Program-made: the position numbers and the translations under genes
Assembly (NCBI GenBank): GCA_937983055.1
Contig: CALJLA010000023.1
Span: 1-62,840, forward strand
Source: an uncultured Pseudomonadota bacterium
GTDB lineage: Bacteria > Pseudomonadota > Gammaproteobacteria > Burkholderiales > Eutrophovitaceae
Direction: 5' to 3'
Length of the DNA: 62,840 nt
Notes under the pieces: model-generated
What the model was told of the DNA's origin: nothing
The model's database searches: none
What the model saw: only the letters and a program-made list of their open reading frames with translations
Shown: positions 1 through 62,840 of the stretch, piece after piece
Layout of the letters: every line of letters starts with the position of its first letter
How positions within the stretch are numbered: position 1 is the stretch's first letter

Positions 1-148
1 CGCTTACCTACTACTATCCAGCTCGACCGACCCAGCCAGCGTACCACTGCACCCATAGGAACGAAGAGGCCACACTTACTGCTGTAACAACCGATGGCTT
101 GAACAGCTTCACGCTTACCCTCAATGAGCAGATATCGATGCCTGTTCT
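1..148 (+). repeat. Terminal overlap, left copy (matches 62693-62840)
   Basis: Aligns without gaps to 62693-62840. Positions 95-148 are identical and 1-94 carry 12 substitutions, consistent with a circular assembly overlap. Confidence 0.9.
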
Positions 149-638
149 GCAGGGAGCAGTTGGGGCTGGAGGGCTTTTCTCCGGCGTCTTTTTCGGCATC
201 TCTGGGGATGAGTCAAGCCTTCAGGCCTCGATCGGCCTGCCGATTGACTCGGAGGTTCGGTGGGCGCCGGAGAACGCCGGCATTTCGGAGACGAAGAAGC
301 AGTTTCCGTACGCCGCCATCTACTTCGAAGAAGATACGGCGTACCACCACGAGGTGGGCTTTTTCTCCGATGTCGTTCCAGATGAGGAGTGGCTTTCGGC
401 GATTGAGATCACTCGTCCCCAGGGATGGGGCGAGGGGCCCTGGGGTGAGTTCCCCTGGGGAAACGAGGGTCCTTTTGCTTCGACACCGCCGCTTGTCCCG
501 GTCCCCTCTCAGCATCAGCGCTGCCGAACCCTCACGCTTCAGTATCGGCATCGCTATGCAAAGGAGCGCTTCAACATCCTTTCCGTGGCTATCGCCTATC
601 GACCTTACGCGGGCAAGATAGTGAGGCAGCCCGCATGA
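3..638 (+). CDS. C-terminal part of the tail nozzle/stabilisation-like protein that starts at 60499
   Basis: Frame is open from base 3 and shares NSFTLTLNEQISMPV with the end of the ORF at 60499-62840. GWGEGPWGEFPWG motif near the C-terminus. Confidence 0.75.
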   Translation, partial: LTYYYPARPTQPAYHCTHRNEEATLTAVTTDGLNSFTLTLNEQISMPVLQGAVGAGGLFSGVFFGISGDESSLQASIGLPIDSEVRWAPENAGISETKKQFPYAAIYFEEDTAYHHEVGFFSDVVPDEEWLSAIEITRPQGWGEGPWGEFPWGNEGPFASTPPLVPVPSQHQRCRTLTLQYRHRYAKERFNILSVAIAYRPYAGKIVRQPA

Positions 639-1030
639 GAATCCAGAGCTTCCGAGCACCGACGCCTGGCGACAACCCGAAGCTTCCAGAGGAATACTTT
701 CGGGCGAACAAGTCGCAAGCGGAACAGATCGACCTCGTAACCCAGGCGCTTCAGAACAACCTGTCCGAGGAAGACAACTTCAACGCTGACCGAAAAAGAG
801 TCTCTCTTTTCCATAATCAGGAGCAAACGATCAGCACGGGTCGGGTGAAGGGCAAGGCTGCGGAAGTTCGCATCGTTCATTCGGCCTTGTTCGACTTCCC
901 TCGACTGGCTTGGGAGGTCGTCGATGAGGGGAAAATTAGAGTGAAGGTCGCCTGGGATTCAAATCCCACAGAAGCTGTTGAGGTGGTCCTTATGATCAAG
1001 GGGAGTGGCGATGCCCTACGTACCCAGTAG
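635..1030 (+). CDS. Hypothetical virion-associated protein
   Basis: 131-aa ORF with ATGA overlap on the tail gene stop, inside the structural operon. Confidence 0.6.
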   Translation: MRIQSFRAPTPGDNPKLPEEYFRANKSQAEQIDLVTQALQNNLSEEDNFNADRKRVSLFHNQEQTISTGRVKGKAAEVRIVHSALFDFPRLAWEVVDEGKIRVKVAWDSNPTEAVEVVLMIKGSGDALRTQ

Positions 1031-2705
1031 CTTTGAGGAGAACGAGGCCTATCTCCTTGGGCAGGGTCCGGCTCCTAATCAGCAGGTGGTGACGGATTTC
1101 CCCGTCACTTCGAGCGCAACCGCTCCCGCTGAATCGTCGGCTCGCTCTGAGGCAAGCATTCCAACTGCAACAAGCCCTCAGCCAACGCCCGATGTCGGCG
1201 ATGCCGCTGGCTTTCAGACCCAAGGAGATGTGGGAGCTCGCCTGTTCGAGCCTCTTTCCTCCGGACTGCCACAGCAAAGAGAAGCGATCCAGTCGGCGGT
1301 GAACGCCTTCTACGATCAAGCTGGTCCGTCTCGAAGCTATGAGAGCTCCGGTTCTGAGGGAGTGCTGTCAAGCGCTCTTGGGCCTCATGATTCAGCCGAA
1401 TCTCGAGTACAGGCCCTCGGACAGGCCCGTGACGTTGTCAACGCGCAATATGAGGGGCCGGACCACCTGAATCAGGAGCGGGCGGCAAACATTGGTCGTG
1501 GCCTCGAAGACCTTGCGACAAGGGCTCGCGCTCTTAGCTCTGGATCCGGCCTGCAGACGATCCTTCAGCGATCGGCGCCAGGCCTCACCTCTGGTGAGGC
1601 TCGCGAAGAGGCCAGGCGCTACCTCGGTGACGACGACTTCCGTGATCGTGCGCGTGGCTACTCCGAAGACATCGGCCGCATCTATGAGCAATTCGCGAAG
1701 CAGCAGCGGGAAGCGCAGGACTTTGCTCGCCAGCGATCTGAGGAAGAGGCCGGAATCGCCGACCGATCGAGAGATTACCTTATTGGAAGAAGAGAACAAG
1801 AGGCCCAGACGATTCGAGATGAGATAGCTCGTCGTCAGGGAGAGCAAAAAAGAGTGGAGGACGCCTACTTTGACCTCCTTGAGTCGGGCTCTCTTGAATC
1901 CCTGGGCTCTGTCCCGCAGGAGAGCCTGACCTTTGATCCCGCCGCCTTCAACACAGAGGCAAGACAGCGCGTCATCGATGCCGGTGAGAAGTTCCAGGAA
2001 ATCATGTCGAGATATCCGGAGATCGCCGACATTCCAACGATCGAGCTGAAGATAGGTCGTGGCGGCCGAGAGCGGCAGAACACACTACCGCGTGAATGGC
2101 TCGAGGAGAATGCGGGGCGATACACAGACGAAGAGCTTCAATCCATTACCGATCAAGCCCTCGATCGTCATGCCGAGCTTCGCGAGCACTTTGCCCCCGG
2201 GACCTCGATCAAGCAGTTCCGCGACGATGGAGAGTACGCTTTAGAGAAGCCTCTCTTCTTCGGGGAGGATCTCGAGCTTCCTGACCCGCGGGCCTTCGTG
2301 CTCTACGACCCCGGCTCGAGCCCGAGCAGGTCGAACGTTTCGACCGAGGACCAGCGCCGCATCATCAACACAGTCAACGAGCTCATCGACGATCTCGACA
2401 GAATCGATGAGGGCGGCGAGCCCTTCCGGGCGGCAAGGCTTGCGGCCGATATCGAGGGCTACCTCGAATCCGAAGAGCTCGCTCTCAATGAGCAGGAGAG
2501 GCAGCTGACCGCCGCTCAAAAGGAGTGGCGCAGGCTGGCGCGCAAGAGCCGCAAGAAGTACTTGGCGGCTAAGAGGAAATCTCGCTGGGCGAAAATCGGT
2601 GGCATTCTGGAGCAGGTCGCTGGAAGCCCCGCGCCCGGCCTCTTCGGGGGCGGAGACGGAGAGGGCAGCCTTGGTGGCGGCATAATGGCCGACATTTTCG
2701 CGTAA
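1005..2705 (+). CDS. Putative internal virion/ejection protein
   Basis: 566 aa, helical, Gly-rich C-terminus, positioned after the tail genes as in podoviruses. Confidence 0.55.
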   Translation: MAMPYVPSSFEENEAYLLGQGPAPNQQVVTDFPVTSSATAPAESSARSEASIPTATSPQPTPDVGDAAGFQTQGDVGARLFEPLSSGLPQQREAIQSAVNAFYDQAGPSRSYESSGSEGVLSSALGPHDSAESRVQALGQARDVVNAQYEGPDHLNQERAANIGRGLEDLATRARALSSGSGLQTILQRSAPGLTSGEAREEARRYLGDDDFRDRARGYSEDIGRIYEQFAKQQREAQDFARQRSEEEAGIADRSRDYLIGRREQEAQTIRDEIARRQGEQKRVEDAYFDLLESGSLESLGSVPQESLTFDPAAFNTEARQRVIDAGEKFQEIMSRYPEIADIPTIELKIGRGGRERQNTLPREWLEENAGRYTDEELQSITDQALDRHAELREHFAPGTSIKQFRDDGEYALEKPLFFGEDLELPDPRAFVLYDPGSSPSRSNVSTEDQRRIINTVNELIDDLDRIDEGGEPFRAARLAADIEGYLESEELALNEQERQLTAAQKEWRRLARKSRKKYLAAKRKSRWAKIGGILEQVAGSPAPGLFGGGDGEGSLGGGIMADIFA

Positions 2706-2715
2706 GGAATCAGAC

Positions 2716-3675
2716 ATGGTAGCCAGTGGAGCCGGAGCCGGAATCGGGAGCGCGATCGGAGGCCTTGCCGCTTTCGCCATGGATGGCGGGATTCCGGACG
2801 AATACGACGAAATAATCAAGCTTTACCGCGATCTCGAAGTCCCTGACTTCGACATGCGGTCGCTCACCCCAGCGCAGCTGCGCGTTGTCGGTGACGTTTC
2901 TCCCGAGGTCTACAGCGCGATCATTCGCGGTGAGGCGGCGACCCCGCAGGACTCTCCCGAGGTTCGGGCGGAGCAGATGGGCGCCCTTCGCCATCTTGCC
3001 GATGTTCGTCGCGAAGGCCTGCCGCTTTCAGAGCGCCTTGCTGCGGAGGACATGCAGCGAGCCATTGCGGGGGAATTCCGTCGCAACAATCAGTCGGTGA
3101 TGAGGAATCTTGCCGAGCGCGGCCGACTCGGAGGCAGCGCCGAGCGTCAGGCGAGACTTCAAGCCAATCAGTCCTCGGGAGAGCTTGCTCGGGGTGCTGG
3201 AAGCGATCTCGCGCGCATGGCCGTTGGGAATCGGCTGAATGCGGCCTATGGAGCGGGCGAACTTGGAGGCCGAATCAGGTCGCAAGATATCGCTTTGTCG
3301 GACGCAAAGGCCGGCCACATTAACCGCTTCAATGCCATGGCTTCCCAGCTACTTACCCAGGCAGCGAGGGATGCAGCGGGGTCGAGAGAGCGGGCGAACT
3401 ACTACAATGTCGGCAACCGCCAGCGCGTTGCTGACACCAATGAACAGAGCCGATACTCGACTGAGCGTGATAACCTAAATCGTCAAAACGCACTTCGTGA
3501 TCAGCGGTTTGCGAACGAAACGCAACGTATCGGTGGCCTTGCTGGCGCTCTTAGCATGATGGCGAACGCCCAAATGGCCAAGGACGCTCAGCGCTATCAC
3601 AACTTCCAGCAGATTGGCGGCGGCATCGGCGGCGCCGCTGGCAGTAGCTTTGACTTCGGAGGCTTCGGAGGCTGA
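2716..3675 (+). CDS. Putative DNA ejection/pilot protein
   Basis: 319 aa with Gly/Ala-rich termini (GAGAGIGSAIGG; GGGIGGAAG) and a Gln/Asn/Arg-rich helical core; AAGGA SD upstream. Confidence 0.6.
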   Translation: MVASGAGAGIGSAIGGLAAFAMDGGIPDEYDEIIKLYRDLEVPDFDMRSLTPAQLRVVGDVSPEVYSAIIRGEAATPQDSPEVRAEQMGALRHLADVRREGLPLSERLAAEDMQRAIAGEFRRNNQSVMRNLAERGRLGGSAERQARLQANQSSGELARGAGSDLARMAVGNRLNAAYGAGELGGRIRSQDIALSDAKAGHINRFNAMASQLLTQAARDAAGSRERANYYNVGNRQRVADTNEQSRYSTERDNLNRQNALRDQRFANETQRIGGLAGALSMMANAQMAKDAQRYHNFQQIGGGIGGAAGSSFDFGGFGG

Positions 3676-5456
3676 TGGACCCCAAAGAGCTTCTTCGCAG
3701 GCAGCTTGAGGAAAAGTACCCCTGGCTGGCCCAGGTCGCTGGCGCTGCTGGTGCATCCGCTGCATCGAAGGCTCTTGGGACTGACACCGCGCCATCGATG
3801 CGTCAGTCCATGGTGCAGGGCGCGCGTGACAGGGTCTACCGAACCGCTCCGTGGGCGAAGCCCCGTACAGCTCCTGCCAACACCCCAATGCAAGGCCCCA
3901 GGCTTCCGACGATTTCGGAGGAGGCAGAGGCCGACTTCATCGATCGGGGCGGTTTGCGAGCTCCGTTCATTGGACCTTTGTCGAAAGGCAAAGACCTCAC
4001 TCCCGTTGAAGAGGGGATTCTTGCGAGGGCGAATGCCGAGGATGCGGCATACCGGGAGCAAGCGGATCGTGACGGCGGCCTGCCCTACAACCCGGAGAGT
4101 TCTGGCGGCCTCAAGAACATCATCCGGGGCGACGTTAGTGGTAAGGCGTTCGTAGGTCCGGCCGGCGGTACGTCTGGTGAGTTCGTCGAAGACGCTCGAA
4201 GGGTTGCAACAGACGTCACCCCAAACGATCAGCCCATGCGACTGTCTGACTGGCAGCGCATTCAGGGCGACCCCGTCGATGCTAATTACGAGGCCGAAAA
4301 GGAGTCGGCGGTCGCCACTGCCGCGCGCGGCCCGGATGCAGCGGCATCAACCCTAAGAGATCTCGCCAGGCGACCATCGGAGTCCACTCCAAAACCGCAG
4401 AACGAGATCGATGCTCGCCGGCTGACCCACGAAGCGGAAGCCCTTGAAAAAGAGCAGCGGTCAAGGGCTGCGGCGGATGCGAATCTTGCCAAGGCAGCGG
4501 AAGCGGATCGTCTGAGTCAGCGCGACAAAGAGAAAAACTTCCTTCGCGGCATGAAGGGGCTCTCTGAGTCCCTTGGCGGCATGGATCTCCGAGGCCTTGC
4601 TCACTTCATGCCCGGAGGCCCGCCGGCTCCCGGTCAGCCTCCGGTCATCGCCGAAGATGCAAGGCAGCGCCTTAGCGAGATCCAGGACGATGAGGAGGGC
4701 GCTGAGTTCAAGAAGGCGATCAAGGAGACACTCGGCATTGAGATCGACGCCGATGTCCCAGCGAGCACGCTGACCAAACTCCTCGGACCAATTGTTGCCC
4801 AGGAGCGCAATCGAGCCACGACCGCCCTTGCCATGGCCGACGCGGTTGCCGATGAGCGACAGGCCGAGCAGGACAGGATCGTAGAGAACTCGAAGACGAT
4901 CAACGACCTGCGCAAGGAAATGTCCCAGCCTACCAGCTTCATCTCCGGCTACCGCAAGGCACGAGATGAAGCATCTCGTATTCGCAAGCTCGTCGAAACG
5001 AACTCGATTACTTTGCGTGCCGCTGCAATTGGGCTCGTCAAGGCCGCTGGAGATACCGGCCGTCTGTCGAACCAGGACATCGAAATGTTCTCGAATCGTC
5101 CCGGCATGGCAGGGATTTACGATCGCTTCTATCGATTCATTCACAGCGATGGCTCTCCCGAGTACAAGGAGGAGGTGATCGCTGCGGCCGAAGCGCTTAT
5201 GAAAGCTTCCCAGGTCTCTGTTCGTCGGCAAGCCGAGTCGGCCACAGAGCAATTCCTCGCTGTTCCTGGTCACTCGGATCGATTCACTATCGACGATGTC
5301 TTGGGCGCCCTGATCAGCAAGGACGAACTAAGCGCTGGTGAGGCTCGCCCAATGGTGATGGTGGAGATCGATGGGAGAAAGGGGCGCGTGCCGCAGGACG
5401 AGCTTCCGAGAGTGCAGGCTGAAAACCCCGGAGCGACTATCCGAGTCCTTGACTGA
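3675..5456 (+). CDS. Putative internal virion/ejection protein
   Basis: 593-aa ORF, TGATG-coupled to its neighbours. Confidence 0.55.
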   Translation: MDPKELLRRQLEEKYPWLAQVAGAAGASAASKALGTDTAPSMRQSMVQGARDRVYRTAPWAKPRTAPANTPMQGPRLPTISEEAEADFIDRGGLRAPFIGPLSKGKDLTPVEEGILARANAEDAAYREQADRDGGLPYNPESSGGLKNIIRGDVSGKAFVGPAGGTSGEFVEDARRVATDVTPNDQPMRLSDWQRIQGDPVDANYEAEKESAVATAARGPDAAASTLRDLARRPSESTPKPQNEIDARRLTHEAEALEKEQRSRAAADANLAKAAEADRLSQRDKEKNFLRGMKGLSESLGGMDLRGLAHFMPGGPPAPGQPPVIAEDARQRLSEIQDDEEGAEFKKAIKETLGIEIDADVPASTLTKLLGPIVAQERNRATTALAMADAVADERQAEQDRIVENSKTINDLRKEMSQPTSFISGYRKARDEASRIRKLVETNSITLRAAAIGLVKAAGDTGRLSNQDIEMFSNRPGMAGIYDRFYRFIHSDGSPEYKEEVIAAAEALMKASQVSVRRQAESATEQFLAVPGHSDRFTIDDVLGALISKDELSAGEARPMVMVEIDGRKGRVPQDELPRVQAENPGATIRVLD

Positions 5457-7480
5457 TGCCCGTCGATCTTTCCAAGTACGGGGGTTCGTACACCGACGAG
5501 AAGGCGCCCGTTGGGCGATTCGACTTCTCGAAGTACGGGGGATTCGAGGACACCTCTCGAGGCGCATCTCCCGATCGAGCGCTCAATGAGCAGCACCCTG
5601 AAATCGGAGTGCTCGAGCGCCTGAAGGCTAAGACCTTGGCAGTCGACGCCGAAGACATGGCGAAGCACTACGCCGAGCGTGGCTTCGAGACCGCCGTTCT
5701 CGATGAAGCGAACATCGCTCTTCGTAGACCTGGTGAGCCGTGGCGCAAGCTCGAGCCCCAGGGGTTTCTCAGCGGTGGGATTGCGGAGATTGGTTTCGAT
5801 GCCCTGGACGCTCTGAAGGCAACGCCAGAGATCGCAGGCTCGGTCTACGGCGGCATCAAGGGCACGGCCGCTGGAACCGCGGCCGGAGGACCCGTCGGCG
5901 GGATCGCCCTGGGCCTCGCAGGCGCGGCAACGGGTAGCGGCGCCGGCGAGGCGATCAAGCGTGGCCTTGCCGAAATGGCAGGCTGGGATATCCCTGCCGA
6001 AAAGGCAGCCAGGTCGATTGGCCGAGAGGCCGCGTATGGTGCCGCCGGCGAGGGCGCTGGTCGCCTGATTGGTGCCGGTGCCCGCGCCGGGAAAGGAGCG
6101 CTGTCAAAGATAGCTAGGCGCTCAGGAGAAAGAGCTCCAGCGGTCACGGTCAAGAGGGCTGCTCGAGAGGCGGCTGAAGGTGTTCCGGCCTCCGCAGAAG
6201 TGCCGCTTGAGCGAGCCCACCCCGCAACTCGCAGCGTGTTTGAGGCCGGCCATGACCCGCTGCAGAGCAAAGGGGTTCGAGAAAGCCTCTCCGCTGACGA
6301 CCTCATGGCTGGCAGGCGAGACCTTCCGAAGCCGCCAGCCGGTCAGGATTTCCGTGGCGAAGAAAGGATTGCTACAGCTCGAAAGTTCGACGAGATCATC
6401 GCCTCGATGCAGCCGGACGATGTAGCGCGTACATCGTTCACGAAACGCACCGATGGCAAGCTGAGGCAGATGGCATTCAAGACCAGCCCTCGCTACGTCA
6501 CTCGTTCTCAGCTCGAGCGGGCGATTGCGAGCGGAGAGGCGGGGCGTCTTACCGGCGATCAATTGGTCGAGCTCGGCCTTGACTGGGGACTAAAGAAATC
6601 GCAGCTGAAGAACCTCGGCCCACGCGAGCTCATGGAGAAGATCCGGGTGCTCGGCGAAGCGCCTGAGAATGCTCTTAGGGCTGCGATTGGCGATGATGTG
6701 CGCGATCAGTTTGCGAGAATAGTCGGCCGTGATCCCGGGGGCATCCCCGGAGACGAGCTTCTCGACTTCCTCAATCAAACCTTTGGCCGCAGCCCGATCA
6801 CTGGTGGCGGCCGAGCTTACGACCCAACAGATGCCGGCCTTCGCTGGGTCTGGGAGGTTGGGCGCAAGCGCGGTTGGAAGTCGATCGACCCCAACCGTGT
6901 TCTGGAAAAGCGGCTTCCCAAGGGCGTAAGTGCTGGCGTTGGTCAAACAGCGGAAGAGGCCGTTAAGGAGGCTATCAATCTTGGCGGCGGCCAGGGAGCT
7001 CTGAGGTCTTTGGCTCAGATGCGCGAGTCGCGTCGATTGACACCTGGTGGTCTTCGAGGCCTTGCTGGAAAGGGCCTCTATCACACCGGAAGGGCGATGC
7101 AGGTGCCCGGGAATTTCCTGGCTCGCACCTTTGGCATTCACCCCGACATTGTTCGTCGGGCTGCTCGCCGAGGCCTGCTCTACGGGCCGGCTTCAATGCT
7201 GACGCCGGCGGCTCCGATTGGTCAGCACGTGATGCTTGCGAGCGCTACCCACGCCGGTGGCAGAGGCCTCGAGTGGCTTGGCCGGCGCATTCTTCGTGAC
7301 CCCTCGGCAGTGCTTCCGCAATTGCCGAAGTGGGTGCAGAAGATGCTCGCCCCGATTCGACTGCTAAAAACGGAAAGCGCTCGAAGGGGCTTACTGCAAA
7401 CCCTCATGCAGGATGAAAGATTTCGAAGCTGGGCAGAGGGCCCAGGGGCTGCGCTTCTTGCGGAAGCCAGCAGCGACTAA
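5456..7480 (+). CDS. Putative internal virion/ejection protein
   Basis: 674 aa with a Gly/Ala-rich hydrophobic stretch (GTAAGGPVGGIALGLAGAATG), typical of ejected proteins. Confidence 0.55.
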   Translation: MPVDLSKYGGSYTDEKAPVGRFDFSKYGGFEDTSRGASPDRALNEQHPEIGVLERLKAKTLAVDAEDMAKHYAERGFETAVLDEANIALRRPGEPWRKLEPQGFLSGGIAEIGFDALDALKATPEIAGSVYGGIKGTAAGTAAGGPVGGIALGLAGAATGSGAGEAIKRGLAEMAGWDIPAEKAARSIGREAAYGAAGEGAGRLIGAGARAGKGALSKIARRSGERAPAVTVKRAAREAAEGVPASAEVPLERAHPATRSVFEAGHDPLQSKGVRESLSADDLMAGRRDLPKPPAGQDFRGEERIATARKFDEIIASMQPDDVARTSFTKRTDGKLRQMAFKTSPRYVTRSQLERAIASGEAGRLTGDQLVELGLDWGLKKSQLKNLGPRELMEKIRVLGEAPENALRAAIGDDVRDQFARIVGRDPGGIPGDELLDFLNQTFGRSPITGGGRAYDPTDAGLRWVWEVGRKRGWKSIDPNRVLEKRLPKGVSAGVGQTAEEAVKEAINLGGGQGALRSLAQMRESRRLTPGGLRGLAGKGLYHTGRAMQVPGNFLARTFGIHPDIVRRAARRGLLYGPASMLTPAAPIGQHVMLASATHAGGRGLEWLGRRILRDPSAVLPQLPKWVQKMLAPIRLLKTESARRGLLQTLMQDERFRSWAEGPGAALLAEASSD

Positions 7481-7493
7481 GGTATTTTGAAGA

Positions 7494-7880
7494 GTGAAGA
7501 GAGGCGAAGGTGTGGCTGAGAAAGAAGAAAAGAACGGAAAGATTCTCGATTTTGTACTCAAGACCGCCCCGCCGCTTGGAGCCGTGGTCATGGTGGCGGT
7601 TACCGGGCACACGCGCCTCACCAAGCTCGAGAGCGATCTCAAATACCTACAGAGGGATCATCAAGAGCACCACGACAAGCCAGCCCACGATGCGGCCTAT
7701 GACCGATTCCAAGCCAACGAAGAAGCCATCCGCGTCCTCCAGGCTACGGTCGAATCCCTACGCACGATCGTTGATCGCCACCTTGGCCTGGGCCATCGTG
7801 ACCTACCTCATCCTCATGGCCTTATCCTGGCAATCCGGGAGCTCGAGCAGCGCATCAAAGTCCTCGAAAAAAACGACTGA
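7494..7880 (+). CDS. Small membrane-anchored coiled-coil protein, possibly lysis-related
   Basis: One N-terminal hydrophobic segment followed by coiled coil; last gene of the late operon. Start uncertain. Confidence 0.4.
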   Translation: MKRGEGVAEKEEKNGKILDFVLKTAPPLGAVVMVAVTGHTRLTKLESDLKYLQRDHQEHHDKPAHDAAYDRFQANEEAIRVLQATVESLRTIVDRHLGLGHRDLPHPHGLILAIRELEQRIKVLEKND

Positions 7881-7894
7881 GCCCGAGCGGCAAT

Positions 7895-7927
7895 AAAAAA
7901 GGACGTCTCAGAGGAGTTGGGACGCCC
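7895..7927 (-). terminator. Intrinsic terminator for the leftward operon
   Basis: Minus strand GGGCGTCCCA...TGAGACGTCC followed by T6, at the convergence of two operons. Confidence 0.7.
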
Positions 7928-7985
7928 TAGAAGAAGTGAAGAGAAGACGGCGCGACAACGCACGCCGATACGGAGGAGTTTAATG

Positions 7986-8297
7986 TTACTTCTCCGTTAT
8001 CTCAATGGGGTACGTGGCCTCGACGATCTTTTTCTTCGTCTTGTACTGAGCAGTACGCATACCCTTCACGTCCTCGAACGTGACGGTACCGTCTGCCCAA
8101 AAGACAAGGAAGTCACAGACGTACTTCACGCCTCCAGGTAAGTGGAGCGGCGTCTGTCTCAGGAAGAAGACCACCTCGCCAGCCTCTCGCAGGAGCTTCA
8201 GCTCGCTGTATCGCTTCGCCTCTTTCTTCGAGGCGAACTTGATTCCGTCGAGCTCTGTCGGCTTCGCTCGATACTTGTGGCGAATGGGCGGCGGCAT
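7986..8297 (-). CDS. DUF1064-family PD-(D/E)xK nuclease/resolvase-like protein
   Basis: HKYRAKPTELDGIKFASKKEAKRY and YVCDF...EDVKG motifs. Confidence 0.85.
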   Translation of the reverse strand: MPPPIRHKYRAKPTELDGIKFASKKEAKRYSELKLLREAGEVVFFLRQTPLHLPGGVKYVCDFLVFWADGTVTFEDVKGMRTAQYKTKKKIVEATYPIEITEK

Positions 8298-8691
8298 TCT
8301 CGCATTCTACCCAGGCAGCCACATATCGATCAGCTCTTTTGTTTCGGCGTCGAACTCCCCCAAAAGCTCTCCAGGCCCAGCTTCATATTCGTCAAACACC
8401 TCCACGTCGATGCCGAGGATTGCTTCGACCTGCTTCGCCGTGAATATGAGGTATGGCCTAAAAGGGACCCACCAAGCCCACGGCATAGATGATAGCGCGC
8501 GATCGGAATCGGGCATGTAGAGCGATAGCGCGAACTCTTCTAAGCTGATTCTCCGTAGCCAAATCTTCATCGCCTATCTCCTCTTCAGAATGCTCTTCGG
8601 CAGCAGATCTTTGATAGATGCCTGGTACCCCTCTTTGAGGATCCTGCTGATACGTCTTAAATGGTAGCGCCCCACCGCTTGGCGCATTCGC

Positions 8692-9207
8692 TTACGAAGG
8701 ATCCGTTGTCTCGGCTTCATAGCCCCAGACCTCCCAGCCTTCGCGTGGACCTCGAGCAAACAGCTCAATTCTCTTCGCTTCAGGAAAGCAGCGCCTGATG
8801 TAGCTGGCTACGAGGTCCGGCTTTTTCGAATGTTGTTCGCGTCGTGACGAAATCACACTGGGGATCCGCACCTTTGCCTGCGGGGGCGAGTACTTGCCGC
8901 GCACGCCGACGAGTAGCAGCTCGTGCTGGCCGCGAAACCAGTACCCCATCCCAATGCGCCCCTTGTCCCAGACGGCGTTCGTTTTGTACTCGAAACCCCA
9001 CCACTTCATGACGTCGAGGGCTTCGCGCAGCTTAGGCGCGGTCGCCCAGAGAAAGAGCACGGCATCGTCCGCGACTGGTACTGGGCAGTCGCGGAGCTCG
9101 CTCATCGACATCGTCTCGTACTGGTTCTCGACGCGGCGCGACTTCGACCGCGAGAACGAGTACCGCCAAGGCGGGTCGGCGTAGATGACTTCGTATCCCT
9201 CAGTCAC
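8692..9207 (-). CDS. MT-A70-family N6-adenine methyltransferase
   Basis: VIYADPPW catalytic motif, LFLWAT, HSKKP, IELFAR. GTG start at 9207 follows GGAGG. Confidence 0.9.
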   Translation of the reverse strand: MTEGYEVIYADPPWRYSFSRSKSRRVENQYETMSMSELRDCPVPVADDAVLFLWATAPKLREALDVMKWWGFEYKTNAVWDKGRIGMGYWFRGQHELLLVGVRGKYSPPQAKVRIPSVISSRREQHSKKPDLVASYIRRCFPEAKRIELFARGPREGWEVWGYEAETTDPS

Positions 9208-12200
9208 GGCGCCTCCGATGTCTTGTCGCGTTCGATGCAGACGAACGGGCCGCCGTGGATTGGGCAGTGAGACCACTTTACCGATCCCAGGTCGTTCAGG
9301 ACGCAGCCGCATTCGTATGCGCGTTGTTCCGTCGCTTTTGGCTGATCTTCCTCGGGAAAGACCGCCTTCCGGTGTGCCCCCTCCAACATGATCTCCTCGC
9401 TAACTGCGTCGATGATGGCACTGACGACGTCGATCGCTCGAGCCCTACCGAGAGTGCCGCTCTCTACGTAGTCGAACAGTGCCGCCGAAGCCTCGAGCGC
9501 TTTCTGGCTATAGTTCTCTTCCATCATGTGCGCTCCGTTGTCTTGTCGCGTTCGAGCTCTTCTCAAACGACTTCAATACGGCCGCTGCGGGCCGCGCGCA
9601 GGAGTCTCTCAAAGACTTCTTCCGCCAGTCGCATCGTGTATCTTTCGGTCCCCCAATCGAGCGCAACGACCTTGCAGCCCCACTCATCCGGCATGACCTC
9701 GAGTCGCAGCGGTGGCGCCTTAAGCTCGTCCGGCTCCACACCCTCGCGCGCCGCATCAATGATGGCGGTGACAACACCAAGCGAGCCTCGAGCTCCGGGG
9801 TCTGCGATGTAGTCACGAAGCTTCGCGGCTGCCTCGTATCTCTTTGTGCTGTGTTCTTTAGGCATCAATCCCACCATCCTCGAAACTGGTACTTGCGCGG
9901 AGCGTTCTCAGGATCTCGCTTCGCGAGCCGGCGCATTTTTCGGTGTGAGAGCATTCGAGCGTAGCGCTTGCTGCCCGGCTTCAAGGCCATCTTGCTCCAG
10001 CTCCTCCCGACTTGTTCGCCAACGTGGGTCTTTCTCATCGAACGCGCTTCCTTACCCTGGTTGACGTTCGCTGCTGTCCGCCCCCAGCGCTGCACGGGCT
10101 CGGCAAGTCGGGCACTCACAATCTTCGCGATGAACATACGAATGGCTGATCGCGTCACGGATTCCTCGCAACGCTCCCTCTAACTCCTTGACGCGAGCGC
10201 GGAGCTCGTCCCGCTCGCGCCTGACCTGCTTCAGCTCTTGGATCAGTTCGTCGACTGGGTCGCTCACTTGCTTGCTCCCAAGGCCTTATTCGAGTTCTCC
10301 TTCAGGCGCCGCTTCGCCTCCGCCCCAAGACTTGCCACCTCCTTCGCCGTCGGCAGCAGTCCCGCGAGCTCGAGAACCGGCAGGAGTGCCCAGCCAGCTT
10401 GGGTCAGTCGCGCGTACCGCCCCTTCCTTTGATCTACCAGCCCTCGGCGCTCCAGTGCATCTGTGCTCGACGTTGAATGCGGGTGCCCGTACAGCAGAGC
10501 GTAGACCTCGTCACTCCACGGTGCTTCGTTGACTTCGAGCGCAGCGTATACCGCGAGAACGTCGATCATTGGTTTCGAGAGCGTTAGCGAGAATGCCGCG
10601 CTCGTCACATGCTCAGCGAAACGGTTCTTGGCCTTTCCCATTCACTCCTCCTGCTGCGATTGCTCAGCGCGTTCGACGTCGGGCAGCCGTGGCCAGTTGG
10701 CCTCGTTAAGAAGGACTCTGGCCGCGATGACGTGTTCCTCTCGCTCGCCTCGACCGCAGACGTGCCTGCCCTCACACTCACATTCGTTCAACGAGAGCCA
10801 CCTGTCGACGTCATCTGCCAAGGCCGCCAGTGAATCGAACGTCTTGATTCTCTCGTTGCGCAGCTCAGTGATTTCGAGAAGGATCTGCCTCGCGCCGCTC
10901 CCGCCAAGAGCGAAGAGCGCCCCGCCGTAGGCAACCGCTTGCAGTTGCTCTTCGAGTTTCTCTGAGATATGTGCGCTCATTCCGCCTGCGCCTCCCTCTC
11001 GCGTTCGATCTTGTTGAGCCGCTTGAGCGCGGCGTAGCCCTTGTCGGTGACCTCTACGAGGCCGGCGCCCTCGTCGTCCCTCCCGTGGAAGCGGGCGCAC
11101 CCCGACAAGATCAGTAGCCCGAGCCCCGGCGCTTCGTCGAACGGATAGCCGTCGGCGATCCTCTGGAGCGTTTCCATCGCGATTCGCTCGCGGCGGATCA
11201 GGGATCGGAATCCGCGGTGTTTCATGACCAGTCCGCCTCGTCCTGCATCTGGCAGTCTTTGCAGCAGTACGGCCAGCCGCGTTTCGGATTCTCGATCTTG
11301 CTGTAGCACACCGCGCACTCTGCCGCGTCAGCGCAATCGCTGTCACACCATCGACCTTCGATGTTGTCCTCCTCGTGAAGCTCGACGCCGCACACCTCAC
11401 ACGTCACGGCTTTCCTCCTTCTGCGCTTTCGAATCGCAGTTGTTTGGCAGCGGCCCGCCCGTGCCGTGGCGGTCCCCCGCTCTCGTCTCGAGTAGAGACT
11501 CGAGACTCTGACGGCACGCAAAGGCCATGATCGAGTACAGATGGGCGCGCTCGACAATCTCGATTTCGTCCCACATGAAGGATAGATCATCGGACGCCTC
11601 GCATTGATCGGACATCCAGCGCTCCCAGCCGACGAAGTCCGCGTAGGGGCCGTGTTCCGGGACGTTCAGCGCGGCTTCGTGTGACCACGGATACGGGATG
11701 TCGTCGAATCCGGCCTCCCGTAACACGGCAAGCGTTTCGTCCATGGGAGGGCGCGTATCGGGCTTACTACTCACGATCTTCCGCCGCTCCGACCAGCGCT
11801 CGGCCTGCGGCCGTGGCGTGGTAGAACTGGTACTCCGAGTCCGTGTACCGGCGGCCCTTTTCGATGAGCCCGTCTTGGACCATCGCGAGAAGCAACTCGT
11901 CATCGGGAGACCCGATGTGCGCGCAGAAGTAGTTTCGGTACGGCTTCTTGCCGCGGCTCATCCCGAGCATGTGTCGCAGGACATCCTTCCGTCGGTATTC
12001 TTCAGTCGCCTTGTCCATCGCTTTCCTCCGCCTGCGCCTTCGAATCGCATTCGAGCTCGAACTGGCGCACGATCGCCTTCGCCAAACGATACAAGCCGTA
12101 GCCGTGTAGCGTGCCGGACGGGCTGCCGTCCGAGTTCTCGATCCAAAGATACGTATCCCGCCCCTGCAACCAGCCTTGAAGCCAGCCACCAGACGCACTG

Positions 12201-13265
12201 CCGTTTTCCAGCTCTCGCCGCGCAATCGGTCTCGGCTTACACTTCACGACCTTCCTCCGCACGCGAGCCCTCGTCGCCGTCGATTCGGCGCCAGTGAGTC
12301 GGAGTGTAGTAGACGTACATCGACGAATCGGGGAAGAACCACAGGTTGCCTTGACGTTTAAGTGGCCCTTTATTTCGCACGCTTCCGTTCGAGTCGATCT
12401 TCGTGTCGACCACCTCTCCGTCTGGTGGCAGCGACTGACGAATCGGCACCCAGTCGTGCTCCCTACTCATGACTCCCCTCCCTCCGCGATCTCCCCTCGC
12501 GTGCGAACTCGAGCTTGAACCGCAGGCGCACGATCTGGACAGCGAAGTCCGCGAGCTCGTCGACTAACTTCTCCTTGTCGAGCAGGCCTTCGGGGCAAAT
12601 CCTGCAAGCGATATCGTCCGCTATACTTCCTCGAAAATACTCAGCTCTCGCGTCGGCGTTACAGCTCGGACATGGCTCGTCTCCGCCGGAGTGGAGTGGG
12701 CCGCCGGGCTCGTGGCAGGAATCGAGATCCCACAGGTAGCCGTCGATGCACGTTCCGTCGTCGTAGGTCGCTCCAAAGTGTCGCCCCTGATATCCACATC
12801 CAGCCATTTAACTCACGTCCTCCGCCTGCGACCCTCCATCGCGTTCGAAGCCGGGAGCCGGCTTGTCGCTCAGCGAGCACTCGTTCTCGCGCTCCCATGT
12901 TGGGCTGCGCCGCCCCACGAATTCACCTTCCTGGGTTGTCTCGATCGGATCCTCCGTGCAGTGCGCGAAAAAACGGCCGGTCAGCCGGTCAACGAAGATT
13001 TGCCGCCCGCACGACGGGCACTTCTCCTGCGGTGTTCGAGTCGGCGCCTTCATGCCTCCGCGGCGCCCTTATCCCGGTGGACGGTCAGCACGAGGTGCCA
13101 GTCCGCATCCGCGTTTGCCGGCGACGAGACGTACTCGAGGTACGACTTGCGAAGTCGCTCGACGGCGACGTCGAACGCGGCCTCGTCGCCGCCTTGGACT
13201 CGGCGACAGTTCGGCGTGATGTTGCAGTGCTCGGTCTGAATTCCGGGTACTTTCGTAGCTGCCAT

Positions 13266-13490
13266 CTAACTCACTTTCTCCTGACGTGACCTTCGCTCGC
13301 GTTCGATTTCGCGCTCGACGTACCACGCCGCCTTGCGCAGATCCTCCACCCGGTCACCCTTCAGCCCGGCTCGCCACAGGTACTTGATCGCGTTGCCGAC
13401 GTTGAAGGGGAAATGCTCGACCACGTCGATGCACTCGACCCCGCTCGGGTGCTCGTTGTAGTGCTTGGGGTGATCGACCGAATCGCTCAT
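13266..13490 (-). CDS. DUF3310 (SaV-like) protein
   Basis: DSVDHPKHY...VECID...GNAIKYLWRAGLKG...EDLRKAAWY motif. Confidence 0.9.
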   Translation of the reverse strand: MSDSVDHPKHYNEHPSGVECIDVVEHFPFNVGNAIKYLWRAGLKGDRVEDLRKAAWYVEREIERERRSRQEKVS

Positions 13491-14194
13491 TCGTCGAGCC
13501 CCTCAGCGAACAGAGCCCACGTTCGAGGAAACTCCTCTTCGATTAACGATCCGACAGCGTTCGCGTACTGGCGAATCTCCCACTGTGCATGCGGGTGCAT
13601 TCGAAGAGTGAGGAACGCGAGCCAGTTGCGAAGGTTGGCCGACGCGCGCATTCGTGAGTAGCGACCGACCGGCAGCACGCAGCGGGCCAGTTCCTTCGGA
13701 ACCCCAGCTTCGAGAGAGCTTTCATATGCCTTCTGCTGGGCGTCGTACTGCACGCGAAGAAGGCCCCGGAAAGCCTCTGCTCGGCTTGGGGTCAAGACGT
13801 CAGCATCCTTGATCGTCCCTGCCTGCTTCGTCGACTTGCCCGCGTTGATCAGTATCCGCTCAGCCGTCGGAACGTAATTGACGTCGGGGAGTGGAATGTA
13901 ACGCGCCGACATCTCGTTGTAGCTCTGCGTCCGATGACGATGCCACTCGCGGAACACGAAGATCGGGGCCTGAATCTCCACCGTCATTCCCGCCATCTCG
14001 AACGGCGTCGCGTGCTTGTTCTTCCAGAGGTATCGAAGCAACTTCTCGTCGCCAGGGGCGTCAGGTGTCCCCCAGCCACGAAACCCTCCGTCTGTAGACA
14101 TGCGCGCGGCCTCGATGATTCGCTCGTCGGAGCCCCACGACTCGACAAACCGCAGATAACCATGGTCGAGAACCTTGATTTCCCTACTGCTCAC
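13487..14194 (-). CDS. thyX: FAD-dependent thymidylate synthase
   Basis: HATPFE, RHRTQSYNEMSARY (ThyX motif), ELARCVLP, AQWEIR. Confidence 0.95.
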   Translation of the reverse strand: MSSREIKVLDHGYLRFVESWGSDERIIEAARMSTDGGFRGWGTPDAPGDEKLLRYLWKNKHATPFEMAGMTVEIQAPIFVFREWHRHRTQSYNEMSARYIPLPDVNYVPTAERILINAGKSTKQAGTIKDADVLTPSRAEAFRGLLRVQYDAQQKAYESSLEAGVPKELARCVLPVGRYSRMRASANLRNWLAFLTLRMHPHAQWEIRQYANAVGSLIEEEFPRTWALFAEGLDE

Positions 14195-15261
14195 TGACAC
14201 CCTCCTTCTGCGACTTCGCCTCACGTTCGATCACGGTTCGCCCTGATTCCTCGCGTTCTCTATGGCCGCAATGAGGTCAAGAGAGTGTGCGCGCAGGAGG
14301 ATTTCGCACCCGGATTGACGTCGAACCCTGATGGGAACCCAGCCGTCTCCGTCGGCCCCACCAATCTCCAAGTCACAAGACACTTCGTCGTCTCCGACCT
14401 CGACTGCATCAACCAGACTGGACACCTTGATCACCTCTTCGCCCTCCTTTCGTTCTTCGATTGCGACGTTCGATTGCGTTCGATCACCCAACTTCGAAGG
14501 CCGACTCGAAGGCGGCCAAGTACTCGTCCGACGGCTCTGCGAATCGCACGTAGCGGAGATCAACCGGAGTCGGCCCGCTGCGTCCGCCAGCATGAATCGT
14601 CGAGAACACCGCAAACGGTCTCTCGATGTGGACAATCCGCACAGGCACGCCGAGATCTAACGGGCACTTTTCGTCCACGACCTCCTCGATAGGTATGACG
14701 ATCTGCCCAACCCGCAGATCGCTGTCACTAAGCGCCTTCACCGTCTTGCTCCACTTCGCGTCGAGCCGTTCTCTTCCCCGATTCGCTACTCTCGTGGTCC
14801 GTGTTGTGGTCGAGCAAGGCTGACGAGTAGAGGCCATCCTCGACGATGTCCGCCTGCTCCGGGCTCTCATCGCGGAGCGTCTCGATCGCAGAGCGAACAT
14901 CGGCCTCGTCGACAATTGCAGACAGCAGTCTGGCGTAGGCGACCCACGCCGCGAGTGCTTGTCTTGTCGGTGTGTCTTCATTTAGATTCATCCGTACTTC
15001 CTCCTGTGGTTTCCAGTCGCGCTCGATCACGACCTCGAAAGCAGAGCGACGAGCCCGACACACGCCGTCGCAAGCAAGATCACGGCAGCGGTGAGGCCGG
15101 CAACGAGCCAGAGCACGGCCAGCGGAACGACGACACTCCTCGGCTCTCGCTTCTGCTCTCTCGGCGGTGTGTAGGGGTCGCTGCTCATTGCTCTTAAATG
15201 CCCCGCCCCAAGTCGTAGTGGAGTTGGGGGAGAAGACACAGGGGCGGGGCAGGGCACAGTG

Positions 15262-16482
15262 TCAGTTCTGATACTCGTACCAGGGATCGATTTCATACCG
15301 AATCTCGACGCCTTCTTTCCACTGAAGGTCCGGACTGTTGGTCAGCTTTCTCCAGTATCCGATGGAGTCGAGGATCCTGATCTCGAAAATCCTCCAGTCC
15401 TCGCACTCGTCGATTCCGACGCCCAAACCCGCGTAGTAATCGGCCATAGCTTGGGCCAGAGGCGGGTCGATGCTGGGGTCGGCACCGGGCGTTGTGTCCA
15501 TATCGACCGCGCCTACTTGCTGGTAGATGAGGTCGACCCCCGTCAACTCTTGGCCCGTGCCGTTGTTGGTAACAACACACGGATCGCCGCCCTGGCTGTA
15601 GCTTAAGGTGTAGATCGTCGGCGGGAAAAGCCCGGTAGTGATCTTCGTCCGTTCGGCCGAACTCGTCGAGGTCGCGGGCCCGATCTCGATCTCGACCGTT
15701 GCCGTCCCAGCGTCGTAGACGACCTCGGCATCGCCCGACAGGCAGTCTCCGTCATGGTCAAGGCAGGGCGCGTCTAAGGTGAATTTGCTATAGGCATCGG
15801 CCAGCAGGCGAATTGCCAGGGCACCCCCAGCAATCTTTGCGTAGGTGAACCCGTGCTGGTCGTCGATCAAGAAGTAGACGTCGGCGATGTTGCAGCTGTC
15901 CAGGTGGCCGTTCGGAAGCTGCTCGTCCGGACACTGCTCCTTATTCGCAAGGTCGATCGTTACGCCGTAGCGCTCCGTCGCCTGGTTGTAAGTAAAGAAG
16001 TCGGTGGCCTCGGGATCCGACCACTCGGTCACCGGCAGCGACGGATCATTGCAGATGCGACGCGTGACCGAGCTCTCCGGCAAGATCGGAAGGTTCCAGC
16101 ACCAGCCAGTACCACACGGCGGCACGCCCTCGGGGACCGACGCACAGGGATCGAGACCGTCCGGCGACGGATCGTGTCCGTAATCGGGAAAGGGCGGCAG
16201 CGGCGGCGGGCCTCCGAGCGTTAGATAGCTGAATACCCACGTCGCGTCGCTGAGGTCAATCTGCTGATCGTCGTTTGCGTCCGATGCATCGCAAGATGTC
16301 GGGGTGCTTGGGCCTCCGGTCAGGTAGTCGATTATCGACTGTCCGTCGCTGATATCGACCACCCCGCTGCCATTTGCATCTCCACGTATAAAGCTGCTTT
16401 CGATCCGAAGGTCGCAATCGGAAACGGACTGGGCCCTCAGAAGCGAAGCGCTCAGGAAGAAAATCACGATCAATCGACGCAT
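15262..16482 (-). CDS. Secreted protein with a dockerin/EF-hand-like domain of planctomycete type
   Basis: Signal peptide MRRLIVIFFLSASLLRA after AAGGAGG, then FIRGDANGSGVVDISD...DASDANDDQQIDLSDA...GGPPPLPPFP...GHDPSPDGL. Confidence 0.8.
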   Translation of the reverse strand: MRRLIVIFFLSASLLRAQSVSDCDLRIESSFIRGDANGSGVVDISDGQSIIDYLTGGPSTPTSCDASDANDDQQIDLSDATWVFSYLTLGGPPPLPPFPDYGHDPSPDGLDPCASVPEGVPPCGTGWCWNLPILPESSVTRRICNDPSLPVTEWSDPEATDFFTYNQATERYGVTIDLANKEQCPDEQLPNGHLDSCNIADVYFLIDDQHGFTYAKIAGGALAIRLLADAYSKFTLDAPCLDHDGDCLSGDAEVVYDAGTATVEIEIGPATSTSSAERTKITTGLFPPTIYTLSYSQGGDPCVVTNNGTGQELTGVDLIYQQVGAVDMDTTPGADPSIDPPLAQAMADYYAGLGVGIDECEDWRIFEIRILDSIGYWRKLTNSPDLQWKEGVEIRYEIDPWYEYQN

Positions 16483-16501
16483 CGTACCTCCTTGAAATAA
16501 T

Positions 16502-16614
16502 GGGAGGAGGGCAAAGGGGATCTCCCCTCCTCCCGACGGGAGAGCCCGAGACCTTCCCGGGCGTCTCTGCGCAAACAAATTAAATGGGGAGGAGGCGGTT
16601 GGGACCCCCTCCCC
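16502..16614 (-). terminator. Two related GC-rich hairpins between sak and the dockerin gene (terminator/attenuator-like)
   Basis: GGGAGGAGGG/CCCTCCTCCC (16502-16534) and GGGGAGG/CCTCCCC (16586-16614), each followed by an A/T tract on the minus strand. Confidence 0.5.
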
Positions 16615-16664
16615 TTCTCGAGACGCACCCGACTACGAGTCGGGCCGGACCTGGAGAATGGTGG

Positions 16665-17552
16665 TCATGCTGATTTCTGGCCTTTCTCCGCCTTTGCCTG
16701 GGAGATGATCTCCGATAGATCGTCATCGCTCATGAGCGAGTTGAACTGAATCCCAAGCTTGTTCGCCTCTCTCTCCAAGAGATCTCGAAGCGTTAGGTCG
16801 GGATGGTCATCGGGCAGCGCCCCCGCGTCCATCACCCCTCTCCCATCGGCCTGCTGAACAAGATAGCGGACAAGCCTCGGGTTTGGCTTCGGGAGACACC
16901 AGTACTTGCGATCACCCCAGAAGAGAGCCCCAAGGCCCCGCTTGTTCTCTTGGAGCCACTTGTTAGCTTCCGAGCTGAACGGAATATTGTACCAGAAGCG
17001 GTGCGTTGTTCTCGGGAAGTCGCTATTGTATCCGCCCCCCTTCGACGAACCTCCGCCCTGTGGCGGGGCCTCCCCCTCGACATTTGTTTGCTCTTTGTCG
17101 TAAAGGGCGAGGCCGAACGGGTAGCCGAAAGTCATCAAGGCTCGCTTCATCGCGTCGGACTCCGCCTCCTTGATCGCCGACTCGTGAGCCTCCCCTTTCT
17201 TATCGACGTACTTCGACTTGCCATGGCCGACGCCATGGCCATCGCGAGAAACCCAGGTGTCCCCAGCCATGACTGTTATCGTGCATTTCGCGCGATAGGT
17301 CACAAGGTAGCCGCTGTCTGAGCCCATCTCACAGGCAATCTCGGTCTCTACCGATCGAGTCCAGCCATCGAATCCGAAGATCCGATTCGCTTCATCGATC
17401 GCGTGCCATGCCTCGATGTATGAAAGAGGTCGCCCCCCAGGCCCCTCCCGAGTCTTGACGTTCGAGCGGTCGAGCTTTGCCGACAGAAGCCTGACCTGCT
17501 CATCCGTAAAGCCATTAGGGGGATCTCGCTGCTCTTGGTCTCCCTCGATCAT
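16665..17552 (-). CDS. Rad52/Rad22-family single-strand annealing protein (Sak-like)
   Basis: REGPGGRPLSYIE...ANRIFGFDGW and AIKEAESDAMKRALMTFG..FGLALYDK motifs. Confidence 0.92.
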   Translation of the reverse strand: MIEGDQEQRDPPNGFTDEQVRLLSAKLDRSNVKTREGPGGRPLSYIEAWHAIDEANRIFGFDGWTRSVETEIACEMGSDSGYLVTYRAKCTITVMAGDTWVSRDGHGVGHGKSKYVDKKGEAHESAIKEAESDAMKRALMTFGYPFGLALYDKEQTNVEGEAPPQGGGSSKGGGYNSDFPRTTHRFWYNIPFSSEANKWLQENKRGLGALFWGDRKYWCLPKPNPRLVRYLVQQADGRGVMDAGALPDDHPDLTLRDLLEREANKLGIQFNSLMSDDDLSEIISQAKAEKGQKSA

Positions 17553-17764
17553 TACTGCGAGGCCTCGTCGACTTCGGATTCAGCTTGAGCATCTCCGACC
17601 ACTCTCGCAATAAGTGCTGCTCGAAGGGCGGAGGCGCCAGGGCCGGTCAAACAGCTCTTGAGCTGGCGCTCGTTCAGGAGGCCTCTTTCGAAAGCCTTGA
17701 TCGTATTCTGGATCTCCAAAAGATCCTGCTCTTTGTCTCGTCGAGGCGCCTTGTTCTCACTCAT
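17552..17764 (-). CDS. Hypothetical protein
   Basis: 70-aa ORF with AAGGAGG SD, coupled to the sak gene. Confidence 0.6.
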   Translation of the reverse strand: MSENKAPRRDKEQDLLEIQNTIKAFERGLLNERQLKSCLTGPGASALRAALIARVVGDAQAESEVDEASQ

Positions 17765-17874
17765 CGAAAACCTCCTTGTAGTGGGTAGGGGGCCCGCGCA
17801 GGCTCATTGTTTAGGTCTAAGTATCAGCTTGGAAAAGAAGGCAGGGTTCGTGGCGCGGGCCCATTTGGAAGGCG

Positions 17875-17908
17875 AAAAAGAGCCGGGCGTCCTCTCCCTG
17901 TGCCCGGC
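17875..17908 (-). terminator. Intrinsic terminator
   Basis: GCCGGGC/GCCCGGC stem followed by TCTTTTT on the minus strand. Confidence 0.6.
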
Positions 17909-17978
17909 AAGCTCGTCGTTCTCTTCACCAGACTCCTACCGAAGCCAACTTCCAAGGGCACGACGAGCTGGGGTTCTG

Positions 17979-18089
17979 TCAGCCAGCACCAAGCCAGAAA
18001 AGGGCAAGGATGCCGAGGCCTGTAGCAATGTAACCGAGAATTCCCCAGAAGGTCACTTCTTCCGGAGCAACATCAGGTATGTGCGGCAT
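17979..18089 (-). CDS. 36-aa single-pass membrane peptide (not in the ORF track)
   Basis: AGGAG SD then MPHIPDVAPEEVTFWGILGYIATGLGILALFWLGAG*. Confidence 0.55.
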   Translation of the reverse strand: MPHIPDVAPEEVTFWGILGYIATGLGILALFWLGAG

Positions 18090-18100
18090 CTCCTCGCTCC

Positions 18101-19538
18101 TCAAGCGTCAACGATCTCGTAGCCATTTCGTTCGGCGAGATCAGCGGCGAGCTTTTCGATCGCCTTAGCAGCAGCTTCGGGTTTTTGGTGCGGAGCTGCG
18201 AAGTAGGTTAGTTCACACGCCTCGTCGAGAGTCACTCCAAAGGCTTCAGAAAAAGCATATTCATTAATCATTGAAGTGGCCCCTTCTCTGAAGCGGATGA
18301 CTGGACTCCCATCCAAGACGGTCTCTATCTGAAGGTGGGGATGGACCGTTGTTGCCCACCCAGCAATACAGGCCACTGTTTTGCAGTGGACTATCTTTTT
18401 AGGGAGTCTTTTAAGGCGTCCGTCTGAATCCAGGCTGCATTCATTCTTCCACCCAAACCACGAGTTCATATCAAAGCTTTCCGGCTCGAGCTCGCGCACG
18501 ACCTCGGCGAGTTCGAGCAATCGATTAATGTCTGTGCGTACGTTGCGCTTCTTCTCGCTCATGCCAGCCACCTTTCACCAGTAACGCTTGTTCTTCATCT
18601 CCTCGCACGCCTTCTTGCAGATCTCGCCGTAGACATCGCCGAGTCCGTTTCCGACTCGATCAATGATCGCCTTGACCACCTTCTCAGCCACCTCTACGCG
18701 ACGCTTACTGAGCGCCTCAACCACCCCAGCAGCGATGTCGTTAACGATATCCGACGACTTGATCTCTTCGACGACTCGGTCGGTGATCGCGTTGTTGAGC
18801 GCGTAGGGAGTATCCGCTGTGATCCACTGATTGACGAGCCTGGCGGTCAACTTCTCGAGTTCTTCTTTGCTGATCTCGAGGTCGATGCTCTTGGTCTTGC
18901 TCACAGCCCTACCTCTCGCTGATAGTCGCGCAGTAGCTTGCCGATAACCGTGTCGAGGTGTATCGCAAGCAGTCGCTCTTCCTCGCCATCAAGCGCATCT
19001 CGGTGATTTTTCAGGCGCCTCATCGCAGCGGGAGTTCCGTAGGTTTTAAACTCCTCTGTGTCAACGGCGAAAAAGCTCCCACCTATCCGCGCCTCGACCT
19101 CTTCAATGACAAGCTTAAGATCTTCGAACGTTGCGTTCTCGCCGACGCTCGTGTCGTCCTCGGCATAAACGCCCGAGGCCTCGCAGTGGAAGACGAGCTC
19201 TTCCGTCTCGAGGACGATCGGGGTGGAGTATCGGGCGGTCATTGCTATAGCTCCACACGATCTACAATGGCCATGATCTCTTGAGAAGCCTTGTCGATCA
19301 AATCCTCCATGGCCTCAACCCTTTGCACCATCTCAGAAGTTGGAACAGGCTCTCGAGGGGGCTTATCCCCTTCTCCTGCGGTTTCCGGCCTGAGCACCGG
19401 GCCAAGGTGTTCGATCAATATCGCGATTGACTTTTCAAGCTGGCTGATTTTCTCAGCGGCAGCTTCCATGCTGCTCGTCAAGCGCCCAGGCTTGCGAGTC
19501 AAGGCAGCATCGAGGTCTGGGTTGTGAATGTCGCTCAT
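18101..19538 (-). other. Four hypothetical genes (18101-18571, 18575-18904, 18901-19242, 19245-19538)
   Basis: Abutting ORFs; the first starts at ATG 19538 after AAGGAGG, just downstream of the leftward promoter. Confidence 0.65.
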
Positions 19539-19575
19539 CTTCGCCTCCTTCGATTTCGCCCTTGCCATGTATGTG

Positions 19576-19604
19576 AAAGTATGCGATTCTATACCCTTCG
19601 TCAA
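19576..19604 (-). promoter_or_regulatory. Sigma70-type leftward promoter
   Basis: TTGACG-17 nt-TACTTT on the minus strand, in the divergent intergenic gap. Confidence 0.65.
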
Positions 19605-19626
19605 GGGGAAATTCGGAAAGGTTTCA

Positions 19627-19848
19627 ATGTCGAAGAAAGCGAACGATGAGAGCAAGGGAAACCGCTCCTCGTTGTCGGTCGACGCAGATTTCTCGGCCCT
19701 CGTGACCGAGTTCTGCCAGGATACCGGGCGCGTGAAAAAGTCCCTGGTCCGACTCGCTATTGAGAGATACCGCCCATTTGCTGAGTGGCTGGCAAAGAGG
19801 GGCGTATCGCGTAAGAAGAGCCAAAAAAGAAAGAGGTCCAAGCCATGA
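19627..19848 (+). CDS. Ribbon-helix-helix-like transcriptional regulator
   Basis: SSLSVDADFSALVTEFCQDTGRVKKSLVRLAIERY fits a strand-helix-helix pattern; first gene of the divergent operon. Confidence 0.55.
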   Translation: MSKKANDESKGNRSSLSVDADFSALVTEFCQDTGRVKKSLVRLAIERYRPFAEWLAKRGVSRKKSQKRKRSKP

Positions 19849-22679
19849 GAGCGATTCCCCTCGACACCTTGTTGGCCATGATCGCCTTTGATCCGCGGCT
19901 ATCCGACGCTGAAGTGGAGAAGCTGCTTCAGGAGGGCTGCCGGCGAATCAGCAAGGACAACGTTATCTGTGACTCGGATGCAAAGAGGTCGGTTCAATGC
20001 AACAGGAGTTCTTCATGTCGAGAGGCGTCGGGGGAAAATTCCACGCCTGCTATGAGAGCGGAAAGGGGTCCGACGTGCGACTCGTCACCTTCTGCGGAGT
20101 AAAGGTCAAGAACCCGACCTTTCGTCGCCAGCCCTTTGATTACTGCACATGCAATGAGTGCCGAGCCAAGATCGCGCGACATGTGGAGGCGGGAGACAAT
20201 GACAGCTGAATTCACACCGGCCTGGTTGTCCGCGCTGGAGGGCTTCGTTGAAAGTGGCAGGCCGCACAAGCATTTGCAGGGGCACGTCAAGTCGGCGATC
20301 GGCTTCATTCGATCGCTCCAGCGGAAGGTGAGTGAGCTGGAAGAAGTTGGCGCTGGAGTAATTCACAAAGAGTTGAGGATTGGGTTGATTCGCCAGGTTC
20401 TTCACTTGGCTTTTTTATGGGTCGGTGGCTGGCGGGAGATGGTGGCAGAGCTTGAGAACTACTGCAGCGAGCCCGTGCGCTTGAAAGCAATGACCGCGGT
20501 GCTCGACCAGATGGACGAGTGGAAAAAAACGGCGCAGGCGGCTCTTGAGAGGGAGGCGCCATGACCAAGAAAGACCCGGCTGACACCACCAAGGCCCTGG
20601 AGTCCTTGCGCCTTATTCTCAATGAGGCCGAATTCATTGAAGGCGAGGTGCTCCTTTCTTCAGACAGGTGGATCGAGATGAGCAAGATCATTCACATCAT
20701 AGAAGACGACGTGCATGGATGCCGCCGCTTCTGGGAGTCAAGAGGGGCTACAGATGGACTCAAAAACTGAAGCGGAGTTCCACGTCTGTCGTGCGCTTGC
20801 AGAGAAGCTGGAGCGGAAACCGGTGTGGGAGATGGGCCATCCAGTTGAATGGGATTATTCCGGGAAGTGGCACATTTCCATGGGAGGGCTTTATCGCTGC
20901 CGCACGTTTTCATTCGAAAATATCAGCGGCACGACAATAGTCCACCCGATCGGCGGGAAGCGCCGCGACTTCTTCCACGACCCGGCAGCCGCGACGGCTC
21001 TCATGCAAGCTGTAACTCGCCGACCTGAAGTCTGGTCGATCACGCTCGACATCGGAGAGTACGGCGCAGAGGCCGGAGTGCAGGTTGAGGCAGACGGCAT
21101 GCCAGATACCTGCGAAGGTATCGGCGAGGGGTCTGAGTGGATGGTCGCCGTCACCCTTGCCATCGCGAAGTTTCTTGAAATCGACACGAGCGGCTGTGAG
21201 GAGGCAAGCTAATGGGATGGGCCCGTGGCGAAGAGATATTCCATGAGGTCTTAGACCTGTTTCGCCCGTTCTTCGACGACCTCCTCGAAGAGGAGGAGGA
21301 CGAGCTCGTAGCGAAACTCGTCGAGATTTTCGAGCGGCGAGATGCGGACACGATCTTTGACTCCGTGCAGCCGGATCAGAGCGATCCTCTGTGGCGAGTC
21401 TTTCAGGGCCTGTATCCGGAAGAGGCGAGGGAGCTGCTCAAGAGATGAGTGGCCTCGTTTTATTCGGCCTGATCGTGGGCCTTGCGGCTTTTCTTCACTT
21501 GTCGTTGTCAAGCACTATCGGTAGACCGTGCGAGAGGTGTGGGGCGACAACGGATCAAACCCCGATCGGGGATGCTTGCCCTTTCTGCGACAAGGAGTTT
21601 CATCGCTCATGGTTTCGATAGAGTGGATGCTCATCCCAATGGGAGTCTGGGCCTCTGTCGCCTTATGGTTCCCCTTGCTTGAATCAATACGATGGGGAGG
21701 CGGCGAGTACTATCTCGAAGAGGAGGGGCGCTGGGAGTACGAGTTTTTCTTCGGACCTTACGACAAAGGAGGGATTCCGGATCATGGGCGCAGAGAGCTT
21801 GGTTCCGAGAATTCGCGCGACGGCCGGCAGTCTTCGCACGCTCCAGATGACGGGTTACGCCGATGCTTTGGACGGCATAGCCGATGAAATAGCAGACCTT
21901 GAAATCTTCGTGTCTCCAGAGCGAATGCATGCCGCAACCGAGCTGGAGAAGATCCAGGTGATTTGTGACGACGCCGGCATTCCTGACGGTGGCGCGGCGG
22001 AGTCTACGCGAGTTAAAGCGCTTTGCGCTCGTGCTCAGGGCTTGGAGGGTTGGGCTGAGGGGGCCAAAAAGTTTCTTGGGGAGATTGCTACGAGCGATTG
22101 GGGGTGTCTCGATGAGAGAGAGCCTCCGGTATACACGCCCTGTCATTGCGATACGTGTGCAGCAAGGAGGCTAATCGAAGATCTTGCCGAGATAGAGTTG
22201 TCGAAAGAAGAAGATGCTTCCTGAGTACGAAGAGTCCCCGCGCATAGTGTACGGCGGCGCTGTCTTCGTGCGCGTTTGTCCTAAGTGCGGGCGTTTCGTC
22301 TCAGCAGACGAGACCGTGCGCATCTACGAGGAGAGTCCGGCTGTGCGTGAGGAGCCGAATGCGACATGTGGAAAGCACGGAAGAGTGCAGATGCCCTTTG
22401 AGGGCTTTCTTGAATAGGAGGTGAGGGATGATCGGGAAGCGCTGTTCACACTGCAAAGAAGTGATGCCTCGGGTCTCGGTCGAGAAGCTTCGCAAGCTGT
22501 CGGCGATGACACTGGGCACTCGCTACGCGCATCTCCCCTTTTGCTCGCGCAAGTGCCTGTCCGATTTCGTGGCCGATAACCTGTACGACGAGGAGGTGGA
22601 TGACTGTATGCAGAGGGCCGCGGGTCTTTGGGCGAATTCTTCTGATCGGATAGGCGAGGTTCCGAGGCGGGGGCGATAG
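19845..22679 (+). other. Cluster of small hypothetical genes, several with Zn-finger-like Cys pairs
   Basis: Coupled ORFs, e.g. 20561-20770, ~20754-21212, 21212-21448, ~21784-22224, 22214-22417, 22428-22679. Confidence 0.6.
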
Positions 22680-22691
22680 ATCTCCTTAGAG

Positions 22692-23085
22692 CCATGCGAT
22701 CCGACCTGAAAGGATGCGAGCCGAAACCAAGCGAAACCAGTCGAAACGACACGATTGGAAGCGAGACGAGACGATACGATCCGCTCAATTGGAGATGAAA
22801 CGATACGAGAGGAGACGAGAGGATCCGAATCGACACGATATCGATGCGACCCGAAGCCATCCGATGCGAGCCGAATTGAGTCGAAACGACGCGATACGAG
22901 AGGATTCGCTCAAGCCGAAACGACTTGACACGAAGCGATAGGACATGAGACGAGACGATTCGCTCAAGACGAAAATGACGCGATGCGACACGATGCGACA
23001 CGAAGCGACTCGAGGCGAAACGAAGCGACACGAAGCGAAACGATAGGAGGCGACACGACACGATTGGAAGCTAGACGAGACGAAG
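22692..23085 (+). repeat. CGA-NN pentamer array 1 (candidate guide-like ncRNA)
   Basis: About 73 units of (C/T/G)GA-NN with an invariant A, in segments of 18/23/9/23 units separated by CGCTCAA at 22782, 22907 and 22961. Intergenic. Confidence 0.9.
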
Positions 23086-23123
23086 CGCCTTGATTAACTA
23101 AACACGCTCTAAGGAGAACGAGC

Positions 23124-23729
23124 ATGTACCAGCCCCTTTACGTTCATATTCGAGGAATTGCCCCGCAGCTGCAGAACAATGGCCAGCGCAAGGATCCGCT
23201 CAATCGCTGGGCCAAGGCGATAGCGAGGATATCGAAGAAGAGGACGAAGACCGATGACGATCACATGGCGATGAGGGAGGCCGAATTCAAGGGTTCCCTC
23301 TACTGTCGTGACGATAGGGAGGGGAGAGTCGTCTACTGGCCAGCGGACAACATCCACGCCTGCATCAAGACTGCGGCGAAGATGAAAAAGCAGGGGAAGG
23401 TTGTCGATACGGCGGTGGTCGTCGGCCCTAACGGTGGCCAGCTGATTTACGACGGACCCAGGACTCGTGACGAGCTTTGGGAGGCCGGTGACTCTTTCCG
23501 TCTGCTCAAGCCGACAAAGCGCGGCGTTATGAGCTGCCGTCCCTGTTTCCATGAGTGGGAGGTAAAATTCAGCCTGCACTACCTCGAAACGCTTCTGGGT
23601 AAAGAAGACATCGTGCAGCTGATCAAGGACGCGGGGGCCTTTATCGGCCTGAGCGACTGGCCGCGAAGGTACGGCCTTTTCAAGATCGAAGATATTCAGC
23701 ACAAGGAGGTAGAGATCGATGTCGAGTGA
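23124..23729 (+). CDS. Stand-alone Cas7/RAMP-superfamily-like RNA-binding protein
   Basis: N-terminal strand VHIRGIAPQL, YWPADNIHACIKTAAK (like the RAMP iPgssiKGa motif), RPCFHEWEVKF, and C-terminal Gly-rich loop GAFIGLSDWPRRYGLFKI. AAGGAG SD. Confidence 0.75.
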   Translation: MYQPLYVHIRGIAPQLQNNGQRKDPLNRWAKAIARISKKRTKTDDDHMAMREAEFKGSLYCRDDREGRVVYWPADNIHACIKTAAKMKKQGKVVDTAVVVGPNGGQLIYDGPRTRDELWEAGDSFRLLKPTKRGVMSCRPCFHEWEVKFSLHYLETLLGKEDIVQLIKDAGAFIGLSDWPRRYGLFKIEDIQHKEVEIDVE

Positions 23730-24153
23730 GACGAGGGAACTGGCAACGACGATCGCGGGCGGCTGTGGGCCAGGGGACATGATCTCGGCTGAGAAGATCG
23801 AGAAGGCCACGGGCGTCAAGCGCGAGGAGGCGAGGTACGCCTTGGAGGTTCTCAAGCTTCAGAGCGCGATCGAAGCCATCGTCTCCGAGTCGGTCGGCCG
23901 AGAGGTGTTGACGCGCCAGGTCAAGGGGGCGATCCAGATTCTCACCCCGATACAGGCAGCGGACTACACGCTTGATGGACAGAGGAGGGCGCTCGACCTG
24001 GCGCGTCGGCGCCATGTCCAGTTTACGGCCTGTGTGCGCCCTGACGATTTCGAGTCGTCGTCGGAGAGGGCCGAATACTACGATCGCCAGGCAAAGTTTG
24101 CCCGCATTCTTCTGCACGCGGAGAAGCGCAGTCTTGGCGTCGAGGACGATTGA
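23719..24153 (+). CDS. Accessory protein of the RAMP/pentamer-array locus, function unknown
   Basis: 144 aa, overlaps the RAMP gene stop and has an AAGGAGG SD. Its TGA stop is the first unit of array 2. Confidence 0.75.
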   Translation: MSSETRELATTIAGGCGPGDMISAEKIEKATGVKREEARYALEVLKLQSAIEAIVSESVGREVLTRQVKGAIQILTPIQAADYTLDGQRRALDLARRRHVQFTACVRPDDFESSSERAEYYDRQAKFARILLHAEKRSLGVEDD

Positions 24154-24555
24154 GTCGAGCCGATACGAGCCGAAACGAAATGAGCCGAGACGATACGAGA
24201 CGACGCTAGGCGAGGCGAAGCGAAACGAACCGCTCAAGACGATCTGACCCGAGCCGAAACGACGCGATGCGAAACGATGCGCTCAAAAAGATCCGAAACG
24301 AAACGAGTCGACACGAAGCGACACGACACGAAGCGACACGAAGCGACACGAATCGAGACGATTCGCTCAAGCTGATTCGAGACGATTCGCTCAAGCTGAT
24401 TCGAGACGATTCGAAACGACACGAGCCGAGCCGATTCGAGACGATGCGAGGCGAGTCGACACGATGCGAGACGAAGCGAGACGATGCGACACGATGCGCT
24501 CAAGACGATACGATCCGATACGAGCTGAGACGACGCGAGACGAAACGAGCCGATT
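24151..24555 (+). repeat. CGA-NN pentamer array 2 (candidate guide-like ncRNA)
   Basis: About 72 units in segments of 16/8/15/3/20/10 separated by CGCTCAA at 24231, 24280, 24364, 24388 and 24497. Includes an exact 24-bp tandem duplication at 24353-24413. Confidence 0.9.
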
Positions 24556-25061
24556 GTTTCCGGCGAAGAATTGCGACAAAGGGCTTGACGAGCACCGCGA
24601 TAGAGGGAATGCTGCTGAGGTCGCCCAGGGCCCCAAAACAGAGTCTGAACAGCCCGCGCAAGGTCTTGGGCGATTTCGTGCGGGCTGCTTCTATGCCTCG
24701 AGCTCGGTCGCAGCAATCGCCCGAGTCTCGTAGAATCGGTGGTTTCGGTGGTACCGGATTCCGCATAGCCATGACGTAAACCTTGGATAGGTCGCTGGTT
24801 CGGGGGAGTGCCCACTCTGGACCAGACAGCGGGGGGTCGGAACTCGCTGCGGCGCTGGAGACGGCGTCGGACCGAACGGAGCTCGCGTGCTCAACCCGCC
24901 CGAGCCTTCCGAGGCCAGTCGTACTCGAGGCATTTCGATCGCTGGGACCTGCGAGAGAACCCCAGCTGGAGCAACCGGACCGGAGGGGACGGAGGGCACC
25001 GGTTCTGCCTCAAGGAAAATCAGCGCGAGCGAAGCGAGCACCTTTTCAGGGAGTGAAGAGA

Positions 25062-25544
25062 ATGAGCTGGAAGCTGTGGCGAGAGACCTTGAATCCGCAG
25101 GCGACTCCGCCCAGACGGGTCACGAGCGAACATTTAGCTAGCGCGAGCACTGTCCTGGGCCTGTGGCGAGAGCTCGTCGAGATAGGGGAGGCCTGTCGAA
25201 GCGAGGCGGATTTCCACAGCTTTCTCGCCCTGTGCGAGACGGCACGGCGTAAGAGAGACCCGGCGTCGTATCTCTGGGAGTGCTGGCGCCGGCGTGAGTT
25301 CGGTGGGATTACACAGGCCGATGAGGATCAGTCGGTGTCGGACTACAAGCGAGAGATGGGCTGGCTCTCGGACGAGGGCGAGCTCGAGAGCATTGGGAGC
25401 ATCGTTTTTCGGGTCCTGCGCTGGCTCCACGGCGAACTGCCCCTCGAGCAGCGGGGGCCGATGACGGCTGCTGAGCAGCTTCAGAGGCGCCGTGTCGCGG
25501 CTTGGGGCCGCGTGAGGGCTAGGCGACAAAGGAGGACGGCATGA
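25062..25544 (+). CDS. Hypothetical protein resembling the C-terminal domain of planctomycete replication/HTH proteins
   Basis: SEADFHSFLALCETARRKRDPASYL...ITQADEDQS pattern, recognised from memory. ATG 25062 follows AGGGAG. Confidence 0.4.
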   Translation: MSWKLWRETLNPQATPPRRVTSEHLASASTVLGLWRELVEIGEACRSEADFHSFLALCETARRKRDPASYLWECWRRREFGGITQADEDQSVSDYKREMGWLSDEGELESIGSIVFRVLRWLHGELPLEQRGPMTAAEQLQRRRVAAWGRVRARRQRRTA

Positions 25545-25867
25545 ATCCCGTGAGCAAGTACACGCCGGGGCTGTGGGTGGCCCAGAAGTCGGACTGGAAG
25601 CTCTACAATGAAAGGCCGTGGTTCGTTTACTCTTCGATGCGCTCGACCTGGGACGGCTATAAGTACACCGATGACCCCGTGGCATCGATGGTACGCACCG
25701 AGGCCGATGCCCGCCTTATCGCTGCGGCTCCGCTTCTTCTCAGCGTTCTCGCAGCTCTGGAGGGCGCGTGCGACTCAATTGAGCTCGAGTGGGGTGAGGA
25801 GGACGTAGCGGCTGAAAGAGACCTTATCAAGCGAGTAAAGGTGGTGCTGGGCGATGCATTTGAATGA
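25541..25867 (+). CDS. Phage hypothetical protein (TPGxW...ADARLIAAAP family)
   Basis: YTPGLW and EADARLIAAAPLL motifs common in phage early genes. Confidence 0.7.
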   Translation: MNPVSKYTPGLWVAQKSDWKLYNERPWFVYSSMRSTWDGYKYTDDPVASMVRTEADARLIAAAPLLLSVLAALEGACDSIELEWGEEDVAAERDLIKRVKVVLGDAFE

Positions 25868-26183
25868 ATACCAGCAACGTGCGCACAAGACCGCGTTCTA
25901 CGGCAAGTCGATCGACCCGCTGGCCTACTGCGCGCTGAAGCTCAACGGCGAGGCGGGCGAGGTAGCGGAAAAGGTGGGCAAGCTCTACCGCGATGAGAAG
26001 GGGCGGATGTCAGTCGATCGAGCGATGGCTATTGCGGCCGAGCTCGGCGACGTCTTGTGGTATCTGCAAGAGCTCGCAGGCCTTCTCGACATCGATCTCG
26101 AAGAGGTTGCGATGGCGAATCTCGAGAAGCTTGAGGACAGGGCGACGCGCGGTGTCATCTGCGGTGACGGAGACAATCGATGA
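25854..26183 (+). CDS. MazG-like nucleoside triphosphate pyrophosphohydrolase
   Basis: LNEYQ, GEAGEVAEK, ELGDVLWY, NLEKL..R..RG...GDGDNR. Confidence 0.9.
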   Translation: MHLNEYQQRAHKTAFYGKSIDPLAYCALKLNGEAGEVAEKVGKLYRDEKGRMSVDRAMAIAAELGDVLWYLQELAGLLDIDLEEVAMANLEKLEDRATRGVICGDGDNR

Positions 26184-26410
26184 GGCTGAGGAGGCGGGAA
26201 TTCCTGCGCGCTGTTGCTGGCGCTGCAGCTGCCCTGGCTGTACCCGTTGACCTTCCGAAAGCAGCGCCGAGCTGGTCAGAGATGCGCTGTGTGATTCACG
26301 TTCGTCGACGTGATATCGAGAGGGCTGGCGCGAATTCGCTTGCTCGAGCGCTTGATGCCGCCTTCAAAAAGATGGTGAAGGATGCTAGAGGAGGGCTGTG
26401 GGTTGAGTAG
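26180..26410 (+). CDS. Small protein with twin-arginine-like N-terminus
   Basis: MRLRRREFLRAVAGAAAALAV. Confidence 0.55.
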   Translation: MRLRRREFLRAVAGAAAALAVPVDLPKAAPSWSEMRCVIHVRRRDIERAGANSLARALDAAFKKMVKDARGGLWVE

Positions 26411-26673
26411 AGAGGAGCGATCGATGAGCGGCGAAAAGCTTACGCGAATAGAGGAGGGGTTCATTCTTCTCTCGTTGATCTTTTTGATCACCGACCTGGC
26501 TAAGGGCGAGGCTGAGGATAGCGAGTTCGCCCAGAGCTTAATGACCTGTGAAGATATCTGCCGGAAGCTTGGGATCTTCGAAGATTTTAGCCGTTTGAGG
26601 AAAGCGATAATGAAGAGCGGCCCCAGGGGCGTAGTCGAGATACTGGCAACGATTCGAATGGAGTGCGAGCAGA

Positions 26674-26814
26674 ATGGCTAAGAAGTATCCGAGCAAAGCG
26701 AAGGCAAAGAAGATGCTTCGCCATGGCAAGGTCCGAGGTAAGAAGCTCACGAGGAAGCAGGTGGGCATGCTGAGCATGTTGGCGGCGGGGAAGTTTCCGC
26801 AGGAGGCGAAGTAG
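26674..26814 (+). CDS. 46-aa basic protein (not in the ORF track)
   Basis: MAKKYPSKAKAKKMLRHGKVRGKKLTRKQVGMLSMLAAGKFPQEAK*, overlapping the upstream stop. Confidence 0.55.
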   Translation: MAKKYPSKAKAKKMLRHGKVRGKKLTRKQVGMLSMLAAGKFPQEAK

Positions 26815-26818
26815 CGAT

Positions 26819-26893
26819 GTCGCGGCGACTGGTGTTCTTTGGAGTGACCAGGGCGCTCCCGAAGTCGAGGTTCGATTCCTTGAGCTGCGGCCA
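26819..26893 (+). ncRNA. tRNA-like element with a T-arm and acceptor-like stem (degenerate tRNA or att-related)
   Basis: CGAGG-TTCGATT-CCTTG T-arm; GTCGCGGC/GCTGCGGC closing stem; CTGGT/ACCAG inner stem; ends in GGCCA. No canonical D or anticodon arm. Confidence 0.4.
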
Positions 26894-26991
26894 TTACAAT
26901 GACGTCAATGCCTCACAGCAAAGGAGGCAGAGCGCTGTTTCATCGATCCGGCTTACCAGTCGGTCGTGTGCGAATGACGGGAGAGGCGGTT

Positions 26992-28053
26992 TTACGCGGA
27001 TCCCGACTGCACAGGCGATGCCCCACTCGCTCTGCGAGGCCTGGGGCTTTTTTCGTTGCTGACCATGAGGCGTTCAAGCGTCTCCATTTGAAGGGCCTGG
27101 CGCACGTGTGCGTAGCGTAGCGCGACCTGGCGATCGGTGTGGCCGGTCACCAGCATCGCCTCCTCCAGACTGGCCCCACGCTCGATGAAGTTGGTCATGG
27201 CGCTGTGGCGCAGATCGTGGAAGCGGAGCCCGGGGAGGCCGGCTGCCGCACAAGCCTTTCTCCAGGCAGTGCGCCCGCTCCAGCGGTCGAGGGGGCGCCC
27301 TTCCCGATGCCAGACAGCCGGAACCAGCCGCGCCTCGTAGAGAGCCTTTTCGCGCCTCTCAGAGAGGATCTCTCTCATGCGGGGTGTGATCGGCAGGATG
27401 ATTCCGCGCCGATTCTTGGTCTTTCGCCAAGTGATTCGATCCCTGGCGATATCGGCCCATTGGAGGGCTTCGAGCTCGCCCCTGCGGCGTCCCGTGAGGT
27501 AGGCGAACTCGGCGAAGGTGCGGAAATATTCGGGTAGAGCGGCGAGGATGGTGGAGAAATCTTCAGGTGGGCAGAAGATTCCGGTCTCTTCATTGCGCTC
27601 GTCCAAGCGTGGGAAGTGGGGGAGGATTCCACGGGGGATTTTTCCGCGCTTGGCCGCATCGTTGAGGGCTCCGCGGACATCGGCCATGTAGAGGTTGACG
27701 GTTCCCGGGGCGAGGCCGAGCTCGAGGAGTTCGCCCTGCCAGCTCTCGAGCTCGGTCGCAGTGATTTCGTCGACTTTGCAGGGGCCGAGGGCTTTGCGCG
27801 TGCGCTTGAGTCGGCTCTCGACGGTCGAGGTATCCTGGCCATCGCGCTGCTTGCGCTCGAGCCAGGCATTTAGGAGGGCATTAAGGGTGGGCGTTCGGCC
27901 GATGACGTGACGTCCCTCAGCGATGTCGGCTGCTCGGGCTCCCAGGAGACGCTGGGCCTCGGCTTCGTCGCGTGTGCCCAGGCTCTCGCGTACGCGGCGT
28001 CCACGATGCTTGTACTCGGCGTAGTAGATGCCGTTACGGGTGGTGAGTCTCAT
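26992..28053 (-). CDS. int: Tyrosine integrase/recombinase
   Basis: N-terminal arm-binding-like domain (RVRESLGTRD), TGRRRGEL, KTKN, FHDLRHS, TGH...RY catalytic residues. Confidence 0.95.
   Translation of the reverse strand: MRLTTRNGIYYAEYKHRGRRVRESLGTRDEAEAQRLLGARAADIAEGRHVIGRTPTLNALLNAWLERKQRDGQDTSTVESRLKRTRKALGPCKVDEITATELESWQGELLELGLAPGTVNLYMADVRGALNDAAKRGKIPRGILPHFPRLDERNEETGIFCPPEDFSTILAALPEYFRTFAEFAYLTGRRRGELEALQWADIARDRITWRKTKNRRGIILPITPRMREILSERREKALYEARLVPAVWHREGRPLDRWSGRTAWRKACAAAGLPGLRFHDLRHSAMTNFIERGASLEEAMLVTGHTDRQVALRYAHVRQALQMETLERLMVSNEKSPRPRRASGASPVQSGSA
27020..27053 (+). terminator. Intrinsic terminator of the rightward operon, overlapping the integrase 3' end
   Basis: GCCCCA-CTCGC-TCT-GCGAG-GCC-TGGGGC followed by T6. 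Confidence 0.7.
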
Positions 28054-31000
28054 CTTGCTTCCTCTCGATCATGGACACGGCCATTAGGCAGGCTCGAGCA
28101 ACGGCGACGGAGGCGCGGAAGTTGGTGCTGACCATGACGGGCTCCGATAGGTCTCCGCAGGGGTCGGCGCCGAGCTCGAAAGTCCAGGAGTTCGCTGGTA
28201 GGTCGTAGGTTAGCTTGAAGCCGCAGATGTGCCGGCTGGTTCGAGCCCAATCAAAGCTTGCCTCGAGAGCTTTGTAGTCGGGTATGGGTGCGAGCGGCTC
28301 TGTCGATGAAATGTGTTCCCACCTAGCGATGAGGTCGGGAGGAGCGGTGTTGGTGCTCATGGGATTAGGCCTGGTCTTTTCGCATGCACCATTTCTCGTG
28401 AAGGTCTCCGGCGATGTCGACTCCTTGCGGGAACCAGTTATCGCCGTCTTTGATTCGATCAAGGGTGTCTTCTTTGTGGGAAATGGGCGTGACTTCACAG
28501 GCGGGTAATTCGGACTCTCCATCGAGCATTACGAGAATGGAGAAGGCGAGTCCTTGGAGTTTTTGAAGGGTGGTTTTACCCTCGAGACGTGACCAGTAGC
28601 GGCAGTTTTCGGCGATGTGGTCGAGGTAGAGATCCAGTGTTTCGCTTCTGGTGTACGCGCGTGAATTGCCCATGGGTTCTTCTTCAGCCGCGGCTCCGCA
28701 CCAGTCGCAGGAAAAGTTCTCGGGGTGCTTGATCAAAGTAAAGCAGCTTGGGGTTGCTTGGTTGTACGGGTGCCCATCTTCGATGGCTCGCACGATGCAG
28801 GACTGGCAGGATATCCCACAGTCATCCTCTCCTCTGTAGCATTTGAACAGGTTGTTTTTCATGAGAATGCCTGTATCAAGGTGTGAATGGCGAAGCCGAA
28901 GAGTAGAAAGAGGGCAGGGATAAGGGTTGCCTCGTTAATGAGGTCGACTGCTGGGTCTTCTGTCTTTTCTTTTTTCTGTCGATGGCGAATGGGGTGTGTC
29001 AGGAGGCTTTGGGAAAACCAAAGCCCGATGGCCGATGGGTAGGTGATTTCGGGGATGTTTAGAGCTGGGGATATGAACCATCCCCAATAGGCGTAGAGAA
29101 CGAAGCCCCAGAATGGCAGAGCAACGACAACCAGCAAGATGATGATGAGGACGGCAGTAGCTTTCTTTGCTGCGCTCATGCTTCAGTACTCGGCCCAAAC
29201 GTGGATGGTGTCGTGCTCTTCAACTGCGGCGATGAGTTCGTCGATAGGCTTCCGGTCCTTCTCGCCAAGGGCGCTTCCTGTCCCTCTTAGGTAGGTGATG
29301 GTTTCTGGTTCATTCTCGATTGTGAAGCTATCGCAACCTCCATATCGTTCGGTGAGGATTCGAAGGATTGTCGAGGGGCTTAGGGCGCTGAGGCAGACGC
29401 CGGTTTTCGTTGGTCGCCAGTAAATGTTTGCGCTCATGGGGATTCTTCTCTTGGGCCGTGTTGTTGTTGATGGATCTCTTGACGTCGGTGCTCGAGGTAG
29501 TGGTTGAGAGCTGCGATTACCTGGGGATCAAGGACGATGCGATTGCTGGGGCCGAAGCCGTCCTCGGTCGTTAGGATCAGTGAATTCCAGCTATCGAGTT
29601 CGGCATAGACTCCGTCACCGAGGTATTCTTTTTTCATGGGGTTAGTCCTTGATGGCGCTTTTCGTTATGGTGCAGAGCTCTCGGAGTGAACGCGATAGCT
29701 CGACATCGGGCCGTTCGTCGCGTCCGATCTCGCAGAGGCGGAGAATGAGGTCGCGTAGTTCGATGGTTGGTACCCTATTCGTGCTCGCCATTCTCGCCGC
29801 CATTCTCGCCGCCTCTTCTGCCGTCACTTTTTCCGTCATTCCCCCTACCATCAATGCTGCGTGCGCTGCCTTCCTGTTTATCTCCGTTTCCATGCTTAGA
29901 TTTATTGTCGCGCTCGTGGCGGCTTTAGATGCCGCAAAGAAGTCTGCGGGTATGTTTATCGGAAGGCGGGCGAGTTTTTCGGCGGCTTGCTCGAGTCCTG
30001 CGGCCGATAGCGCTTGCGAAGCCCACGTGGCGGCTTGGCGGACGATGGCCACGACGCGCTTTTTAGCGATGTCGGCGCCTTGGGCGGTTCCGTAGGGTGC
30101 GAATAGGTGTGGGCCGATGAGACGTTCGCGCTCTTCGTCGTCGCAGCGATCATTTAGCAAGATCGCCAGCGGCTGAATCGTCGGGCAGACGCATTTCGCA
30201 TCGTCGGTCCATTTGTCTTGACCGGAAAGGAAGGCGATTGCAGACATCCAGCAGGCGCCCTTGCCGGGCGCTCCTGGGCCTCTGATCAGTCTCGGGATGG
30301 GTCGTATGTCGATGGACATGGGGTTAGTCTTCCTTTTTTGGCTTGAGATCTTGAAGGCTTCCCTTCGTGATGCGGATGGTGTTGTCGCCACCGCGAAGCC
30401 AGCGGCACCAATCGGCAAAGCTCATGTCTTCGGGGCAGCGCGCCTTGATGTAGTGCTCTTCACCGTAGCTGCGGATCGAGGCGAGCTCCCTTTCTGCGCA
30501 AGCAGGGCAGACGGCTTTAGAGCAGAAGAGGAAGCCACCGTGGGTGCAGTCGTCGGTCCATTCCTTGTTGCAGATATCGCAGAAGACGCGACGGCCGATA
30601 TCGACGGATTCGGACTCGCCGCTTAGGAGGGGTTCAAAGATTCTGCGGAGTTCATCGCTCATGGATGTCAGTCCTCGTCGCTGGGGAATTGCCAAATCTG
30701 AAGATCATCAGCGGCGATGTCTTGCATATCTTCGATGAGGTTGATGAGGCCGTCGAGATGCGCGCCTTGCTCGAGTCGCCTCTCTTTCTCGTATGCACGG
30801 ATAAGGGTTGCCTTTTGCATGTGGAGCAGGTCCCAGTCGATCGAGTCGAAGAGCGCTTCGGTTTTGGACATGGGTTATTCCTCGTATTGGTCGCAGCCGC
30901 AGAATTCACAGACGGTGTCGCAGTCGGGCTCGTCTGTGTGCCCTTCGTGCGGAGGTCTGTACGTATCGAGGTCAACGCTACTGCTGTAGCAGTTGTCACA

Positions 31001-33052
31001 AGCGAAGCCTTCGCAGTCGTCGGTCTCTCGATCGTAGTAAGGCGTCATCTTGCGCACGGGTTCGGGCTCTGGGTCGCCAAAGTCTCGGGGGTGCCCGCTA
31101 TCGTCCACGAGAACAAAGGTTCGCGGGTCCTTGTCGTCGTGACAGCTATTTGGCTCTGGTGCGAGCGGGCCCGATGTCGGCAAGCTGGGGATGTGGGTCA
31201 TCCCGCGATGTTGCGGTACGTGGAAGACGATGCGGCCATTGGGTAGGCGGCGAACGGTAAAGCAGAGTCCGCCGCGTGGATCATCGATGGAGATGACGCA
31301 ATGTACGGCGTCGTCATCGGGATCGGTGGTCACTCTGGCGGAGTTCAGCCAGGTAAGAGGTCCCGGGCGTTGCTCGTAGCCATTCTCGGCCATGGGATTG
31401 GAGATGCGCGCGGTAGCTTCGAGATCCTCACAGAGGAGAGAGGCGTCTTCGCGTTGCTCGACAAACTCAGCGGATAATTCAGCATTCATCATGGTTCGCT
31501 CCGTCATGGATCAAGCCTCATCGAGAAGTGAGTTTTGTAGGTCTTTCAGAAGTCGGATGGCTTCTTCTGCTTGCGCGATGGCTTCGCGGATGAGCTTGGC
31601 GCGGTCTACGTATTGGCGATTGACGGCGCGGTACCTGTTAGCGCGCCGTCTTGCGGCGAGGAGGGCATGGGTCGCTGTCTTGGCTTGCCTCTCGTCTTTG
31701 TCCATGGGGGTTAGTGGTCGGTGAGGTTGGTTTAGGTGGGTCCTGCCGTCGACTCGGGGAAGGGGATCTCTTGCTCGATTTCGTCGGCGCATCGAGATAG
31801 AGCAAAGGCGAGCTCTTTAGCGTTTTCGTGCCCGATGTAGAACGTTGGGCCTTCGGGCGGGTTGATTGCGATCTCATCGCGAAAGCGGTAAATGCGCATG
31901 GATCAGTCCTCATCGAGAATGGAGTCGTGGGCTTCGGCGAGCGCATCCTGGTAGCGCTCCCAGTCATCGAGAGTGAAATCATCGGAGAAGGCTTCGCGCG
32001 CCCAGTCGAGAAGGACTTGGGCGACGACGACGCGAGAGCCGAGGGGCAGGGTGCTAAGTCCGCCTTGGGCAAGGCCAAGGGCGACGAGCTCGTCATCGTT
32101 GAGTTTTAGTGCCATGGCTTAGTCCTCCGCGTGTGGCTTTCGACATAGCGGACAGCGGTCCATGAGTGCTTCACGAAGGGCGCCCATGGCTTCGTCCATG
32201 AGGCCGTATCGATATCCGCTGGCGTCGGCTTCGTCGCCGATGAAGCCCCAGATGGAATCGGCGTCTACCCATTCGGAATCTTCGCTGGTGCGGTACTGTG
32301 CGACGAGTCCAACGACTCCCCATTGCCCGATGCGGCGCCAGATATCCTTGCGCTCGCGTTCGATCGTATGCTCGTCAAGGCCTTGGCATTCAAGGTAGGA
32401 GTCGTCGTAGGGGGTTTCGTCCGGTCGCTCGACGATTCGCACGAGTCCAAGCCGTGAAAGGCTCTGCCAGCGCTCGCTGATGCGCGCGTTGTGGTAGGCT
32501 TCGGTTGCGCGGTAGCCGGACCGTCGAAGTGATTTGTAGGTTTCAGCCAGCATGGCTTAGTCCTCGTAAACTTGCGGTTTGCCGAAGTGTTCGTAATCTT
32601 CCCATTCGCTGCCATCGAGCCATCGGCATCCCTCGGGCAGCCAATCGGGATCGATCGTTCTCGGGTCTTCGATCTTGTGCGGACTCCATATTGCCCAGAT
32701 CTCGCTCGCCATTGGATCCAAGTCGTAGATGTATCCGCCGTCTTTGGTTTCCCAAGCGAAGGTGGCTCTCGGAAAGTGCATTTCCATGGTGTTAGCCCTC
32801 CTCGCGTGTGGTGCCATGCCAGAGTAGGGAGCCGACGGGGAAGCCGAGCGGGGGCATGGAAGGGCCGTCGGCACAGAACCAGTCGATGGCGCGGTGGTTG
32901 TCGTCGCCGGTAGCATGGGCGAGCTCGAGCACGACATCGCGACGACGCGGACAGTAGCTACGAGTGACGGTGCAGTTGGGGAGGCCGCGTAGCGAGGCAT
33001 AGAGCTTGGCTCCGGCGTCGGAGTTGGCTTTGACGACGAGGGTCAGAAGCAT
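28034..33052 (-). other. Second leftward array of about 16 small hypothetical genes
   Basis: Abutting ORFs (e.g. 28365-28862, 28859-29179, 29183-29437, 29434-29637, 30668-30871, 30875-31507, 31903-32115, 32119-32553, 32792-33052) with stereotyped GAGGAC-stop-CCATG junctions. Confidence 0.7.
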
Positions 33053-33171
33053 GGGGCCTCCTGGTAGTGAAGGGCCGGCCCAGGCCTACCAAACGAGCGG
33101 CGGGAGCCGCTCACCTGGGCCGGCATGTTCGGTATGCTTGAGCGGTTGGTAGTCCGCGTCTCTACTTATAG

Positions 33172-33185
33172 CCTTGTACACAAGG
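33172..33185. promoter_or_regulatory. Inverted repeat CCTTGT-AC-ACAAGG in a divergent gap (candidate operator)
   Basis: Perfect 6-bp dyad next to a minus-strand TATAAG -10-like box. Confidence 0.4.
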
Positions 33186-33248
33186 GATTCCAGGCCAAGA
33201 ATCGTCTTTTTCTCGACCGTCGAGCGTAAGTCGAGAGAAGATAAAGCT

Positions 33249-33527
33249 ATGAGCGCGGAAGAAAAGGTGGGTCCTGGGCCGAAGTCAAAGGGAAGGCGCC
33301 AGCGCCACATCTACATCGATAAGCAGATGGATACGTATTTTGAACTTCGCAGGGTCAATGGCGACGGGCCGAAGAGTTTCAGCGATCTCGTCAATCGATT
33401 GCTCGCGGAGGAGAGAGCGAGGATTGAGGACAGGCGTAATTGCCCCGAGGAAGCGGAGATAGAAATCCAGACGAGGGAAGAGAGCGAGGCCGAGGAGAGG
33501 TCTGTGATAGAGGAGTTTTTGGCCTAA
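33249..33527 (+). CDS. Ribbon-helix-helix-like regulator
   Basis: RQRHIYIDKQMDTYFE...SFSDLVNRLL; first gene of the divergent operon. Confidence 0.5.
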   Translation: MSAEEKVGPGPKSKGRRQRHIYIDKQMDTYFELRRVNGDGPKSFSDLVNRLLAEERARIEDRRNCPEEAEIEIQTREESEAEERSVIEEFLA

Positions 33528-34163
33528 ATGCCAGGCGTACCGGATACAATGCCGCTGGACTATCGCGCGGTGATTGCGTCGGAGACGTGGTCTAAGCTAT
33601 CGAGCGCGGCGACGGCAGCGGTGGTGAGGCTGGCTGCCCACTATTGGGCGTGTGGGAGATTGCCGGGGACGCTGACGGGGAGAGCGAACAAGGCCGGCTT
33701 GTCGCGGACAAGCTTTACGGACTTTGTTTGGCCTCAAATTAAGAGGCTCTTTGCGGAAAGAGAAGATGCAAGGGGCCGTAAATTTTACGTTTATCTGCCG
33801 CTGGAGGATCAGCGGAATCGAGCGCTGGCGCGGAGAGCGGATCATATCTTGCGTGTGCATCAGGGTCGTAGCGCCAAGGATCCGAGCTATCGGCCGAATC
33901 CGCCGGAAGTGAGAGATCACAAGGCCGGGGGATTCGAAGGCGTGAAGGAAGGGGGGCGCCGTAGAGCCCATGCCTGTTGGCACTTAGCGCCGCTGTTCGG
34001 TGTTCCGCCGCGGCAAATTCTCACCACTTGTCCTCACGCCCCGGAAGATCTTGACGTCGAATCTTGGGCTGCGTACTCGGACAAGGTCGGGCGCGCTCAA
34101 GCCTGGCAAACGTTCTGCCGCAACCCCAAAGCGCCGCCTCCCGAGCAGTCGTTCACCGCATAA
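33528..34163 (+). CDS. Putative replication initiator-like protein (YdaU/DUF1376-like N-terminus)
   Basis: MPLDYRAVIASETWSKLS...LAAHYWACGRLP resembles phage replisome-organiser N-termini. Confidence 0.45.
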   Translation: MPGVPDTMPLDYRAVIASETWSKLSSAATAAVVRLAAHYWACGRLPGTLTGRANKAGLSRTSFTDFVWPQIKRLFAEREDARGRKFYVYLPLEDQRNRALARRADHILRVHQGRSAKDPSYRPNPPEVRDHKAGGFEGVKEGGRRRAHACWHLAPLFGVPPRQILTTCPHAPEDLDVESWAAYSDKVGRAQAWQTFCRNPKAPPPEQSFTA

Positions 34164-34941
34164 CGCATACGGTGATCGCGCTGCGCCCCGCGTATTCGCT
34201 GGCCTACTCAGCGCTGCGCCCCAACTGCGACGGCCCCCACGAGCTCTCTGTATGCGCCCCGGCCCGAAAGCGCTATCGCCCTAAGCCCGTACTACGCCTT
34301 GCGCTATGACGATATCGCCGACGCTGGGCGATGGGCTCGCTTGTTAGGGCTTCGATTGGGTCGAGGCCGATAGTCCCGCCGGGGACCCCCCGGCCCCATG
34401 CGGCAGCCCCTCACCCCCTTGGACCCCATTTTCGCAAAATCCTCGCGGCCTCCCCAGATTCCGCGAAAAAAAGCGCCCCCTCTCTCCTTTCTCTTAGAGA
34501 GAGTCCAAGCTATCAGGCGAATCGCCGCGATTCCTCGCGCAGCGACCGCCGGGTCTCACGCGCTTGTTTACGAGAAACCTTTCGCTGGCACGTTCTGCAG
34601 AGTTGCCAGTCTTTCGTGACCGGCGCCTTAAACGAACGATTGCACAAGCGGCACTGTCGAGAGGCACTTTTGGATCGCTCTCGGCGCAGTTTTTCGTAGC
34701 ATTCGTCGCAGCGGACCTCGTCAGCGGGGACGGCGGTTGTCGTGTAGTGGGGCTTGCGACAGTAAACGCAAGGACGCTGACGAACAGCACGGAGGGGCAT
34801 CGAAGGAGTATCCGACTGGTAAAGGTCCTATCAGGCTAGTTCCCCCGTCCTCCCATTCCTATTATGAAATGGAATAGTGAAAACTTACGACTTTTCCAAT
34901 CCTGTCAATAGCACTTTTTATTTCTTGGCCAAGAATTACCC

Positions 34942-34970
34942 TTGCTGAAGGCCTTCTCTGTAGATAAAAT
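34942..34970 (+). promoter_or_regulatory. Sigma70-type rightward promoter
   Basis: TTGCTG-17 nt-TAAAAT in a conspicuously AT-rich intergenic patch (34860-34985). Confidence 0.6.
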
Positions 34971-35029
34971 CTACCAGCAAATCCTTGTTGCATGGGGACT
35001 TACGTCTTTTCTTCAGCCAGATGTGAAAT

Positions 35030-35440
35030 ATGGACCAGCACAGGATCGCTGCCTCTCAGCCGGGCTATTCTGGCCCGATCCAGGCCTCTGTGGGGCCTGC
35101 CGAAGCCGAGAAAGAGCCTGAGGGTCTTCGTCAGGCGAAGGATACAGCTTACAGGGAGCGCAATCAACTCGTTGCCTTTCTCAGCAGGCTCTATCCGTCC
35201 TGGCTCGCGGCGAAAAAGTACGAGGAGGGAGAGGAGGGGAGGGAAGGCGACTGGAAAAATGACTGGGATGACGAATGGAAGCTCGTCGTTTTCGTCCTGA
35301 CGCCCGCCGGACAAATGAGCTGGCACATTCACGATAGCGAGAGGGAAATCTTTAGCCATCTCGAGGGCGTTCTTCCCCGAGAAAGCTGGGATGGCCACTC
35401 GACGGAGCAGAAATACGAGCGCCTGGAGAAGCTTCCATGA
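35030..35440 (+). CDS. WDGH-motif phage protein
   Basis: YRERNQL, TPAGQMSWH, WDGHST. Confidence 0.7.
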   Translation: MDQHRIAASQPGYSGPIQASVGPAEAEKEPEGLRQAKDTAYRERNQLVAFLSRLYPSWLAAKKYEEGEEGREGDWKNDWDDEWKLVVFVLTPAGQMSWHIHDSEREIFSHLEGVLPRESWDGHSTEQKYERLEKLP

Positions 35441-36262
35441 GCAGGCGGAGATTCGTGCGCATCGGCAACACCTTTGTCGATCCCAGCAATGTCGTTTCCG
35501 TTGAGGGCGCCTCTGGTGAAGAGGGTGCGTGCTATCTCGCCCTAAGCAAAGGGCCGGTGCTCCGTGTTGATCTGCCGCCTGAGGAAGCGATGGTCGCCCT
35601 CGGACTTTGGCCAGATGAAGTGGTGGCTGAGGAAAGGGGCGGGGGCTATTTCGAAACCCCGACCGAGGGAAGTCTCAAGGTAACGATCGAGGGTGAGTCC
35701 AAAGATGTTCACCGCCTTCGCAATTGGCTTCATCGAGTGGTAGAGACAGAGGGGGGAATTGTGACTTCAGAGATCGGCGGTGAAAACGCCTGTTGCGCGA
35801 CATTTACTATTCCGCCCGGACAATACCCCATTCCACGAGACCCGCGATGAGTAAAGAAGTCGATCGAAGCTGCTACCCCCACACCTGCAGCCACTGCAAT
35901 AGCCCGGCCTTCCTCGGGCTCAACAAGGCCCAGTGCTCGAACCCAAAATGTGAGAATTACGAGCACCGAGTTTCGACGAGCCACATCTCTCGGCACACCG
36001 ACGTAACGCTACAGAAGTCTAACTGCGCCCGAATCAAGCGAATGCTCATCGGCTACGAGACTATGGCCAGTATCTTCGCCAAGCCCGTACCCGGGCACAT
36101 TTACGAGGTCTTTCCCCAACTGCCGAAAGATGCCTGCGCGATCACGATCCTCCGATCCGACTCCAGCGCAGGATACTGGATCTACTTCGAAAGCTCGGAG
36201 TTCGAGCCGATTGAGAACTGCGCACCAATACCGACCATCGAACTGCGCGTCGAGGTAAAGGA

Positions 36263-36721
36263 ATGAGAGCCATCGCATGGATCGTCATCTCGATAGCCAC
36301 TCTTGTCGGTGTGGTCGTTCTGCCCATTGGTTGCTGGGTCCTCGGCTACTTCGGCGAAGCCGCTCAAGTGGCTCGAGAGGAATTTGGCCCACGTGAGCTT
36401 CTGCGGAAATACGAATGGTTCAAGGATCAGATCGCTGGAATCGACAAGGTACGTGCCGACATAGAGGTCTACGAAAAGCGCCTCAAGGATCAGGAGGGGG
36501 ACTACGGAGAGGACGCCGCGAAGTGGCCGCGAGACGTTCGCGAACAGCGCTCTGTGTGGCGGCAAGAAGTAGCTGGCATTGTTAGTCGCCACAACGATCT
36601 CGTGGCTGAATACAACGCTCAAATGGCGAAATTCAACTGGCGATTCACTAATGCTGGCGACCTTCCCAAGGGCGCCAGCGAGGCGCTTCCAAGAGAGCTT
36701 CGAGAATACAGGAGTAACTGA
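36263..36721 (+). CDS. Membrane-anchored coiled-coil protein
   Basis: N-terminal TM helix; KYEWFK and EYNAQMAKFNWRFTN motifs. Confidence 0.7.
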   Translation: MRAIAWIVISIATLVGVVVLPIGCWVLGYFGEAAQVAREEFGPRELLRKYEWFKDQIAGIDKVRADIEVYEKRLKDQEGDYGEDAAKWPRDVREQRSVWRQEVAGIVSRHNDLVAEYNAQMAKFNWRFTNAGDLPKGASEALPRELREYRSN

Positions 36722-37296
36722 TGCGAAAAGGGTTTCCGCTCGCGAAACTGTTGTTCATCATTGCAGCGCTCGTCGCTGTCCCGCTTGGTTGTGACCAACA
36801 AGGTTCCGAGGCTCCGGTGGCAACAACCGGCGTCAAGAAGGCTACCGCTCGAGTGCAGACCAATGCCAAGGGCAGAACAACCGAGCAAGAGAATATCATT
36901 GCTCGCCTTGCCGAAGATAACCGGGTCGGCTCGATCAAGCACCTCTACGTGATCTCGGCCATGAGCGGACAGACGATCCTTTACTCGACCGTAAAGGGAA
37001 AGGTGACATCGAGCGGTAAGCGACTCTCTCCCTACTCAGTTGCTGCCGGATACTTAGGAGGACCCACACGCTTTGGAATTGAGGTTGATGTAGGCGGGGA
37101 CCTGCAGATGACCAGCGAGGTTCTGCAAGACGACGGCACCTATGGAAGTTCGATTCCATACGTGTACTGGTGGGACACCAAGGGTGTTTACCACCAGCAC
37201 TACGTCTCGGGCGGACAGATACTCCATGTCTCTTCGAAGCCGATCAACGTCAAGAGCGTGATCATCAACATGGAGTCGGTCGAAGTCGAAGAGTAG
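36721..37296 (+). CDS. Putative lipoprotein
   Basis: Signal peptide with lipobox-like PLGC; GKVTSSGKRL and DDGTYGSS motifs. Confidence 0.7.
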   Translation: MRKGFPLAKLLFIIAALVAVPLGCDQQGSEAPVATTGVKKATARVQTNAKGRTTEQENIIARLAEDNRVGSIKHLYVISAMSGQTILYSTVKGKVTSSGKRLSPYSVAAGYLGGPTRFGIEVDVGGDLQMTSEVLQDDGTYGSSIPYVYWWDTKGVYHQHYVSGGQILHVSSKPINVKSVIINMESVEVEE

Positions 37297-37306
37297 CGAA
37301 ATTCAC

Positions 37307-37383
37307 CTGGCAGTAGCTCAGCCTGGAAGAGCGCGGGGCTTGGGACCCTGAGGTCGTCGGTTCAAATCCGGCCTGCCAGACCA
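37307..37383 (+). tRNA. tRNA-Pro(TGG)
   Basis: CTGGCAG/CTGCCAG acceptor, D arm, anticodon loop CT-TGG-GA, TTCAAAT T-loop, encoded CCA. Confidence 0.92.
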
Positions 37384-37402
37384 GAGAAAGGGATTCGAGA
37401 AG

Positions 37403-38146
37403 ATGAAAGAAAATCCGAAGCTGAATCAAGTCGTCGCCCTGGAAAAGGGAGCAAAGAGCGAATACCACTCCCAGGTCACGAAGGCCCATCGAAAGTCTTC
37501 GCAGCGAGACCTCTTCGAGGGGTTCTCGAAGACATACCAGCCGAAGGATGAGGATGGGGATCGATTCCCCGATGAGTCGCACCGAGTTCAGGCTCGTGTT
37601 AACGACTCGATTGAAGAGGTTAGAGAGGTCGCGATCCAACTGCTCGACAACGTCGCGACAAAGGACTGCGGCAACACCGAGGCCAAGGCTGACCTTAAGC
37701 TTCCCGATGGGACAACGCTTCTCCATCAGCTACCGACGCCCTTCCTGCTCTTCCTCGAGAAGTTTCTCGGCGATCTCGCAACCTTTGTGGCCTCCTTTCC
37801 CGAGCTCGATGAAAGCTTCGATTGGGAGGAGGATGAAGCCGCCGGGCTTCACCGAACACAGCCGATCGAGACTCAGAAGATGAAGAAAATGGAGGAGGCC
37901 CTGATCCTCCATCCCCCGACGTCTGAGCATCCAGCGCAGACGAAAGCCATTACGAGGGACGTAGTCATCGGCTACTGGACAACGACCAAGCTGTCAGGCG
38001 CGATGAAGCGTTCGAAGAAGATGGAGATCCTTGGCAAGGTCAAGGATCTGCTGCGGGCGGCAAAGGTCGCGCGCGAGCAGGCGAACATGACCGAAGTCGC
38101 GAGAGTCGAAACAGGAGAGGCGATTTTTAACCACATATTCGGATAG
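37403..38146 (+). CDS. Conserved hypothetical protein (KLNQ..A.EKG family) preceding the tRNA-mimic RNA
   Basis: KLNQVVALEKG, TYQPKDEDGD..P.ES..VQ, LLFLEK, HPAQ, GYWTTTKLSGA, AREQAN; I recognise this as a widespread bacterial family of unknown function. Confidence 0.8.
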   Translation: MKENPKLNQVVALEKGAKSEYHSQVTKAHRKSSQRDLFEGFSKTYQPKDEDGDRFPDESHRVQARVNDSIEEVREVAIQLLDNVATKDCGNTEAKADLKLPDGTTLLHQLPTPFLLFLEKFLGDLATFVASFPELDESFDWEEDEAAGLHRTQPIETQKMKKMEEALILHPPTSEHPAQTKAITRDVVIGYWTTTKLSGAMKRSKKMEILGKVKDLLRAAKVAREQANMTEVARVETGEAIFNHIFG

Positions 38147-38149
38147 CGA

Positions 38150-38535
38150 GGCAAGCTGAGCTTCAAGTTGAGCTTCAAGCCGTCGACTTGGGGGTTCGAG
38201 TCCCTCCCCCGGCTCCATGTGCCGGGGTGGCGAAATGGCAAACGCGGCCCTGAAAAGGGCTGTCGACAGATCAAGCTGAAGCTTTTCCTCGGAAGCTGAG
38301 CAACTCAGAAGCCGTGTTCTCGATCGGCGAGACTGAATAGCCGGAGGCGTTGGTTCGAATCCAACCCGGGGCTCCATGTGCCCCGGTAGCTCAGAGGTAG
38401 AGCACCGGTTCTTAGATTTAAAGCTCGTCTGAAGCGTCGTTCGCGGCAAATCGCTGGGTGAAGCGTAAGCTCCACGCTTTGAACGTGACTCGCTTACCTT
38501 GGGCGGGGGGTGAGGGTATATCCCCCTGCCCTCTT
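38150..38535 (+). ncRNA. Structured ncRNA with two circularly permuted tRNA-like domains
   Basis: Domains at 38182-38267 and 38339-38410 each run T-arm, 3' acceptor strand, TCCA-TGT linker, 5' acceptor strand, D-arm. AAGCTGA-like repeats flank them and a terminal hairpin lies at 38501-38531. Confidence 0.8.
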
Positions 38536-39434
38536 TATTCCCATGAGTGAAGAGAGGCTCAAGAAGCCCATGACCTACCTCCCCTTCATCTGTGGATTCT
38601 TCCTCTTCGGCGTTATCGCTAATCTTTTCTGGGCGCTCTTCTTTCGGCCGCCGGGAGGCCCTGAAGTGGCTCATGGGCGGCGTGTCTTTCTTAACGTCTC
38701 TCAAGAGCAGCTGGAGCAAGCGAAGAAGGATCGGGAGTTAATCGAGCGAGAGATCAATACTGCCCAGAGAGTCGGATCGAAGAAGCTCGAGAAGCTGGCA
38801 AGAATCATTCAGGACGATCAATCCGCCTCCGTTGAAATCAAGCATGCGCGAGCTCTCTTGCGCGCAATTATTGCGGACGCCGTGATCCGAACGCGAGATG
38901 GAAAGCTATGAGTCAGTTTACGCCAGCCCTACAGATTGTTCAGGTGAAGAACGGCTACAAGGTCAACGCTCATTTCCCCAAGGGCGATGAAGAGGGGCAA
39001 GATGGTTTACTCGGCGCCATCTCTACGGTCCACTCCCATGAGCTCGTTTACTACACGATCGATGAAGCGGTCGACTTCGTTCGTCGCTACTTCGACAAAG
39101 CCCACAGGGAGTCCATGACATGATGGATACTCACTTGCGCGATAAGCTCACCTACCGCACCGAGCGCTTGCTCGTCGAAGTCGACAAGCTTCACCAGAGA
39201 GCAGTCGCGCCGTTGAGAGATTTTGACGATAGGGACGTAGACAAGGCCATCGGTATGATCCGTAGCCGACTCTCCGACATCGTCGACCTGCTTGAGGAGA
39301 ACTCAAATGGACCCCAGAGCGATCTGTGAGCGATGCTCGTTAGAGATCGACTTCGACGAAGTCAATGTCTGCGACGAATGCGGGTATGACGGTCTTTGTG
39401 GCGACTGCTACGCCGAGCATGACTGCGAGGAAGA

Positions 39435-39863
39435 ATGAAGGGCAAGCCAACGGTAGCCGTCGACCTTGACGGCGTTCTGGCGAAATACGACGGCTGGAAG
39501 GGCGTCGATCACATCGGCGATCCGATCTACGGCGCGGTGGAGTTCACAAAGCGACTGTCCAAATGGGCTCACGTAACGATCTTCACGACTCGCCTGAATT
39601 GCGAAGTGAACAAGGTCCCGCCCCATTCAATTGACGATCTTTACTACAAGGTTCTCGATTGGCTGAAGAAGCACGCCTTTTCATTCGACGAGATCTATTT
39701 GGGTCAGGGAAAGCCTCTCGCCGTTGCCTATATCGACGACCGGGCGGTCCCCTGCACGCCACAGAGAGAAATCATCACTACCGACGCCTTTCGAGGTGCT
39801 GAAGAGCGCGCGAAAGAGCTCGCGAAGCGCGAATCGAAGGAAACCCACAAGGAGGACTCATGA
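39435..39863 (+). CDS. HAD-superfamily phosphatase/nucleotidase-like protein
   Basis: VAVDLDGVL motif I, IFTTR, GKP...YIDDRA. Confidence 0.85.
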   Translation: MKGKPTVAVDLDGVLAKYDGWKGVDHIGDPIYGAVEFTKRLSKWAHVTIFTTRLNCEVNKVPPHSIDDLYYKVLDWLKKHAFSFDEIYLGQGKPLAVAYIDDRAVPCTPQREIITTDAFRGAEERAKELAKRESKETHKEDS

Positions 39864-40081
39864 GGGTCACGAACGAGAACGTAGACAAGATTTTCAGCTA
39901 CCACGCGCCCGATGAGGAGCAGAAGAGGAAGTATGAGCTCATCCGGGGCGCCGCGAAGAATTTCGCGTGGGTTCTTCTCGACGAAGTTCCGGAATGCGCC
40001 GATCGATCGGTAGCCATTCGCTGTCTTCGCGAATGCGTGATGAACGCCAACGCCGCCATCGCTCTCGATGGGGAGGTTTGA
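39860..40081 (+). CDS. Acb2/Tad1-like helical-hairpin protein (candidate nucleotide-signal sponge)
   Basis: FSYHAP..EQ...Y..IR...P...DRSVAI..LRE..MNANAAIA pattern. Confidence 0.6.
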   Translation: MRVTNENVDKIFSYHAPDEEQKRKYELIRGAAKNFAWVLLDEVPECADRSVAIRCLRECVMNANAAIALDGEV

Positions 40082-40365
40082 TCGTGGCAAAGAAGAAGAC
40101 CTCGAAAAAGCCTCGAGTGAAAGAGGTCGCTCTTGCAAAAAAGCCCTCTGCGAGCCCAATGCTCGCCATTGGCTGGACTGAAGATGCGATCAAGTCTGTG
40201 GTCAACGGGGGAATCAGGTCTGTCGTCGAAATGTTTCCCATGGAGTCGAGGGATTCATCCATGGGAGAGCAAGCGCTTCGAGTGCTTGAGAAGTGCCTTG
40301 AAGCTGGGCCGGTGAAGAACATCTACGTTTCAGATTGCCACTTTGAGCAGAGGTGAGGAGCCAAG

Positions 40366-40566
40366 ATGAAGCTCTACGAATACGCGATCATCCTTCATCC
40401 GACGGAAAGCGAGGCAGAGGACGGCAAGAAGTCGGAGATCGTTGTCGATGTCAGTCGCGTTCTTGCTGGCAACGAGCGCGAGGCCATGATGCACGCCTCG
40501 CGAGCCATTCCAGCGGAATTTGAAAACCGCCTCGACCAACTGGAGATCGCCATCCGCCCTTTTTGA
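40366..40566 (+). CDS. Conserved small phage protein
   Basis: MKLYEYAIILHP...LDQLEIAIRPF with GAGGAG SD. Confidence 0.7.
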   Translation: MKLYEYAIILHPTESEAEDGKKSEIVVDVSRVLAGNEREAMMHASRAIPAEFENRLDQLEIAIRPF

Positions 40567-43246
40567 CCGACCCTCGGCAGGGCGAAAAGCACGTCCCTGC
40601 TGAGGGAGAAGAAGAGATGAAGCAGCTGGCCTATCAGAAGCTGAAAAGGGCCGCTCCGGCTGCTCGGTGGGTCGGGGAGTCTTCTTTCAGCGTTGGCAGC
40701 TTCGGCATGGACAACACAACGCTTTCAAGCAGCCCCCAGGCGACCTACGTCTCTGCCTCCGACGTCAAATAGCCGATGCCTGCTCGCATTCCCGAGGTTT
40801 TGTACGATGAGCCGAAGGACATGTCGCAGCTGACCCGACGCCTTAGCTGCGCAACGCGCGTTGGAGTCTCTGGCCCATTCTCTTTCGATTGCGACAGACC
40901 TCTCTACATCGACTGGTGTCGCTGCAACGTACGCTACCTGAGAAAGCGCGGCATCATCGCCTTCGTCGTCATTCACTCCGATGAGACCTGCTGTGTTTGG
41001 CGCTCGATCTGGGATGAGCGAGAGCTTCGCAGTTGGTACCAAGAGTTTGTTCGCGAGAACCCTGAGATCTCGAACCCTTGGTGGTCCGACTAATCCGATG
41101 GGATGGCTTCGTAGAAAGAACCGAAGAAAGGCTCCGCCGCCTGAGCCCCTGCGCGTAGTCTTCACGCCGAAAGAGGTCTCTGAAGACGCCCTGATAGATC
41201 TCTACGTTGGTCTTGACCAGATTTACAAGCAGGAGGGTGGCGAGGGTCTCGAGCTGAAGTGGGATGAGGGATACGGCGGAGATCAGTACATGAGCTACCT
41301 GATCATGCCGAAAGATGGCCTTGGAGAGGCCTACGAGCGCTTTTCAGTGAAAGCCAGCATCGAGGTCAAGAAATTCGGGCTGAAGATGAAATGAGGCTCT
41401 ATCGAAAGCACTACGAATACTTCTACAGGATAGTCCCGAGGCTCGTCCTTGTCTTGAAGGGCAAGGCAGAGAAGCGGATGACGTTCAATGGCGTGAGCTT
41501 CACCTTGGGGAATAGGCTGAGAATATTTGACTGCTTGAACATCGACCTGAACCGTAGGCGCCTTAGAACGGGAAAGTTACCGCCAGTCCGAGAGCTTCGA
41601 TGCATCTTCCAAATGGAGCACTATCGTTGGCGCTACCTTGTTTACCGAAACAAACACGGGAAGCCGGTCATTTACGAGAATAATTTTTTGGGATTCGGAA
41701 AGCCGGTATACATAGGAGGCGGATGCGTGGTTCCAGGTGGTCGTATTTTCAGATTCTCCGAACCTGCCATGGCTTGCCGCCCTGCTGAGGAGAAGGCCCC
41801 TCCAGTCTCTCTTGCCCTGAAGTATCTGGGTTTGAAATGAACGAGCGTCAGCAAATCGCCTTGGACCACCCCTGCCGAACGAACCAAGACGCCTCCCATG
41901 GGAGATTCAAAATCCTCCAAGATGGCTCGTTCATGAGCGTGCTTACGGTGAATCTCAGCAACGACCCCGATGCCGAGAACTACGCCAGCTGGCAATCGAG
42001 CGTGAGCGTGCTCTACAAGGGAAATCCCACACCCGTGGAAAAGTGGACAAGATCGGCCATTGCCCATGCAATGGCCATTGCCTCTGGCTGGCTCGAGGGC
42101 GTGGGATTTGGCGATCTTGTGGCCCCAAGGCCCGCGCCTGGGGATATTTGCTGGAATTTCTTCCGTCGACTCAGCGATAACGAGCTGCTGAGGGTCGACG
42201 AGCCGAGCCCTAATTAAGGGCCAAGAATCCCCCCTTGCTCGACCGCGGCCCTGTAGCCGCCCTAAGTTATAGCCTGGCAACCATCTGGACCAGGCCATGC
42301 TGCGTAGGAAGTTTTTCCGTCGTACAACGGATAGAGCTCCACGTTTCCTTGAGGACCACCTCGCCCTGATCTTGTTCGGGCGCTGGGTTTGGATCTTCTA
42401 CCCCCATTCGGGCGAGCTCTTCGTCTCCACTGATCGGCCATCCTCCCCCAAGGCTTTGATCGGTGATGGCCACAGTATGGAGCCGCAGCGGAGCGGTGAA
42501 TTTCGCCGCTCCGTCGGAACTCTGAGATTCTTACGAATCCTCATCAAGGACTTCTTCGGCTTTGGCTGGAGGAGCGAAATGGTTGATGAGGAGGAAGAGG
42601 CCTTTGAGCGCGAGCAGGCGCAGACGCTTGAGGATCTCTTTTCCAATGAAGATAACTGGCTTGATTCGGGCAGCCTGCGCCCAATCGAGATCCAATCGGC
42701 GAGCCCGAGCGAAGAGGACACGAATGGAGATTACGCTCAAGAAGGTCGGTGAGATGTTCAAGGAGATCTGCCCCAAGGGCACCAAGATCGACATCGCTGA
42801 AGCGCCCAACAACTATCTGAAGGTCGACTTCAACGGTGACAAAAATCTTCAGATCTCGAAAGACACCCTTCAGCAGACTCTTCAGCTGGAGGGTCGAGAG
42901 GAGATGGTCGAGTCTCTGTACCAGGCAGCTGAATGTGCCTTGCGCGAGCGCATCGATCGTCCGGCGGTTTTCAAGTCGAAGCTTGAGGAGGCGCGCAAGC
43001 GCGAAACCGGTCGCCGAGAAGATATCGACAACCAAGCTCAGGAAATAGCTGAATCCTGATGGAGAAGTCGCTCGAGACCGCGGCTCGAAATGTCGCGCTT
43101 TTGCAACAGGTCGTTGAGGCCTGCATCAACGGAGGCCACCAGCCCGACCCTTCGACGATCGAAGGCTTGATTCGGGCCCAGAAAGAACTCTTTCTGGCCG
43201 AGAAAGAACTCTTCTCTCAGATCGCCAAGAAACAAGAGGCCTACTG

Positions 43247-43759
43247 ATGGACCGCGAGCTCCTGCCTCCTGACGTCGACCCCGAGATCAAGGCTTGCATC
43301 GATCTGCGTGAGAGCCAAGAGCACGAAATGATCTCGAAGAGGGCAGCTGGTTGGAGCTACGCCAGGATCGCCAAGCATTTCGGCCTTTCCGATGCCGTTG
43401 TCGAGCGCAAGTTTCGCGAGGAGCACATCGCCAAGGAGGTGAAGATCGCCGCGGATGCCGTTCGCGAAGCCGTTGTAAACCGATTCGCAATGCTCGGAAG
43501 AAAAGCCGCGGCAACGCTCGAGGAGATCATGGAGGACGATTCTCAGCCGGGCAAGGTGCGGGTCGAGGCGGCCAAAGAGATCCGAACGGGCATCGTCGCT
43601 CTTTCGGAGAAGGCCGACAGGGCTGCTCCAAAGGAAGGAGAGGCTCCAAGCACTGCCATTCAAGTGAATCTGTTCGGGGAAATGTCTCCGGAAGATATCC
43701 CGGATTCGAGAAACGTCATCGCCGTTGCAGATTCCCTCAGAAAAAAACGTCACAGTTAA
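43247..43759 (+). CDS. Terminase small subunit (putative)
   Basis: HTH (GWSYARIAKHFGLS), RVEAAKEI, IQVNL; directly upstream of TerL. Confidence 0.7.
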   Translation: MDRELLPPDVDPEIKACIDLRESQEHEMISKRAAGWSYARIAKHFGLSDAVVERKFREEHIAKEVKIAADAVREAVVNRFAMLGRKAAATLEEIMEDDSQPGKVRVEAAKEIRTGIVALSEKADRAAPKEGEAPSTAIQVNLFGEMSPEDIPDSRNVIAVADSLRKKRHS

Positions 43760-45227
43760 TAACGTCGAAGAGCTCGATGCCTTGGTCGAGGACCCGCGCA
43801 TCGAGCAATCTTTGATACGTGAGCTATGGTTCGCTGGCGAGCTCAGCTACCAGCTGCGCCCGCACGGGCAGATGGACCTCTACCGCTCGGTGAAGACCGA
43901 GCATGCGAGAAATCCAACCCCTGACCCATTCGTCGCCGAAGCTCATCGACGATTTGGAAAGACGTTTTTTTGGGAGCTCTTTGGCTTCGAGGGTTGCCTG
44001 AAAGTCCCCTGGTTTCAGGCCTACTTTGGGGCCCCTACGGCTGAGAACGCGAAGAAATATGTGATTCCGAACATGAATCGCATCCTTCGCGACTGCCCCC
44101 CGGAGCTACGCCCGCACAAGTCAGGCCTCACCTGGACGTTCAAGAACCCGGCCCTGCGCGATCGTGGCGCTGTGCCCGAGCAGGTTTTCCACGTCATGGG
44201 TCTTAACGAGGACCCGGACGGGCCTCGTGGCGGAGCAGCGAACCTTTGGATTCTCGATGAGTGTCGAGAAATCCTTCGCCTGAAGTACATCGTCGAGAAC
44301 GTGATCGCGTACATGTTCGTCAAGCAGACCGACCCCATGCTCGCGATGATTTCTTCGACGCCCGATTCTGCAGCTCACGATTTCTGCGCCTACGCCGATC
44401 GGGCTCAGGCCTCGGGTCGGTACTTCGTGATCAAGGCCTCGGAGAACAAAGACTTCACCAAGGAGGACGAGATGATCGTCCTCTCCATGGTGCCCGAGGG
44501 AAAGAAGTCGATCAGCTGGCTGCGCGAGGCCGAGTGTCAGCGGATCACCGATACCTCGAAGATGATCGTTCCAGAGTATGCCGAGGCTCGAGACGACATC
44601 TTGGTCGAGCACGAGCGGCCGAGCTACTACAACCCCGAGGTCTGCTTCGATATCGGAGCAGGCAAGAGCGACTTTACGCATATGGGCTTCGGTTACGTCG
44701 ACTTCGAAGAAGACCTACTCATCATCGAGGATGAGATTTGGTGCAAGTACAAGTCGACGGGAGAGCTTTCCGGGCTTCTTCGCGAAAAAGAGATGTACCT
44801 TTGGGGTGACCGACCGCTCAAGGTCAAACGATTCGCCGACGCGACCCTGCAGCAGTTGACCGACTTCAAAAAGGACCACAACCTGCAGGTATCTGCCGCC
44901 GTTCGTCATGACAAGGACGTGACGATAAAACGTCTTCGAACAGCGATTCAGAGGCGAAAGATTCGCATCAACCCTCGCTGCAAACATCTCGACAATCAGC
45001 TGCGCAACGGGATTCGCAATGACAAGGGGACTGATTGGGTAAGAAGCGAAGCCTTGGGTCACTGCGACGGAATTGCCATGCTCGGATACTTCAATCGACA
45101 GGCTTCGTGGAAGAAGAACCCATTCCCGGAGCAAAGGGTCAGCTTCGAGAATGCCTTTAGCTACGAGAACACCCAGCGTCGTATTGACGAAGAGGGTGAC
45201 TCCTTCTGGACTGAGGTCTTCTCATGA
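43725..45227 (+). CDS. terL: Terminase large subunit
   Basis: Walker A AHRRFGKT, Walker B LWILDE, SSTP coupling motif, nuclease FDIG...D and HCD. Start uncertain. Confidence 0.92.
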   Translation: MQIPSEKNVTVNNVEELDALVEDPRIEQSLIRELWFAGELSYQLRPHGQMDLYRSVKTEHARNPTPDPFVAEAHRRFGKTFFWELFGFEGCLKVPWFQAYFGAPTAENAKKYVIPNMNRILRDCPPELRPHKSGLTWTFKNPALRDRGAVPEQVFHVMGLNEDPDGPRGGAANLWILDECREILRLKYIVENVIAYMFVKQTDPMLAMISSTPDSAAHDFCAYADRAQASGRYFVIKASENKDFTKEDEMIVLSMVPEGKKSISWLREAECQRITDTSKMIVPEYAEARDDILVEHERPSYYNPEVCFDIGAGKSDFTHMGFGYVDFEEDLLIIEDEIWCKYKSTGELSGLLREKEMYLWGDRPLKVKRFADATLQQLTDFKKDHNLQVSAAVRHDKDVTIKRLRTAIQRRKIRINPRCKHLDNQLRNGIRNDKGTDWVRSEALGHCDGIAMLGYFNRQASWKKNPFPEQRVSFENAFSYENTQRRIDEEGDSFWTEVFS

Positions 45228-47293
45228 GCCCACGAGAATATGTTCGAGAGCGAAGCGAAGAGTACTGGGCTGCGGTAGATGACGAGCAGAAGCTGGCCGC
45301 AAGCTGCATAGATCGCGTGAAGGATTTCCGCGACCGCATGCGAACGTCTCGACAGTGGTCAAGCGCTCGAAGGAACTGGTACTACTACCACAACATCTAC
45401 TTCAAGAATCAGAACGATTACAGCGACACATCGATCCGTGTAATGGGTCGTGACGGGCAGCTTCGAGCGATCAGCCTCAACCACTTTCGAGAGCTGATGT
45501 CTCACATTCTCAATATCGCGACCGAGAACAAGCCCGACTACCAGGCCGAAGCGGTCAACGATGACAATGAGAGCCTGACGAAGGCGAGGCTCGGCGACCA
45601 GATCGTTGGGGACTACCTTTGGGAAAAGAAGCTCGGGAAGAAGATTGTTCGAGCGACGGAAGAAGCCCTGATCCTCCAACAGGGCTTCTTCTCCATGCTC
45701 TGGAATCCGAATATCGGCAGTGTTATCGAGCGCATTTCCGAGGAGGACGATGAAGAAGAGCCCGAGGAGGATTCTCAGCCCGTTGAGACCCTGATTCGTG
45801 AGGGCGATTTCGATTGCCGAAACCCGACGATCTTTGACGTTGTTTGGGATTACTCCAACCCCGACTGGGATCGTTTGCAGTGGGTGATCATTCGCACGCT
45901 CGACAATCGCTGGGACTTAGCGGCAAAGGCTCGCGATGAGGAGACGCTCGAAAGGATCAAGGGGCTTGAGCTTCATGACGATAGCGATGAGCGTCCGGAT
46001 CTGAAGTTCGACGTCTTCGATTTCGACAATCAGTATTCGGACCTTGTCTCGACCTACCACTTTATCCACCTCGAAACCGATGGATGCCCTGGTGGCCGAT
46101 ACTTTCGCTTTGGCGATAACAACACGGCGCTTTCAGAGATACTCAAGTGTCCCTATGACCGCTTGCCGCTGTTTCGCATCGTTCCCGAAGAGCAGCTTCT
46201 GACGAGTTTCGGCTACTCTCGCGCCAACGACCTTCAGGCGGTGCAAGAGGCGATCAACAGTGAGATGTCGACGATTCTCACGAATCACGCCGCCTGTGGC
46301 ATCCAAGTGATATGGAAGCCGGACGGCGCTGAGCTCGATGAGAACATGATCGGCAAGGGCATCTTGATCGTTAGCGGCGGTCAAGTGCCTCCGACGGGCG
46401 TCAACCTTTCGAAGACTCCGCGCGAGTTCTACGAGTTCCACAAGAACCTGACGAAGGCGATGGAGATGATCTCGGGCGTGAACCAGGTCGCCCGAGGCCA
46501 GCCGGAGGCGAATCTTCGAACGGGCGAAGCGCTCAAGGTCTTGGATTCGAAGGCTGTCCAGGCTGCGAGCCCGCTCCTGAAGAGCTACTTCGAGTCGATT
46601 GAGGACTCGGGAACGTTCACCCTCAATCACTTGCCACGCTTCATTAAGGACCAGAAGCGAATCATTCGCGTGGTCGGTGAGAGCGAGCGCGGCCACGTGA
46701 TGAAGTTCACGGCCGCAGAGATCGAAGGCGTTGGTCGTGTGCGCGTACAGGCTGGCAATGCGCTACAGCGAACGATAGCCGGGAAGCTGGCTATCGCCGA
46801 TCGGCTTCTCGATCGAGGCTTCATTCGCACGCCGCAGCACTACATCGAGGTCATGACCACGGGTCGATACGAGCCGCTTGTTCGCGGAGAGCAGGCGGAG
46901 CTCGAGCTCATTCGAGCGGAGAACAAGGCACTTCTCGACGGAGCCGAAGTAACGCCGATGGCGACCGACAATCACGTTCTCCACATTCGAGAGCACCAGG
47001 CGGCCATCAACTCTCCCGATGTCCGAGAAGATCCTGAGCGTTCATCGAAAATGCTGACCCACATACTCATGCACATCACCGAACTCGCGCAGCCGGGTAC
47101 GGTTCTTCTCCAGAGCGCTCTTGGATTTGAGATTCCCCCAATTCTTGCCGCTACGGGAGGAGTGCAGCCTCCTCAAGAGGGAGGCGCCGAGGCCCCGGTT
47201 GGAGATGGAGGTGAATTCCCCCCATCGCCTCCGGGCGATCGAATGGTTGATCCCGACATTCAAAGCACTGAAGCCGCTCCTTCGGCGGCGTAG
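45224..47293 (+). CDS. Portal protein (P22/podovirus-like)
   Basis: 689 aa after TerL; ISGVNQVARG and DNHVLHIREH motifs. Confidence 0.88.
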   Translation: MSPREYVRERSEEYWAAVDDEQKLAASCIDRVKDFRDRMRTSRQWSSARRNWYYYHNIYFKNQNDYSDTSIRVMGRDGQLRAISLNHFRELMSHILNIATENKPDYQAEAVNDDNESLTKARLGDQIVGDYLWEKKLGKKIVRATEEALILQQGFFSMLWNPNIGSVIERISEEDDEEEPEEDSQPVETLIREGDFDCRNPTIFDVVWDYSNPDWDRLQWVIIRTLDNRWDLAAKARDEETLERIKGLELHDDSDERPDLKFDVFDFDNQYSDLVSTYHFIHLETDGCPGGRYFRFGDNNTALSEILKCPYDRLPLFRIVPEEQLLTSFGYSRANDLQAVQEAINSEMSTILTNHAACGIQVIWKPDGAELDENMIGKGILIVSGGQVPPTGVNLSKTPREFYEFHKNLTKAMEMISGVNQVARGQPEANLRTGEALKVLDSKAVQAASPLLKSYFESIEDSGTFTLNHLPRFIKDQKRIIRVVGESERGHVMKFTAAEIEGVGRVRVQAGNALQRTIAGKLAIADRLLDRGFIRTPQHYIEVMTTGRYEPLVRGEQAELELIRAENKALLDGAEVTPMATDNHVLHIREHQAAINSPDVREDPERSSKMLTHILMHITELAQPGTVLLQSALGFEIPPILAATGGVQPPQEGGAEAPVGDGGEFPPSPPGDRMVDPDIQSTEAAPSAA

Positions 47294-47313
47294 ACAGATT
47301 CAAGGAGGTGTAG

Positions 47314-48468
47314 ATGGCTGACAAGAAAGAAAGCGATTCCAAGGAAGAAGAGGTGGTTTGGCCCGAAGACCAGGAGGACTATGACGAGTTCTCGATCTCC
47401 TCGGATGAGCCCGAAGTAAAGGAGCCGACCATTACGGAGGAGCTTCCGACCGAGGGCGAGGGGGAAGAAGAGTCCGAGGGCGAGGATTCGGAATCTTACG
47501 AAGAAAAGGCTGAGTCTGAGGAGGAGGTGTCTGAGGAAGAAGTCGAGGAAGAATCCGAAGAGGAAAGCGATGAAGAGGAGGAGGGCGAAGGTGAGGGTGA
47601 TGACGAAGATGGCGAGGAAGAAGGATCGCCTGTAGAGCTCCCCGATGATGCGGTTCTCCAATTTCCCTCCGACGGAGAGGAAGTGGAGACCACTTACGCC
47701 GAGCTGAAGAAGTCTCACGGGCTCGCGAAGAAGGCGAACCGGGTCATTCAAGAGGCTTCGGAGATGAAGGAACAGGCGAAGGCGGCTCTTGAGGGCCTTA
47801 TGGAGCCTGAAAAGGCTCTCGATGTCTTGGCTGATCTCTACGCCCAATCTCTCGGCGGAGACAAGGAGAAGGCTCGAAGGATCGTTGATCGCGAGGTCGT
47901 TGTCAAGCGCGTTGACGTGATCATGAAGCGCGAGCAGATGACCGAGGAGCAACGCAAGATCTACGATCTCGAGCAAGAGAAAGCCCGTCGAGATGCGGAG
48001 CTTGAAGAGCTTCGAAGCAAGACGGAAGAGTCTGAGAAGAGGCGCGACCTTCAGGCGAAGGCGACCGCAGCCCTTCCCCTTGTTCATCAGTCGATAGAAT
48101 CTCTTGGCCTGAAATCAGGCGGAAAGGTTCAGGAGGACGCGGAGAATGTCCTTGCTCGCCTTCTTTACCAGGGAGAGAATTTGGATGAGATCCTTGTTGA
48201 CTCTACGGTTAGGGCGACTGCTGAACGAATAAAGAGAGAGAGCCCGGATATATGGGCTCTTGATCAAGTCAAGAAGTCGTCGAAGAAGACTGCGAGTAAC
48301 GACAGGGAAGAAACGGAAACGGTTACGCGAAAGTCGAAGCCGGCCACCCGCAAGCGAAAGGCGAAGCCGAAGGGCAGTAAAACGGCTTCCACCTCATCGC
48401 CTAAGAGGCGCCCGCCAAGCGACCAAGATAGCTCGCCATGGAAGGCGGACTACTTCAACGATTGGTGA
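47314..48468 (+). CDS. Scaffolding protein (putative)
   Basis: Very acidic N-terminus, coiled coil and basic tail; between portal and capsid genes. Confidence 0.75.
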   Translation: MADKKESDSKEEEVVWPEDQEDYDEFSISSDEPEVKEPTITEELPTEGEGEEESEGEDSESYEEKAESEEEVSEEEVEEESEEESDEEEEGEGEGDDEDGEEEGSPVELPDDAVLQFPSDGEEVETTYAELKKSHGLAKKANRVIQEASEMKEQAKAALEGLMEPEKALDVLADLYAQSLGGDKEKARRIVDREVVVKRVDVIMKREQMTEEQRKIYDLEQEKARRDAELEELRSKTEESEKRRDLQAKATAALPLVHQSIESLGLKSGGKVQEDAENVLARLLYQGENLDEILVDSTVRATAERIKRESPDIWALDQVKKSSKKTASNDREETETVTRKSKPATRKRKAKPKGSKTASTSSPKRRPPSDQDSSPWKADYFNDW

Positions 48469-48521
48469 TCAGCGCCTGATAGGGAGTCTCTCATCGGGCG
48501 CTTGCGCGATGAGGATTCTCT

Positions 48522-49763
48522 ATGGCTGCTGCCAACGTAGTTAGCACGCTTAACGGCCTCTTCAAGGAGGTCTACGCTGACGATCTTGAGGTTGTCCTTC
48601 CCAAGGGCCTCAAGGTTCAGAACGACATCAAGTTCGCTCCCCGGGCTCAAATGCCCGGAAACCAGTTTCACCAGCCGGTCCTGCTCCAGCACGAGCACGG
48701 CTTCACCTACGCCGCTGCTGGTAGCGGGGTGTTCACGCTCAATGCCTCGGTAGCGGGCAAGACCGAGGATGCGACGATCGTCGGAACGCAGATGATGCTG
48801 CGTTCTCAGATCGGCATCGAGGCCGCGGCTCGAGCGGTCAAGGGCCCGCGTGCGTTCAAGCGCGTCATCGACGTCGTGGTCGAGAACATGACGGCGAGTG
48901 CGCGAAAGCGCATGGAGATCGACTACTTCTACGGCCAGAAGGGGATTGGTAATTGCACCGGTGCAACGATTGCTACGGGTGCCAATGGAACCATCACCTT
49001 CACCAAAGCTGAGTGGGCTCCGGGGATCTGGGCTGGGCAAGAGGATGCGATCTGCGAGATCTTCGACTCAGCGATGACGACCCAGCGCGGTGGCGATCAT
49101 ACGATTACCGAAATCAATATGTCGCTTCGAAGGGTCAAATTCGACTCAGTTAATGCGGGGGTTACCGATGGGGACGTAGTTTTCTTCAAGAGCCAGCGAA
49201 CGACTTCAGCCCACAACGTTTTCGCCGGCCTTCACGCTCTTCTCGACAGCCCGACGACTCTCCACGGGATCACGGTTGCGAACTACAGCTTGTGGTCTCC
49301 GAACTCTGTTGCCATCGGCGGAGCTCTGACCTTTGCCGGCGTCAACGGAGCCATTCCCGATGCGGTTGGGAAAGGGCTCGATGAAGATCTCAGCCTCTAC
49401 ATTTCTCCCGAGGTGTGGGCGGACCTTCTCGACGACGAAGTTGCTCAAAGACGTTGGATTAACTCTCCGAAAACGGGGAGCTATGACGTCGGTGCTGAGG
49501 GCCTGCAGTTCTACAGTCAGAACGGAACGACTACGATCAAGCCGTCGATCTACTGCAAGAACGGACTTGGGTTCGCGATTCCGACCGCGCACTACCGGCG
49601 CATCGGAGCTACGGACCTGACCTACAAGCTGCCGGATCGTGGCGACGAGATGTTCCGACACCTGGAATCGAGCGCTGGTTACGAGCTTAGAAGCTACGTA
49701 AACCACTCTCTCTTCACCCGGTGTCCGGCCTACTCGATCCTTCTTACCGGCATTACGACTTAA
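48522..49763 (+). CDS. Major capsid protein
   Basis: 413 aa after the scaffold gene; N-terminal LNGLFKEVY motif; followed by a hairpin. Confidence 0.85.
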   Translation: MAAANVVSTLNGLFKEVYADDLEVVLPKGLKVQNDIKFAPRAQMPGNQFHQPVLLQHEHGFTYAAAGSGVFTLNASVAGKTEDATIVGTQMMLRSQIGIEAAARAVKGPRAFKRVIDVVVENMTASARKRMEIDYFYGQKGIGNCTGATIATGANGTITFTKAEWAPGIWAGQEDAICEIFDSAMTTQRGGDHTITEINMSLRRVKFDSVNAGVTDGDVVFFKSQRTTSAHNVFAGLHALLDSPTTLHGITVANYSLWSPNSVAIGGALTFAGVNGAIPDAVGKGLDEDLSLYISPEVWADLLDDEVAQRRWINSPKTGSYDVGAEGLQFYSQNGTTTIKPSIYCKNGLGFAIPTAHYRRIGATDLTYKLPDRGDEMFRHLESSAGYELRSYVNHSLFTRCPAYSILLTGITT

Positions 49764-49775
49764 TTCTTCTCGAAG

Positions 49776-49816
49776 CGGGGGCCGCCTCGACCTTCGGAGG
49801 GGATTGGCGGCCCCCA
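49776..49816 (+). terminator. Strong hairpin after the capsid gene
   Basis: GGGGGCCGCC...GGCGGCCCCC stem without a U tract. Confidence 0.5.
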
Positions 49817-49826
49817 GCCCTACGAC

Positions 49827-50561
49827 ATGGAAGACCGAGAAGCAGCTCTTTTGGCCAGATCCTGCTACCAAAGCCCGGATGAGGCGCAGGAGTCGGGTAA
49901 GCGTCTCGGCTTCGAGTTTGAAGATCTCTCCCTTGAGGAGAGCGAGGTCTACGTTTTCTCCAGGCCCGATGCCACGGTCGTCGCCTTTCGTGGAACCGAT
50001 GGCATCGCCGACCTGATAACCGACCTCAAGGTAAAGAAGCGGTCGATAAAGATGTCGGGACTTCTCAACGGAGCGAAGATCCATCGAGGCATCGATGAGC
50101 ACCTTGGGGTTGTCCGGGACTTCGTTATCGATCGCGCCAGGATGGCCGACAGCCCCCTGGTCTACGTTGGCCATTCCCTTGGGGCTGGAGTTGCCCAGGT
50201 CGCCGCCCTTGAAGCGGCATGCGCTGAAATAAAAGTAAGCGCAGTCATCACCTTCGGGGGAATGCGCCCTGGAAATAAGTCTTTTGTGCGAGCTTACAAC
50301 AGTCGTCTTGGCGAGGTGACGAGGCGGTACCGACAAGCCTTGGACCCCGTTCCGAATCTTCCGCCAAGGCGATGGGGGTATCGGCACACTCTTGGGGATC
50401 TCTACATCGATACGAGCGGGAGAATTCGAAGCAAGATCGGGTTCTGGTCATCCGCTTGGGACTTTTTCGCCCGACTTACCTGGCGTCGTCGTTGGGATGC
50501 GAAGCCAGAGTTCTTGTCCGCCCATTCAATGAGCAGTTACGTGAAGGCTTTTGGTCGATGA
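49827..50561 (+). CDS. Class 3 lipase (alpha/beta hydrolase)
   Basis: VAFRGT, IHRG, GHSLG nucleophile elbow, TFG..RPGN, DPVP..PP, H.M..Y. Confidence 0.9.
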   Translation: MEDREAALLARSCYQSPDEAQESGKRLGFEFEDLSLEESEVYVFSRPDATVVAFRGTDGIADLITDLKVKKRSIKMSGLLNGAKIHRGIDEHLGVVRDFVIDRARMADSPLVYVGHSLGAGVAQVAALEAACAEIKVSAVITFGGMRPGNKSFVRAYNSRLGEVTRRYRQALDPVPNLPPRRWGYRHTLGDLYIDTSGRIRSKIGFWSSAWDFFARLTWRRRWDAKPEFLSAHSMSSYVKAFGR

Positions 50562-52069
50562 CGAGTATCTCTCGCCATATCAATCTTCGCGGCCGAAGAC
50601 GGATACCGATCATTCGCCCGAGCGGTAGCCCATCTGCAGCTCCTTCGCCACCAGAGACTGGTTGGACAGACCAAGAATCGCTTCCAGTGGCAACGAAGAT
50701 CTACGTCTCGAGCTCGACCGGTAGCGATGCGAATCCCGGGACGGAGGTCTCTCCGATCGCAACGCTTGCCGAAGCGTATAGCCGGGTCACTGACGGGCAA
50801 CCTGACTGGGTTCTGTTTCGCCGTGGCGATACGTGGGATGAGTCTTGGGACGAGTGGAAGAAGTCTGGAACGGATTCGTCTAACCGAATCGTCATTCGTG
50901 CATATGGAGATGTCTCTACGCCTCGGCCAATACTTTGCGCGAAAGACGACGACAACTGGTTCGCCATAGGCGATGGCGGAAACATATCGGTTTTCGATAT
51001 CGATTTCTACAACCGGTTTCGTGATCCGGGGCATGCCGACTACGACCCAGCGGCTTTAGGCCACGACGCCCTTTGGTTCTTTGCGGGCACTGACAACATT
51101 CGCGTAGAGGGGTGTCGGTTTCGATACAACCGACACGGCTGTTCTTTTCAGGAAGATGCCGGAAGAACCCCAGACAACTGCGTCGTTTATCGATGCGCCT
51201 TTGATTACAACTACCCCGACGGGGCGGGCCTGGCGTCGGGTCTCTTTATGACCGAGGGAAGCGGGTTCACTCTGGAGGAATGCACGTTCTTCCATAACGG
51301 GTATCTGTCCGGAGATCCGACAAACAACCGCAACCACAATCTGTACCTTGACAACGTTGACAACCTGACGTTCAGGGGAAACTTCTCCATCCAGTCGTCG
51401 AATATCTGCGCGAAGATGAAGGGCGACTGGGAGAGAAGCATGGTGGGTGGTCTCTATGAAAAGAACGTGATGGGGTACAGCCAGATCGGGCTGTCCTTTG
51501 GTGGAAACGCGGAGAATACCGACGACTTTCCACCAAACGGTGTTATCGCGTTCGACAACCAAGTGATTCAGGACAACGTTTTCATGCACTTTGGTGAGAA
51601 CGTTATTCCGGACCAGCCTCAGCGGCGCGCGATCGGAATCAAGGTTATCGAGGACAGCTCTTTTGTTCGCAATTACTGCATCCTGTCAGAAAACACGGTT
51701 GCCCCCAGCCCATCGCACCCAATTCCAGATCAAGCGGCTCAGTGGCTTCTCGACATACCGCTTGGCGAGCAGACGAATATCGTTTTCACGGACAACGTGA
51801 TCCATCGGTGGAGGGTTGGTGTCCAGGACCCCATCCGTATCGATCCGGCGTCTGGGTACACCGAAACCGGAACGATCAGCGGTCAGGCCGATGGGTATTG
51901 GGTGGACTACAACCGCGATCTCGATGCCTACGCTCTTGAGAAGGGGTACGGAACGACTTACGTCCACCTCATGAACGCTGCCTGCGAAAACCGTCGCGGC
52001 AGCTGGGACACTGATTTGACGGCAGAGGCTGTCTACGACTGGGTGGTTGCCGGATACACGCCGGCTTAA
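50558..52069 (+). CDS. Right-handed beta-helix protein, paralog 1
   Basis: IYVSSSTGSDANPG...PIATL...GQPDWVLFRRGD, parallel beta-helix repeats, NHNLY. Confidence 0.8.
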   Translation: MTSISRHINLRGRRRIPIIRPSGSPSAAPSPPETGWTDQESLPVATKIYVSSSTGSDANPGTEVSPIATLAEAYSRVTDGQPDWVLFRRGDTWDESWDEWKKSGTDSSNRIVIRAYGDVSTPRPILCAKDDDNWFAIGDGGNISVFDIDFYNRFRDPGHADYDPAALGHDALWFFAGTDNIRVEGCRFRYNRHGCSFQEDAGRTPDNCVVYRCAFDYNYPDGAGLASGLFMTEGSGFTLEECTFFHNGYLSGDPTNNRNHNLYLDNVDNLTFRGNFSIQSSNICAKMKGDWERSMVGGLYEKNVMGYSQIGLSFGGNAENTDDFPPNGVIAFDNQVIQDNVFMHFGENVIPDQPQRRAIGIKVIEDSSFVRNYCILSENTVAPSPSHPIPDQAAQWLLDIPLGEQTNIVFTDNVIHRWRVGVQDPIRIDPASGYTETGTISGQADGYWVDYNRDLDAYALEKGYGTTYVHLMNAACENRRGSWDTDLTAEAVYDWVVAGYTPA

Positions 52070-52083
52070 AGGAGGTCTTAATC

Positions 52084-53640
52084 GTGGCAGAAATCTTTGT
52101 CGACGCACCGAGCACTGAAGATCACGAGGCAGCGCTCGCGCGTATCGCCGCGATTGAGGCAACTGACGGAGGCCACGAGGCGCGAATGGACGCGCTCGAG
52201 GCGCGTATCGCTGCGCTCGAAGCAGTTCCCCCACCACCGCCCACCCCTTCTCCACCACCGAGCACGGGACGAGGATTCACGGATCTATCGACGCTGCCAA
52301 AGGCGAAGGTCTTCTACGTCTCGCCAACAGGTGATGACTCGAACGATGGCGAAAGTGAGGGCTCTCCATTCCGAACGCTTCAGAGAGCCTACAACTCAGT
52401 TCGCTCGGGAAGCCCAGACTGGATCCTGCTTCAGGGAGGCGGAGCTTATCAGGGGCCTCTTGCGAGCAAGTGGGAGAAGAGCGGCCAGGATGCGAACGCG
52501 CGGATCGTGGTCGCCAGCTACGGCCAAGAATCGGCACCGCGTCCGATCATCGACCCGGGCGCGGCCATGGGCTGCTTCTTCGCCGTTCAAGATGGCGGGT
52601 TCGTCAGCCTTTACTCGCTCGATTTCTACAACCGAGCTCGAGATCCCTCGAGCCCTGGATATGACCCAGCGGCGACGGGGTCCGACGGGATTCGATTCTA
52701 TGCGGGGCCGCACGACATCCGCTTAGAGGATGTGCGCGTCCGATTCTTCTCCACCGGCATCAGCGGCGAGATCGATCGGCATACGGGCAATGCCCCACGA
52801 AACATTGAGATCTTTCGCTGCACAGTTGACCACAACTACCCGCGAGGATCCCACGGGCAGGGACTCTTCTTCACCGGCGTTACCGGCATCACGATCGATG
52901 AGTGCGTGATCGACTACAACGGCTGGAACGCTGAGTCTGGTGCGGCTCGAACCATCTTCAATCACAACGCATACATCAACGGCTGCCATGACGTGGTCGT
53001 GCGTGACTGCTGGTCGACACGTGGGAGTTCAATGTCATGGAAGCTGAAGGCGAACACTCCGCGAGCGGCGATCGGCGGCCTCTACACGGGCAATGTCTGC
53101 TCCGAATCTGCGATCGGGTTCTCGATGGGAGGAAACATCGAGGCCTCGGACATCGGCTTCGAGGATCAGAGGTGTAACGACAACGTATTCGTCGACATGT
53201 GGGGCAATCCTCCGGCGCAGCCGGAGAAGAGGGGCCTCGGCATCAAGTCGATTCGCAACTCTGAGTTCCTCAGGAACCTCTTCCTGCATTCGCCCACCGA
53301 CTACGGAAACAAGTCGGCAATTTGGGTGCTGGACATGCCGATCGAATCGACTCGAGTCGCCGACAACCTGGCCTACGCCTGGCAGACTAACGGACCGGTC
53401 TACCGCATCGATGCTCCCGCTGGCGTTGATGCGCAGGGCAATGTCGAGGTGACAGACCCCTCTCAGGTGGTTTATGCGCAGAGAACGATGAAGACTTTCG
53501 CGGCCTCGGTCGGAGCCGGGCCCGATCTTGCGAGCCTGATGGCAGTTGCTGTCGAGAACCGAAAAGGCGCATGGAATAGCGATGTGACGGCGAAAGCCGC
53601 CAGCGTCTACTTCCGAGAAGGTTTCAAGCTGGTGAACTAA
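52084..53640 (+). CDS. Right-handed beta-helix protein, paralog 2, with N-terminal coiled coil
   Basis: FYVSPTGDDSNDG...PFRTL...GSPDWILL, NHNAY; LEARIAALE heptads and a Pro linker. Confidence 0.8.
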   Translation: MAEIFVDAPSTEDHEAALARIAAIEATDGGHEARMDALEARIAALEAVPPPPPTPSPPPSTGRGFTDLSTLPKAKVFYVSPTGDDSNDGESEGSPFRTLQRAYNSVRSGSPDWILLQGGGAYQGPLASKWEKSGQDANARIVVASYGQESAPRPIIDPGAAMGCFFAVQDGGFVSLYSLDFYNRARDPSSPGYDPAATGSDGIRFYAGPHDIRLEDVRVRFFSTGISGEIDRHTGNAPRNIEIFRCTVDHNYPRGSHGQGLFFTGVTGITIDECVIDYNGWNAESGAARTIFNHNAYINGCHDVVVRDCWSTRGSSMSWKLKANTPRAAIGGLYTGNVCSESAIGFSMGGNIEASDIGFEDQRCNDNVFVDMWGNPPAQPEKRGLGIKSIRNSEFLRNLFLHSPTDYGNKSAIWVLDMPIESTRVADNLAYAWQTNGPVYRIDAPAGVDAQGNVEVTDPSQVVYAQRTMKTFAASVGAGPDLASLMAVAVENRKGAWNSDVTAKAASVYFREGFKLVN

Positions 53641-54179
53641 TGCCGAGCCAACTCGCTGGAATGGGAGCAGCCGGAGGTGTTGGCACTTCCGTAGACTGGG
53701 ACACTAAGGGGATCGACGCAGCGGCAGCGCATCGATTCCTTCACGGCGAGGTCTCACTGGTCTTTGACACCGGCGATGCCAACAACCATCGAGCGGCGAT
53801 ATTCGAAGATCGAATCGACGACTCTTACGACTCGGGCAATGACGTCACGTTCGAGATCGTCTGGAAGATTGAATCGACGGCCGCCGACCCCTCGTCCGAG
53901 GTCGTTGAGTGGAAGGTCGCCATAAGAAGGCTTCAGGCGGGAACGACAGACGTTAGCGCTACGACCGGTTTCGCTGCGTCGGTTGACATAACTGACAGTC
54001 CGACGTCAACCGACTGGATGCACCTCCGAGTCACAGCGACCCTTACGAACGCGCAACTCGACTCGATAGCAGCAGGTGACTTGTTCCAATGCTTGATTCA
54101 TCGAGATGGGGATGACGTAACCGACACCATTGCCGCGGACGACGACCCACACCTTGTCTCTTGGGCGATATACCAGTAA
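53640..54179 (+). CDS. Putative virion structural protein
   Basis: Beta-rich 179 aa, translationally coupled in the late operon. Confidence 0.6.
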   Translation: MPSQLAGMGAAGGVGTSVDWDTKGIDAAAAHRFLHGEVSLVFDTGDANNHRAAIFEDRIDDSYDSGNDVTFEIVWKIESTAADPSSEVVEWKVAIRRLQAGTTDVSATTGFAASVDITDSPTSTDWMHLRVTATLTNAQLDSIAAGDLFQCLIHRDGDDVTDTIAADDDPHLVSWAIYQ

Positions 54180-54946
54180 TGGCTCGCCAGTTCACAGCAT
54201 CCAGTTCGCAATACGGAGAGAACACGAGCGCGGTTCCGTTTCAGGACGGAGCTTACACAATCTCGGCGTGGGTGTGGTTTGACACCAACACACCAGCGAA
54301 CGAGAGATTCATCGCCCTGTCGGAGTCAGGCGGGCATCACATAATGCTCGCGTACGCAGCAGGTAGTTGGTTCTTCCGCCTCAACGACGGGGGCAACAAA
54401 GACATCCAGCAGGTCGTTGGAGTGTCGGCCGACACGTGGATACACGTTTGCGCCCTATCGGAGAGCGTCTCCTCTCGGAGGCTCTACATCGACAACGTAG
54501 AGGTCGCGGCAAGTCCGAACACTGCAACTGCTTCGTCGAACACTTGGACAGACACGCGAGTCGCAGTCCATGAGACCGTCTCGGCGAATCATCTCGATGG
54601 CCGCCTGGCTCGGGTCGGCTGGTGGAATGTTGCATTGAACGCGGACGAGAGGACGGCGCTCTTTGAGGGGGCTCCTCCAGGCAGTGTTCGTCCAGAAAGC
54701 CTGGCCGCGTGGCATGAGTTCGATGACGACAACAGCTCAACAGTCATCGACCGCTGGTACAACGGCATCGACCTGACTCTTCAGGGGGGTAGCGGTGGGT
54801 GGGCGGAGGGCCCTGAGGGGCTCTGGTATCCGACAAATTCAAGGAAGACTTCCGTGGTCGCAGCAGCCCCAACGATCACGGCGGACATGTGGGGCATTCA
54901 GCAGAGTCAACCAAATCCGCCGTCGGTGGCGGTAGTTTCCTACTGA
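54179..54946 (+). CDS. LamG/concanavalin A-like domain protein
   Basis: YTISAWV, TWIHVC, RLYIDN, LDGRL...WNVAL...E motifs. Confidence 0.8.
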   Translation: MARQFTASSSQYGENTSAVPFQDGAYTISAWVWFDTNTPANERFIALSESGGHHIMLAYAAGSWFFRLNDGGNKDIQQVVGVSADTWIHVCALSESVSSRRLYIDNVEVAASPNTATASSNTWTDTRVAVHETVSANHLDGRLARVGWWNVALNADERTALFEGAPPGSVRPESLAAWHEFDDDNSSTVIDRWYNGIDLTLQGGSGGWAEGPEGLWYPTNSRKTSVVAAAPTITADMWGIQQSQPNPPSVAVVSY

Positions 54947-54957
54947 AAGGAAGACAG

Positions 54958-55416
54958 ATGGGACGCAGGTATTCGATCAGCGGAAGCGATCCTTCGATCG
55001 CCAACAACACGACCGTGATGGCGCTCGATAGCGCTGCCTCGGTGAGGCCTCTTGTTTACGATCTTGTCGTCAGCTGCCGAGACACTCCGGCTGATCAGGC
55101 CTCCGGCTACCAACTGGAGCGTTTTGCCGGCGGAGCTGGCACGTCTGGCTCGGCGGTAACTCCACAAGCCCTTGATCCCTCGGACCCGGCATCGGCCTGT
55201 GCGGCTGGCCAGGCCACTTACACGGCCGAGCCGACCTATACGGCAAATGCCACGCTTCTTGCATTCAACCTGAACCAGCGCGCGACCTTTCGCTGGGTCG
55301 CAGCTCCTGGGGGCGAGCTGGTCCTTCCGGCCGATGACGATGGAGGGCTTGGCATTGTCGCCACTTCACCGACCGCTTCTTTCTCTGTGGATGCAATGAT
55401 TCACTTCGAGGAGTAG
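54958..55416 (+). CDS. Putative virion structural protein
   Basis: Beta-rich ORF with AAGGAAG SD. Confidence 0.6.
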   Translation: MGRRYSISGSDPSIANNTTVMALDSAASVRPLVYDLVVSCRDTPADQASGYQLERFAGGAGTSGSAVTPQALDPSDPASACAAGQATYTAEPTYTANATLLAFNLNQRATFRWVAAPGGELVLPADDDGGLGIVATSPTASFSVDAMIHFEE

Positions 55417-55419
55417 AAG

Positions 55420-55668
55420 GTGAACTCATCGGTACGTCGCGCCAAGGGCAGCATCATCATCGATGGTCGACAGGTTGCGGACACGCTCCAGTGTCCGCAC
55501 TGCGGCGGCCACTTTCAGATCATTCGAGCGGGAAGGAAGCAGGTCAATTGGCCCTATTGCAAAAACTGCGGATCATTGACCTGCGGTCTTCCCAAGTGTC
55601 ATGAATGCGTTCCCATCGAGGAGAAGTTGGATCTGTACGAGTTGGGGAAGATTTCTGAGCTGAGATGA
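55420..55668 (+). CDS. Small Cys-rich zinc-binding protein
   Basis: CPHC, CKNC, C....C..C. Confidence 0.65.
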   Translation: MNSSVRRAKGSIIIDGRQVADTLQCPHCGGHFQIIRAGRKQVNWPYCKNCGSLTCGLPKCHECVPIEEKLDLYELGKISELR

Positions 55669-55669
55669 A

Positions 55670-56278
55670 ATGCGCCAGCAGGTTGTCTTTCAATACCAGG
55701 AACGCTCAGAGCCGGTATACGTCGCGGCTCCGGATCTCTGGTTCCCGGTCGAAGTCAGTCGGCCGGCTGGCCAAGAGCATCGGGTTCAGCCCGATGCGGT
55801 CTCTTTCGTCGAGCTTTTGGCCCAGGGCCCTGTCCCCGATGTCTCGACCTGGCTTCCGAATGAAAACGACCTCGCGGCAGAGGTCCCTCGTCGCATTGTT
55901 CTCTCTCCCGATCTCCATCACGTCGAGCTCATGTCCGACATGGGCCTGGAGCCGACGATCGATGGCTGGGCGCCGACAACCGACGACCTTGCCGCACACA
56001 GGAAGCGGGGCCCCTTTCGGCATCAGAGAGCCTTTTTCTACGGAGAAGAGGTCGCAGCGCCGACAGCTCCAGAACTCTCCTGGTTCTGCCAGATATCGAC
56101 GCCTACTCGTGTCAGGGCGACAGCGGTTCAAGGGCCTCACATATGTTTTGTTGAGGATCTTGCCCCGCAAACCCTGCCAGATCTTGGCTGGCTTGTTCAG
56201 GCAAGCGAGCCCGTACGAAGCTCAGAAATCTGGCCAATTTGGAAAGGCAAGGGCGACAAGAACGAGCCCCTTGGTTAG
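55670..56278 (+). CDS. Hypothetical protein
   Basis: 202-aa Pro/Trp-rich ORF in the late operon. Confidence 0.55.
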   Translation: MRQQVVFQYQERSEPVYVAAPDLWFPVEVSRPAGQEHRVQPDAVSFVELLAQGPVPDVSTWLPNENDLAAEVPRRIVLSPDLHHVELMSDMGLEPTIDGWAPTTDDLAAHRKRGPFRHQRAFFYGEEVAAPTAPELSWFCQISTPTRVRATAVQGPHICFVEDLAPQTLPDLGWLVQASEPVRSSEIWPIWKGKGDKNEPLG

Positions 56279-56283
56279 CTGAC

Positions 56284-56736
56284 ATGGGCATCTCTCAGGT
56301 TCTTTTCGGAACCACACGAACGATCCCGCAAAAGGGCGAGACCGGCTGGGGGGCTGAAACAACTAGCTTAATCAACGATCTCGCTAAGTTCTGTAACGGC
56401 ATTGGAACGCTGGTGAACGACATCGCAGCTTTGTCTTTGCCGCCCGAAGATTCCGTTCTTGCCGATGGGGCGACGCTCACTAAGACCAGGGTGCAGCACA
56501 TGGTCTCCGGATCTGGTGGGGCCGTCACCCTTGACACTTCAACCGCAATTGCTAACGGGTCTGTGGATGGAGAGCTTCTGCAGATCCGAGGGACGGACTC
56601 GACCAATACGGTTTACATCCAGGACGGGGCAAATGTGAGCTTGAACGGCGATATCCTTTTCAGGAATGGAACAGCCCTACTGCTCATCTGGGATGTCGAC
56701 AATGATCTCTGGAACGAGCTCAGTAGGAGCGAGTAA
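56284..56736 (+). CDS. Tail-associated protein
   Basis: IP..GETGWG N-terminus; C-terminal domain similar to the tailspike C-terminus. Confidence 0.65.
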   Translation: MGISQVLFGTTRTIPQKGETGWGAETTSLINDLAKFCNGIGTLVNDIAALSLPPEDSVLADGATLTKTRVQHMVSGSGGAVTLDTSTAIANGSVDGELLQIRGTDSTNTVYIQDGANVSLNGDILFRNGTALLLIWDVDNDLWNELSRSE

Positions 56737-59528
56737 TGCCTGAGAGAGAGCTCCATCTTTACGATCGAGGCGAGATTCGCTTCTACGAGGACAAGCCGAA
56801 TGGGACGAACTACACAGCGCTTCGTGGAGCTGCGAGCCAGAGCGGCGTGGTTTCTTGGTCGCTTCCAGCTGCCGACGGATCTGCTGGCCAGTTCCTCCAG
56901 ACCGATGGAGCTGGAGGGCTGAGTTTTGCCAGCGGCACTGGCGTTGAAATCTACAACGTTAAGTCTGCCGCTTACGGAGCCGTGGGGGATGTCCCGGACA
57001 ATCCAACCCCTGCCCAGTTGACAGCGGCAACGGACGACACATCTGCGATTCAGGCCGCTATCGATGCGGCCGAATTGATCGGAGGCGTCGTCTATTTGCC
57101 CGATGGCGGCTACAAGACGACCTCAGCCCTTGTAATCAACAGCCCGTTCGTTCGCTTTGAGGGCGCTGGAAAGGCAAAGCTCTACCAGGCGAATGCAGCC
57201 TCTAACGTTCTCGAGATCCAGTCGACTACCGATGTTTCGGTGAAGAACATCGAATTCATTGGAGTCGGTGGTGATGGCGAGACTTCGAGTAACAACGATA
57301 ACGGGGTGGAGATCAAGAGCGCGAGCGTCAGCTCGCCGGCACAGGGGGACTGCGCTCGCATCAACGTCGAGGACTGCGTCTTTCGAGACTTTCGCTGGAA
57401 CGGCGTATTCGCCGAATTTACCGATGTCCTGAAGATCATCAACTGTCGAATCATTGGGTGCAGAGACGGGTTCTCGATCAATGCTTGCAGGGATGCCGAG
57501 CTTCGGGGCCTCTACCTGAACGGGTCGATGCTCGCTGAAGCGTCGACAAAACAAGCTGCTACGATTGGTGTCTATACAGGCGGAATAAACGGGAACGGCC
57601 ACTCGGGGACTTTTGACCATCTTCAGGCTGAGAACGTTCGAATCATTGACTGCGTCATCGAGGATCGAGACAACCAGCAGGCAGTTCTTGTCCATGGCGG
57701 GAAGAGAATCGTCATAGACAGTCTCATCATCGAGAACTCGATCGCTGGCATTGACCTGCTTCCAGAGTCTACGGAGCAGAATGCCGACGTCATGGATGTC
57801 GTGGTCTCGAACTGCGTCATCAACCTGAAGACATCGGGGTCTCCGGGTTCGAATCCTGGGAACTACGGCATTCAAGTTGGCGGTCGCTCGACAGCTCCGA
57901 CGAAGTATACCGAGCGCGTGGTGATTACTGGGTGCGTGATTACCGGTGGAAACAAAGCGCTCGATCTCTCCGGTGGCGGCGGGATCATGCTTCAGTCCTA
58001 CACGCGAGGGGTCGTCATCACGGGGTGTGACGTCTCCAATTGCACCGGGATTGGAATCGGCACACGCGGCGACAAGAACGAGAGCTTCTCGATCGGTGGC
58101 GGCACGCGCGTTCGCGATGTAGTGGCTGGCACCAATCAGGGGGCTGCCTTTGATTTCCAGACGGGAGAGGCTGCTGGGGTCGGCGTGCTCTCTGGGTCAA
58201 TTGATGGCGTTTACATCGATAGCTGCGTTGTCGGATACGGCGTTCATGCGAACGACTCTCCGGCTAAGGATCTACATCTGAACTCGGCGATCTTCCACAA
58301 CGTCACGACTGAGCGCGTGAACCGCCTCGCGGATCATCGCAGCGGGGTCTTCAATGTCTCGGCCTATGGGGCCGAAGGCAACAACCTCAACGACGATAGA
58401 GCGCGAATCCAGGCAGCTATCGACGCTGCAGCAGCCGCAACTCCAGCTGGAGCGATTGTCTTCTTCCCGCCTGGGACCTACCGCCTGGCTGCGTCGTTAA
58501 CGCTTCCCGACAACGTTACTCTTATCGGCTCTGGGCCTCGGTCAACTGTTCTGCGTGGAAACAACCTGGTCAGCGACACCTTGCTCGAGGCCGACGATAC
58601 AGGGGCCACTACGACTGGCGTAAAGGTCCAGGGCATCGGATTCGATAACGGATCGGAGGGGAACACCGGAGCGGTTGGTCTTGACATCACACGCTTTCAG
58701 CACTGCCGAATCGAAGACTGTCGTTTCTCGAATGTCGAGACCGGCATCAAGGGGGACTCGTCCAGTGGAGACACCCGCCACAACCGGCTGCTGAATCTCG
58801 AGTTCTCCACCTGCGCCAACGGAATCGATGTCGAGGACTTCGACTCGAGCGAAATCGTTGGCGGCTACCTAACCGACGTCAATACGGGCATCGCGCTTGA
58901 CGGCGCTTCCTATGTTCGAGTCAGCGGCGTCTCACTGAAGCTCAAGACCGGAGAGACCGGTATCTCTGTCGGCGGCTCGGTTGCTTCGGAGAGGGTGACG
59001 ATTGAGGACGTTTGGATCGAGGGGACGTCGAGCGCTGGCACGGGAATCAACGTGGGTGGGAATTCAACGCAAACCAGGATCATTCGTCCGTCTTACACCC
59101 TTCTCGGAACGAACATCTCCGACTCTGGAACGAACACCATAACGATCGATGACAGCATAACCGCGATCAATGGAACGTTCTCAGGCAACGTTTCGGTCAC
59201 TGGCGATGTTGTCGTTAGCAAGGATCTTTCCCTGGGAGCCCCCGAGTCACACACGATTGCCAGCGGCGCTATCACTGTGACCGGGTCCTATGCGACGGTA
59301 GCCGGAGAGGGAGCAGCTCCAGATCAGCTGGACACGATCAACGGCGGCCAAGACGGGATGGTCCTCGTGCTCAGGCGAGACACCGACAACATTACGGTGG
59401 CACACAATACGGGGAATATACTCCTCGACTCTTCGGCAAACTGTGCCTTGGCAAATGACCAGCACAGAATCTTCCTGATCTACGATGCCGGTCTCGCTAA
59501 GTGGTGTGAAATCTCGAGGCAAGACTGA
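56736..59528 (+). CDS. Tailspike/depolymerase with two pectate-lyase-like beta-helix modules
   Basis: NVK...YGAVGD...DDTSAIQAAID...VYLPDGGY, and a second NVSAYGAEGN...DD...IQAAID...FFPPGTY. Confidence 0.88.
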   Translation: MPERELHLYDRGEIRFYEDKPNGTNYTALRGAASQSGVVSWSLPAADGSAGQFLQTDGAGGLSFASGTGVEIYNVKSAAYGAVGDVPDNPTPAQLTAATDDTSAIQAAIDAAELIGGVVYLPDGGYKTTSALVINSPFVRFEGAGKAKLYQANAASNVLEIQSTTDVSVKNIEFIGVGGDGETSSNNDNGVEIKSASVSSPAQGDCARINVEDCVFRDFRWNGVFAEFTDVLKIINCRIIGCRDGFSINACRDAELRGLYLNGSMLAEASTKQAATIGVYTGGINGNGHSGTFDHLQAENVRIIDCVIEDRDNQQAVLVHGGKRIVIDSLIIENSIAGIDLLPESTEQNADVMDVVVSNCVINLKTSGSPGSNPGNYGIQVGGRSTAPTKYTERVVITGCVITGGNKALDLSGGGGIMLQSYTRGVVITGCDVSNCTGIGIGTRGDKNESFSIGGGTRVRDVVAGTNQGAAFDFQTGEAAGVGVLSGSIDGVYIDSCVVGYGVHANDSPAKDLHLNSAIFHNVTTERVNRLADHRSGVFNVSAYGAEGNNLNDDRARIQAAIDAAAAATPAGAIVFFPPGTYRLAASLTLPDNVTLIGSGPRSTVLRGNNLVSDTLLEADDTGATTTGVKVQGIGFDNGSEGNTGAVGLDITRFQHCRIEDCRFSNVETGIKGDSSSGDTRHNRLLNLEFSTCANGIDVEDFDSSEIVGGYLTDVNTGIALDGASYVRVSGVSLKLKTGETGISVGGSVASERVTIEDVWIEGTSSAGTGINVGGNSTQTRIIRPSYTLLGTNISDSGTNTITIDDSITAINGTFSGNVSVTGDVVVSKDLSLGAPESHTIASGAITVTGSYATVAGEGAAPDQLDTINGGQDGMVLVLRRDTDNITVAHNTGNILLDSSANCALANDQHRIFLIYDAGLAKWCEISRQD

Positions 59529-60499
59529 TGGCGAGAGCTTACACAGCTAATGAGTTGGTCTCGATGGCGCGAGATGAAGCGCGCATTCCGAACACTGGCT
59601 CGACCGGGAGCCAGGACGCCGACATCCTGAATCGCATCAACGAGTATTTGTCATCGACGCTTCTTGGACTCGTAATGGAAGCCAAGGAGGAGTACTTCGT
59701 TCGGACGACGAGAACGACCCTTTCAAGTGGAACGGGTCGCTACCGCCTTCCCGCTCGAGCGATGTACCAAAAGCTGAGGGATCTTCGCTATGTAGAGAAT
59801 AGCGGGTCAAGCTTCTTTCCGATTCCCCACATCGTCATTGGGACGATCGACGAGCACTTCCACACCGGGGACTCTTCCTCGTCCCCCTACGGCTATTACT
59901 TGGAGGGAAACGATGTCGTTCTTCTTCCAGAGGCTGCGAACGGCCTCTCGGGCTTCCTCGACATGGCCTTCTATTTTCAGCCGGGCGATTTGGTTCTTGT
60001 GGAGAATGCTCGTCTGGTTCAAAGCGTTGCGAGCAACGTCGTCACGCTGACCGCTGACGCTCCGTCCACATGGACGGCGTCGAGCACTTTCGACATGCAC
60101 AGCCCAAACTCCGGGGCTGAGATCAAGGCCTGGGACCGATCCGTCACCTCGGTATCTGGCGCTGCCGTAACTTTTACGAGTGCTGTTGATGGGTCGGTAG
60201 CGGGTGAATCTGCGGTAGCGGCAGGGGACTATGTCTGCCTTGCCGGCGAGTCCGCGCTTCCAGGGGTCCCTCGCGAGCTCCATCCAGCTCTTGGCCTTGC
60301 TGGGGCGATTGCGATGCTCGACGAAGAGGGGGACTTCGAGGCCGTTGCCTCCAAATCACGTCGACTCGATCGCCTTCTTCACGGAACTCCCGATGGCAAG
60401 AATGATGGCGCGCTTGGGCGTCTTCGCCACCGAGTGGAGGCTAAGCCCAAATTCGTTTCCGGTGGCGCGTTCATCAGCGCTCAGGGGAGGGCTTGGTAA
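59528..60499 (+). CDS. Head-tail adaptor protein (putative)
   Basis: TANELVSMAR...ILNRINE, GTGRYRLP, P.ELH..L; directly before the nozzle gene. Confidence 0.7.
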   Translation: MARAYTANELVSMARDEARIPNTGSTGSQDADILNRINEYLSSTLLGLVMEAKEEYFVRTTRTTLSSGTGRYRLPARAMYQKLRDLRYVENSGSSFFPIPHIVIGTIDEHFHTGDSSSSPYGYYLEGNDVVLLPEAANGLSGFLDMAFYFQPGDLVLVENARLVQSVASNVVTLTADAPSTWTASSTFDMHSPNSGAEIKAWDRSVTSVSGAAVTFTSAVDGSVAGESAVAAGDYVCLAGESALPGVPRELHPALGLAGAIAMLDEEGDFEAVASKSRRLDRLLHGTPDGKNDGALGRLRHRVEAKPKFVSGGAFISAQGRAW

Positions 60500-62840
60500 T
60501 GGGCAGGCGACCCCTTGCAGTTCAGCGAGCCATTCGAGGGTTGTACAGCAATTACAATCCTCTTGGCGGCGTTCCCGAGGGAGCGCTCTTGCGCGCGATG
60601 AATTGCAACATCGATCGCCCCGGAGTTCTGTCGAAGCGGCGTGGGTTCAAGAGAGTCGGTAACGAGCTTTCTCAAAGAGCTAAAAGCTTTCTCGACTTCA
60701 AGAACCGCCTCGTAGTTCACGATGGACAAAAGCTTCGCTACGACTCCACTGGCTCTGGTGATTGGGTCGACTGGGATGGCCTCTACCAGGCGCCTGACAG
60801 CTCGCATCGATTGAAAGGCGTGGAGGCTCGATCAAGCACTTACTTTGTCACCGCGAATGGCGTCTACAAGAACGACTCCCTGACGAACAATCCAAAGCTC
60901 GCTGGCATTCCCCAAGCGCTCGATATCTCCTTGTCGAAGGTCGGGTCAGGCGGAGGCTTCCTGACCCCGGATGCCCAGGTTAGCTATCGCGTTGTGTGGG
61001 GCCGTAAGGACGACAACGACTTTCTCGTTCTCGGCGCTCCGAGCTACCAGGAAGTTGCTACCAACGCGACGACATCGGTGACGATGAGTGCCAGCGGGTC
61101 AACGGTGACGGTTAGCCATCCGTCGCACGGCTATGCGACTCTCGACACGATCTCCATTTCTTCGGAAGACACAGCTTTCGAGCCCGGCAACAAGACGATC
61201 GCGCTGCTCAATTCGGACGAGTACACCTACACGCTTACGGTTCCGCACACGGGATCTGGATCCGGAACAGCGGGCAAGGCCTTTGACGTCGACCTGGAAT
61301 TCACGATCCCCGATGGAATCGTCGATGGCGACTTCTACCAGATCTACCGCACCGCACTCTCTGCCGACGCAACGACTTTCCCAGGAGACGAGCATCGCCT
61401 CGTGATCGAGAGAACGGTCTCATCTTCGGATCTCTCGAGCAAGACGATCAGCTTTAGCGACGACTCGGATTCGGACTTTTTGGGCGAGCGCCTTTACACG
61501 AACCCAAGCGAGGACGGAATTTCTCAGGAGAACCGCAGGCCGCCCTTTGCCAAAGACCTCGCTCTTTTCAAGGGGTACATGTTCTACGCGAACACTCGGC
61601 GTGAGCATGAGATCAAGGTCCAGCTTCGCAGCCTTAACGGTATTTCGAATGGCGACACAATTTCGATTCACCGCCCCGGCAGTTCGGTCACTTACACGTT
61701 CTCGTCTGCGGAAGATATCGAGAATCGTAAGTTTCTCCTCTCGACGTCGCAGCCGACGGCGTCGCAGAACATTTCGGAGACGATGAAGAGCCTTGTCCGG
61801 GTGATCAACAGAGAGACGGAGGATTCTGACCTCTACGCCTGGTATTGCTCTGGCAACGACGACGCTCCTGGCCAAGTTCTTTTGCGCGGAAGATCTCTTT
61901 CAAGCGATGGGTTCTACCTTCTCGCAAGCAGCTCAACGGTCGGCGGAAAGTTCAACCCAGAGATACCGACCTCTGGAGATCGCGTATCCAGCTCAGATGA
62001 AAGCGTTCCAAATGGCTTAGCTCGGTCTAAGTTCGAGCAGCCGGAGGCAGTGCCCAACGAGGAGCCCGTTGGGTCCGAGGAATCGCCGACGCTCAGGATC
62101 CTACCTCTTCGAGATTCGCTCATCATCTTGAAGGAGGAAGGGGTGTGGCGTCTTAGCGGCGAGAGTGAGACGAGCTTCGTCACTAAGGAGCTTGACCCGA
62201 CAGTTCGGTTGAAGGCCCCCGATACAGCGGTGGTTCTCAACAACGCGGTTTATTGCGCCTCAACGCAGGGCGTTGTGAGGATCGATGAGCAGGGGACGGC
62301 TCTGGTTAGCTGGCCCGAAGAGAACGAACTGAAGAAGGTCATTTCACTGGGGACCTTTGCCGAGAAGAGCTTCGCCGTCGCCTACGAGAGCGAGCGAAAG
62401 TACATCCTCTTTACCCCCGAAGATGGATCGGACAAGAACTCCTGCCTTGGCTGGATCTACAACTATGTCACCAAGGAGTGGACTCAATGGTCAAAGCCGG
62501 TCTCGTGTGGAGCCGTTCTTTTCGACAGCGATGTCCTGCACATGGGGCATGCCGATGACAAGTACGTTTTGAAAGAGCGGAAAACGTTGACCGCTACGGG
62601 CAGCAGCGACTACGTCGATGAAGACATCCCTTGCTCGATCACATCTCACACTACGACGACCGACGCCGAGGGAGATACCGTGACCATGGTCACGGTTACC
62701 TACGACTATCCAGCTCGACCGATCCAGCCAGGGTTCCTCTTCACCTATGGGAACGAAGAGGCCACAGTTACTGCTGTAACAACCACTGGCTTGAACAGCT
62801 TCACGCTTACCCTCAATGAGCAGATATCGATGCCTGTTCT
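60499..62840 (+). CDS. Tail nozzle/stabilisation-like protein, 5' part (continues at the window start; about 943 aa in total)
   Basis: ATG overlaps the adaptor stop. P.GALLRA.N..IDRPGVLSKRRG start and beta-propeller-like segments (LIILKEEGVWRL); same frame as ORF 99-638. Confidence 0.8.
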   Translation, partial: MGRRPLAVQRAIRGLYSNYNPLGGVPEGALLRAMNCNIDRPGVLSKRRGFKRVGNELSQRAKSFLDFKNRLVVHDGQKLRYDSTGSGDWVDWDGLYQAPDSSHRLKGVEARSSTYFVTANGVYKNDSLTNNPKLAGIPQALDISLSKVGSGGGFLTPDAQVSYRVVWGRKDDNDFLVLGAPSYQEVATNATTSVTMSASGSTVTVSHPSHGYATLDTISISSEDTAFEPGNKTIALLNSDEYTYTLTVPHTGSGSGTAGKAFDVDLEFTIPDGIVDGDFYQIYRTALSADATTFPGDEHRLVIERTVSSSDLSSKTISFSDDSDSDFLGERLYTNPSEDGISQENRRPPFAKDLALFKGYMFYANTRREHEIKVQLRSLNGISNGDTISIHRPGSSVTYTFSSAEDIENRKFLLSTSQPTASQNISETMKSLVRVINRETEDSDLYAWYCSGNDDAPGQVLLRGRSLSSDGFYLLASSSTVGGKFNPEIPTSGDRVSSSDESVPNGLARSKFEQPEAVPNEEPVGSEESPTLRILPLRDSLIILKEEGVWRLSGESETSFVTKELDPTVRLKAPDTAVVLNNAVYCASTQGVVRIDEQGTALVSWPEENELKKVISLGTFAEKSFAVAYESERKYILFTPEDGSDKNSCLGWIYNYVTKEWTQWSKPVSCGAVLFDSDVLHMGHADDKYVLKERKTLTATGSSDYVDEDIPCSITSHTTTTDAEGDTVTMVTVTYDYPARPIQPGFLFTYGNEEATVTAVTTTGLNSFTLTLNEQISMPV
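62693..62840 (+). repeat. Terminal overlap, right copy (matches 1-148)
   Basis: See 1-148. Confidence 0.9.

Follow-up and report, generated by a model that had tools for sequence, protein, structure and literature searches.

Genes and context of the locus

The window, i.e. the whole stretch of 62,840 nucleotides that was analysed (contig CALJLA010000023.1), is the entire contig of a temperate phage, with genes for terminase, capsid, portal, tail spike and integrase. It carries a vipr gene followed by a vap1-like accessory gene, with an array of CGA-NN pentamers on either side (Table 1). The Vipr protein matches the SUSP1 Vipr 36pp_D over residues 5-196 (phmmer, E 3.8e-26), and its structure model (pLDDT 85) has subunits of Csm/Cmr complexes as Foldseek matches. 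The second gene product is homologous to that of the gene that follows vipr in Felixounavirus AYO145A (HHalign 83.5%, E 8e-6); an Atlas look-up for vap gave weak leads only. The stop codon TGA of this gene is at the same time the first trinucleotide of array 2, and a vap gene was found at 5/5 homologous loci. The same layout, with a vap1-like second gene and arrays on both sides, is seen in the Type II VIPR systems of SUSP1/Felixounavirus and of a P. fulva prophage. These homologies and the unit sequence identify a CGA-core VIPR locus in the window, with two arrays flanking a vipr-vap operon.

Table 1. Coordinates of the genes, arrays and register breaks of the locus
Feature	Position	Strand	Basis or detail
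vrRNA array 1 (CGA-NN pentamers)	22692..23090	+	four segments, 18/24/10/24 units
Junction 1, CGCT-CAA, -1 shift	22782..22788	+	unit parse
6-nt unit CGATAT, +1 break without motif	22836..22841	+	unit parse, Logan contigs
Junction 2 (CGCTCAA)	22907..22913	+	unit parse
Junction 3 (CGCTCAA)	22961..22967	+	unit parse
6-nt unit CGAAAA, +1 break without motif	22970..22975	+	unit parse, Logan contigs
3' end of array 1, pentamer CGC-CT, resembling a junction	23086..23090	+	
vipr, 201-aa RAMP-fold protein	23124..23729	+	phmmer, predicted structure
vap1-like accessory gene, 144 aa	23719..24153	+	HHalign
vrRNA array 2 (CGA-NN pentamers)	24151..24555	+	six segments, 16/9/16/4/21/11 units
Junction 4 (CGCTCAA)	24231..24237	+	unit parse
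Junction 5 (CGCTCAA)	24280..24286	+	unit parse
Junctions 6 (24364) and 7 (24388)	inside 24-nt tandem duplication 24353..24413	+	
Junction 8 (CGCTCAA)	24497..24503	+	unit parse

The canonical GGY core of VIPR units is missing and is replaced by CGA. The VIPR definition admits related consensus sequences, including the non-canonical NNNNG class (Yoon et al., 10.64898/2026.04.26.720920), and the cores GAC/NN, CAC/NN, WGT/NN and TGH/NN have been described (10.64898/2026.10.21.760802); these non-canonical units likewise combine a fixed non-GGY trinucleotide with NN beside a Vipr fold. The text on non-GGY cores names neither CGA/NN nor register shifts, which its figures may show (10.64898/2026.10.21.760802). 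In SUSP1 Vipr, residues R138 and W178 bind G2, according to the text of 10.64898/2026.04.26.720927. The equivalents of R138, W178, K82 and G87 are retained in the window protein, and the residues of the G1 and Y3 pockets are altered (H17 to N, and the DWRP motif to DWPR). Of the 20 nearest proteins, 15 have WPR in place of WRP. A change of R179 to P as a requirement for the CGA core was rejected: locus L006 has CGA arrays yet retains WRP, so the swap is not needed for this core.

In a FastTree phylogeny of 71 sequences (14 fragments excluded), the six CGA Vipr proteins form one clade (support 0.998), nested in the group that holds Felixounavirus Vipr (support 0.993), to which the window protein is about 37% identical. 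Two further CGA-type loci are placed elsewhere in the tree. This Vipr subfamily was found neither in GTDB contigs nor in 60 kin genomes, and 4 of the 123 loci with CGA runs in the DNA examined have a Vipr match.

The window is a composition outlier within its bin, which makes the host assignment uncertain, as the host may be an organism other than that of the bin. The last 100 bases of the contig (62741-62840) agree with positions 49-148 at 94 bases, the final 54 without mismatch, which suggests either a circular genome that is nearly complete or a terminal repeat that has diverged. A phage ORF on the minus strand (15262-16578) encodes a dockerin type I domain (Pfam E 4e-7), with no second copy in the bin. 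Dockerin type I domains are typical of Planctomycetota, and this one is a possible hint at a Planctomycetota host. Two short runs of similar units lie elsewhere. Four TCG-NN units (CGA-NN on the minus strand) at 53342-53361 of the window, inside a long ORF, are probably due to chance, and six GGY-NN units near 16283 (plus strand) of bin contig G000:C16, a contig without a Vipr match, are possibly a solo vrRNA or again chance.

Anatomy of the arrays and their junctions

The CGA core is present in 113 of the 146 window units scored, and all 16 NN combinations occur; the third base, A3, is invariant in all 146, which lie outside the 4-nt junction units. The sequence-only reading had reported eight exact copies of CGCTCAA in the arrays, each consisting of a 4-nt CGCT unit and a CAA-NN unit that together break the 5-nt register by one base. 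All eight were found in place, the unit parse gave this -1 shift at 8/8, and all eight -1 shifts of the window coincide with the motif. At these junctions, A3 is lost from the first unit and G2 from the second, and the unit before the junction ends in TT in four of the eight cases. That array 1 ends in a related CGCCT was likewise borne out; the 3' end of array 2 is GTT-TC, and the motif is absent there.

The motif is strongly enriched in the arrays, with 8 copies in 804 nt of array versus 0.13 expected from the remaining plus strand of the window, which has 10 copies outside the arrays (Poisson P ~2e-12). Across the window, on both strands, the 23 copies represent a modest excess over a shuffle mean of 14.85. 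A ninth copy in this region lies at 23197, within the vipr ORF.

Segment counts of 18/23/9/23 and 16/8/15/3/20/10 units, as originally proposed, hold if the CAA unit is left out; with this unit included they become those of Table 1. Ten segments are indeed parsed, irregular in length (20-121 nt, 4-24 units), and the 4-unit one, the shortest, is a product of slippage: it repeats the start of the following segment and lies in an exact 24-nt tandem duplication (2.5 copies) bounded by 13-nt direct repeats. As one junction and the 4-unit segment stem from this duplication, seven junctions are independent, and segments of guide size in the window would number about nine, besides one remnant of the duplication. 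In Logan contigs from one run, possibly the source sample, both 6-nt units are present with identical letters and the duplicated part has doubled depth, which makes assembly errors an unlikely cause of either. Towards their 3' ends (22747-22771 and 23056-23080), segments 1 and 4 have five consecutive NN units in common, with 17 nt exact, a sign of possible copying between guides.

That the repeats might be protein-coding, with the motif as a feature of the reading frame, seems scarcely credible. ORFs of 75-245 residues do overlap the arrays on both strands; the period, however, is 5 instead of 3, no frame is kept through the +1 and -1 shifts, and vipr has the same surroundings in all homologues examined.

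Junctions in homologous and canonical arrays

Homologous arrays were compared at five distinct loci, L003, L005, L006, L007 and L008 (L004 is the same contig as L003). Punctuation, for which the sequence-only reading had looked to such arrays, is present in two of the five and lacking in three. Locus L003, with a Vipr 70% identical to that of the window, has eight CGC[ACG]-CAA junctions, and L005 (Vipr 56% identical) has four CGCN-CAA junctions, all of them -1 shifts; together these are 12 junctions of the same CGC[ACG]-CAA type. Since the fourth base and the flanking NN differ by locus, the conserved element is CGCN-CAA. Loci L006, L007 and L008 have separate tracts without junctions. After 30 of 40 CGA tracts, spaced ones included, comes a CG[C/G/T] pentamer, and its presence after both punctuated and unpunctuated tracts marks it as a feature of the 3' end.

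A first junction pattern matched one locus in IMG/VR (L002), read as a chance match; a looser pattern found the L003 record alone in IMG/VR and nothing in GTDB contigs. Outside the CGA clade, L200 carries a staggered CGA-NN array (1238-1600) with CGCR-GTA junctions alongside a Vipr of a distant clade, which suggests from sequence that the CGA core arose more than once. At L265 (minus strand, 271-586) a CGA-NN array by a Vipr fragment has a recurring 12-nt linker, CGYT-CGAC-GANC, a layout that is, to judge by its units, between staggered and spaced.

In canonical arrays, -1 junctions proved to be common. An IMG/VR scan for GGY arrays with a -1 shift gave at least 125 loci, at least 81 of them with a Vipr match. 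Parsing of at least 132 arrays yielded 816 4-nt and 20 6-nt units among the matches listed, a ratio that reflects the choice of the set for its -1 shift. Among these matches the 4-nt units were mainly GGCA (559), GGCG (92) and CGCA (50), and the commonest junction was GGCA-GGY (518/816). Also among the matches listed, the median length of the 672 internal segments is 9 units, two or more junctions occur in 111 of 125 loci, and the locus's own junction 4-mer ends the array in 49 of 102 cases versus 20% of internal units. Alteration of both flanking units, as in the window, was seen in GGY loci L020, L048, L096, L071 and L087, the first three being the nearest GGY loci in the tree.

This architecture has been described. 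The legend of Fig. S18 of Yoon et al. (10.64898/2026.04.26.720920) refers to staggered vrRNA arrays with a 1-nt overlap and to processed vrRNAs; by this legend text, such an array has the same back-to-back tracts, with the end of one overlapping the start of the next by 1 nt and vipr adjacent. In the window there is likewise no spacer or tail between tracts, and 8/8 junctions overlap by 1 nt. The homologous junctions and the GGY scan thus identify CGCTCAA as the form that the published staggered array takes in the CGA clade. The staggered canonical arrays have a GGY core and, among the matches listed, mostly GGCA-GGY junctions, whereas the window has a CGA core and CGCN-CAA junctions in which both units are defective. 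The published text does not give the junction sequence of staggered arrays, which the figures may show (10.64898/2026.04.26.720920), and, as far as that text goes, a CGA core with CGCN-CAA and junction codes that differ by clade are absent from it. Its main text names only the ribozyme and single-vrRNA types as confirmed by sequencing, and the published text we consulted does not treat the maturation of staggered arrays or the origin of new vrRNAs. The vrRNAs of SUSP1 differ from the window segments in being separate, GGY-based and provided with a structured 3' tail, and the ribozyme-interspersed VIPR array has a hammerhead between vrRNAs; none was found in 22400-24900 of the window, and there is no room for one between its tracts.

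We consider neutral decay, i.e. a chance deletion spread by slippage and without function, highly improbable. Slippage and indels have clearly acted here, as the 24-nt duplication and the two +1 insertions demonstrate, and the window has some excess of shared NN words (P 0.03-0.06). Nevertheless, CGCN-CAA is common to loci whose Vipr proteins are 70% and 56% identical to that of the window, the window and L003 arrays have no identical stretch as long as 15 nt in common, and equivalent junctions recur within most canonical loci (the 111 of 125 mentioned above).

Distinctly unlikely, too, is that the junction is mainly a footprint of guide addition or shuffling by recombination or template switching, homogenised within each locus and with a secondary role as boundary. 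Such a process would fit the uniform flanks of the junctions at each locus (the preceding unit ends in AC in 7/8 cases in L003, against the TT of the window), the multiplication of one junction by slippage, and the frequent anchoring of shared runs at segment edges (12 of 18 pairs when runs of at least 5 units within a locus are counted, the anchor being a segment start or end). It accords less well with the junction-like pentamer at the end of single spaced tracts and with the clustering of segment lengths at guide size, and these two features suggest selection on function.

Role of the junctions and possible targets

The proposal that the motif divides a multi-guide precursor into separate guides is well supported by the retention of the junction in two of the five homologous loci and by the frequency of -1 junctions in VIPR, and the junction-like array ends, the anchoring of shared runs at segment edges and the published staggered layout lend it further weight. 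Against separate guides stand the three homologous loci with unpunctuated tracts, the existence of unbroken tracts of 36-43 units, the irregular window segments with their two unmarked +1 breaks, and the origin of one junction by slippage. Unbroken CGA-NN tracts were found in L243 (301-515, 43 units; 1061-1250, 38 units) and L007 (4029-4208, 36 units); all three far exceed the length of 9-16 units described for vrRNAs.

The comparison of the motif with a CRISPR repeat holds as an analogy only. As in CRISPR/Cas6 systems, a conserved element parts variable guides in one precursor, with a RAMP protein adjacent. CRISPR direct repeats, however, are about 23-47 nt long, with spacers of similar length, whereas the window motif is 7 nt long, unstructured and made of altered scaffold units, its position 4 is variable, it is missing from three homologous loci, and the segments vary from 4 to 24 units. 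No cas genes were found among the selected contig ORFs scanned. TIGR-Tas systems differ as well, with an 18-nt period and a Tas protein against the period of 5 and the RAMP protein here. By the features that define CRISPR repeats, CGCTCAA is not one of them but a putative boundary mark.

In SUSP1, according to the text of 10.64898/2026.04.26.720920 and 10.64898/2026.04.26.720927, one Vipr protomer binds each pentamer and the target is paired with 1-nt skips. We propose that the window represents a temperate-phage VIPR locus with back-to-back, tail-less staggered guides. To judge from the gene layout, the plus strand would be transcribed together with vipr-vap. By homology, Vipr would coat the RNA with one protomer per CGA-NN unit, leaving the NN pairs exposed for gapped pairing with DNA. 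At each junction the terminal CGC-TC pentamer of one tract and the first CAA-NN pentamer of the next overlap by one base. As A3 and G2 are lost and the register slips by one, a continuous filament presumably could not cross, and each junction would close one guide at its 3' end and open the following one at its 5' end. The precursor would most likely be cut or trimmed at the junctions into separate guides, and likely targets, from the literature, are competing phages or their vipr genes. That filaments end and restart at the junction, with the precursor cut or trimmed there, has in our estimate a probability of about 0.6.

Alternatively, the junction may be a break in filament register only, with a long, uncut RNA on which several Vipr filaments form independently, each directed at a target of its own. 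Although we regard this as unlikely, the comparative evidence for boundaries would fit it equally well, the two-gene operon has no recognised nuclease, and the junctions lack recognisable processing signals: no conserved hairpin was found at the window junctions and array ends, where folds did not exceed those of shuffled sequences in 13 of 14 stretches, and a search of 22400-24900 against Rfam gave no match at E up to 1 and no ribozyme. On the other hand, the arrays abut the genes and no sigma-70-like promoter was called in 22400-24900, so that the guides would lie in mRNA; moreover, the published legend refers to processed vrRNAs, and ribozymes separate the guides in other VIPR types (10.64898/2026.04.26.720920).

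No target was found for the segments tested from the window, L003 and L005. Ten window and 12 homologue segments were compared with the own genome at skips of 0-2, the long window segments being split at the 6-nt units and the 4-unit remnant excluded, and only background was obtained; the same held for segments against the L003 record and the four other loci. For six segments compared with shuffles, the best scores (25/36 and 29/44) were equal to or one over the shuffled maxima. In IMG/VR, one exact window seed gave 0 matches and one exact L003 seed gave 5 (best 26/36), not taken as a target. Four 11-unit seeds gave 10 matches with 3 mismatches each in 151 kin genomes of the bin, versus 5 for the control, and none of these extended.

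One match of another kind came from a canonical staggered array of a different clade. Segment 1 of L138, which is not a CGA locus, matches the vipr gene of L024 in frame, with the wobble position skipped and agreement at 21 of 24 NN bases. The match sets in with the first unit past one junction and is lost at the final unit ahead of the following junction, and the flanking segments match at 1-3 of 12 bases. Its score is above that of all 158 shuffled rounds for 677 segments and 91 vipr genes, a restriction made post hoc; when all loci are searched, the score of 19 is only just above the 18 and 17 of control skips. Guides against vipr genes are known in the literature, by the text of 10.64898/2026.10.15.759431. 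The L138-L024 pair is a candidate natural target confined between junctions, a single case in support of their role as boundaries. A second match, of L141 to L041 (score 16), was rejected, as it is off the wobble register and equalled by 11 of the 158 shuffled rounds.

A more specific form of cutting at the junction, in which Vipr itself reads CGC-N|CAA and cuts its precursor there by RAMP chemistry as in Cas6/Csm3, with new guides inserted at the same step, appears quite unlikely to us. Under such self-cutting the code would vary by clade together with the Vipr pocket, as GGCA-GGY, CGCA-GGY, GGCG-GTC, GGAC-TTY, CGCN-CAA or CGCR-GTA. In most canonical arrays, register and sequence are hard to separate by mutation, because the junction GGCA-GGY is almost a normal unit. 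The CGA clade, in which two positions as well as the register differ and which has relatives with and without junctions, offers a clean test of cutting versus filament break. The locus also provides a natural multiplex guide cassette together with a Vipr of changed scaffold specificity. If self-processing by Vipr were true, guide maturation and array growth would both be found in a single-RAMP system that is thought to predate CRISPR.

Follow-up and report, generated by a model that had tools for sequence, protein, structure and literature searches.

A phage VIPR locus with CGA-NN arrays and a predicted guide that reads the active-site motif of IrrE/ImmA/CapP proteases

The locus at positions 22,692 to 24,555 of the window, by which we mean the whole 62,840-nucleotide stretch of DNA that was analysed, is almost certainly a VIPR system, because it combines a protein that matches Vipr over its full length, a gene in the position of vap, and flanking arrays of variable pentamers. 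The arrays have a CGA-NN scaffold, and one of their segments, read with a skip of one target base after every two, is antisense to codons of the HExxH active-site motif of IrrE/ImmA/CapP proteases. The phage probably draws guides from its CGA-NN arrays and silences protease genes of this type. What the sequences themselves show is the Vipr family of the protein, the layout of the arrays, the association of CGA arrays with vipr genes, and the one decoded segment.

A two-gene locus between pentamer arrays

The published VIPR architecture, which the initial annotation of this DNA had described correctly, is phage-borne and has arrays of GGY-NN pentamers (10.64898/2026.04.26.720920). In the window, two arrays with a period of 5 nt bracket a two-gene cassette, as the annotation had said. 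The features are:

22692..23085, + strand: upstream CGA-NN array (predicted vrRNAs), from lag-5 identity and unit parsing
22842..22896, + strand: predicted guide segment of 11 units that, when one base is skipped after every two, runs antisense to the first two codon positions of Y-R-F-T-I-A-H-E-L-G-H
22897..22913, + strand: two stereotyped end units (NN = GA, TT) and CGCTCAA, matching none of the 11 exact target sites
23111..23116, + strand: AAGGAG, a ribosome-binding-site-like motif before vipr, from sequence
23124..23729, + strand: vipr, encoding a 201-aa RAMP protein, from the full-length profile match to SUSP1 Vipr
23719..24153, + strand: vap (accessory), 144 aa, overlapping the end of vipr and conserved after it
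24151..24555, + strand: downstream CGA-NN array, from lag-5 identity and unit parsing

The period is pronounced. The identity of bases five positions apart is 0.56 in array 1 and 0.59 in array 2, compared with a window mean of 0.244 and with a maximum of 0.365 over 200-nt stretches in the rest of the window. The unit parser, which accepted up to one mismatch from CGA, returned 147 units, two of which lie immediately beyond array 1. The remaining 145, within the arrays, comprise 117 CGA, 12 TGA, 9 GGA, 4 CCA, 2 CTA and 1 AGA, and the third base of the triplet is A in every one (145/145). All 16 dinucleotides occur at the NN positions, with an entropy of 3.66 of 4 bits. The near-constant triplet with its invariant A and variable dinucleotide had been noticed at the outset, and the opening NN string then given for array 1 is correct. 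The two single-base slips named at the same time map to 22841 and 22975, and what had been called internal punctuation consists of eight exact CGCTCAA+NN blocks, starting at 22782, 22907 and 22961 in array 1, and at 24231, 24280, 24364, 24388 and 24497 in array 2. Each block moves the phase by -1. The stop codon of the second gene (24151-24153) is at the same time the first triplet of array 2.

The arrays are probably non-coding. Open reading frames run across them, but the arrays of relatives do not have a single run of four NN units in common with those of the window. Both arrays are matched by contigs from one public run, with 0 differences in the pieces listed, 8 of 10; this speaks against an assembly slip, but the run may derive from the same sample, and the match is therefore not independent support. 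Among the 25 5-periodic stretches listed for the binned genome, there are no other CGA arrays.

In published guides of the SUSP1 type, 9-16 repeats precede a structured 3' tail that is conserved (10.64898/2026.04.26.720920). Segments of the window arrays have 2-22 units and short CGY ends, and RNA folding of five stretches gave no signal (z values from -0.74 to +1.48). The separators differ, being 7-nt CGCTCAA in the window and a pseudoknot tail of roughly 40 nt in SUSP1. Across 16 loci, 44 of 64 CGA runs end with CGC or CGT as the next triplet, so that a pyrimidine in the third position is likely to mark the 3' end of a guide. CGCNCAA breaks are also present in two relatives (L001 and L004). 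The stretch 22897..22913 would then form a 3' end that takes no part in targeting and mark the boundary of the guide. A change of phase by -1 at every break is compatible with guides that overlap by 1 nt, and in this the window resembles the "staggered" arrays mentioned in the legend of Fig. S18 of the discovery preprint (10.64898/2026.04.26.720920).

One predicted guide decodes to a protease active site

The proposal that the dinucleotides spell a gapped target was pursued by decoding segments as NNx; scans of large collections were confined to a 1-nt skip. Three window segments were tried in turn, and the second of them, the 13-unit segment at 22842, had been picked before its meaning was seen. 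An exact scan of viral contigs with 9 units of this guide gave one match. When extended, it agrees with units 1-11 at 21 of 22 bases and with the last two units at 0 of 4. The site is in antisense orientation within a PF06114 gene from a provirus record, and an HTH gene precedes that gene. The exact 22-base scan of genome contigs (596 Gb) returned 11 matches, against 0.01-0.07 expected. All 11 sites encode YRFT(I/M)AHELGH, antisense to the guide and with the skipped base in the wobble position; 10 of the 11 are in PF06114 genes, and together they span five phyla, as assigned from record titles. In IrrE/ImmA/CapP proteases, Y-R-F-T-I-A-H-E-L-G-H forms the HExxH active-site motif. The match begins with the first unit of the segment, stops at the start of the stereotyped tail, and covers the ten most conserved codons.

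When up to two mismatches were allowed, 29 sites were found in 28 of 401 genomes, and none with the reversed pattern. HExxH motifs are present at all 29 near-match sites, and PF06114 in 11 of the 12 that were scanned. Among 42 target sites, an HTH gene is located just upstream in 13, an HTH domain is fused in 15, and neither was found in 14, the HTH profile for this count having been built from 7 of these same loci. For several of the targets, capP is the best-scoring assignment (E 1e-72 to 1e-19). HTH-protease fusions in the target set also match models of RmrA, which we take to be an antitoxin. Silencing of such fusions might be harmful to the phage.

The gapped code thus leads from one segment to a conserved gene family, while no target was found for the other nine segments of at least 9 units; the wobble-aligned 1-nt skip is apparent for one segment in ten. 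A scan with other segments gave three matches, none of which extends, and another such scan gave 0 matches in 301 genomes. No skip length stands out for 29 guides against 1.37 Mb, and in a scan of the segments against their own genome, skips of 0-3 performed alike. Since the searches could find only guides on conserved motifs, the apparent precision of the 22842 guide is inflated.

The scarcity of targets raises the question of whether a real VIPR locus has largely decayed by slippage and duplication, leaving one readable guide and no present function. We consider this unlikely, though worth weighing. Segment lengths down to 2 and 4 units, the two slips, the tandem duplication at 24364-24411 in array 2, and an excess of repeated NN runs (3 repeated 4-unit runs in the window, against 0.38 expected) suggest some decay or reshuffling of the arrays. 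The segment at 22692-22781 resembles the protease-motif guide in rearranged form, but not significantly (p 0.054). On the other hand, both genes are intact and have ribosome-binding-site-like motifs, and the third base has remained A in every unit. Missing targets are, moreover, to be expected if the rivals of the phage are unsampled, and many guides in published VIPR clades are likewise without targets (10.64898/2026.04.26.720920).

It is considerably less probable that the CGA VIPR is active, but that its match to the protease motif is a coincidence, with true targets or a skip rule of another kind. An 11-unit string can be placed at about 48 positions in the two arrays, and one that happens to fit a conserved motif will match it many times over. 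From the collection size, a loose ceiling of 0.6% can be calculated for any 11-unit string to reach at least 11 exact matches; cross-phylum matches in codon phase should be far rarer. Coincidence is also hard to reconcile with the choice of the segment before its meaning was seen, with the limits of the match at the first unit and the stereotyped tail, with its coverage of the most conserved codons, and with the absence of matches for the other real segments and the reversed control. The wobble phase agrees with that of published VIPR targets (10.64898/2026.04.26.720920; 10.64898/2026.10.15.759431), the second of which describes wobble-phase targeting of active-site codons, for example in a satellite recombinase. 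The SUSP1 VIPR resembles the window locus both in a 1-nt skip in wobble phase and in a guide on active-site codons, and differs from it in the target family, which is IrrE/ImmA/CapP in the window.

Vipr and Vap proteins

The 201-aa product has 19 relatives with 47-70% identity. A profile built from these relatives matches SUSP1 Vipr (PDB 36pp_D) over the full length (E 6.8e-39), and also 2982 cluster representatives at E up to 0.001. The protein in the Vipr position of a Felixounavirus is 37% identical to the window Vipr. The predicted structure (pLDDT 83.9) of 23124-23729 was compared with solved folds by Foldseek, as had been suggested, and Cmr and Csm3 RAMPs came out on top (E 2e-4, 12-13% identity). 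The product is hence a small single-RRM RAMP protein of the Vipr family. The RAMP assignment made from the sequence alone is supported by profile, model and fold search, whereas the notion of Cas7 as the closest relative is not, given E 7e-39 for Vipr versus E 2e-4 for the Foldseek hits.

An orphan Cas7/Csm3 subunit of CRISPR class 1, which would work with an unusual RNA and act on RNA rather than DNA, is very improbable. Its solved neighbours in the fold search are indeed Cmr and Csm3 subunits, the RRM/RAMP fold and a glycine-rich loop are found in Csm3, Cmr and Cas7 as well as in the window protein, and the decoded guide is antisense to mRNA, so that RNA pairing is compatible with that guide alone. 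However, the sequence match to Vipr is far stronger than the likeness to the class 1 RAMPs (12-13% identity, TM about 0.4-0.5), the code is non-contiguous, and SUSP1 Vipr binds double-stranded DNA (10.64898/2026.04.26.720920; 10.64898/2026.04.26.720927). The CRISPR array and cas operon that define class 1 were not found. No cas family turned up in those window ORFs that were searched with Pfam, PHROGs or PADLOC, no 23-mer is present three times in the window, and an Rfam scan of the window matched only a tRNA; the annotation, which had seen no cas1/2/3/5/6 and no CRISPR array, was right on this point. What remains is a minimal locus of vipr and vap, as is typical of VIPR.

A vap-type gene follows vipr in four relatives (L001, L004, L005 and L007). 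The 144-aa product aligns in hhalign with YP_009200828.1 (83.5%, E 8.3e-6, 99 columns), the product of the gene after vipr in the Felixounavirus phage AYO145A, and by gene position it would correspond to SUSP1 vap1. By Vipr and Vap homology, the nearest VIPR type is type II. Like the SUSP1 type II system (PDB 36PP), the window locus has a phage vipr with one accessory gene and flanking pentamer arrays with variable NN.

The canonical type II triplet is not used: none of the 145 units is GGY. In SUSP1 Vipr, H17 and D177 read G1, R138 and W178 read G2, and a third-base pocket of E71, M72, C173 and R179 excludes purines, as described in the available parts of 10.64898/2026.04.26.720927. GGY>GGA is among the scaffold changes tested in SUSP1 (10.64898/2026.04.26.720920). 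In the alignment of the two proteins, which are homologous over their full length, the window Vipr keeps R139 and W179 (SUSP1 R138 and W178) as well as D178, and has D75 together with N18, N76 and P180, the last three in the places of SUSP1 H17, M72 and R179. The pattern fits a retained G2 contact with changed first and third positions. The CGA scaffold, however, has its invariant purine at the very base for which the SUSP1 pocket excludes purines, a point against the proposed reading, and no single residue tracks CGA use among the Viprs compared.

CGA arrays in relatives

The annotation had asked whether homologs sit beside 5-periodic arrays. They do: CGA-type arrays lie beside vipr in all five distinct close loci for which DNA is available (L001/L003, L004, L005, L006 and L007), and a relative with 34% identity has GGC arrays. 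A search that started from the DNA, for eight CGA-NN units, returned 100 stretches in viral sequences, and 80 of these had flanks. A Vipr is encoded nearby in 6 of the 12 loci with variable NN, which represent four distinct systems, and in none of the 68 low-entropy CGA microsatellites; the corresponding GGY scan found Vipr at 62 of 80 loci. A pentanucleotide microsatellite or an assembly artefact beside an unrelated gene can thus be dismissed, the annotation having also argued against a simple microsatellite, because the 68 of 80 viral loci that are simple microsatellites have NN entropies of about 0-1 bits, compared with 3.66 bits here, and lack Vipr, and because the arrays of relatives recur with unrelated NN strings.

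CGA arrays are also present beside distant Viprs. In a quick tree of 57 proteins (10 CGA, 47 GGY), the scaffold label changes five times, and at least three of the changes are forced by strong branches. An AU test rejects a single CGA clade (p 1.9e-63; 24 of the 57 rows, LG+G4, long branches present). Tree and test sample CGA and GGY only, and do not tell gains of CGA from losses.

The annotation had suspected that a CGA scaffold would be a distinct variant, and a variant it is. It is not a new system, as preprints already contain non-GGY scaffolds: NNNGG, YNNNG and NNNNG in the discovery paper (10.64898/2026.04.26.720920), and 21 non-canonical clusters including GAC, CAC, WGT and TGH in the available parts of 10.64898/2026.10.21.760802. 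The window shares with these non-canonical arrays a fixed non-GGY triplet with variable NN beside a Vipr fold. Written as ANNCG, its unit fits NNNNG, so that it agrees with the GGY-related consensus under the loosest class only. CGA was not found as a named scaffold in the portions of the VIPR preprints that were available, which did not extend to the motif listings of Figs S17 and S10; the letters came up three times, inside sequences. CGCNCAA breaks and IrrE/ImmA/CapP targets were likewise not found in those portions or in literature searches, and the available passages of 10.64898/2026.10.21.760802 give no target for non-canonical arrays. What may be new here is a CGA dialect that is scattered on the Vipr tree and comes with a native guide-target pair, and a target class, IrrE/ImmA/CapP, that may make VIPR a tool of counter-defence.

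A complete 62-kb phage record (G824) has both a CGA system (L083:1950-3045) and a separate, intact GGC system (L295:1400-2400), and is thus a natural test of scaffold orthogonality. The same record contains a lone CGA run of 18 units that adjoins an apparent tape-measure gene (L097:290-390). In a related phage (L047:1971-2070), the flanks of this run are near-identical and the NN strings are unrelated, which suggests that guides are exchanged at a fixed site. CGA runs with variable NN, 9-10 units long, also occur near position 2000 of L027, L052 and L012, whose records are 93%, 29% and 7% complete; no Vipr was found in these records, and the runs are possibly solo guides. Solo guides that hijack a Vipr have already been described, according to the available parts of the VIPR preprints. 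At two further loci (L077:1750-2350 and L094:1-638), CGA guides alternate with spacers of roughly 50-60 nt that contain inverted repeats and a common TTCGCAA core and have no match in Rfam.

Proposed mechanism and implications

In 10.64898/2026.04.26.720920 and 10.64898/2026.04.26.720927, the SUSP1 VIPR is described as placing one Vipr on each pentamer, with gapped pairing to double-stranded DNA and transcriptional silencing; Vap1 is needed in infection, as stated in the part of 10.64898/2026.10.15.759431 that was available. The arrays of the window are likely to be transcribed, with cleavage at the CGCTCAA breaks releasing the guides. By analogy with SUSP1, each guide would be covered by a filament of Vipr subunits that take up five bases apiece, and its exposed NN pairs would bind double-stranded DNA two on and one off, blocking transcription, presumably with the help of Vap.

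In response to DNA damage, the proteases CapP, ImmA and IrrE cut an HTH repressor, whereupon CBASS is induced or prophages and ICEs are excised (10.1101/2022.04.27.489752). The HExxH codons of the CapH-CapP, ImmR-ImmA and DdrO-IrrE switches match the decoded guide; the switches are the likely target, and are not part of the window locus. Judging from gene order, at loci where the protease gene comes after that of its HTH repressor, a block within the former would leave the repressor untouched and keep the element locked. The locked element could be a rival prophage or ICE of the ImmR-ImmA type, or a defence operon controlled by CapH-CapP. A single guide could serve for many unrelated copies, since it ignores the wobble base and the motif is close to the family consensus. 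Both capP and immA fit as the natural target.

If the natural target is capP, VIPR would act against host immunity in addition to rival phages. With immA as the target, the attack on lysis-lysogeny switches that is already known would extend to the anti-repressor protease. In either case, a guide that reads an amino-acid motif common to several phyla indicates that a skip code can be aimed at a protein family rather than at one gene. More generally, the locus provides evidence, at the level of sequence, for a non-GGY VIPR scaffold with a two-on, one-off code, and supplies a native pair of guide and target. Viprs of the CGA and GGY kinds are candidate orthogonal programmable DNA binders, and a natural experiment in the change of RNA specificity of a RAMP.

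A bolder version of this reading goes further, and we regard it as less likely than not. CGA would be a second, orthogonal VIPR dialect with several gains or losses, which would allow two systems per genome that do not cross-load and an escape from hijack by GGY solo guides. In addition, a single guide against the consensus active site of the protease family would serve as counter-defence, keeping both CapP immunity and ImmA rivals off.

Phage and host context

VIPR systems are mostly encoded by phages or proviruses, and this also applies to the window locus. Family profile scans of the 62.8-kb contig identify terminase, major head, integrase, tail spike and portal genes. Its ends (1-150 and 62690-62840) are joined by an exact 54-bp overlap within a longer imperfect repeat, a region of long ORFs without family matches, and the contig looks like a near-whole phage. 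Its GC content is 58%, compared with 65% for the bin, and it has only short matches in common with other contigs of the bin. A Planctomycetota host, implied by the genomes that the annotation proposed to search, is not established, and the contig has no clear link to its bin. None of the genes matched by the guide is tied to the host of the phage.

The phage contig encodes no HE[LIFVM][GA]H motif. Within the bin, PF06114 is represented by a single gene, on a separate contig (C24). It is the capP of a CBASS operon (capH-capP-phospholipase-cyclase-E2, G000:C24:46480-50307, L292), the surroundings of which we take to be ICE-like. This capP is the best site of the bin for the 22842 guide (18/22), a score that shuffled guides reach in 0.25 of scans.

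Elsewhere, the window encodes a DNA methyltransferase (8692-9312), a thymidylate synthase (13487-14224), a Rad52/22-like recombinase (16665-17552), MazG (25854-26183) and a tyrosine integrase (26992-28053). A tRNA-Pro(TGG) is located at 37307-37383, and a phage protein encoded on the minus strand at 15262-16578 matches the dockerin type I domain (PF00404, E 4.7e-7).
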